Of a DNA stretch of 64,000 nucleotides, positions 1 to 64,000 are shown one piece after another (positions within the stretch are counted from its first letter, which is position 1; every line of letters begins with the position of its first letter). This DNA comes from Tubulanus polymorphus. Lineage: Eukaryota; Animalia; Nemertea. The translations under genes were made by a program, and so were the position numbers. The stretch is taken from the NCBI RefSeq assembly GCF_964204645.1, contig NC_134032.1:496001-560000 (forward strand). Direction: 5' to 3'. Below the pieces are notes generated by a model that saw only the letters and a program-made list of their open reading frames with translations, searched no databases and had not been told where the DNA came from.

Positions 1-291
1 AACAGGTTTAAGCATTTTCAAAGCTCACTTGCAAGGAGACCCTTATCAAATTACTTTGCATTTCTTAATACCAACTTAGATCAAATTACTTCTCTTAGTT
101 TCTTAGCAACATTATAATTATCATATTTTCTTACTCACAACAAACAAAACAAACCAAGTGCACCGCCACAAAGACAAGCCACTCCTTACACCACAAAGAC
201 AAGTCACCACAAAGATACATTACCTAATTGGAGTAATCAAGATAATTCAACCCACAAAGTTTAAAACAAAGTATTCACTTATATGGAAAAT

Positions 292-380
292 ACACATGTA
301 AGCCATGTTTATTTTGCACACTTCACATGTAAGCCATGTTTGTTTTGCACACTACACATGTAAGCCATGTTTGTTTGCAT
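292..380. repeat. 31-bp tandem repeat, about 3 copies
   Basis: cacatgtaagccatgttt(t/g)ttttgcacac repeated. Confidence 0.85.
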
Positions 381-583
381 AAATTTTGTCGTTTCATATA
401 AGAAGTGGTCGAATTTTTCAGACGTTATTCGTGTGAAGTTTATATTTTTGTAGAAAGGAACTAAATAGCTTTAGCTAAACAACCGATAAAGAGAGTGAAG
501 TTAGCGAAATAGAGTCGAATTGAGCAGCTCTAAAGAATAAAACTCATAAAACTCTGAACGCATCACACAAACCCATGGCTTAC

Positions 584-730
584 CCCGACACTAATATGTT
601 CCATTATAGGAATGACCGAACTGGCCCCGACTGCCTGTAAAACCCGTGGGGACCCGGTGACGGCCCCGAGAGCCGCGGACATTGACGACACGTACAAACC
701 GCACAACCACATAGGCCCGAACACGGCCAC
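584..730 (-). CDS. SLC12A8: SLC12A8 alternative exon B (duplicate TM8-region exon, 49 aa)
   Basis: 147 nt, acceptor ...ccgcTAG, donor GTAAGC, phase 0-0, no stops: [49 protein letters not shown]. Aligns without gaps to exon 5133-5279. Absent from the ORF track. Confidence 0.85.
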
Positions 731-3700
731 CTAGCGGGGTTAACATAAAACACAAACATACGTATTACAAACATAGAATTAATGGGTAAGCAGGAGTGGG
801 AGGGGTACGACAGAGCTTCTGAAATAAAATACGTGCAATATAAACGTTACGAAATCGAGGGTCGGATCTAGACGCAGGAGCATCTCAACAAATATATTCA
901 CCGCAAATCAATAAGAAACTTGCATCATTTCGGCAGTTTAACTTTTCCAACAAATGTCGAAATTGTGCCTTTTTTGAAAAAGTGCCCTTAACCCTTTCAG
1001 TGCGTCTACATCGCAGTGCAGTGTATAATTCAGTGATGGATTTTGCTAGTACACCGCGCTGCGGTGTATTGATGTAATTAGTAATTATCTCTCTTGAAAG
1101 ATGGCAGCACCTGTCAAACATAGTGAAATACTAGTAACTAACGATACACTGCACCGCGGTGTAGACGCACTATAGTGGTATTCCCGTTATTCAACACACT
1201 AGGGTGGAATTTTTCAAACTTTTCAAATTATCTCCAGCACTATAGGGTATTGATAAGTCAGCACTGAAAGGGTTTAATGAATGGTCAATCAAAATTCTAA
1301 TCGATCAAACCGAATTATCGTAATACCCCTGCTAGATCCGCCCTTAGATTTCTAAGTACATGCTATATATCAAACATCGTCCTTGAGTGATAACTTTCAG
1401 TTCAACTACTTTCTCATTCTCATCTCCCCCCGGGCATCATTTCACAGAGTTCATCCTAAGTTGTAGTTAGTAAGATCGAGTGCTGTTGCTGTTGTTAGGA
1501 TATTTACGTTTTAGATTCGTACGCAATGCGTCAGAAAAAGTCACCGCGCAGAAGTGACCGTTGACAGTTGGTGAATTGGAGGGTCGAGTTTAGATCATGT
1601 ACGTGCATGCATGTCGTGTGCGTGTGTGGATCAACAATAGCCTTCTTAATTACTCGGAGTAGTTTTTCCACATTCGGCTTTGCATTTTCATCAAACGGTA
1701 CAGCTTAGAATTAACTTAAAGAAAATTGCGCATCGTTTATCGTACCAATTGAAACGCGTTGTACGGTAGGAGTTTAAATTCTTTCCAAAACGCCGATCAT
1801 TATCCGTTTTAAAACGGAAAATAAAAGGAAAATAGACGTTCACGATGTTAAGTTAATTCTAAGCTGTACCGTAATTCTTCCAATAAAGAAATATCTCTTT
1901 TTGTCAATAATTCCACAATCTCATGAAAATAAAGTTCGCCTATTGTTTTTTCAATTTTCCTATCTATCACACATCGAAATATTTCCCTATAAAATTTGTT
2001 CTCCGAGGAATCAAAAACAGCCTTATAATGTGAAAAAATATGTGCAAGGTTATGAAAGTCGATGTTTGCATTGCTGATACGGATTTAAGAATTATGAAAG
2101 AGGGTCGGATATTCTAAGGCTGGTTCGTCACTGCTTGACAAGATATCCACTTAATAAGAGTTGATACCGGTACAAGTATAGGTTTAGAGTGGGTGAAATT
2201 GAAGGCGTGTTCATGCGCATATCTCGGTGAACAAATATCGATAAATGTCGAAAAAGATATCAATCATTTGCTTTAAAGTAGTGCTAGTATTGAAAAGGTT
2301 TGGTAATGCGTGTTTGAAGTCTAAATTCAGTATAGAGGTGTTGCGTACAGCTTTGTTTAATGTCCTGTTAGTTTATTTACACTATGTTAGTTCTGTTTTC
2401 TGGTCATTCCGCCTGATGATGACCATTGGTCCACAGATGTTGTGGTTTCGTTTTAACAAATTAAATCGTATACAATTCAAATTATGGGACTTCTTCAATT
2501 ATGTACAGTGAACACGGATTAGTGATTCATTCAACTACTAAGTTGTTGCATAGTTTGTCATGTAAATCTCGTTTGAAACCACTGATGTGGCGTAGTCACT
2601 TGGAAAAAGCTCATGACTGCAAAACTAAACTGCAAGACCTCTGAACATAAAGCATGATCTTAGCTATTGTGAATAGTAAGAAGAGTCTATACTAACTATA
2701 GGTTCAGACGAGAGAAATTCAGCAATGAATCAGTCTGAGAAAAGAGAGACTTTATTTTGAGCAATGTTTGTGAGCATCACGCCTGATGATGGGTTAAAGT
2801 GTTTAGCCGAAACGTTGCTCAAAATATAAAGTCTCTTCTATTCAAGAATTTTTTATCTCGGACTGATTGATTGCGGGATTTCTCTCGTCATCAATCTTAC
2901 ACGGATATTGTGTACCTTCTCGACATATAGGTTCAGTTACGCTTCATGCAATCGACAAGTATTCACGACCGATTTAAAATCGCTAGGTCTGAGAGTTGGT
3001 TTTTTTTTCAGACATGCTCATCAATACAAGTAACAACTGTTTCTTTAGGTCATCCTCACAAATCTCTTCGATGAATCGGTATGACTAGACTATTAAGCCG
3101 GAGGGGGGGGCCTATGTGGTTCACGTTTCGTGTCCTAGTAAAACAACGTCTAAACGTCACCACAATCTCTCGATGTATCGCCTTCGCGATGAAAACAGTT
3201 TTTTTTCACGGTGTAAAAGACTAGGTTCGTGTGAAGCTCAGTTTCGGAAATGAAGCGATTCGCGGATTGGAAACTATAACATAAAATGGTGCGAGGTGCA
3301 GGAAGCGGATTGCGGCCACATCCAAGACTTCACGAGTCAATAGTGCATATAGGGTCTCCTGAAAAAGCGATGGCGCATATTTCTACAGTCCGGGGGCTGC
3401 AGTTGCTAAAAATTTGGTTATAATTAACCGGTGGATAGTCGACATAGCGAAAATTCAAAGTTCGTTGTAACTATGTTATCTTTAACCCTTTCAGTGCATC
3501 TACACCGCAGTGCGATGTATGAATCGGTGATGGATTTCGCTAGTACACTGTACTGCAGTGTATTGATGTAATTAGTAATTATCTCTCTTGAAACATGGCA
3601 GCACCTGTCAAACACAGTGAAATACTAGTAACTAATGATACACCGCACCGCGGTGTAGACGCATTATAGTGCTATTCCTGTTATTCAACACACTAGGTTG

Positions 3701-6700
3701 AAATTTTTCAAAATTTTCAATTTATCTCAAGCACTATAGGGAATTATCAAGTCAGCAATGAAAGGGTTAATCAACTTTTGACTAACTGCAGCCCCGGAAA
3801 ATTAATCAGTGCAATTCTAATTGACATCAAGATCTTGATAATTGCTCAAGTGGACTAAATGTTGCATCACTTTGAAGCGAAGAACTGTCAGTCTATGACT
3901 CTGCAATACGGTCAGACCTTTCTCACTTCTTAAGACCTTTCTCACAACATTTGTTCAACTATACTCAGTATCTTGTCATCATCTCTAAGAATGCATGTCT
4001 TAATTACACAAACTATCGATATGAAATATGCTATTGCTGTTATCCTGGAAACCCGGTGCGATATCTAACATATCTCGAACAAAATTTGCCAAATTTGTTA
4101 ACTGTGCTTAGGAAGTAAAGACTCTCGAGTATTGGAATTGACCTCAATCAGGGTAAAGGTGGGGGATAAATAACTAATCGTACATGTATTCATAACTTCA
4201 GACAGTGACAGCGACAAATCATGCAAATTACACCCGTTTAATCTAGGGCTGATCAGAGACCGATATTCAATACTGATATTTATATCAGTGCGTTGAAATA
4301 TATCGAGCTTATGTGAAACATAGAAGATTACAACAAGATTCATATACAGTGTATTTTCAGGGATTTAAAGCCTTGATACTTCAGCAGACGCGATGCTACA
4401 GATACAAAATACACTTATGAATGCAGCCGCTTTAGAATTCCAGGGCCCGGTTTTATATACTGGTGTTACCTTTAACCCAAAGACTAACTCCCACCTTGGA
4501 TTGGAGACAACTAGTTGCCGGACAGTTTTCAGTGCATGAGAGCAACTGGCTGGATACAATCAGTGTGAGCTAGCTTACGACTGGTTAACGTCCATCTATC
4601 TCCAGTTCCACCCAGTTGCTCATGTTCTACTTTTGAGCAACTAGTTGTACTCAGTTACTGTCATATCCGTCGATGTGAGCGCTCCATAATCATCAAAACA
4701 TGGTTACAACTGACTAAAACAAAGCAGTCTATCACATGATTCGAGATGCCCTGAGAATATTTGCTAGATTACACTTCTCAGTTGCTGTTGATGTGTGCGC
4801 TATGGACTAGTGACTGGCATGAACCACGTAGTTGCTGGTTTTTATTAGATGGGTACTCGCTCACTAGCAACCAGTTGTCTCTAGTCACTTATTCGATGTA
4901 CGCTTAGCTTAATGAATTGAGTTAGCCCCGGGTTAAAGATAATACCTGTGCATAAAACCGACTCCAGGATATGGAGCATGCCGATTTTCCAGTATATATA
5001 TACGAAATTTGAACGGCTCGATTAAGCCGAATTGTCACTGACACTGTATTCGGTTACTGGGGTATATAACAAATATAAAATTGGTAACATAACGACACAG
5101 GGGGGTACAACAACGCATTCGACCCTTCTTACCCCTCGACCGAGACATTTAATTATTGGGATCGTGTTTTCGTTAGCGATGGACTGTAATATACGCGGCG
5201 AACCGTAGATGGCGCCCATAGAGGACGATATGGAACTAACGTAAAGTCCGGCAAGCCATAAATAGCCAACTATTGCCACCTGAAACATCAGACGTTAGAC
5301 ATATATTATTTTGAACTCGATTGCGGCATTTCAACATCAGAGTTGACTGACTCGAACTGCATTATGCTGGGACCAGTTGCTCAAAAGTTGGTAAAAGTTA
5401 ACACCGCATTGAAAGATTGTTCCACAAACCGAAATTTGAAATTTTATTTCATTTTCCATTTTCCAATCTCAAAATCAAACCCCTTATTTTGGTACCCGCC
5501 AGTGTGCCTGGTATAGTTTAATAGATGAAGTACTTGTATAAAGTTAACCATCAGCGATATTAACCCTAACATTGGTTAACGGACTTTTGAGCATCTAGTC
5601 CCTGCTCTACGAGGTTAGCCAGGGTGGCGCCACTTTCCGCCCATATTTACAAAACCCGTTTCCTGATTATTTCCATGTGATTACAAAAAAACTCCGCGAG
5701 GAGCGAATCAGAGAAATTACTCGGTTTAAAATGTTACAATTCATTCATTTTCCATGGAATCACATATCGATAAAGAAACAATAGCATTATTGGAATTCCC
5801 TCCAATTTTTGGCCAAATTTCCCAAGTTTTCCAGGTTTTCCAGCACAGTAGCGCCACCCTGTTAGTAGGTTACGGCATTAGCCTGCATGGTACAAGTGGT
5901 CGAATAGACCGGCAAAAGTTAAAACATAAGATTTTCGATATTTGGCAGTTAACTGGTTAAGATCTCTAGCCTTCAGGATCCAGTTCCACAACTCTGGGGA
6001 CGCAGTTGCTCAAAAGTTGAGTTAGAGTTAACCAGTGGATAGTTGTCGTAGCGACAATTAAAAGATCATTGTTATTACGATATTTATCCACCGGTTGTCT
6101 TTAACCAACTTTTGAGCAACTGCAGCCCCCCCCCCCCCCCGTAATAATCTAAACTCCAAACTCACAAGTGTGGAACTGGGTGCGCGCTATCTGCAGCATT
6201 TGAATATCGGCAGGCACACTATAAGCAGTGCCAGACAGACACTTACCTTTTGCGCGATCATGTAATCTGTTTGGAGGTACGCTTTTCCGCAAACTGATCC
6301 TAGAACCACGGTGAACGATAAGTACAAAAACGTACTGAAACGATAAACAACAATTAGCTTTCGCGTTTAAGAGCGAATTGGATATCCGAATGTCCCGACA
6401 GCTTAATGACAGCAAGAACAGGAGATCACTCCCTGGATATAAGGTTTCAAGGAGTTTTAAAGGAGGGACCGCGGAGAATCATAAAAACGCGTGTCTCACC
6501 TGACGCCGACGGCCGATAAAGTACCGACCGGAATATTACGACCCGGATTAGAGAGGTCGCCGCTCATGTTGATACCGGCGAAGACGCCGGTCGCCGTCGG
6601 GAAGAACACTCCAAACACGGTGAAAAACGATTGACCTTCCATATACGACGGTCCCGTGTTGTTATGTAGGTTAGTTATCGTGTAGCCTAGGACACCGTTT

Positions 6701-9700
6701 TCTGAAATAAATTTGGAATTACAAATATAGTGTTAAATACATCATTCGAGATATCGAAATGAAACTGTTAGTTATTTGAATATTTGAAATATGGTTAAAT
6801 CAGTAAGATCGATATGCAGTCAAATTCAGTTAAGTCATCATCGGATAAGTCACCACAAAGTCATCCCTTCGAGTCGTAAATTATCTCTCTAATTCAATTT
6901 AATAAGTGTAAGTCGTCAACTTACTGAAGTCATCTTTATTTTTCAGTCTCAACTCGTACTTCTAATTCAATTTACTAAGTCATCATTTGTACATCCTCCC
7001 TCCGCAGGGACTCGAACCTGATGACATCACTACACACAGCCACGGCACGAACCCCTGCCATACTAGACCGAGTGCGCAGCTTTGCCGCATGAAAACTTGC
7101 GGCACCAATCAGATAGCTTGTAGTATAACCGCTGAGGTAAATTTAACAGAAGAACTATAAATCGGAAAACCTTATGAAACGAGATATCTAAAATAAAACG
7201 AGATATCTGATTGGCTAACGATGACATCATCTAAGCTGCGCGTGAAGCTGCGCACTCGGTCTAGTGGAGCAGGGTTTCGTACCGTGGCGAGTCTCGATGC
7301 CATCAGGTTCGAATCCCCGCCGTGGAGGACATCATCTGATAAGTCATCTGTCATTTCAATTTTTTTGAGTCCGACTTCGTACAACATGACCATTAAGTTC
7401 GAGCAGCTGATGCGTGTATGATCGTGACTTACCGATATCCGTGTGAACGAACGAACCGACGAGAAAGTCGAGAACGGCGACGAACAATACGAATAGTAAT
7501 ATCAGCTGCAGACGTATGACCCATTTCACTCCGGCGACGTTTATACCTGCAAAAACACAAACGTTTTAAATGTATAATAATATATAAACCTGCTATTCAC
7601 GGATTAAGAACCGATAATTTATTGAATCAAATTAAAAGACACAACATTTCGATCTCAGCCTAGAGATCACTGTCCTGATTACACACCTTGCATAGTCATG
7701 ACTTAAGTCCAAAAGTGGTCGTAAATCTGAAGACTGGTCTTAAGTTGTTAAATCGAGTATAGAACAAAGTTGGTCTTAGACCAGTCTTAAATCTAAGCCA
7801 TGACTATGCAACCGGCCCCTGACGATGATCTCTAGGGTGACATCGAAACGTATTCAATTAATGATCGGTTTTTAACTCTTTGCCTGCCAGGTCTATTTTT
7901 CAGGAAATGCTGCGCTTTGCTACGATTTCCGTGTTTTTCAGAGATTCATAAAACAATATATCAATACCTCAATATCTTATCAGGCCGTTCTATCTAGCAT
8001 TTTAATGTTGGGGGAGCAACCCAGGGATAATAGGGCCAAAAAGGGGCAGTTTTTACCTCAAGTCGAAAACCGATAAAATGTATTCATCGTATATGCCCTA
8101 ACTCTTTATAACAAAATGCTTCTCAAGTTAAGGATTCTGCATTGGATATAACATCGATATTTGCAAAAAGGGCACTTTTCCCAAATTTCTGGGAAAGGGG
8201 CGACGATGTAAGGCCTGGTCTTATGCGCCCTTTTTCAAAAACATCTAAGAAGGGCAATTTCTGTGACATGAAGATACAAATTATCGGCAATTACGACAAA
8301 GAATGGCCTTTTATTCATCAATTTGCCCAAAAGATGCGTATTTGGTTGGATCATCTGATCGTGATTTGTTGGTGCATCAATAAATACTTTGGTTTTGAAT
8401 CTTCACTCATCCGATGACGGTTTAAACCAGATAGATTTGCGGAGCGTCGTTTAGTGACAACATTTCTTACCTAATAACAATAACAGAACGCCGATAGCGA
8501 TACCGCGTGATACCCATTCATTCTGCTGGTTAATCAACGCCGCGATACTTTCACCGAAACCAACTACGTACAACGAACACGCTACAGCCTGAAAATACAT
8601 ATCACAAACATTACCAGTATTTCACATTCAACTTATCGGTCTCAAATGTCGCGGCTTAGATTCAAGTCCAGTTTAAGACGACCTTAGTTCTACGACATAA
8701 GACAACTTAAAGTTCAATTTGCTTCCATAATCAATCTGACAACTGAAGACCAGTCTAAGCTTATTTAGGTTCTATAGCCAATCTGACAACTTAAAACCAG
8801 TCTTAGCTTATTTTGGTTCTATAACCAATCTAACGACTCAAGACCGCTCTAAGCTCATTTTAGTTCTATAGCCAATCTAACAACTTGAGACCAGTCTGAA
8901 GATTTAATATCACAGAACTTGAGTCACATCTGTTTGAAAGTGTTAAACACTCAGCACAAGAACAGATGGCTATAACATTAATCAATCTCGTCATCAAGAG
9001 TTTCACAAATTGTGACTATTTCTGATGAATTTCCAAAAGTCATTGAAATAATTGATTTTCGTAAAAACAAAATTATCATACATTTCAAAACTGACATACG
9101 CCAATCTATGCAATCAAAAACAAAACTAGGGGTCCAGGGACACCACACCCACTTAGGATGTTGTATCAAATGCTCAGCAAACTAACAATTCATTATTCAA
9201 CGCCCCCTGGGGGCCCAGTTTCACGAAAAAGTGTAAGCCTAAAATGGTAAAGTTTGAATTGTTGTCCTCATTGAAAACATGAAGTAACCAATAGCGACTA
9301 CACCAAAATTTTAGTTAAACTTTTTCGTGAAACTGGGCCCTGGTGACCAAATACAAAAACCGCCGGGACTAAAGTCCCAATTGGAGTAAAAACATTTATC
9401 AAAATTAAAGTCGCAATCATTCGGCATTCACGTCAAACCTATTACTCAAAAATTATTACTAAAAAAAGAATGAAAGGAAAAAGTTTTGTGTTTAGCTTAA
9501 CGTACCTGTCCGAAACAGTAGACGATACCGATTGAAGTGCCGATCTTCGCCCCGAGAACGTGAGATAACAGGAAGTAGACGCCTCCGCTTTCCATTTTAC
9601 ACCGTTCGCAAACTCCGATCGCGGAGATCACGGAGATCATCGCGACGAATATCGTCACCAGTATGATCACCAGAGATAGACCGATACCGGCGTTACCCTG

Positions 9701-12340
9701 AAATATATACATAGATTACAATAGTTTGAGACTAACTGGGAATTCACGGGAATCGCACAATTGGCAATAATGAAACATAATGATATTAGTCTTAACCCTT
9801 TCAGTGCGTCAACACCGCAGTGCGGTGTATAAATCAGTTATAGATTTTGCTAGTACACCGCACTGCGGTGTATTGATATAATTAGTAATTCTCTCTTGAA
9901 AAATGGCAGCACCTGTCAGACATAGTGAAATATAAGTAACTAACGATACATCGCACCGCGGTGTAGACGCACTATAGTGGTATTCCCGTTATTCAACACA
10001 CTAGGGTGGAATTTTCTTAAATTTTCAAATTTTCTCCAGCACGATAGGGTATTAATTAGTCAGCACTGAAAAGGTTAAAGGGCAGGCTTCAATTCTGGAA
10101 TTCTCTACTGATTGAGCAGTACTCAAAAAGCCTAGGCTAGATCCGCCCCTGGAAACCTGCCTCAAAGACGAGCTGAATATATACGTACCACCATCCAACC
10201 GGTTCGCAAGAAAATCACCACGCCGAAAATATTGAGCATACACGACGTGAAAACACCGTCCCACGTGCCGAATAAAACCGGCTCGACGATGAAGAAATTC
10301 GTTTTCCACCACGGCTTCTGAGTCAGATTCTGAAATAAAATTAAAAAATTCGTAGAAACTATTATAGTAACGCACAGGTTAACCCTTTCAGTGCATCTAC
10401 ACCGCAGTGCGGTGTATAAATCAGTGATAGATTTTGCGAGTACACCGCACTGCGGTGTATTGATTTAATTAATAATAAGTAATTATCTCTCTTGAAAAAT
10501 GGCAGCACTTGTCAAACATAGTGAAATACTAGTAACTAATGATACACTGCACCGCGGTGTAGACGCACTATAGTGGTATTCCTGTTATCAAATACACTAG
10601 GGTGCAATTTTTAAAAATTTTCAAATTATCAAATTAAAACGTGTTCTAACAGCGCCTAGCAGCGTGGATGTCCATATCCATACTGATAACTGCTTTGAAA
10701 TATATTGAGCTAACGCGAAAAATGGAAGATCACCCCGAAATCAAGCTTAGATAGTCGTCTCACCGACGGGGTATGAAACCACGCAGACTAATGATTTATA
10801 TCAGCCTTTTTCTGTTATTCTATGAATGCTTTTATGTCTAGCTTTGATCTTCCGAGGGTGTTTGGTGTTTAGTCGCTTTCTAAAGAGCACCGACTCAGAG
10901 GGTCGGGTATTACAACTAAGACTCCCATTTAAGTCGAAATCATTTTAACGACTTCACTCATCGGTATTTTAGGTATATAAAGTATACAGGGTCCCTAAGA
11001 CTCCTTGATTCCTAGGAATATGAAAGTGATGCAGACGCCAATGAGTGCTCATTTCATTAAGGTTATTGTAGGATTTGTGATGTGCCGTGCACGTGGGTAG
11101 TGCCTAATGATCGACCTAACGATGTCCCGTGCACGCGGGAGGCCATAACTTATAGAAATATAATAGCAAATATATGTAGAAATAATATGTATAGTTTTAT
11201 GAGAAAGATAAATGTCATATAGATAGACACAAGTTCGATGATTGTATAGATGATGTGATAACAGGCCGAGTACATGAGTCTCTGTTATATGATATTTTCA
11301 AACATCTGTGATGAGACATTATTAACGCATGATGTGATTGTATTATAGCACAGCCCGTATACACTGTAAATCAATTAACGTGCGTTATGTCGGAGTTTAT
11401 AAAATCATTTCGCACAATTGTCGCTGATATTAATCCGATTGAGCTGATGAGGGCGTACTGGGCCAACAACCTGACCGGGCTTAGGCTTAACAAAACTGAT
11501 ACGTTGTTTCTCGGCAGCGGGCGGATGATTTTTGTAAAATATAACAAATTTCATTTCTATAGCGGCCGGGTCTGTTATGGTAAAATTGATCACGATTTTA
11601 CTTTTAAGCTCAGCAGAGCGGAGAAACAAGGTATCGATTTTTTAGCCTTACGACAATTTTATTTACTAAACGCATATGTCAGAAGACAGATATTCCGTCA
11701 AATTCTAATGTTTGAGTAGCAGTGATTTTTGTACTTCAAGTCAAAGGTAATTCAATGGAATTGCTTACACTCTAAACATTTGGCACAAGGAATGTGGAGT
11801 GAATGGCTTTATATGAGTCTAAGTAAGGGTTAGGATTAGATTTGGGGAATTTTGGAAAGAATCTAATTGAATCTGAGAAGATATTTGGCAGTTGATATCC
11901 TGCTGCAAACTAGCGACACCTGGTGGATCCTCACTTGCCACAAGTGGAATCCTCTATCATTACAGTAGTTGATGTCCTACTGCACACTAGCGACACCTGG
12001 TGGATCATCACTTGCCACAAGCAAAATCCTCTATTGCCGCAGTAGTTAATGTCCTACTGCACACTAGCGACACCTGTTGGACGCAGTCACTACTTACCGA
12101 ATCCTCTCTGAACAGTTCATTCTCGTTGCCCTTATCGTGATGATACGGGCTATCTGAGTAAGCGTCCGGAGACTGCGGAACTCCTTCATTCTCCGCCTCG
12201 TTCCGCTGTTCTACGCTCAGTCCGTACCGACTCCAGTCCGGAGTCGACTTCACGTCCTTTTTGTTCGTAGTGGTCATGATTAATAACGGACTACGTTCTC
12301 CGCTGTTAGTCCAGCTGTTAGTCCATTGCGGTTCGTCCAT
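584..12340 (-). CDS. SLC12A8: Solute carrier family 12 member 8 (cation-chloride cotransporter family), 5' portion; continues beyond the left edge
   Basis: Phase-consistent GT-AG exons: 12340-12098 (MDEPQW...LFREDS), 10329-10189 ([47 protein letters not shown]), 9697-9506 (GNAGIG...[14 protein letters not shown]...YCFGQ), 8588-8471, 7546-7433 ([14 protein letters not shown]), 6701-6500 ([28 protein letters not shown]), 6334-6247, then 5279-5133 and/or 730-584. The PWW...[16 protein letters not shown] motif is characteristic of SLC12A8. Confidence 0.93.
988..1277. mobile_element. piggyBac-like MITE, ~285 bp (family A)
   Basis: Ends TTAAccctttcagtgc ... gcactgaaagggtTTAA. Near-identical copies at 3482-3770, 9792-10078, 10379-10630, 36181-36465; partial copies at 32748-32897 and 35195-35318. 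TTAA flanks with CCC...GGG termini are typical of piggyBac. Confidence 0.85.
2771..2821 (+). ncRNA. Minimal type-I hammerhead ribozyme motif (Penelope/retrozyme type) inside a foldback
   Basis: gc-CTGATGA-tg-ggttaaa(gtg)tttagcc-GAAA-cg-TT-gctca, embedded in imperfect inverted repeat 2707-2890. Confidence 0.65.
3393..3795. mobile_element. Palindromic MITE (ggggctgcagttgct...actgcagcccc) with a family-A MITE nested at 3482-3770
   Basis: Same family at ~5373-5600, 6003-6125, 59270-59397 and 63315-63440. The nested copy is bounded by TTAA. Confidence 0.75.
5133..5279 (-). CDS. SLC12A8: SLC12A8 exon A (canonical-like TM8-region exon, 49 aa)
   Basis: 147 nt, acceptor tttCAG, donor GTAAGA, phase 0-0: [49 protein letters not shown]. 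Confidence 0.92.
6995..7330. mobile_element. Two tRNA-derived SINE-like copies in inverted orientation
   Basis: B-box-like GGTTCGAATCCC at ~7306-7317 (+) and the reverse complement at ~7007-7019; shared body sequence; related copy at ~34860-35010. Confidence 0.6.
7598..7876. mobile_element. Inverted pair of hammerhead-bearing repeat units separated by a MITE
   Basis: + strand CTGACGA-t-gat...atc-GAAA-cg-TA at 7819-7852. The - strand counterpart at 7641-7674 keeps stem II and GAAAtgTT but has lost its CTGAnGA box. Palindromic MITE at ~7689-7818. Confidence 0.6.
9792..10078. mobile_element. piggyBac-like MITE family A
   Basis: TTAA-flanked full copy. Confidence 0.85.
10379..10630. mobile_element. 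piggyBac-like MITE family A, 3' truncated
   Basis: Matches 988-1277 for ~250 bp. Confidence 0.8.
11482..11648. mobile_element. MITE family B (TIR aggcta...gataccttgtttctcc)
   Basis: Related copies at 16415-16638, 47418-47748 and 56226-56442. Confidence 0.75.
11885..12082. repeat. 77-bp tandem repeat (~2.6 copies), each with a CTCF-like motif
   Basis: ctagcgacacctg(g/t)tgg at 11910, 11987 and 12064; reverse complement CCA(C/A)CAGGTGTCGCTAG. Confidence 0.75.
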
Positions 12341-12463
12341 GTTTCGCACTGGATGAAGCGGTCCGCTTCACGCCGAACATCGTGGACACTTTAACGACTA
12401 CAAAATACAGAAATACAAAACTGATTCATTTCACTGGAAACAAACAAACAAATCTGTACTATC

Positions 12464-12696
12464 ACCTCATTTGAACGTTCGTACCTCATTTGAACGTTCA
12501 TATAGTGAACGCCTCATTTGAACGTTCATATAATGAACACCTTATTTGAATGTTCATATAGTGAACACCTCATTGGAACGTTCATATGGTAAATACCTCA
12601 TTTGAACACTCATATAGTGAACACCTCATTTGAACGTTCATATAGTGAACCCCTCATTTGAACACTTATATAGCGAACCCCTCATTTGAACACTCA
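12464..12696. repeat. ~28-bp minisatellite
   Basis: cctcatttgaacgttcatatagtgaaca, about 8 copies. Confidence 0.9.
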
Positions 12697-14166
12697 TTAA
12701 CTCACTTATTCAAAGCTGTAAAATATGCTAGATATGTGGTATTTGAACTGCAGTTTATGTACAGACTGCAACAATTTTGTGCGGAATACATCAATTTTGT
12801 CAATTATAGTCGTGGAACATCATAAAAAATTTAGATGTCATGATGACCACGTCGTTACTGGTACGGCTAATAGGCAGAAACATATCCCATATACAGATAG
12901 GTCATGATAGCCATCTGAACGACCCAAAAATGAATTCGATCACAATTTACAAATATTTGCCTGTCGTTAAAGATTTTCCTTACTTTCGCAAAACGTAACA
13001 ATCCTACGCGATCTGAATTTCGAATACGTTCTAATCAGGCGGCGAAGATCGGATGAAAATTCAGTACAATGAATTATTCACTGCTGCTCGGTGGTGGTGT
13101 AATAACGCATGCACTGTAGCAAGAACAAACCAAGCGCTATCACATCATTTACTAGCCAGCAGATGAGGCTGCAGTTACCATGACAACCGAGATGAATTAC
13201 ACCGCCGATAAAGGCTAGAGTAGCGTATTAGGAGGCATTCAATGCTGCTTATAAGCATTGGTCACATACTCCTACAATATATACGAGCTTATAGCCTAGA
13301 TATCATTGCGTTTGTAGCTTACGGCCACCCGAACTTGGACTGATCAAACCAGAATCATTCAAATGGATACCTCCCCTACCAGGGCCTGGTCAGATCTAAG
13401 GGGTCGGGGCCCCTGCCTTCATAAAGAGGATACCCCCCCTGTCGATACTTCCCTTATCAACGCGGGGTGGCTCTAGTAGGTAATTTCTGGGGTCCAGAAC
13501 CTGCCTTTTCACTGACATCGCCCCCCTTTTCGTCTGATGGTTAAAAACCGCTGGCACAGATTTGTCACCGATTCTCGCGTATTGCATCTTAACTCATGTA
13601 TATTTCTTAAAAGGTTTTCTAACACGGATAGTGGACCCCAGCCTTCAGGCCCGGCGCCGCTTTCTACGCGGACTACCTTTCAATCCACCACCGTTCTTTC
13701 GTTGGACCACGCCTTCGCTAAATCCATCGGCGAGATATTAAAAAAAATACCACAAATCGTATGCTAGACGATTAACACAAATTATCGAAGGTATTTCATT
13801 ATAATGATTACCTTCGAATGTCGTATCCCGAAATAATTTCCACGTTCGTCTAGCAGGCGCGCGTATTTTTACTGTAAGACGTTAAAATCCGTCTAAATCC
13901 CGGGTTATGGTTTATTATAGACCGAATGTCTAGAACGTTAGTGTGTCAATGACGACAGCTGGAATGAAATAGAGTCAGCGAGCGAGCAGTGAACACAGCA
14001 CGGCTCTCTGTACGATATCAGCTGTAGCAGACGCGCGCACACTAACACACACACTGTCCGTCGTGTCGTTAATAAATTAACACTTTACACTGGACACAAC
14101 AACCACCACCGCTACATCAATATCAAATACATCGTTAAATGTACGTAATTATGATTAGTGACTATA

Positions 14167-14570
14167 CAGTGGAACTGGATCCACACAACTGTGGAACTGG
14201 ATCCAGAGTCCGAATAACCCACACACACCTGTAAAACTGGATCCAGAGTCAAATTAAATCCGCATAACTGTGGAACTGGATTCAGGCTCAAATTAAACCC
14301 ACACAGCTGCGGAACTGGATCCACATGACTGTGGAACTGGATCTGCAGTCATGTGGAACTGGATCTAGAGTCAAATAAAACCCACACAACTGTAGAACTG
14401 GATCCAGAGTCAAATCAAACCGACACAACTGTGGAACTGGAACCAAGCTCAATTTAAACCCACACAACTGTGGAACTGGATCTAGACTCAAATCGAACCC
14501 GCACAACTGTGGAACTGGGTACAGGCTCAAATTATACTGACACAACTGTGGAACTAGATCGAGAGTCAAA
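14167..14570. repeat. ~39-bp minisatellite (caactgtggaactggatccagagtc...)
   Basis: About 10 degenerate units. The same core forms MITE ends at 18220-18325 and 36690-36800 and recurs at 42840-43020. Confidence 0.85.
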
Positions 14571-14867
14571 CCCTAACCTTTTTTTCAAGTTCAATACATC
14601 GGTCTCATGCATATTATATAGAGTCATACAACAGACTATATATAGTGTAAATAAATGAATAGTTGAAGTCATTTATTAAAACCAAACAAACTGATCTTCA
14701 GCAAACACTGATAACATATTCAACCAGGGACAATACTTAAAGTGACAAAAATAGGTTGAACATTTTTTCTTGTTTGACAAACGAGATGTCATCTGTAGTC
14801 ACTTTATTTGAGACATGATATCAACATTGAGCAACTGCCCTATTAAAACCAATTATATGAAATAAAG

Positions 14868-15640
14868 CGATGACTTTTCTGATATAGTCGAAACGTTGAA
14901 TAAACTACACTAGCTCAAGGAAACATTTCAGACTCTTTTTATTCTTAGTGTGCAGGGATTTTATATTATCTTTACAACACGGACTCAGAGTGTTTCATCA
15001 ATGGTTATAATGAGGACAACATCAGTATTCCTGAAGATGACTATTAGGATATAGTGGAAACGTTGAATAAACTACACTAGCTCAAGGAAACATTTCAGAC
15101 TCTTTTTATTCTTAGTGTGCAGGGATTTTATAATATCTTTACAACACGGACTCAGAGTGTTTCATCAATGGTTATAATGAGGACAACATCAGTATTCCTG
15201 AAGATGACTATTAGGATATAGTCGAAACGTTGAATAAACTACACTAGCTCAAGGAAACATTTCAGACTCTTTTTATTCTTAGTGTGCAGGGATTTTATAT
15301 TATCTTTACAACACGGACTCAGAGTGTTTCATCAATGGTTATAATGAGGACAACATCAGTAATCCTGAAGATGACTATTAGGATATAGGGAAACGTTGAA
15401 TAAACTACACTAGCTCAAGGAAACATTTCAGACTCTTTTTATTCTTAGTGTGCAGGGATTTTATATTATCTTTACAACACGGACTCAGAGTGTTTCATCA
15501 ATGGTTATAATGAGGACAACATCAGTATTCCTGAAGATGACTATTAGGATATAGTCGAAACGTTGAATAAACTACACTAGCTCAAGGAAACATTTCAGGG
15601 ATTTTATATCATCTTTAGCCCTACAACACGTACTCGGGGT
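14868..15640 (+). mobile_element. 167-bp tandem array, each unit with a minimal hammerhead ribozyme (non-LTR retrozyme-like / Penelope-derived)
   Basis: CTGAAGA at 15031, 15198, 15365 and 15531 (period 167/167/166). Motif tattc-CTGAAGA-t-gactat(taggat)atagtc-GAAA-cg-TT-gaata, with stem I tattc/gaata. Intact in the units at 15198 and 15531. Confidence 0.85.
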
Positions 15641-17353
15641 ATTTCATCAAAATTGTAAAAATGGTTTATTAGAATCGCGCAGTGTATTTAAGGCGTACAT
15701 TGACTGGAGACTGGCATTGATTTCGATATTGATCAGAGCGAAGGAGTGTGTGTGACATGTGTGTGAGTCAGCTGTTTCAACGCTCTGAGTTGCCTGTATA
15801 TATGCGTACAGCTCCTCTATTGTAACCGCTATTAACCCGGCGTGTTGTCAAATTACCAGAAATTGAAAACCGCTGCATGCACATTGAACAATAAGTGAAA
15901 TCAATTTCATCAAAACTTTCTAATTATCAAAAGTCTATTCGATTAATCGTGCTTTTTTAGCAAACCACCTTAATACAAATTCTACAGCAGAACACCCGTG
16001 AAGTCATCGCATGGTCCCCACGGTTACATGAAATAAAAATTCCCAAAATTTCTCAAATTCCCAAATATTTCAAAACTGGAAATTATTATTTTAAAATTCT
16101 CAAGTTTTTCCCAATTTCCCTGTTTTGTGGGAACCGTGTCATCATCATATAGGCCTAACTTGTCACATTAAGTCATCTCTATTTTTGAGACACAATTTGT
16201 ATTCCTAATTTAATCTAGGCCTACGTAAGCTTACTTACTAAGCGTGAGTGCCTAAGTCTTATTGATGTCAAAGGAATTGGAACTGCAATCTTACCCTCAT
16301 AACTCCGAGAAACACTAGCGCCACATAGCGGAAAGGAGTTGAACTGCTATTGTTTTAGTAAAGCAAGTCCCACAAACAGGAAGGGTGTAACCCCTAACAG
16401 TATATATTACTCCTAAGGCTAAAAAAAATTGATACCTTGTTTCTCCACTCTGCTGAGCTTAAATGTTGACCCGGCCGGCCGCCTATCTACCCTATACATT
16501 ACCTTTTTTAAAATCGTGATCAATTTCACCATAACAGACCCGGCCGCTATGGAAATGAACTGTTTATAAATTTTATCATATTTTACAAAAATGACCCGGC
16601 CGCTGCGGAGAAACAAGGTATCATTTTTGTTTAGCCTAATCCCTAGTAATACTACAGAAAGGTTTCCCTAAACCCCAATCTTACCCCTATAATTCCAAGA
16701 AACACAAGCGCAACATAGCAGAAAACATGAACTACCTAGATCGCAGGCTTACCCCCTTCTTACTCGTACGGGCTCAGACTAACACCAAGGCGAAAACTCT
16801 TAAATCTATTTATATTCTAGGCCTAATTAATTCAGTTTATATTCAGTTGGCCCTGAGTGGAGCAGTCTTAGTTAGCAAGGGCGGAGCCAAGGGCACAATA
16901 GGAATCACGAAGGCCACCCCAGCCCGACGAAAATGTCGGTCCTTCTCCACAAGGCTATCTAATGGCTGTCATATTTCTTCAATGAAGAAAAGAATTTTCA
17001 TTATTTCCTAAATTCTTTGAGGACACCTCAAAAATTAGGGGGGGGGTCTAGTACCCCTGGATCCGCCCTTGGTTAGTGCCTAATTTTCAATAAAGTCCTT
17101 CTTTCCGAGTCTCAGATTTTCCCCGGCCGAAGTCTCGACTGGAAGCAACAGATTATAGTCATTTATGCTCATTAATTGCTTCAAACCCCAACAACAGCCT
17201 TCGCAATGAACATTTGGGACATTCATTTGACAACAACAAAAAAGAGATGAATTCCTTTGCTGTCTTTTTTATTGATGTCAAAGGAATTGAATTGATGGAA
17301 AAACCAATAATTCTGGATTGGAAGGATATTCCACACACATTTTCAAAACTTAC

Positions 17354-17535
17354 CCGTCACCATCCGTTGAGAGAGAATTGTCCACCACCAACAATCAAAT
17401 AATAGACTGAAACATTCCACTTACAATCATTGAGAATATTCTGTTGTTTGTCACCTTGAAAATTAGCCGCAAATTCAGGTTTTATTTCGAGCGAAAAGTG
17501 ACAGTTCGTGAACACGGAAGTAAACCGGAAGTGAC
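17354..17535 (-). promoter_or_regulatory. Probable promoter and non-coding first exon of SLC12A8
   Basis: Tandem ETS-type sites aCGGAAGTaaaCCGGAAGTg at ~17514-17532; strong - strand donor G|GTAAGT at 17354/17353; acceptor of the ATG-containing exon at 12397. Confidence 0.55.
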
Positions 17536-19087
17536 AGCTCAATTTAATTCAATTCAATTCAATGACCTATTTAAGTGAATTCTAATTTATAATTCTCATT
17601 TATATCTATTTAAATGTTGAATATATCTGTATTTGAATGCATCTGCTGTTTATTGTAAACCTAAAGCGTCAATAAAGCGAATTGAATTGCCTAGGGTTAG
17701 ATCATAGATGGAGTAGGGTCATTCCTAAGGATCCGCCTGAGAGGTGAAGTAAACCTAGACTGGTTGCCTGTCCCATTCGATATGATAATTGAAGATAGAT
17801 ACTGGTAACAGTCTATCTCTACCTTCAGCTATTATGACAGCGAATGCAGGTGGCGCAGAATTGGCCAGGCGACCAGTCTAATTCAATGAACGGGTTCTGG
17901 GCAGCATCACCCACGTGACGATTCGTTCGCCCACACACGCGTATTCGGGGAGGATGCGAATGCGATAAATGACAAAACTGGTTTACAGCGACGGAATAGT
18001 GGTTTGAATGGCGTTTAGAGATAATTACAACTGAAAGTGTCGCCCAAACCAGTTTTATCATTACGTTAACATTCCAAAATCTAGATCCGGGTTTCGGATA
18101 TGGAAGATTGACAATCGAGGATTTGGACAATTTTAGTGAAATGATGATTTAAACAAAGTAGTTTCAATTTAGCGATTTTAGACTTAAGTTCATCCAAACA
18201 TCAACATAAACCTCTGGCAGAACTCAGTTCCACAGTTGTGAGTTAACTCAGAGTTAAAATTAGTAAATTTTCAATGAGTTAACTCGGGGTCAAATTTTAA
18301 CTCCGAACTGTGGAACTGGACCCTGTTCTATGGTCTAAACTACAATGGATAACATCGGATCCAGAATTTTGGAGGGAGTTGACATTAAAAATAAAACTTG
18401 AGCGGATCACGTGATTGAATCACCACAGATCGCGCTGAATAAACAACACAACACAATAATAAATACATTTATTCAGGTTTACAAAATAGATTCTGGGATT
18501 TCAGTTTCTGTGAACTTGTTCTACAACACCAGCGTTTAAATTATGAGACTATCAACCAGCTGTATAACGTCTTTAATTCTATCAATGACAACCACGTTTT
18601 GATTGATGAGAGTTAAAATAAGAGTAGATGAGATAGAAGTGATTGCGCAAGAGATTTAGAGGTGATTGTGCAAGAGATTTTATCGAGACATGGCTGTAAC
18701 TGATAGGATTAAAGAACAGTGACTGTTCTCAAGTTCATTCACAAACAGAAAATCAATCATACTGGCAATCTGTAATCGCTGGTCATTGCCTGGCCATTGG
18801 TCATTTCTGGTCATCTGGTAATTGGTCATCCCTGGCAATTGGTTGGTCATCCCGGGTCTTCTGCAGGTAATTGGTCATCTCCTAACAGGTTAAAACAAAA
18901 TGTAGAATCATAAACAATACAAGCTGGTCAGCAAATCTAGTCGGGTAAGACGCAGCTCCAAACACAAACAGTTACTGAGAAGCTGAAACCGAGGTGAACT
19001 AAAGACTCAACGTTACCTGACCTCCTTAAGAGCGGGCAATCTGTGATTGCAGGAGGACTGATTGCTTCCTCAGGATGCACACTGCTA

Positions 19088-19107
19088 CTGAGGAGGAGGC
19101 AGAACTA

Positions 19108-19151
<44 letters not shown>

Positions 19152-19228
19152 GGAGGAGGAGGAGGAGGAGGAGGAGGAGGCAGAACTAGATGATGAATAT
19201 GATGATGATGATGATGAGGCAGAACTAG
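19088..19228. repeat. (GAT)n/(GAG)n microsatellite
   Basis: Direct reading. Confidence 0.95.
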
Positions 19229-19409
19229 TGTGATTTATTGAAATTGTATCCATACACAAGTAATACATACCGTTAATGTGTGAAGCTGACTGTGAAAATC
19301 AGTTCTATATCAGATTCTACAACTCACCAGCAATGATTGACACTGAAATGAAAATAACAGATTCTTCAATTATCAAATTCTATTGCAGGAAATCATGAAA
19401 TTAACTGTT

Positions 19410-22400
19410 GAAATTCTGTTGTCATACACATACCAGTTATCGTGTGGAGTTGAAACATGTTCGGGACCAGAATTCAGTTAATCTTCTGACAGACTAAAAC
19501 AAAATGTAGAATCATTATAACGGTTATTGAATTTGTCTCCAGCGAGTATCTGTATCCATCTTCAGCTCACTTCACACACAGCTATAGATAAGAGTTCCTT
19601 ACAGCGACCACTGAATCAACCTAATCATTACAACTGAAATAATGATAACACATTCTATATGAATACATATGAAGCACATCTGAAACCAAAGTGATAGAAA
19701 AATAGAAAGTTGTAAAATGTTTTCTGACGCAGTTTGATTTGTGTCAGATTGTAACTGTAGAAGTTTCACTCATTGTTTCAGTCTAATAGAGATATAACTG
19801 ATGTACATGTAACACTGACTGTGTAACACTGCAGTCATTTATTCACTTATTCCTCCTCAGTTTGAAGAATGTTTGTTCTCTTATCTTCATTAGCGATAAG
19901 AATCATTCTCATCCGTATAACTGCAACATCGTAACATTTCTACTTATTCAATCATGGAGGGAATGAGGAGTATGGCGCTTGGGTATGGAATGAGACAGGG
20001 TATGGGAGTTGACACGTTAGGGGAGGATAGGACATTGTGATGAGGTAAGGTCAGGTTGGATGATGCAGGGTTGTTTGATGTGGTTGGATTAGATGATGAG
20101 TTTAATATAGAACTGTTTGGGGTGGGTGTATGTGGTAGTGTACTATGTATAGTTAGGGAGGTGTATGATAACGGATTGAAAAGTTGCTGGTAGAGGGCGG
20201 TACAGGTGTGATGCTGGTATGGTATGTGTAAGGTAGGGGGCGGTGTGTGTAGAGTGTTAAGGATAGGGTAAGGTACAGTTAGAGTAATACGAAAGTGTAA
20301 GTTTGGGTAATGCGGGGTCAGGATGTTTGGTGTTGTTGAGGTGAGGGTGAGGTCGGGGGTGGTGTCTGTGGAAGGTTGGGAGGTACGTGATGTGATATAA
20401 GGGGTGGAGCTAGGACAGTACAGAGTGTGATGAGTGATTGACGGGGTCGATCCGTCTCTCAGCCGCCTCCAGGCCACTCCCTTTTGACATCTCAATGCTT
20501 CTCCAACCCTCCCAATCCCTCAAACTACTCCTCAATTCCATGTGAAATACTAGGAGACGATACCTGCAAGACATTGAATATTAAGACACCATCAAAACAA
20601 AGTATTTTACATGTGTGTCACATGATTCATTTTAACAAGTGAACGATTCATGAAGCAAATGACAGCAAAATCTTCTGATTCACAAATATCTGAATAGTTT
20701 TTACCAGACTACAAGCTTTACGAATAGCAAACTGATGAGAAATGGACTCTGAACCCACAATTAAATTATTCAAGATTTTCTGTGAATTATTTCTCTCATA
20801 TTTATCACGTTACACCCAGTGATACATGAAACTCAGCCTCACTCTCACTCTCACTCACTCTCACACACTTTCTTATTTGCCATTTTTTGCAAACATTTTT
20901 AAGCACGTGAGGTAGGTATAGACCACTGCCCGCTTTCTAAGCCAGTAGTGGACTACCCTTTGGACCCCACTTTTGTGCTTGGTGGCTTTAAGCTCACCTT
21001 TCTTGAGTCGAGGTAGGAATAGACCACTGCCAATCTAAGCCAGTAGTGGACTACTCTTTTGACCCCACTTTTGTGCTTGGTGGCTTTAAGCTCACCTTTC
21101 TTGAGTCGAGGTAGGAATAGACCACTGCCAATCTAAGCCAGTAGTGGACTACCCTTTTGACCCCACTTTTGTGCTTGGTGGCTTTAAGCTCACCTTTCTT
21201 GAGTCGAGGTAGGAATAGACCACTGCCCGCCATCTAGGCCAGCAGAACACTAAACCTTCGAATTGCTCTCGGACCCCACTCTTTTCATGTTCTTTCTTTT
21301 TCTTATGGCTCTCTCTCTCATCTCTCTCTATCTCTCCTTGCTCTGTATCAGTAGCACCCGGCAGTAAGTGAATATATAGGAAATATAGTAATTGAACTGG
21401 GTTTAAATCCATCTCAATCAGTGCTTTTACAGGGTCCCATCTAAGGATGAAATCCACTTGCCCCGGGGGCAAGCATATCTGAAATTTTGCTTGTCCCCTA
21501 CAAAAATTGTAGCAAAAAGCTTATTGTGACATAAAACTGCACTAGGGCAGTGGTTCACTATAGTCAATCACAATCATATCATTGTTTGATGATATTATTT
21601 ATTTGCAGTGACATTTGTTCCATGAAACAAGTTTCAATTCCTAAATGAATCGATGAATTCAATCTTCAATAGCATCATTCTCGATGTATCTCATATAGAG
21701 ATTGTGGAATAGTAAGCGCGGGAAGGAGGAAGGGAAGGAGGTAATGCCAGTCCGGTCCGGACCACTTTCTCTGAATCACATTACCCTACCCCAACATCAC
21801 CCAGGCTGTACTGTCCTATCACCATCCATGTCACCATCACCAGACATATATCTATATACACTGACAAATAAGACAAAAACAAAATTCTATCTGGAGATTT
21901 GTATCTAAAGAAGGTTTGGGGGGAACTTTCTCCTGGTGAGTGAAACGCCAAGAGCATCACTCACCATTGTTCAAAGCACAAACTGTGGCTCCATCTATCT
22001 CCATCCTACGTAATCAATGAGTCTCTGACTCTAATCAAATAATCCTAGGTCAACTGGATCACACGAATCAGACCTGAATCCATTTTTACAAATTTACCAC
22101 TTAGTATTTTTGATTTTTGGTTCTAACAATAATCCAACAACTTAAGACCAGTCCAAACTTCTTTTAGTTCTATAGTCAATCTAACAACTTAAGACCAGTC
22201 TAAGGCCATTTTAGTTCTTTAGCCAATCTAACAAGACTGGTCTAATGATTTTAAAAGCCCATTTTCTTAGGTATAACTCAAAAATAATTTTTCGAAATGG
22301 ACACTTGGACACTTGACATGGATAAATTCTACTGAATTCATCCTCACCTCAACAACATAATAATAATAATAATAATAATAATAATATATTTTCTTATATA

Positions 22401-23810
22401 GCGCAGATCTAAAAAACAACACCAAACATCCTGACCCCACATTACCCAAACTTACACTTCTGTATTCCTCTAACTGTACCTTACCCTATTCTTAACACTC
22501 TACACACACCGCCCCCTACCTTACACATACCATACCAGCATCACTACTACACATCCTCACTCGCCAGGGTCTGGTTGTGTTCCGCTGAAACTCACAAACA
22601 CTGATCAATTTTCCTTCATAGGTCTATAAAGCTAAGCATACTTCGACAAAGCAACTAGAGACAATTAGTTGCTAGTGAGCGATCGGGAACTCAGTATTCT
22701 CCGCTGCTGACATCAACTTATCCTTTATCAAAGTTTATTGAAGGATATTTGCCAACAGTAAAACACGTTCACCTCATTGTGACTGGCATCACTGGTTTCC
22801 CTTACCGAGGGTCCAACACAAGAATAATGTATATTTCCATAATTTTCATTGGCTGGATAATTCCTCTGTTTTCATTGGCTGGATAATTCCTCTGTTTTCA
22901 TTGGCTGGATAATTCCTTGTATTCCAATAGACCGATGGATAAAGTTGCGGGCAGCGTTTGTGTAGACGTGAGCTTCAGCAGGAAGCAACCCGAGCCCTGG
23001 TGAGTGAGGATGCTACTGTACCGCCCTCTACCAGCAACCTTTCAATCCATTATCATACACCCTCCGAACATACACACCGTACACTACCACATACATCACT
23101 TACCCCCAAACAGTTCTATATTAAACTCATCATCGAATCCAACCACATCAAACAACCCTGCATCATCCAACCGACCTTACCTCATCGCATTACCCTATCC
23201 TACCCTAACGGTCAACTACACCATACCCTGCCCCATTCCATACCCAAACCTCATACAACTCATCCCCTCTATGATTGAATAAGTAGAAATGTTACGATGT
23301 TGTAGTTGGACGGATGGCAATGATTCTTATCGCTAATGAAGATGAGAGAACAAACATTCTTCAAACTGAGGAGGAATAAGTGAATAAATGACTGCAGTGT
23401 TACACAGTCAGTGTTACATGTACATCAGTTATATCTCTATTAGACTGAAACAATGAGTGAAACTTCTACAGTTACAATCTGACACAAATCAAACTGCGTC
23501 AGAAAACATTTTACAACTTTCTATTTTTCTATCACTTTGGTTTCAGATGTGCTTCATATGTATTCATATAGAATGTGTTATCATTATTTCAGTTGTAATG
23601 ATTAGGTTGATTCAGTGGTCGCTGTAAGGAACTCTGATCTATAGCTGTGTGTGAAGTGAGCTGAAGATGGATACAGATACTCGCTGGAGACAAATTCAAT
23701 AACCGTTATAATGATTCTACATTTTGTTTTAGTCTGTCAGAAGATTAACTGAATTCTGGTCCTGAACATCTTCAACTCCTCCACGCAATAAGTGGTATGA
23801 ATGAACACAT
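19410..23810. repeat. Long inverted duplication: left arm ~19410-20335, right arm ~22415-22545 plus ~23017-23810
   Basis: 19465-19905 is the reverse complement of ~23320-23760 with about 2 differences seen. Flanks are more diverged but alignable. The right arm has an extra segment at 22546-23016. Confidence 0.92.
20905..21245. repeat. ~98-bp tandem repeat, ~3.4 copies
   Basis: gaggtaggaatagaccactgccaatctaagccagtagtggactacccttttgaccccacttttgtgcttggtggctttaagctcacctttcttgagtc. Confidence 0.92.
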
Positions 23811-23852
23811 AATTCTAAAATTACTTATCTTATCTCTTCTGTGATTCATTCA

Positions 23853-24170
23853 GCTGCTCCTATGATACCCCTGCTGCTCCTACAATACTCCTGCTGCTCC
23901 TACGATACTCCTGCCGCTCCTACGATATTCCTGCTGCTCCTATGATACTCCTGCTGCTCCTATTATACTCCTGCTGCTCCTACGATACTCCTGCTGCTCC
24001 TACGATACTCCTGCTGCTCCTACGATACCCCTGCTGCTCCTACGATACCCCTGCTGCTCCTACGATACTCCCGTTGCTCCTACGATACTCCTGCTGCTCC
24101 TATAATACTCCTGCTGCTCCTACGATACTCCTGCTCTGCTGCTCCTACGATACTCCTCTGATGCTCCTCC
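23853..24170. repeat. 20-bp minisatellite (ctgctgctcctacgatactc)
   Basis: About 15 units. Confidence 0.92.
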
Positions 24171-25373
24171 TGAGTTGCGCTTGACTCAATCTTATTTCAT
24201 ACCACAGTAAACAGGAATTGTGCCTGAAATAAAGAATATTAGATTTCAATGTGGTATCTGTTGATTGTAGACTATTCACAGATATCAGTTTCACAATCGA
24301 ATGAATGAGAGACAAACCTTTTCTAAAAGATGATTAATAGATCTCAGCCTAGTAACAGTCAGTGAAGGGAGGCAGTTGTTCATATTGTTGCTTTTAACTG
24401 ATTCAAACTGACCGTTGAAGGAAGGATCGATTGATGAAATCTGTTGTTTGTATCTGTATCAATAAGAAAAGGGAGGTGACTGTAATTATTACTGGTAATA
24501 TTCACCACAATATAATCTGTAAACAGTAATGACAATATTTTAGTTCATTCCACAACTGGCTGTAAACTGCTGTTGTTACTGTTTGTGTCGAACATCGATC
24601 TTCACACGACAACTAAAGCTTTTTTTAGCAGATTGTTTGCATTTGCCGTTTTCATATTATTTGTTTTGAACAAGCAGGTCACATGTAACTTTCACATTTA
24701 ATCCCTCACACGGACGTACACGAGCTCGGGCCACTATTCCAAAATCGAGAGTTTAATTCATATATAAGCGTGTAAATTCAGGGGAAATCCTGCTTATGGC
24801 TCATAGGCCAGCATCTTAGCTACGCATTGAAGTGGTTTTCGCCCCACATACCCAACCTAACTTTTGAAATAATCAAACCTTTAGAAAGGAGGGGTATCCC
24901 AGTACAGGTATGCCAGTATATCCGAGCCTAATATCTAAGGGAATCCCCCACCGTGTTTGGTACCCTTACTCCAAGCAAAAGTCCAGGTAATCCCTTATTT
25001 CATCATCAATCTGTCTCTCGGGATCAATGACAATGGATTTCATACACATAACCGAAATTCGTTACCTATCCCATTTGCAGAAATTATGGCAACATTTATG
25101 GGTGACCTCTTCTTCACTCTAGGTACTATTTTGGGGGTCCTAATTGTGGGCTGATGACACACACACAGCACAGAGGGAGGCGAGAGGTGCGGACCACCGA
25201 ACCGTGACGACACACGTAATTTACTTCAAACACGATTTTGAATAAAGTTTGGCGGCGGGTCTCAGGTCAGTTTAATAGACGGTTTCTATCGCCTGCATCT
25301 CCGGGGTTTATACCGAACTGTTAGCTTAACACATAGATATAATTCGAGGATAAAAAACTGGAAAAATTCCAAG

Positions 25374-25430
25374 ACTTACCAAATTTCAATATGGCGGGTC
25401 ACGACTCCACACCGGAAGTGATGACTCGCG
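25374..25430 (-). promoter_or_regulatory. Orphan promoter-like element with an adjacent splice donor
   Basis: YY1-like aatATGGCGG (~25388-25397), ETS CCGGAAGTG (25412-25420), - strand donor G|GTAAGTC at ~25380/25379. No recognisable CDS follows. Confidence 0.5.
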
Positions 25431-28082
25431 GATTTTCCATGCATGTGCTGTTACAAGTTAAGATAATTTGCCGAGCTACAAATTTATTTTCGTATTCAAT
25501 CTGATTTATTTGGTGTAAGAATAACATAATCATGATTAAAACTGACCAGTGTAATCACGCACGTGGCTCGATCAATGCATCATTGCTTGCCAGGGTTGGT
25601 TGCCTCTGCTCCCGGAGCTTTCCGGCTACCACCAATGGTTTTACTCGCTTCCCTATGTACACTCAGCATCCTTTGCAGGATGGTTTTATACCGGAGCCAA
25701 CTCACGCTGTTTTCATGTTTAAAAAGTGACCGGCGGGGAGCGGTGTTCTTTGTAAATAGCTCTAATTTGTCTCTCTCCTATTATGTTATGTTATCTTTTG
25801 TCTCTTTGAATTAATATTTTATTGTCGTGTCTGTCCTATGTAATTTTGTCATTATACGGATGCAATAAATTTCGAATTGAATTGAATTGTCATCAAGTGC
25901 TGCCCCCAGAACGGTAAGTGTGTGAACTAACTTTTTACTCACATGCCGCAGTAGGAACATTGAATCATATTGTTAGTTCGTACATTCACCGCTAATGATA
26001 AATATAGAGGCAGCACTAGACGGTTCAGATCTGTAAACGTTGGGACTGAAGATGGTAATTATTAAGTACCAATAATTCATTGGTTATTGGGCATTATCAA
26101 TTAGCTTGGGTCCAGTGGGTAAACTGCATCTCAATCGAGGCTTAAATGTCTATCCGGTAACGTTTCGACCTCGCGCCTGAGTATACAGTCTGTAGACTGA
26201 GGGGGCCTTGACGCCATCCCGAGTCCGTCAACTTGTTTATGTCTCAGATGGAGCGCGCGGGGCAGGGCTGTCATTATATTGGTGACTTATCCAAATTACA
26301 CTTACATAGCGCAACATTTTTCAGTGTGTTAACTCCGTCGTACTCGGCGTAACAGGAGAGTGAGGAATTGTATTTTAGCTAACTGTTAGCTAACTGTTTA
26401 GCTAACTGTTCCTCCTCTGTTCCTTGTTTTTAGACAGGACCTTAATTAAATCGGTATTTTATGAACCACTAAAAGCACTGTATTGCGTGAACTGTATTGA
26501 AAAAAAAGATAGTTCAACAGTTCAACATAAAAGCATAAAACTAGCGATGAAACAACGAATTCAGTATAATTTTTCCTAATTGCATTGTCCTAATTAACAT
26601 TTTTCAGACATTATCACTTCACTTAAAATAAGTCTTCTGACATTATACTATGCAGTAGCTGCTCCTGAGTCGGTGTTTATACGATTCACTAGCTGCACCT
26701 CAAGTGTTTATAAGAAGCACCAACTGCTCCTGAGTCAGTGTTAATAAGATGAACTATTATCTTTGCTCCTCCGGAATCAGTGTTTATAAGATACACTATT
26801 GTCTCTGTTGCTCCTGAATCAGTGTTTTTAAGATGCGCTATTGTCCATGCTGCTCCTCGAGTGTTTATAAGATCCGCTCCTGCTGCTCCTGAATCACAAT
26901 GTTTGTAGAAATCCGTCGTTGGGCGGTAACTCGCTGCTGCTGGCTCCACAACTTCTCATCTGGACGTCTGCAGTTTTCATCGGCATCAGTAGTCGTCTAC
27001 TTTTGGTTGTCGTTTACCAATCGAAGACCATTTTTTCCAGGATAGAGTTAAGCTGAAGTAAGAAACAAGAACATCCTTTGAGGCAGACCATCCTAATAAG
27101 CATTGATTATGATTCACAAATTAATTTTGATTATACGGTTGTCATCTACCAATCATGGACCATTATTTCCATGATAGAATTTAGCTGAAATAAGTTAGTT
27201 AAAATAGTAGTTCAACAGCATTAATACATCACTGTTTATGACTAGTGACAATAGAATATGAGGCTGCATACAAGGTAACTGGCCTATCTACACTTCAATA
27301 CTCAGCCAAGAATATTCATTTGAGACCTAACGAGTAATATTAGAGCAATGATTGTTTTAGATTTCCACTCACTAATAACCATATACCGGCCACAGAGCTT
27401 CAATCTTCAATCACTTTATAGTAAAATTGAGAACTTCACCAGCGTCTCTGTTCTCTCCAGTGCTATAAGCATCCTGCCCTTGATGCTAACCCAGAAATGA
27501 AAAATCAACTTAGCTTTTTATCATGACTGCCAGGTTCAGTTTCGAAAGGTCTCTTGGTGTTTTGTTGTCGAGTTTAATTCAAGCTAAATTTAATTCTTCG
27601 GTGGTCGCTTCTGGTCGGTAGGAACTAGATGGCTAATGTAACTCATGCTGGGCCTTTCCAGATTCATGTTAGGCTGTAATGAGTAAAAGAACGAGATGGA
27701 ATGTTTTATCGTATTCGGGAATCCGTCGATGCTTTTAAACGCCAACCTCAAAACGTTTTTTAGGAGAGCTTTTACCATTGAATTATGTCTCTTACAGTGT
27801 TTTTATGTTCTTGTATTGCGATGGTATTTTAAATAATTTTGTGGTTTCATTTGTATTACTATTGTAAAGTACGATGATTACTCGGTAAACAAACAAGTTA
27901 TTATAGATTGATTGATTCAGTTATTTCTAGCAAAATATCTGAAAAATTCATCGACCGATTCGTTTATGTTAACGTTAAGCCGTCTTTCGCTCGTGTCCTA
28001 AAAAAACTATTTAAGATGTAGAATTTCTAAGTAACGTCCCATTGCACCAGGCATTTAATAACTAAGATCTATTTGTTTGGCC

Positions 28083-28520
28083 AACAAGACCCCCAGCAAA
28101 TTACTTAGGAAAATCAAATCTGATTTGACAAGATAGATTCACTCAGGGCAGGTTCTGGAAATTCTGCAGAATGACACATATGCATAGGTGCGATAGTCAG
28201 CCGTGGCGAACTGCTAAATTCAAATTCAATTTTTAACAAATTTATTCCAACAATCGTATTCAGTATAGCTCTATTATCTGAACGTAGAGACAATGTTTTT
28301 AGATAAGAATATCTAAGACTGAAAGCAATTTAAAAAAAAAAATCAAATTTACCCTGGTGATTACATGACCCTACATTTCTGCAGGCCTTGGTCCATAGAT
28401 TAGGAAGATACGACATGCAAAGTTTCAGAAAGATTGGATAAGAATTCTTAGATTAGGAGCAACTTGAAGCAAAATTTGACAGACTGGACATTTATTATGC
28501 CCCACAGGAATACCGTTAAT
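28083..28520 (+). mobile_element. Possible Helentron-associated non-autonomous element (HINE/DINE-like)
   Basis: Starts AACAAGA; 3' part has aagtttcagaaagattgg...gacagactggac...attatgcccc, the general layout of these elements. Confidence 0.4.
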
Positions 28521-29493
28521 ATTTAAACTCAAATTTTTAGTTCAAGTTGTTGGTGTCTTTCCAATGAGGTCAACCTATTAACTTGAAAGAGCTTTTCGAC
28601 TTGGGAATTCCGTCTAGGGTCCCATCTCCACAGTTTCCAGGCCGCGCCGAAAGATCCATGCACTTAAAAAATCACCATAAAAAATTTAACAAGAAGAACA
28701 AGTCAAATTCGTTGTGGATTAGTTTTATTTTTCTCAAGCTCAAGATTTCTATGAATGCGTTTATAAAGATTTCTAGAGTTTGTCGCAAGTTCGTTTCATA
28801 AATAAATATTCAGCAAAAAGAATAAAACTGTCAAGCAAAATATCATCTGGATAGTTGGTTTTCTATAGACAAGTGACTATCAGCAAAGGCCACAATAATT
28901 ACGAGGAGACTTTTGAAATAGGCTCATTGAAGAATCGAGTCTTAACGTCAATACTCTCTTAGTTTTCAGGGCAGTCGGGACAGGGGCGGCAGGGGCGGCC
29001 AAAGCCGCCCCACTTTTTTGCTTAACAAAAATTTTTCAAAAGCAGGCTGTACCGCGTAGCAGCTCGTCGTTCTCTGTACTAGGTGGTTGACTCTCGACTT
29101 CTCATGCTTCTGTGAATGAGACCGTGAAATGGCCCCAAAACGCATCTCCGGCGATTGAATTTTCAAAATTTTTCTAGGGGGAGGGCCCCCAGACCACCCT
29201 TCACAAAAAAGCCTCGCCACTGAAAAATTCCTTCCGACGGCTCTGGTTTTTGAAGATGTCTCATAGAATTGAGTCTAAACGTCACTACTCTCTTAGTTTT
29301 GAAAATGTCTCATAGAATTGAGTCTAAACGTCACTTCTCTCTTAGTTTTGAAAATGGAATCAAGTTTCCCTCAGCAATTCTTCATAATTGTGTCTGGATA
29401 TCTGAGGATAGTTTTAAGTAGTTCTCTCCCAACAATTCAGTCGTTTTTGCTACACAGTTTCTACGTTCGTATAAAATTCGGTTTCGTGGTTTT

Positions 29494-39495
<10,002 letters not shown>

Positions 39496-39734
39496 CTCGT
39501 CGGCTGAACGCGATCGACAAAAATCTATAAATAACACAAAATAAACGATTTATTTGAGGGAGGAGGTTTGATGATTTGAATTGTCTATTTTTATGCTGAG
39601 CTGGGGCGCCAGAACTTCACTGTTGGTGTAATCGTACAGGCCTCACCACCAACACGTCACCAGTACCTAGCTAAGCAATAAGGAGTTGTAGTACCGAAAA
39701 AAACTAAAGCGACGACAAGTAATTCATTTATTTA

Positions 39735-39840
39735 CCAGCAAAAATTTCACCGACTCCACAATCAGGAAGTTCGCGATTCCTTGTCCACCGGTTTCCGGTT
39801 CCGGTAGCCACGTTACGCGCTCTGTGATTGGTCAGAAAAC
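39735..39840 (-). promoter_or_regulatory. STT3A promoter and non-coding first exon
   Basis: Clustered TTCCGG (ETS) sites, CCAAT box (gattgg at ~39826), - strand donor near 39735. Confidence 0.55.
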
Positions 39841-40675
39841 GGTACGAGATAAGTTGAAAACTTATTTCTTGTCAGGGCAGTGCCACGTCGATAGATTTAT
39901 TATAGGACGCAGTAACGATCTACCAGCTATTTGATAGTCTTTATCAAAACAAGAGCCTCTTTAGATATAGCATTTAATAGCGTTGATAGAATCGATGATT
40001 TACTATTTGCCCGCAGTAGAAAGAGTATCAGATCTTGACCGTCTGGTGCTGCCCCATTGTATAACGATAGCGGGAAAAATTTGAACTAACATTATACTCG
40101 CTTGCCAGTCACAATGGACAAACTAAATACCGTTTTGCGGGCCGGATTGCCTGACAATTCTGAAAATCTGAAAACAGGGTTGAATCAACGAGAACCAGGT
40201 TGTTTGTAATATCCAAAACTTTATTTTTACACATTACTACTTAAGATAACACCGTTATAAAAACAGGGGAAATTAAGGGAATGATGTGAAAACATGACAA
40301 CGAGAAACAATAATTAATGCATTACGGCACCTCCTAAACAAACTGTCTCTATAGGAATGCGAAATAGATAGAATAATATACAAGAATTTCTAATGATAAT
40401 AATAAACTTTCTTGTCAAAGAAATATTTCTTTAATGACAAATAATCATGATTATATACATTAAATACACTTAACGCGGGTCTGGATTCATTCTCGGTTTT
40501 TAGATAATTCATCTACTAGTCAAATATCTTCACTCAGTAATTTAGATTGCGTGTAATTAATTATCTTTGTATTATAATTATCCTGTCATTCAGTAATTTG
40601 AAATTGTTTGTAATTAGCTTCGTCTTATTCTATATAGATACCAGTACGATATGTAAATTTAATCACTTGCGCTAT

Positions 40676-40714
40676 GCCTGACGAGGGGACAATGTAACTC
40701 CCGAAAACGTTCGC
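40676..40714 (+). ncRNA. Minimal hammerhead ribozyme motif
   Basis: gc-CTGACGA-g-ggga(caatgtaac)tccc-GAAA-acgt-TC-gc, with palindromic stem III AACGTT. Confidence 0.6.
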
Positions 40715-40989
40715 TACAATAAATAATTCCTCATTACAAAATGAGATTTGTTCTATTTTTGCTGCTATGGATTTTGAATTATCTAGACTCTCTACCTAAG
40801 ATCTACTTCTAAATACACTTAATTTAAAAGCATTGCTATATATGTAATGAATATTCATTGAAATGCAATGTATTTCTGTACAGTTTACACAGTATTACAG
40901 CGTAGGGCAGGAACGACGAAAACGGTTGGTAAATTGATGCGGATTTTCCAAAAATGGAAAAAATTATTGTTTTGTTCTGTTGAGGCGCT

Positions 40990-43164
40990 TCAGTCCTCGA
41001 TGAGAACGTACGTGAAATACGTATCGAGTTCACTGAACGTGAATTTATCGTTGAATTCGTCTCTAGTAACGTTTAATAATGAACAGATTCTGTTACTATT
41101 GATTTTAGGAAAACGAAACGATTTACACGAAGGGTAAGATTTACAACAGAGCTCAGCGCAGTGAGCCCGACTACGAGCTGTGGTCATTCTGAGCACACGA
41201 GAGGAGTCGGCAACTCGTCCACTTCCGTGCTTCCTATACCGACACAGTCCAGGCCCAGCAGGTGCAGCTGCGGTAGATTCAGTAGTAGACTCAATAGTAG
41301 GTCCAGTAGTAGGCGCAGGGGTCAGCGTAGTCGTCGCAGGGGTCGGCGTAGTCGTCGTAGGCACAATAGGGGGCGCCTCCAGTTCTGATTAAAAAACAAA
41401 AAAATAAACTGATATTTCATATCATATAATCGGTCCCCTCGTTCTCTACCGACTCCCTCCAACACTATCCCTCCCCATCTCTCTCTCCCTCCCCATCTCT
41501 CTCTCCCTCTCCATCTCTCTCTCCCTCCCCTTCTCCATCTCCCTCTCCCTGTCCATCTCGCTCTCCCTCTTCACCTCCCTCTCCCTCTCCCTCTCCCTCT
41601 CCTTGCTCTCCCTCTCCCTCTTCACCTCGCTCTGCCTCTGCCTCTGCCTCTGCCTCTCCCTCCCTGTCCATATCGCCCTCCTTCTTCACCTCGCTCTCCC
41701 TCTCCCTCCCTATCTCCCTCGTCCATTTCGCCACTACACGTACTTACCTGATAAACACTGATCGTTTATTGGGTCCATCTTGTCGAGCGACTTTTTATCG
41801 TCGAATATCATCAAACAACTCATGCGACCAGTGAACTGTCCGTTACGATTCACTGACGCAGGTTCGGTGGCGATGTGAATACTGCCCGAAGCGGTGAACG
41901 ATTTTGCACCGTACAGTGTAGTGGTGCCGCTGATACGCAGTCCCATCGATTTGGTTCCAGCGTTATAAGTTAGAGATATAGGAAGCCATTTGTTGGTTTT
42001 TACTTCGCGCGAAACCCAAGTACTAGCGGGATAGGTGTAAAGTTTTCCGCCGGTGCTGTATAACTTCAGGTCGGAGTTGCCCGAACCCCAACGGATCAAA
42101 TCGAACGACCCCGATGACGCGTAGATGTTGAACATGATCGTAAAACTTTTTCCGGTGAGGTCTAATTTTCCGTCAGAGTTCTCGATCATAATCGCGTTTG
42201 AACCGTCGAATTTGAAGGCAGTTTGAGGTTTATCAGTTGGACCTGGTCCGTACCCGGGGGCTTGTGATATTCCGTTATGGTTATTGCCAGATATGTCTTG
42301 TAGTCCGGTTGTTTTAGTCAGCAACCATTTGCCTATCAGTTTACTGTTTACTGTAAAACCAGGAAAATGACACGATAAAAGGTCAAATGTCAAATCAAAG
42401 AACCGAATACATGTACATAAATGCATTCTAAATCGATGGGGTACCAGCAGTGCTACTGTGGTAATCGAGGATTCCACGTATGGCAGGCGAGGATCCGCCA
42501 GGTTCGCTAGTGGTTACTCGGTTGTACCGCGGTTCGATTTCTTCTATACATTTTAATCAAATCTAAATGAACTCTTAAATGAATCAATTATTTATGAAAA
42601 CTAAACCAATATCCGAGTAGAAGGATGAAAGTATTGTATATTTGGTGAGTGCCGTGATAATCCACAGTTTTAGGAGTCTAAAAATTCAGTTCAAAGTTCA
42701 TTGAAAAATGGCCTATTTCTCTCTAACCAAACATAGAATAATTATAGAATAAAATTCTATAATTTACAAAACTTAAAACAAGAAAACAGAAATAAACACA
42801 TAGAATAGAATAATAGGGATACGTATACATGAAATTTGGATTGAGACCTGCAACTGTGAAATTGGGGCACGTGGAACTGGCTTAACAACTGTGGAACTGG
42901 ATCCACTAGAAACTGGACTACACGTCTAAATGTGGAAGTGGGACTAGTAACTGTTGAACTGGCTGACGAACAGTGGGACTGCATGGATACTTTGCGTTCA
43001 GAGCTGTGGACCCAGTACCATATATATAATATCTTTAAATGATAGTGTATAATTATGTTGAATGGACTAGGCCTATACGTGTACATGATGTATTCCTTAC
43101 CTGATGAAGTTAAAAACACCACACATAACCATTCAATGATCTTTCCTCTGTGAGCGCCCGCCAT
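40990..43164 (-). CDS. Probable secreted 353-aa protein: LamG/pentraxin-like domain, Pro/Thr linker, PAN/apple domain
   Basis: Exons 43164-43101, 42350-41748, 41384-40990 (phase 1-1, 1062 nt). LamG-like motifs QDISGNNHNG, GPGP..AFKFDG, W..ISLTYN, FTGRMSCLMIFD. PAN motif CAELC...SCKSFRF...CSLL. Confidence 0.85.
41468..41720. repeat. CT-rich simple repeat (intronic)
   Basis: (ctccct)n-like tract. Confidence 0.9.
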
Positions 43165-44829
43165 TTTGCTGTAGATGTATCAGATGATATATCGGGAATA
43201 AAAAGTTTTACTCCGAGACGAGAATTGCAGTCCACACAGGATACGATCAGTGAGTGACGGGTTGGAGAAATAGTAGTCGTACAACGAACTGTTTTGAATC
43301 GTATTCTATTTCCCTCTTCCCTCTCCCTCTACCCCCTCCTCCCCGTTCTGTTTGTGTGGAGGGCTCTACATAAGCCAATATTCGATGAGACTTTGTCTTT
43401 GAAGTGCAACAACAAACAGCTACAAGTGTTGTACGTGTTCAACACCTGACGTGTAATCATTGTACATTGAGGCGCCTGCAACGACTTCAGAAATAGAAAT
43501 AAATCAGCTTCGGCTTAAGACAAGAATCTATATTGAGAAGTTTATTGAGAAGTTTCGGTCGTGTTTCCGCAGATCTCGATAAAGATTTCACTCTTCGCGA
43601 AACAACGAACTACTTATATTAAAATCTTCTTGTAGTCGAATGAGCTGTAACTAATAGTTCCCAACCATGGACTCTAAAACGAATTCTTTTTCTTAGCTTT
43701 TGAAAACTCGATTACAGGTAAAATATGAGGTTATACATCAGGCGCGGATCTAGGATTGTTTTCCAGGACGGGGTTGATAAAAAAAATGTTAATGTAAAAC
43801 TGCCAACTAAAATCTCTAATGATAGGGGGCCGCCTATACGGCATATTGTTTGGGCCAAACATAAGATGATATGGTACCGATTATGGTACTGTCCGCCCGC
43901 TTTGTCTCAGTACATTCCTAAACGAAATCGATTAAAAATTTTTTGGTAGCTGAACAGGGGGGGGGGGGTCACGACCCCTGAAACCCCCTCCGGATCCCCA
44001 ATGACACACAGTGAAACGTCCAACGAAATCGGGTATTGAAATCGACCATTTTCCTCAAATTCGTATTATATAGAGTCCAACTGGTTCTGATGGGGTCGGA
44101 CTGCAATTAGAATTTCTTTGCCGTATCCATGTTCTAGAGTTTTTCATGTTGAATACGTTTGAATATTTAGAATACCATCTTGCTTTTAATATTACAAGGG
44201 TAATTCACTGTAAATCAAAACTAAGCGGTGCAGCTGACTTGAATAAAATGGCCGTTAATCAAAATATTTCCGATCGATTTAATCAGAATGTTGTTTTAAT
44301 ACGTTAATCAATATTATCTGCTTGGTTACCGGGTACGGAAACTTGTTTCACCGGTTTAAAAAAGTCTGGAAAGATTGATCAAGTTCAGCGAATGCGACTA
44401 ATCTTGAACTTGAAAACACCTTTTCACCATATATGTATGTGGCCGTTCTAATTACATAGTTTTATGTTCAATTTCTTGTGAAACCTAGACTAATTTTTCT
44501 ATTTTATATTGTTTTTACGATGGTTTTATTCTGTTATATATTGATGCTAAGGAGTTTGTTCTGTCTGCAGTCTATATAGAAAAAAAATTGTCGGACGAAA
44601 AGTGCTGGCAAGTCGTACTCTCGTACTCACATCTGAAAATGACAAAAAGACGCATAGCCCTCTGGGAAGCATGGCACAAAATCTGATATCGGCTGCATTT
44701 CTGGACTTATAGTTCTGCGACTAATTGACATTCAGTTTGACTTAGTTCATGTATAGTCGACTAACTTCGATAACAGAAATTGGGCCAGACAGGCGGACGG
44801 ACGACGAAGTGTATACAGTAGGCCTATGC

Positions 44830-45100
44830 CCATCCTCGCATGCCAGGGGTCCAATATCACTCCCGAACTCGCTACCACCAGCCCCTGGCCTCACGAAGCG
44901 TGATTTCATTACTGGCGCTGTTGCGCATGACGTCATATATCGATTTGCGAAATACTTCCTTGTTCGGTAAAACGTTCGCTGATTGGTCCATTTAACGGGA
45001 AAACCAACAGAAGTCTACCGTCGGTTTGTAACAAGCGCTGTGATTGGTACGACCGGATTCTGGTCGGCTAGTAACGACTCGTGAGGTCAAGGGGTTCGGC
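44830..45100. mobile_element. Dispersed repeat, probably a non-autonomous DNA element
   Basis: Highly similar copy at ~49180-49470; internal IR cccctggcctcacga / tcgtgaggtcaagggg. Confidence 0.7.
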
Positions 45101-45429
45101 GAACAGCTTTAGCGTAGTGGGTTCGAATCCCTTGACGTGCGAAGATGGCCTATGCCCCTACAACGCGTAAAAACACTAAATCACTGATAAAATACAAGCA
45201 ATGCTATTCTATATATTTATACTTCTATATTTCCACCAGACGTTTTCTACATTTACAAGCATGAATTTATTTTACATGGACGGTACAGAAAATGTCTTGG
45301 AAAACTGAGGTGAATGAGAATCTGTGAAACCAAATACCTCCTCAGACTCCAGAAAACTTATATCTTAAAACGTTATTAAAGATTTATAGAAAATGCATTG
45401 AGTTCGGACGCTATTCACAGAGTCACGAG

Positions 45430-48400
45430 TCACGTGCGATGTGTCGTTAAACCTTGCGAATCTTCGAGCAAACATTCAACACGTTGTCGCTGTGGAGAAA
45501 TTAGAAACAAGGAAAAGACATTTTTAAAATTTCGCTAAAAGACAAAACCATTTTATTTTTCGAATGCTGATGTCAATCTGCTGCCTGCAGCAACCTTTCC
45601 AAACATTCACCAGTTTTATGTGAAGTGTGGACGATCAGTTTTTGAAAGTGCGCTGATAAAATGTCTAATGTCTGATGTTTGTAGTTCATTTTCAATTGTA
45701 AATGTCGCAGATGAAGTACTGAACACATGTGAAGTGTGGACCATCTGTTTTTTTAAAGACAGAACACTGATCCAGGCTGAGGGGTGCAGCGTACGGACTA
45801 GGGAATGCAGGGTCCAGATGGAGAGAGGTGCAGGTTCAAAGCTGAGAGGTGCGCAGGTTTCCGGACTGAGAGGGGCGCAGGGTCTAGCCTGAGAGGTGCG
45901 CAGGTTTCCGGACTGAGAGGGATGCCATATTGAACTTACATCTAATTTATCCATTATATCTGGCCGGTTTTCCAAGTCGCTGTAAGGTGGCAGTAATGCC
46001 TGTAAACGAACCGCTTTCAATGCAGAAGGCTGACAGCTAATCAGGTGATTCACTTCTTGCGCCTGCAGAAAATAAGCAAAAGACTTTTATTTAAAAAAAC
46101 TTTCCGAAATTCACCACAAGGCTCTGTAGTCAGTAACCTGTCTGTGGTTTAGTTTCACGATCGGATATTTAGACATCCCTAATGTTGGTATAAGCCCACC
46201 CGATTATAAAAGCTTACCACCGATGATTAGGTAACTAACTGAAGGCTCTAATACAACAGGAGCTAAAATTGTAGCAACTGTCCCAGGGTGCGATCTAAGC
46301 AGTTGTCCGATTGCCCGGGACAAGTATATTCTCATCAGGGCAAGTAGGTTATCATTATCACTTGTCCCCCGGGCTAGTGCAATTTTATGTCACAAATTGC
46401 TTTTTTCCCACTCGATACAACGGATTATAGTGCCACCAATCGGACTGCCTGTGTAGGGCAAGTAGCTTTTGGAGGGGGGCAAGCGAAATTTCAGATATGC
46501 TTGCCACCGCGCAAGTGGTTCTTATTCCTTAGATCAGACCCTGCAGTGTCCGAGATTCAACAGATGCTGATTTTCAATTTACAGATTAGAACTCACCCGA
46601 TTTGAAGTGTATCGCAGTCGCATGATTCTCAATCGGTTTCTCGCTTCAGCCGCCCTGTATCACACGAGGGAAGAAACAATAGTAATTAAAAAACATGAAA
46701 ATCCTGTAATCCTAGTAATTGAGAAACTTGAAAATCCCCAACAAACTCATGCGGTTAACTAGCATAAGCCTTCGTAGTTGTGATGATTATTATGTTGACG
46801 ACTTATCCAAATAACAACTTAGACGTAGTGAATTAAATTAGAGATACAAATCTAGACTCATAATATAAAATGATTTCAATAATGTGACGACTTATCCAAA
46901 TGATAACTAAACCCAAACAGGCGCTGATTCAACCTACTGTCGTTACCGCTTAAGTGGAGCTTTTTTCGAGACAGACACCAGATACAAGAGCAGATTTATT
47001 TCGAAGTATTGTGGATGGATGTGTGGAAAATTAAAATCAACGCTCGGAATGCATCCGGAGGTGACAGAATTCTGAAATATTGTTTGTTTATATTAGGCTC
47101 ATTTTTCTACTTACTTCAATTGACCGATTAATTTGTCGTGTTTATCTTTTTCAGTCACGACGTCAAACTGTAACGGCGGATTGTCTCTGAAATTACGGAG
47201 AATCAAAAATCGATGTATTTCTGATAGTACTTGAGACAAAGTTTGAACATGACTTACACTTAAACGTTGCTCTTAATAATAATTACAATAATAATATTAA
47301 TAACAATAATAATTTATTTTTTTATCTAGCGCACTCCTACAAATCTTAAATCAGTTCACTAAACATCAGTATTAAGATAAACAGATAAACGTAAGCACAA
47401 TAATAAACATAATCGTTAAGGCTAAACAAAAATGATGCCTTGTTTCTCGGTGGCGGCCGGGTCATTTTTCTTAAATATAATATATTTTGTGATCGGCACA
47501 TTTCTATAGCGGGCCGGGTCTGTTATGGTAAGATTCATCACGATTTTAAAATAAGTAGTGTACAGTACTTGACTAAGTAATATACAGGGTAGATAGGCGG
47601 CCGGTGGCGTCAATGTCTTAGCTCAGCAGAAATCTATAACGGCCGGGTCTGCTATGGTAAAATTTATCACGACTTTAAAATAAGTAGTGTATAGGGTAGA
47701 TAGGCGGCTGGCCGCATCAATGTCTAAGGTATCAATTTTTTAAGCCTTAAATTCATGCTTTCAATGAGGTAGACAACTTTCAAACTTAAGCGGAAACATT
47801 TTGCTTAATGCACGCCGCATTAAAAACCAGCCAGTTGACAAGCACATACTTTTTTTGTTTCTTCTTTAGGTCCGTCAACCGTTTAGACGAATGCGCCTGA
47901 GCTTCTGATATGTATTTAGGCGGATCTTCGTACTGTAAATAGAAAATTTGAAATATATCCGAGACTAAACGAGAATCGTAGAACTGACTCTTCGAGAGAC
48001 GCCGAGCCCCCCCCCCACCCCGCCGGCTTAATAAAACTTACAGCTAGATATCGACTTTTTTGAAGTGGCGTCATCTTCTTTAAATCCGATGCGTTGACCG
48101 ATTTCCAATTCCGCGCCACAAATTTCTCTCTATTGTCCTTCCCTCCTCCGGAGGTTTCCTTAGAATCCTAGAAACAGAAAATTAATATTTGGCAGATGAC
48201 ATTTTCGCCCGATGCGGCATTATTCCAGTTAGCACTATTTTGCCGACAACTCATTCTGATTGGCTAATTTACACTCAAAATTCAAGGGGGTAAGTGAGGA
48301 AAATAGAAAAAATAGAGCAGATAGCATCTTTCCACTTGACTTGAGAGCACTCCGGGTGGCCTAGCTCAGTCAGTTTTGGTGGTACATACCTGATAAAGGT

Positions 48401-48919
48401 CTTAATAGGACCAGAAAGGACAGGCAGTCGACCTAAATCATCACTTTTTAATCCATTTGAAACTGTATTGCAGGATATCCAAAAAGTCTTCATTGAAAGG
48501 GGTTGAAGAGATGTGACTCCATGATTTGAAAGTTTAACGATATGTTTCCATGCCTACGTACCAAACTTCAGTTGGTAGACATGGAGACATATTGTTAAAC
48601 TTTCAAATCATGGAGTGGCACTGAGGTTCATGGAATGGAATCCCACTGGCATGTTTTAAATTAAGATTTTCCTATAAATTTTGTATGCCAAAAGTAAGGG
48701 CCGGGTTTTCTACCTAGGTAACTTGATAAGTAAGGCATCCTTGATCTTGTTGCATTATTGTGTATTTCCTTCTTGCCGTCAAATGAAATAATGCAATTGA
48801 ATTGAATTGAATGAAGTTTGAATTTGATTTTTTTGTTAGTTTTTTTTTTCAAATCAAACTGTTCTCTGTAATTATTGTGTGATCGCTGACAATAAACTTA
48901 CTGCATGTTTATCTGACAT
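45430..48919 (-). CDS. LKAAEAR1: LKAAEAR motif-containing protein 1 homologue, 179 aa, 7 coding exons
   Basis: Exons 48919-48902 (MSDKHA), 48167-48042, 47932-47850, 47186-47115, 46654-46597, 46062-45940, 45489-45430 sum to 540 nt. Spliced product contains KLIGQLKAAEARNRLRIMRLRYTSNRAQEVNHLISCQPSALKAVRLQALLPP. Confidence 0.93.
48325..48620. mobile_element. Dispersed repeat
   Basis: Close copy at ~59605-59880, with an internal hairpin ctccatgatttgaaagtttaac...gttaaactttcaaatcatggag. Confidence 0.75.
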
Positions 48920-50982
48920 GGTTTCACTCTGACACCAACTTCCCCGATATCGTTTCTTAGTTTCTACATTCGATCATAAAATCCGGGATTCACAATTCAT
49001 TCATCAGAATATTGTTTACATTGATCTCCCAGCGCAACCGGATCCACACACTGCGGAGCGAGTAGGGGAAGCCTCCGCGCTCGCGGTTGGATGCCTCCGA
49101 CCGCGGCGGGCCTGGAATTCCACACGGCGGACGCGTTCATAAAATATGATTCAAAGCATTTCGAGATTAACAACTTGGCCCCATCCTCGCTTGCCAGGGG
49201 TCCGGTATCACTCCCGAACTTGCTTCCACCAGCCCCCTGGCCTCACGAAGCGTGATTTCATTACTGGCGCTGTGCGCATGACGTCATATATCGATTTGCG
49301 AAATCCTTCCTTGTTCAGTAAAACGTTCGCTGATTGGTCCATTTAACGGGAAAACCAATAGAAGCCTAATGTCGTTTGTAACAAGCGCTGTGATTGGTAC
49401 GACCGGATTCTGGTCGGCCAGTGACGACTCCAACGACTCGTGAAGTCAAGGGGTTCGGGGAACAGCATCCATTGACGGGTGAAGATGACTAGTCCCGTGC
49501 AATCTAAAATGTTTTTTTTTAAAGTTACCGATTGACTTCGCCTTTAAGTCACCTAGGAGTATTCCCGGATTTGTCTCGAATTCTAGTTAGAATCGGATAA
49601 AATACTCGAATATCTCAACCGCAGATTACATCGAAGTTTAAAGGATTCGTAGAGTAGCGAGTTAATCTGAGGGGAGACTTAATACTATTAAGCACCGCAT
49701 GGGATTCATTCATTCGACGAAGCCGCACACCGAGCTGCGTCACCTACACTTCCAGGTGAAGCTGACGAAGTAGTAGCGATAGCTCGCCGGGCGTAGTCAG
49801 TATCAATCACGAATTTAGAATCCACTCATCCAAACATTCCTCGGATATCAAATGTAAACCGAACTCGCCCTCAAGTTTAAAACCTAGCCGACACTACTAC
49901 CTGTTTTTTCCATATTTCAAGTATGTTATGCTGAACCGTTCGAGGTGATTTGTCCAAACTGTTTTGTACAGTGTCCCCGCAGACAATTTGAGGCTACTGA
50001 TAGAAATACCCGTATCTCATGACGAGCAGCGTGGTCCTACCCTATCGTAGTCGACTGTCAGGCCCCGGAGTCCGTCATTCAAGAGCGTCCGATGCCTTGT
50101 TCATCTTCGCAATCCCTTGTCAGCGACCCTTAAGGGCTACCGACCCTCTTACCACGGGCATCACGCAGCCTCGCAGCCTGTACTGAAACAAGTTTTACTG
50201 GGGGAAATGGCCGAGGCGATCTGTAGGATTTATCCCGCTGGATTTTGGTTAACGGATCCCATGTCTATCCCTCGTCTGTATACTGTTTCGTGTACCGTTA
50301 TCAGTGCGGTGTGTATTTAACTTTATAGCACGCGGGCTTGTGATATTTTGAATTTATTTAGTTTAGTTAAGTTTAGCTTAAGTTTTAGTTTATCTATTTA
50401 CTAGTACTACATTCAAGTGGTACATAGAGATTTTACAAAAAGAAAGTAACAAAATAATAAAATATATAAACACATATATGAAAACATGTACAAGTAATAA
50501 TTGATACCAGGGAGCGTGGCTTACAATTAGAGACCTTTGAATAAGCCGCTAAAAATCTTGCAAGATTTGTGTCTTATTACTATCCAAGAATATACAGTTG
50601 TATAAATTTCATCATACATCTTTGCCAATAATACCTGAGAATAAACTGTTCTCAGTTCATGGATGGACTTACATTAAAAATTCAGTGAACTTCGTCTCCA
50701 TTCTGACAAAATTTTTCAATTCTAGGCTTATTTAAAAACTCAATTGGTAGGGACAACAGACGATCCACCATGATACTTGATAATAGATTGTTTGACAGTA
50801 TATTAAAGTAACCTGCAAAACAGAATCTGCCTTTGAATAATTTATGAGACAAAAATGCTTTGATTTTCAATTTTATTATTTGCACCATTCTCGCGAGGTG
50901 TTTATAGCAAGACGCGTGAGACCCGCGCGCGTGAGGAGGTCACGGCTGCACAATCTACAGTGAGAAAACGCCCAAAAACAAC

Positions 50983-52954
50983 ATGGCGTCCAACTCTACA
51001 TACAGATTCGAGCTCGCAGTTTCTTATCGTGGTCGCAAGATCGGTGTTTGGTCGGATCCCGACAACGACTACAGAACAATACAGAATTATTACTTTCAAC
51101 CGTTGTTTGATTTAGAATGTGATCTGATCGCTACTGCTGGTGATCAATTACAACTACCGATACAGATGTGGACAGAAGAATTAGAGAACCACATAAAATG
51201 TGAACTGAAATCGATCTATACGGAACACGTTATAAATGTACAAATGATGCCGTTTGACGAGGTAAACATCGTTCCGACCCCAGAGAAATATCTGATTTCT
51301 GTATTTAAATGTTTAATTAATCGTTGACCCGATTTGATGAATTTGAAGGTCAAGAATTAGTCTCAAAACAACCTTGATTGTACTTGATTGGAAATCAAAG
51401 ACTTCTGCATGCATTTGGATGACACTGTATCATCGACAGGTCTACTAGCTAGGTATAACTGTGACTCCGCGATGTGAGAGTAAAATAACGTTCTTTCAAT
51501 TTCAGGTGAAATTGGAATGGAGGAAACCGCCCCCTGGTGTAGAGATACCGAATCATCATATCGGGTTTAATCACTGTCCAGCGATTCATGTGTTTATCGT
51601 TAAATGCTCAGACGATGAAACCGCGCGAAACTTAAAAACACATCTTCAACAAGCCCCGCATTCATTAGTGTCGGGGCTTCATGTGATCGCTTCAAACCAG
51701 GCATCTGCACATAATTTGTATAAAGTAAATTCAGTAGGTGTGCCGATCAGTGAAACCCGAACAGTTCGATCAGACATTGATGAACGACATAGTTCTTTTA
51801 TAGAACATGTCAGACAGTTTCACGATAATTTAGAAAATCAATTCTGTCAATTGAAACACACTATAGAAACAGTTGAAGAGAGGCTGAACCGGTTCTGTAC
51901 TGAGCAACAACCTGAAGAGAGGCTGAACCGGTTCTGTACTGAACAACAACTTGAGGCAAAACTGACCAATATCAATGATGATATGGGGGCAAAACTATCC
52001 AAAATTACTGATGATGTCAAAAGGAGAATTGATGAATTAGAGATACATATTGATGACGTCACGCGGCTACGTGTAGAATGCGCGCCATTGACGTTCATTA
52101 AACAGGTAGATACAGACTTCATGCCCGACCTTGTGACGTCACTACCTGGTGAGCATGCGGGTGAACAGTCACGTGTTATATGTGCCAAGTTCAGCGCCAC
52201 TAATTATATATATTGCATAAATGATTATTATGATGATGATGATGATGAATTTGATAGATACATGAAGATTGATGGCGGTGGCGTAAAAGGACTCGCTACT
52301 GATAGTAACGGGTATCTTTTTGTACTCGTAAAGAAAAATAGGAAATTCATCCTGAGAAAATATAAAAATCAACATAAACTGTTTGAAGAAAATATCACTG
52401 ATCTCCTGTCTGGAGACTGTGGAACTCTAATAATCCGTGATTACAATATCTATATACAGTCAGGAAGAGACGTTCATGTTTTACCTTTACGAGAAAATCC
52501 TGTTAACGGTTTAATCCGTAGAAACCAAGTGAATATATATCAGCTCCCGGATGGATATTACTCTATCAACTGTTTCGATGTCGACACGCGGGGACGTATG
52601 TTTATCTACTGTTCGCATACACATAGATTAATGTATCTAACACCAGAAGCAGAACTGATCAGTTTTATTTATATGAACGATTGTGGACTGACATTTTTTC
52701 CAAGTGCAGGACTCCCGTGTGTTATTAATGATGATCATGTATTAATATCGGTAGACTCTGATCCCTGTGTTAACAGAGGATCTGTTATTAGTATCAGATA
52801 TAATAATCAGGGGTTTATAGATCACCCGCGTATAATACTGAACTCTACAGACAGTGTGACATATGAGATACATAAAGTATGTAAAAGTGACACTGTAGTT
52901 ATCAATCACTGGGATAACAGAAATAAACAGAACTCAGTGAGATTTTATAATTGA
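50983..52954 (+). CDS. 575-aa protein: unassigned N-terminal alpha/beta domain, coiled coil, NHL-like beta-propeller
   Basis: Exon 1 50983-51261 (GAG|GTAAAC) and exon 2 51506-52954 (tttCAG|), phase 0. Propeller-like repeats KGLATDSNGYLFV and CFDVDTRGRMFIY. Internal 36-nt duplication (EERLNRFCTEQQ x2). Confidence 0.85.
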
Positions 52955-54436
52955 ACCGAAATTTAGAACCGAAGTCTAAACCGGTTCTAGGGTTCCAGAA
53001 CAGCGTGTATACAATGAAATAAGCTACTCGTAAATATTGCTCGGATAGAGGGCGCTGCAGGTGCCGATGAACTGTCAATTATTATTTCCCAACATTATTG
53101 CGACGAAAACAATTATAAGATATTTTATAATCATATCTGTTTATGTTTTGGAGAATGTTAATAATGGACTGTATAATATCAATTCGATATTCTCAATGTA
53201 TTATTTCGATAAAAAGCTGAATAATTATTATAATAATTATTAATATCATAACTAGAGATGACATATCGCTACATTTAAATGTTCTATTTATATAGATTAT
53301 CTGTAAAATCCACTATGAGCTAATGTAAATATTGTAATGTATAATATTAAAAAGCTGATTCCTCTTTATAGTATAGATTATCTGTAAAATACACAATGAG
53401 CTAATGTAAATATTGTAATGTTTGATATCAATTCAATATTCTTGATCGATAAAAACTTATGTTTATCATAAATATCTAGGTACTTATCATTCAGATAGAA
53501 AATGAAAATCGCGGGCTACACCTGGTGGGTCAATATTTACTGTTTACAGTTTTACACTGTTTTTACTTTTTAAATCAGATAAATTGGCATACGTATCACG
53601 TGATCATCCGTATCACGATTTATCGTGATAAGTTATCGCGGTATCAACGCGATATATCGAACGAATTATGCCGGGAAATCGCGATATATCACGTTTTTCA
53701 TCGTGATAAAGCGTCGCGACGGTTTTGTACGAGTCTAAAAATAAACTTTCAGCACCTTCATTTTCATTTGGCAAGGAATACACTTAGGCTAATCTTGAAA
53801 ATTAATTCAAATATCTCATCTTTTAAGTTTGATAGAATTGTACAATCTAAACGTTATCTGAAATGAAGGATTGAAAATTGATTAATTCCATGAATGTTTT
53901 GTTCTTACATATTATATTTACATCATTGTAACGATATTGAATTTACATGTACATATTATAAAACCTATTGTATGAATATTTAATGTAAATACAATCGAAG
54001 TAAATAAAGTTATTAATTAATTGATTACATACATTTCTTCGTTACCTAGTTACAGCAGCAATTCGCTAAGATGACGATTTTAGAAAATTAAATTATTTTT
54101 TCATAATTTATTGGCTCATCAATAGTGATGTTGTTATTGTGATTATTGTGTTTTTTTTATTATTGTGACATTTTCATAAACGTACCAATAACTAGTATGC
54201 ACTGGTTCAATATCGGAATGAACTGTTTTTCTGGCAGGTAAATTCTCTAAATTGCTCAATTCATCCTTCGGGTACACCGCCGTTTAGGGGCGTTGGATCT
54301 TCATTTCAAATATCCGCAAACTTCTTCAGACGTAACCAGTGGATTAATTGAGCAAGCGTTAATTTAAAACCACATGAAAATTTCTAAATATCAAAATCAT
54401 TCCGTAATCGTTCACGATGAGTTGATTAAAGAGGAT

Positions 54437-55256
54437 ATCGACAAATTCAAGTTCTCGAATGACTCGTTTGATGGCGCTAGTCAGAACAGGAAATTGGAAC
54501 CTAAATCCGCCATGTTCTAGTGGCCTAGTTGATTTGCAATAAAAATCTCTCGCTTCGAGTTTTTAGCTAGCGATATTTTACTTACTATACATAGGCACGC
54601 ATAATCCTTTAAGTATGATATCCTGACGATGTGTTGAATTCGATTAAACCTCACTTTGAACGCTAAAAATCCCTAGAAATGTCAAAAAACTACAAAAAAT
54701 CACAACTCACAAATCAAGCGATGACGCTCGAAGCAGCTTACGGAAGTAATGACTGGTGCCGGGTGTCATCACTTTGTCGTTGAGTTCAAGACTCTAAGGT
54801 GAATTTATTGCAGGCAACACTGATAAATATGTAATAATATTATGAAATAAAATTGATTTTTGAAGGACTACACTCGTAGATTCATAATAAAAATATGAAA
54901 ACTACAAGGACTCGAACCAACAATCGAAATTGGGTCGTCAAGTGCTGCCACCATGTGATACCTGGCAACCAGTCTTTACATCTTCAGCCGTTGTAAAATG
55001 TTTTTTGATAATTTTAGGACACTTATAGTGATTTCTAGCCTTTGCAGTGATGTTTTATCATATCCAACGTAACGGTAGGATAACATATTCAAAGGATTAT
55101 GCGTGACGATATATAGTAAGTAAAATATCGCTGATTGAAAACTTGAAGCGAGAGATTTTTATTGCAAATGAACTAGAGCATGGCGGATTTAGGTTCAAAT
55201 TTCCGGTTCTGACTAGCGCCATCAAACGAGTAATTCAAGAACTTGAATTTGTCGAT
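54437..55256. mobile_element. Foldback element with long (~270 bp) terminal inverted repeats
   Basis: atcgacaaattcaagttct... at the left end is the reverse complement of ...agaacttgaatttgtcgat at the right end; similarity decays inward. Confidence 0.8.
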
Positions 55257-57099
55257 CTGACCAGAAACTAAGTAAACACTCTAGTATCAAAAGATGTCCC
55301 ATTGGTGATCATCCCTCCCCTTGAAGAAGGGAATGCACATCCAAACAGCCACATCCCCTCCTATCTCTCGACCTTCGATTTCTATCATGGACACCCGGGA
55401 ATGGACAGCGCTTATCTTTCAGCGTCTAGACTTCATTCAGAATCCAGTTCTAGTTATTTACCTCTGGCATTATTACTGTGTACCGGCATTTTCACACTCC
55501 TCTGGTATTTTTACCACCGGCATTATTTACATGGCATTTTCACCTCTGGCATTATTGCTGTCATGTTCCATGTTCAATGATGATCATCAGAATCAGATGG
55601 GTGCTCGCGAGTGCATTTACTGTAATCCTCATCCTCTATTACAAATTGATTAACTGTAACCTGAATCCGATATAGAAAGCAACAACGACGAAAATCATAA
55701 ATTAGGATAATAAAGAATACAGTTGTTTATTATTAATTAGAAATTTAGTTAGTATATGTATATAAAAATGGTATAATCCAGTTGAAAATATGCAAGAGGA
55801 AGACATGCCTTTGAGGGGTTTCGCAAGCATGATCCCATCCCTGTAACAAAATATATACTACTACTTTTACAATGACACAAAACCGAGACTATAAATGGTC
55901 TACCAACATTCATAAACTTTTTTACTAAATATAAGAGGCAATTAATGTTATTATTACGATGAATAAAATAAACGTGTATAAAAATTTAAAGGCAATTCAT
56001 TAATGTTAGTAACTGATACGTTAGTAACGCCAGTAATTTTATCTAATTTACACTCAAACCCATTACATGTATTAGAAGGACAACACAAAATTTACAGACG
56101 TATGACACGGTATAAAAAATAACAAATTCAATAACACAATATACTTGTTTAAATGAACAAACAGGAAATAACATAGTAACTAATTAAAACTATCCCTGCA
56201 TAGAGATATACATTCAACACATATAAGGCTAAACAAAAATGATACCTTGTTTCTCCGCAGCGGCCGGGTCATTTTTGTAAAATATCATAAAATTACAGTT
56301 CATTTCTATAGCGGCTGGGTCTGTTATGGTGAAATTGATCACGATTTAAAAAAAAGTAATGTATAGGGTAGATAGGCGGCCGGCCGGGTCAACATTTAAG
56401 CTCAGCAGAGCAGAGAAACAAGGTATCAATTTTTTTTGGCCTAACATATATCACTATAGAAAAATACAAACGAGAGCAGTCATTCAGTACTCCCACTGCC
56501 GCTGGTGGTGCCCGTTCAACGACCAGTCGCCTTCGTGTCGCCGAGGTGGGAGGGGTCTCGCACAATGCGCTTGTAGGCCGTCCCCGCATTAAGCACAAAG
56601 GGGTTCGTCATTTTTGTACACACGATTAATGTGCCGGGATCTCGAGCTGGCGTGTGCGAATACCAGCTCGTAAGGCATGCACGCCTGGATCTAGCGACAT
56701 CTTTTCTGTAATTTGTTTCTGTGCGCAAACACCAGAGCACATATTGTGCACCCATACCATTTCTGAAGGGCGACTGGGCCCAGCGACAGCTTTTAAATAA
56801 TCTGCTTTCATGCCATCTAATCTAAAATTGAAAGACGGAAATAAATATAATGCGTGGATTATAATCTTAAAATGAACATGTTTTTGAATAGTTAACTTTG
56901 ATTATGTTAATACGTAGTAGAACTGGTAATGGGAACAGTTGAATGGTCTCCAATAAAACTGATTATAAAAAGAATGTCCGATCGAATAGTTTTGGGAAGA
57001 AGTTCGAAGATACGGAAATCTATCACGATGATGGGAGTCGCAAGTTTATCGAGGGTTCAACAGAGCAATCGCACGAACAACAACAAAACTACTTATTTT

Positions 57100-57535
57100 T
57101 TACGATACATTGAACGAGTGCGACAACAAATTATTGGAGACAATTCTTACAGGTGTGAGTCACCGTAGAAAACTCGAAGCGATTCTCATATCAAAAACCC
57201 TTTTCCCGAGAGGACCTCATCGATATAGAACTTCACGCGAAAATACCTCTGCAAAAAGAGCAAACTCGGGATGGATCGAGGAGATCAGGGAGGCCAGTCG
57301 GAAAAACTTTGATGCATGGAAGGAGTGAATAGCAAGCTTGGGGCAGATACGGGTCCCACGTTGCCTTATACCGTCAAATGTTCATGTAGATTCACTGATG
57401 CTAGTGAGTCTGGTGGTTACGGCGTCGTATGATACTTGTGTTGCATAGACGCGCCTGAATAACGGGGTCATACGCCGCATTCTGATGTCTAAAAATCGAG
57501 AGTGGCGCCCTTAAAAAAGGTGACAATACCCAGAA
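57100..57535 (+). mobile_element. Decayed BEL/Pao LTR-retrotransposon pol fragment (RNase H region)
   Basis: Frameshifted translation gives GW..E......F..WKE, FTDASESGGYGVV*YL and LMSK.RVAPLKKVTIPR, matching the Pao F.DAS..AYG..Y and KSRVAPLK..TIPR motifs. Confidence 0.75.
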
Positions 57536-57869
57536 ATCGTATCTATCCTTAAAACATCTATTTCTCTACGAATCTCTCGATGAAAATATAATCGAACATT
57601 ATTCCGTGATAAATTTGACCGGTAAAGAATTGGAAAAATTTAACACCGCCTTGAATAAGTCAGCGATCGAAACAATTCAGCTGAGAGTGTGTGGACAGCA
57701 CCGACTGACGGCGGATAAATGGAGGGAATTCAATAGCATCGGTGCAATGCCAAAACTAAGACGTCTTATCATTGAAGGATCATGGTTTACAAATAAACCG
57801 CGTTCTAGCTCAACTGTCGCAGCTGACTGTATTATCAATAGATTTGTGATCAGATGCCGCTGACGCACT

Positions 57870-59460
57870 TTTTCGGTATGTATCGTCAGATGCGGTAAAT
57901 CAGAACTATGTCTTACAACAACTTAAAAATGTCTCATCGATTCGTTATTTGGTATTGCTCGTTTATTCCGGAGCGTTGATTGATACACAGGACGATATCA
58001 ATTTATTCGAGTTTCACAATAATTTAGAAAAGCTAAGAGGGGCTGAACCGGTTCTGTACTGAGGAACAACTTGAAGAGACGTATTTCATGGCCGAAGGAA
58101 GTGGTGCGGCACATTTTTACATCTCTATTGTTTTTTTTTTGGACTGACCTTGTAGAACTTTGATGAGAGTTTTGGCCATATAAGTCCCTGAGTGATTGAC
58201 TTTTTGTGTTTTTGACAATAAACATCTGCCAATCGCCCCAGTTACGCACCGAGGGTTGTTTACACAAAAATAAAAAGCACCATACTTCCAAATAAATTCT
58301 GGCGTGAGTTAGAACCGAGAAATGGGTTAGAAGCACACTTGTGTGTGTGTCGACTAATGCATTATAAACAAAACTGACATTTTGGCCGAGGGGTATTTAA
58401 AGCTGCAGTTAGTGAAAGGTCATTTAGTGCTTTGCGAAGAGTCTAGACATATCTAAAGGTCAACTATGACACAATCAAGACTTAACCATGTGATGATGAT
58501 GCATGTCCACAAAGACTGGTCATTGTTCAAACAAAGTATTGTTTTAAATCAGATCATGGATTTCACGGATTTTCATATAATACATTCACTATAATATTGC
58601 GAAGTAAAATAATACGTTTAAAAAGTTATTTTTAACGTATTGTAGATGTATGTAACTATCAGTAGCGAGTCCATGTATCTCATCATAATCAATCTCTATG
58701 TATCTCTTCATCAAGCAAAATAAAAGTAAAAGGACTCGCTACTGATAGTAACGGGTATCTGTTTGTACTCGTGTGAAGATAAACAGCAAATTATACCAGA
58801 AAAAAATATAAAGATCAGCAAAAGCTGTTAGAAGAAAGTCCCAACATCTACATACAGTCATTTAGAGACGTTTATGTTTTACGTTTACTAGAAAACAGTT
58901 TGATCAATATAAACCAAGTGAAGGAGTATCAGCTCCCGGATAGAGGTTACAGTTATATCTTGGATTACTCCAAGGTTATATCAACTGTTTAGATGTTGAT
59001 TCAAAGGGACGCATGTTCATTGACTGCACTCATTCTCATAGATTGTTGTTTCTAACAGCTGAAGCAAAACTGATAAGTATTATCTATATGAAACATTGTG
59101 GACTAACATTTGGTCCATGTGCGGGGGGGGGGGGGGGGGGGAACCCCGTGTGTTATTAGTGATAAACATGTATTACTATCGGTATGCTCTGAGACTGATA
59201 CCAGAGGAGTTGTGATCACTATCAAATATAATGATCACAGGTTTAAAGATCTTAAACTGCGAATAGTTAGCCAGTTGCTCAAAAGTTGGTTGAAGATAAC
59301 CAGTGGATAGATGCCATAGTAACAATGAACTTTTAATTGTCACCACGTCAACTATCCACTGGTAAACTCTAACCAACCTTTGAGCAACTGCAGCCCCTGA
59401 ACTCAAGTGTGTGACAGCAACACTGTAGTTATCTTTCACTACGATAACTGATATATAGAA
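57870..59460 (+). pseudogene. Decayed tandem paralogue of the 50983-52954 gene (copy 2)
   Basis: ggctgaaccggttctgtactga at ~58041 matches ~51921. 58730-59460 aligns to ~52285-52910 (aaaggactcgctactgatagtaacgggtatct...) with frameshifts, stops and a MITE at 59270-59397. Confidence 0.8.
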
Positions 59461-60205
59461 TGTATCATTTAATAATGATTTATATGCAGTACTGTTCCGT
59501 AAGACGAGTGCTCAGGACACATGACCTGATCAATTAAAGTCCTGTGTGCTGGTCATATGGTCAGTACTGATAATAATGATAGTATTTTAATGTCTATATC
59601 AACCTGACTTGAGAGCATTCCGGGTGGCCTAGCTCAGTCAGTTTTGGTAGTACATACCTGATAGAAGTCTTATTAGGACCAGAGGCGGCCTAAATCATCA
59701 GTTTTTAATCCATTTGAAACTGTATTGAAGGATATCCAAAAAGTCTTCACTGAAAGGAGTTGAATGAAGAGATGTGACTCCATGATTTGAAAGTTTAACA
59801 ATATGTTTCCATGCCTACGTACCAAACTTCAGTTGGTAGGCATGGAGACATATTGTTAAACTTTCAAATCATGGAGTCTCTTTTTTCTCTCATGAACCCC
59901 TCTCAATGCAGACTTTTTGGATATCCTTCAATACAGTTTAAAGTGGATTAAAAAACGATATTTTAGTTCAGCTGCCAATGCGTTCTGTTCCTAGGGAGGG
60001 TTTCAGTACAGAAAGAGATCGAAAGTGGTGGGAGAGTACTCCGCACATATGCAGGAGTGAGAATTGTATTAACTAAGTGAGTGAGTAGATAGTTATCTAC
60101 TCACTCACTTAGTTATTAATAATCATGTCACTCATCATTTATTTATAATTACTCTTCTCACCCAGTTCTATAAATACTGTTGTTTTTCTATTGACTACAC
60201 TCATT

Positions 60206-60246
60206 CACCTGATGAAGCTTCTATTCATTAGAAGCGAAAGCTCGTG
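60206..60246 (+). ncRNA. Well-formed minimal hammerhead ribozyme motif
   Basis: cac-CTGATGA-a-gcttcta(ttcat)tagaagc-GAAA-gc-TC-gtg. Degenerate family member on the - strand at ~34806-34853. Confidence 0.78.
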
Positions 60247-60465
60247 CGTCTAATAAATAGTTAACTGATACAGTACTACTCCGTCTTAAGATAGGAGTAG
60301 GTATGCAGGAGTGAGAATTGTATTATAAGCTGATGTTAGAATAAAGGAAGAAATATAGACCGACGAGAAGTCGTTAGTATTAATCTAGAGACAGTGGAAT
60401 ATGATCAAACACCCGAGAACGGATTAACCATAACCGCTGAACTAACAAACACAACAAGGAATGGA

Positions 60466-60561
60466 GAACACAACACAACGCAACGCAACACAACACAACA
60501 CAACACAACACAACACAACACAACACAACACAACACAACACAACACAACACAACACAACAC
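60466..60561. repeat. (CAACA)n pentanucleotide microsatellite
   Basis: Direct reading. Confidence 0.95.
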
Positions 60562-61429
60562 CACGTGATAAACAGAAGTTATTGATAGTTTGCAAAACTC
60601 AGCACCAGCAGTGTTATTCTACGTGTATTGCTGTATAAAAGTTTTATGATTATAGAGGGTAGACTGTATAACCTAATGTCCACAACCTAGTGTAAATTAT
60701 ATCTAAAGTACGCATTTAGCGGGAGTTCAATGAAATATTACATCAAAGTTCTTTAGCAACCCTTCAAGTGACGTTTCCACATGTAACACTGCTAGGGATG
60801 TTAAAGCCGTCATTGTAAATGATGTGTTCAAAAAGAATCATTTTGTTTAATTGACCTCAGACTATTCTAGTTATTGTTTGTATATAGTTTTGATGAAATT
60901 GAATGTATATTCGTAATGTATAACCTATTTTCGACATTATAATCTTGATTTCGATATCTTTTTTTGTATCGATATACATTTCGTAAGAGGTAAAATAAAA
61001 AAGAGAAAGAGTGAAATAGCAAAACAGATTTTCGATTTTCATATATGTTGATTAAACTGTCATATCCAAACATTTTGTTTGTCCACAACCTAGTGTAAAT
61101 TATATCTAAAGTCATTGTAAATGGAACCCTACAGAGGTTGTCGCATTAGTCACGACCCCTACAGAAGATACCTACATTGTCGCAGGTGTCACGACCCCTA
61201 CATAAGATACCTACATTGTCGCAGTAGTCACAAACCCTACAGAAGATACCTACTACTTCCGTCTAGATTAAACTGTCATATCCAAACTGTTTGTTTGTTT
61301 GTTTGTATTTATCTGTGTACAAAGCAAGCAGGATGTCTACAGTGCTGTAAAAACTGGCCTAGCTAGAAACGGTCGCGCAATCAACAACACGGACTGAAGG
61401 AAGGATCAATGAACACTATCTATAGGCTG

Positions 61430-63560
61430 TATATAGTAATGAATGATGATAATCAGATGGAGATGTACATAGAGATTGATGCCGAGATACGAGGACTCGA
61501 TACTGATAGTAACGGGTATTTGTTAGTGCTCGTGCAGAAACGTGAGAAAATATAAAAATCAGAAAAAAACAGATAGAAGAAAACATCACCGATATCCTAC
61601 CCACCGATATCCTACCCAGAGTGTCTCGATTTACGTTCCATGCTGCTCTTAAAAGTCGTTTTTCATATCAATGAATAAGGAAACGCCACTATAACCGCCG
61701 GTTATCGCTTCCGCGGGTACCGAACCCGCACGCCAACACAAACCCCGGCCGCAAAAAGTTCACCGGTCTCATTACATCACCGACGATTTCTGGGGTGGAC
61801 AGGTTCTCGCTTAGCGCCCACCAGTCTATATATCTGATCAATCAAATGCATTTTCATCGGAAAGAGGTTTGCTCTATTGATATCGCGCATCCGATTGGTT
61901 AGATATATAGACTGATTTTCATGTACTTACCGATGGTTCCATTAGGTCCATGTCCCGAAATTCCTGAACTTGGGAGACGATTTCCACATCTTACAATGAT
62001 TTCTACTTCATGATTTCTTCTGAAATATCAGAGTCCATTTTTTAATAAGACAGAATCCTTACTGTCTGTCACACCTGCTCTCCGAGCGACGTTTTGGTCC
62101 GTAATTTTGTTAATAATCGGTTTATCTCTAAATATTATGCATCAATTTGTTCAGTAAGGAATTTGCATTCAGAAATAAATCATGAAGTGGCATAGATTTG
62201 TTTGTATTTTCATCTATCAGCGATAGTATACCTAGGAATTTCGATATGCTAATGAGCAGGTGATGACGTCGCTGTAACGTTTCCGAGCGTCCGCGGAGCT
62301 GATTTTTCAGCATTACGCGAGCGTATGCCGAGTAAACTATCGCTCATAAATGAAAACAAAAACAACTTTAGTGAAAATTGTTGTTTATTTCTGAATGCGA
62401 ATTCCTCAGTGAACAAATTGATGCGTAATAAAGGTAGATAAACTAGTTATAAACGCACGGAGAGCAGGTGTGACAGACAGTAGGTAAGATAAGATAAGAT
62501 GAGATAAGATTTGCCTCCTATAAATCCATATTTGCTGCTTACACTCTTAACAAATGGTTCTTCAGGGGATTCTTCACAGAACCTACAGGTTCTTCGCAGA
62601 ACCGTTGGCCCTTTGAATTGGTTTTTCACGACTTCGAGGGGAACTTGGTCGTGTAAAAGGTTCTTTGAACCCATCATTTAGTAATGATAGACCATATTTT
62701 TTTTAATAGATTTTCCCTCTAGATTTAGAGATAGGGTCCATGTCAAAAACTCGACGAGGAGACACTGACAATTTGCAGCACTGCGTTTATAGTCTCTAAA
62801 GATTTACAAGAAGCCCTAAAAAGACACTTTCTAGAACCCTTATTTGGATATATCTTAGGTTTTTCGAAAATCCCCTAGGTTCTTCAATGAACCTTTCATT
62901 GCATAAGGGATGGTTCTTTGAGGAACCTTTGTCCGAGTGAATGGGGTTCTTTCAATGGGGTTCTGCGAAGAACTCTGTGGTCACAATATCTAGGAGTCAT
63001 ATAGAAGAGTTTAAGGAAAATAATGTAAACAGTTTGATAGATCAACTGTTTAGATGCTGACACACAAGGCCGGATGTTTGTTTACTGGTAGCGTGCGGAT
63101 TGGCTACCAACAGCTAAAGCGTAACAGATCAGTTTTATCATGGACTCTTAACTCGTTTTCAGAGTCCATGGTTTTATTAATATGAAAGATTGCAGACCAG
63201 CATTTAATCCACTGTTTCAGGATTCCAGTATGTTATCAGTGATAAACATGTTAAACTATCTGAGATTGATAACAGAGGAGCTGTTATTCCTATCAGGTAC
63301 GATGATCTGGGGACCAGCAGTTCAAAGGTTGGTTGACGATAACCTCAGCGGATAGATAACATAGTGACGATCGACTTTTAATTGTCTCTATGTCAACTAT
63401 CCACTGGTGAACCCGGGTTTGACAACTCTTGAGCAACTGGTAGTATTAGATATAATGATCACGCGCGTTAAGTGGTGGACTCTACACATCACGTCAGATA
63501 CATAAAGCGATAAGAGTAAGAAACAGCACTCACTGAGAGTCTATCATATGAACGCTATAA
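61430..63560 (+). pseudogene. Decayed tandem paralogue of the 50983-52954 gene (copy 3), split by a ~1.4-kb insertion
   Basis: 61440-61595 aligns to ~52235-52400 (ggactcgatactgatagtaacgggtattt). 63020-63560 aligns to ~52495-52950 (atcaactgtttagatgctgacacacaagg). MITE at 63315-63440. Confidence 0.75.
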
Positions 63561-64000
63561 TTTAATCCCCCCCCCCCCCGATTCAGGAGACAAAGTTTTT
63601 AAAGGAATATATGCTGCAAGAATATTGCGAATAATATATATATATATATATCAATATTGCGAATCCACTCGATTATGAATGGATTAAAACTTGTCACATG
63701 ATTACATCTGAAGACATAGATCAGTCGCGATACTTTCACATAAGATAGAGTGGAAATTCTGTCTTGAAAGCGCAAAACCTTTAAGGCAATATTCATAAAT
63801 CCTGCCGACATTCCTATAGTATCGGTATCAACCGATATCGGCGACCATATAATCAGAGTTGCTGATAAATATCATCCCAAGGCTGAAAAGCTTTCATCTC
63901 AAAAGACGACGGAATATCCATCCGTTTAAGTTTAATAAACTCACGGATATTCGATAGAAATTTTACCTGTGGAGAATTAAAAGATTTTAAAATCATTTGA

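What the first reader, a model, noticed from the sequence alone, without database searches (positions are those of the whole stretch)
584..5279. SLC12A8 has two homologous intact TM8 exons: candidate mutually exclusive splicing switch
Seen: exon A (5133-5279) and exon B (584-730) are both 147 nt, phase 0-0, stop-free and canonically bounded. They align without gaps ([34 protein letters not shown]... vs [34 protein letters not shown]...). DNA is strongly diverged while GLYVSS, GA..GSPR.LQ and IPI are kept, which points to an old duplication under purifying selection. No other SLC12 exon lies between them. Known: this segment covers TM8 of the LeuT-fold CCC transporters, which lines the ion/substrate pathway; NKCC2 tunes ion affinity with mutually exclusive exons, but in TM2. 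Inference: B replaces SSSMGAIYG with SAALGAVTG, closer to the KCC (LTGAPR) and NKCC (SSAL) TM8 pattern, so one gene may encode two transporters with different specificity. I do not know of a described TM8 switch in SLC12A8.
Basis: partly seen in the sequence, partly recalled or inferred. Interest (0 to 1): 0.88.

Follow-up and report, generated by a model that had tools for sequence, protein, structure and literature searches.

The report
Ancient swappable helix exon in SLC12A8
Ribbon worms and several segmented worms keep two versions of the exon for the sodium-site helix of the poorly understood transporter SLC12A8, so one gene can probably make two transporters, a natural tool for asking what this protein carries and whether it needs sodium.

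Summary
Observation confirmed. The window is the single SLC12A8 gene of the ribbon worm Tubulanus polymorphus; exons A and B (147 nt, phase 0, AG/GT, 24/49 aa identical) lie between exon 7 and one downstream exon, so B is no paralogue fragment. The A-then-B pair is intact in Lineus, Owenia (B unannotated), Dimorphilus and two unnamed animals; chiton, snail, Lingula and a hemichordate have A only; three Macrostomum genes carry a B-like helix alone. B is under purifying selection (Tubulanus-Lineus pS 0.82, pN 0.30). Databases list equal-length A-only and B-only proteins for Lineus and Dimorphilus, but for Tubulanus only A-only and A+B; no RNA could be laid, so strict exclusivity here is unshown. 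The exon holds the NKCC1 Na+-site serines S613/S614: B keeps the first, mostly loses the second (6 of 7 B exons), and always loses a Tyr invariant in 144 A-type proteins. Best reading: an old exon switch giving a second transporter with altered Na+ coupling or inner pocket (function inferred). Known kind (NKCC2, coq-2), not found described for SLC12A8. No earlier scan note on SLC12A8.

The parts
12098..12340 (-). SLC12A8 first coding exon (ATG at 12340; an out-of-frame ATG at 12380 opens a short upstream ORF)
   Evidence: the A-only frame equals RefSeq XP_074656365.1 exactly
10189..10329 (-). coding exon 2 (TM1, with the TM1 half of the Na+ site)
9506..9697 (-). coding exon 3
8471..8588 (-). 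coding exon 4
7433..7546 (-). coding exon 5
6500..6701 (-). coding exon 6 (TM6)
6247..6334 (-). coding exon 7, common upstream exon; donor at 6247
5133..5279 (-). exon A: canonical TM8 exon (residues 367-415), orthologous to the single exon of other animals; Ser-Ser at the NKCC1 613/614 positions, Tyr at 620
731..5132 (-). A-B intron, 4402 nt, GT-AG, rich in small inverted-repeat elements; too long for steric exclusion; no element shared with the other species found
733..815 (-). 83-nt AG-free zone before the B acceptor (longest of the three introns here, also in Lineus and Owenia, not in Dimorphilus); weak hint of a regulated acceptor
584..730 (-). exon B: alternative TM8 exon; Ser-Ala at 613/614, Thr at 620; two differences seen in another DNA sample are both synonymous
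1..583 (-). start of the B-to-exon-9 intron (1406 nt); exons 9-13 lie left of the window at G000:C8:495177 down to 493041

Best explanation
The TM8 exon of SLC12A8 was duplicated in tandem long ago, before Tubulanus and Lineus split and probably before nemerteans and annelids split. Exon A keeps the canonical helix. Exon B is a second, selected version that is spliced in place of A and gives a transporter of the same length and fold with a remodelled TM8: the second Na+-site serine is usually replaced by a small non-hydroxyl residue and a Tyr and Cys that are near-invariant in A are lost. Most likely effect: weaker or lost Na+ coupling and/or a wider inner pocket, hence different substrate, direction or driving ion in a subset of tissues. 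Shown: duplication, conservation in six loci, intact frames and splice sites, purifying selection, position relative to the NKCC1 Na+ site. Taken from database annotation: B-for-A splicing in Lineus and Dimorphilus. Inferred: B-only mRNA in Tubulanus, A+B mRNA as leaky by-product, and every functional consequence (about 0.4 for Na+ coupling specifically).
For: A-then-B pair with AG/GT borders and frame-preserving length in Lineus, Dimorphilus, Owenia (B 153 nt) and two metagenome contigs (B 144 nt); a lone B exon with the same borders in a Tara contig. Lineus X1/X2 (708/708 aa) and Dimorphilus CDS60/61 (674/674 aa) differ only within this exon. Tubulanus B vs Lineus B 32/49 identical, like constitutive exon 7 (67%); pS 0.82, pN 0.30. 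All A exons group apart from all B exons, 98/97; Tubulanus A+B as sisters rejected, p-AU 0.003. Exon positions 15/18/19 equal NKCC1 A610/S613/S614, the Na+ ligands; mutating S613 or S614 leaves under 10% activity (PMC7889885); KCCs lack Na+ binding through Gly-Ala there (10.1101/2021.11.11.468215). Of 144 A-type proteins: position 19 Ser 133, position 20 Ala 0, position 25 Tyr 144. Lineus B isoform folds with pLDDT about 86-89 over the exon and matches NKCC1. Three Macrostomum SLC12A8 genes use a B-like TM8 as their only TM8.
Against: No B-only model among the three Tubulanus RefSeq proteins, two of which contain A and B. No junction read seen: X1-X3 behaved as DNA, X5 laid nothing. No exclusion device found: lengths divisible by 3, major-class splice sites, long intron, no shared docker/selector. 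B evolves faster than A (pN 0.30 vs 0.12). The serine change is not universal (kept in L019 and one Macrostomum gene) and six single-exon mollusc proteins have Ala there too. The fold model leans on an A-type alignment. Na+ use of invertebrate SLC12A8 has not been measured.
Confidence: 0.62

Rival explanations
1. In Tubulanus B is no longer a replacement but an add-on cassette after A: A+B mRNA yields an A-type transporter with a 49-residue insert in the TM8-TM9 cytosolic loop, or a misfolded product, serving as a regulatory or off switch.
For: RefSeq X1 and X2 contain both exons, no B-only model; A+B is in frame; in the A+B model A fills TM8 (pLDDT about 90) and residues 416-465 loop out below pLDDT 50.
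Against: Tubulanus B still conserves the TM8 residues shared with Lineus B, which is annotated as a replacement; two tandem membrane helices should invert all later helices (PMC5740500); the model's loop-out reflects missing alignment depth for the insert.
Confidence: 0.2
2. The pair is functional but arose more than once (nemerteans, annelids, flatworms), with convergent loss of the same residues, as argued for mrp-1. This concerns history only and is compatible with the switch.
For: Independent duplication in Owenia, Dimorphilus or annelids as a whole is not rejected (p-AU 0.105, 0.179, 0.053); B branches are long, 49 columns only; absent in Lingula, two molluscs and three unnamed animals; precedent in PMC7434440.
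Against: Same order and borders everywhere; shared B residues (Ala20, Ala33, Val30) absent or rare in A; B side of the tree 98/97.
Confidence: 0.25
3. B is a slowly decaying, rarely spliced leftover with no role.
For: Faster evolution than A; no expression seen here; L016 and L019 B exons are quite diverged.
Against: Open frame and splice sites in every copy seen with saturated synonymous sites; only synonymous differences in another sample; annotated as coding in three species.
Confidence: 0.05
4. B belongs to a separate paralogue fragment or is an assembly duplication.
For: Such an artefact exists elsewhere: a nematode protein with two identical TM8 copies (P0001).
Against: One set of downstream exons; A and B only 54% identical in DNA; both present in independent DNA runs; same layout in five other loci.
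Confidence: 0.01

Closest known systems
SLC12A8 / CCC9 (orphan cation-chloride cotransporter relative)
   Same: The gene is SLC12A8: A-only frame equals RefSeq XP_074656365.1; PF00324; short C-terminus with the family's terminal motif.
   Different: Other animals tested have one TM8 exon; no description of a TM8 exon switch found in the searchable literature (most subscription papers are not searchable).
NKCC2 (SLC12A1) A/B/F alternative exons
   Same: Same family; alternative homologous exons change a membrane helix and ion kinetics (PMC4301019).
   Different: NKCC2 swaps TM2/ICL1 in vertebrates; here TM8, which itself supplies Na+ ligands, in worms; two exons, not three; function untested.
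coq-2 exons 6a/6e and mrp-1 mutually exclusive exons of helminths, annelids and molluscs
   Same: Equal-length duplicated exon, one ancestral and one lineage-restricted, with a few invariant changed residues in the protein core (PMC7434440).
   Different: Unrelated proteins; coq-2e has proven substrate switching and RNA support; here molluscs tested lack B and an A+B form is annotated.
KCC versus NKCC Na+-site substitution
   Same: Change at the S613/S614 positions of TM8.
   Different: KCCs lose both serines by gene duplication; B loses usually one, by splicing; B is not KCC-like over the whole exon.

Membership tests
SLC12A8 / CCC9 | Full-length similarity and orthology to SLC12A8 | tested here: met
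   54% to Lymnaea SLC12A8 over 716 aa; identical to the RefSeq SLC12A8-like X3; groups with protostome SLC12A8
SLC12A8 / CCC9 | CCC LeuT-fold membrane domain | tested here: met
   NKCC1 E 2e-71 by sequence; Foldseek of the Lineus B isoform to NKCC1 E 5e-25
SLC12A8 / CCC9 | Substrate and Na+ dependence | not testable with these tools
   Disputed even in mammals: NMN with Na+ (PMC11772665), polyamines questioned (PMC11310933)
Duplication-derived mutually exclusive exons | Neighbouring homologous exons, like length, same phase, canonical borders | tested here: met
Duplication-derived mutually exclusive exons | Each exon alone gives an open frame for the same structural element | tested here: met
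   714 aa each; both align ungapped to NKCC1 599-644
Duplication-derived mutually exclusive exons | Transcripts with each exon alone | tested here: inconclusive
   Annotated for Lineus and Dimorphilus, read support not seen; B-only not annotated in Tubulanus; no RNA laid
Duplication-derived mutually exclusive exons | Exons never (or rarely) joined to each other | tested here: inconclusive
   A+B models exist for Tubulanus only; their abundance is unknown
Duplication-derived mutually exclusive exons | A known exclusion device (steric, U2/U12, frameshift-NMD, docker/selector) | tested here: not met
   Introns 396-4402 nt, all GT-AG, lengths divisible by 3, no shared pairing element; most human clusters also lack one (PMC5740500)
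Duplication-derived mutually exclusive exons | Purifying selection on both exons | tested here: met
   pS/pN 0.73/0.12 for A, 0.82/0.30 for B
KCC-type Na+-independent TM8 | Gly-Ala at the NKCC1 613/614 positions | tested here: not met
   B has Ser-Ala: the first serine is kept in all B exons

The most novel reading that the evidence does not exclude
A splice switch as old as the spiralian worms toggles SLC12A8 between a Na+-coupled and a Na+-uncoupled (or different-substrate) transporter, doing by splicing what the NKCC/KCC split did by gene duplication; Macrostomum fixed the B state in intron-poor genes, and molluscs and brachiopods lost it.
Probability: 0.25. Interest if true: 0.82.

Novelty: new variant of a known kind. 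Interest (0 to 1): 0.62.

Why it matters
SLC12A8 is the orphan of its family: NMN, polyamines and amino acids have been proposed and disputed, and no solved structure turned up. An evolution-tested pair of proteins that differ only in the Na+-site helix points at the residues that matter (second site serine, the Cys and the invariant Tyr one and six places later) and gives a clean A-versus-B assay for ion coupling and substrate. It also adds a deep-time case of transporter tuning by exon choice in marine worms, partly missed or mis-joined by current gene annotation (Owenia B unannotated, Tubulanus A+B).

Tried and rejected
Word-based search with exon B alone found nothing; metagenome scan with B alone found nothing. 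The top two-stretch hit P0001 is a nematode model with two identical copies, not a second case. Length differences among echinoderm isoforms are alternative C-terminal exons, not TM8. Conserved intron motifs or docker/selector pairing: none beyond mobile inverted repeats. 'B is KCC-like overall': rejected by the exon A control. NKCC1 gate pair R358-D632: exon position 37 changes (Glu/Gln to mostly Ser) but the Arg partner is Glu in SLC12A8, so no claim is made. Exons were joined only in local scripts, for frame checks and comparison with fetched sequences.
Full report
Observation. Exons A (5133-5279) and B (584-730) are on the minus strand as described: 147 nt, stop-free, phase 0-0, AG/GT borders. 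They share 24 of 49 residues and 80 of 147 bases, with third codon positions near chance (18/49) and 16 of 24 shared residues on different codons. In the 268-Mb genome exon A finds only B (E 7.7e-10). The flank left of the window holds one set of exons 9-13, and there is no third copy. Frames with A only or B only are both 714 aa and open; A+B (763 aa) and neither (665 aa) are also in frame.

Identity. A protein search returned SLC12A8-like models of Tubulanus polymorphus on a contig of 16,677,571 bases, the length of the window's contig. The A-only frame equals RefSeq X3 and the A+B frame equals X1; X2 is X1 less one residue at the last acceptor; no B-only protein is in the cluster. So in this species annotation includes B, but joined behind A. 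I could not see the reads behind these models. The one read-laying run gave DNA contigs for X1-X3 and nothing for the presumed RNA run. The two differences in B and the one listed in A in those samples are synonymous.

Comparative evidence. The same A-then-B layout, with canonical borders and frame-preserving length, is in Lineus longissimus, Dimorphilus gyrociliatus and Owenia fusiformis, where B (153 nt) is not in the one protein on record, and in two unnamed animal contigs, L016 and L019 (144 nt). A Tara Oceans contig carries a B exon with the same borders, 62% identical over the match. Lineus X1/X2 and Dimorphilus CDS60/61 are equal-length protein pairs that differ only inside this exon, the pattern expected of mutually exclusive splicing. 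Lymnaea, the chiton Liolophura, Lingula, Ptychodera and three unnamed animals have A only between the flanking exons. Three Macrostomum lignano SLC12A8 genes have a B-like TM8 as their only TM8; in the one locus read it sits inside a long intron-free stretch with no A copy. Whether Macrostomum also has an A-type gene was not tested.

Age and selection. Tubulanus B and Lineus B are 65% identical, as much as constitutive exon 7, with saturated synonymous sites (pS 0.82, pN 0.30; A: 0.73, 0.12). On a 49-column tree all A exons from coral to insects separate from all B exons at 98/97; a Tubulanus-specific duplication is rejected (p-AU 0.003), separate annelid or nemertean origins are not (0.05-0.18). 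B branches are long, so one origin is favoured, not shown. That nemerteans and annelids split over 500 million years ago is my own background knowledge.

What changes. Both exons align without gaps to human NKCC1 599-644, so exon positions 15, 18 and 19 are A610, S613 and S614, the TM8 ligands of the Na+ site; mutating either serine cuts flux below 10% (PMC7889885), and KCCs lack Na+ binding through Gly-Ala there (10.1101/2021.11.11.468215). Among 144 A-type invertebrate proteins (counts of sequences, not lineages) position 18 is always Ser, 19 is Ser in 133, 20 is Cys/Ser/Thr, 25 is always Tyr. All B exons keep Ser18; six of seven replace Ser19 (Ala, Gly, Val), as do two of three Macrostomum genes; nearly all have Ala20; none has Tyr25. 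Six single-exon mollusc proteins also have Ala19, so that change alone is neither B-specific nor lethal; the Tyr and Cys losses are the sharper marks. Over the whole exon B is not more KCC-like than A. The Lineus B protein models confidently across the exon and matches NKCC1; in the A+B model A takes the TM8 slot and B loops out at low confidence. Both models are steered by an alignment made mostly of A-type rows.

Mechanism. Most likely B replaces A in some cells and yields a second transporter with weaker Na+ coupling or a reshaped inner pocket; A+B mRNA would be a leak that escapes decay because it is in frame. No exclusion device was found (introns 396-4402 nt, major-class sites, no shared pairing elements; a longer AG-free zone before B in three of four species), which is also the case for most human clusters, and two tandem membrane-helix exons are expected to be exclusive at the protein level (PMC5740500). 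The main rival is that Tubulanus uses B as an add-on.

Comparison and verdict. The design is that of NKCC2 A/B/F (TM2; PMC4301019) and of coq-2 and mrp-1 in worms and molluscs (PMC7434440). I found no description for SLC12A8, though two of the isoform pairs sit unremarked in databases. SLC12A8's substrate and Na+ need are disputed, so a conserved natural swap of the Na+-site helix is useful. New variant of a known kind; interest 0.62. Database searches were run exon by exon or with tool-returned protein ids; the joined models stayed in local scripts.

Noticed in passing
L014:18037-19699 (chiton Liolophura SLC12A8 locus): About 12 tandem ~134-bp copies each carrying most of one late coding exon (residues 606-638); tandem repeat over an exon or assembly artefact.
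   Followed up: no
P0120/P0202, P0123/P0203, P0212/P0214, P0219/P0222, P0133/P0134: Echinoderm SLC12A8 isoforms from five classes or genera differ by alternative C-terminal exons, a second conserved splice choice in this gene.
   Followed up: partly
L008:5001-7137: Macrostomum lignano SLC12A8 gene nearly without introns and with a B-like TM8 only, named 'member 9' by UniRef; possible processed copy of a B-type mRNA.
   Followed up: partly
window 14869-15598: Young 167-bp tandem array, 4.4 copies, 97% alike, upstream of the gene; another note calls it hammerhead-containing, not checked.
   Followed up: no
window 12318-12380, minus strand: Short out-of-frame upstream ORF that overlaps the SLC12A8 start codon.
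   Followed up: no
window 988-1274, 3482-3760, 9790-10075, 10380-10625: Copies of a very abundant ~280-bp element with inverted ends in the introns (very high depth).
   Followed up: no
L006:12222-15272: Nematode SLC12A8 model P0001 has two identical TM6-TM8 blocks, probably an assembly duplication.
   Followed up: partly
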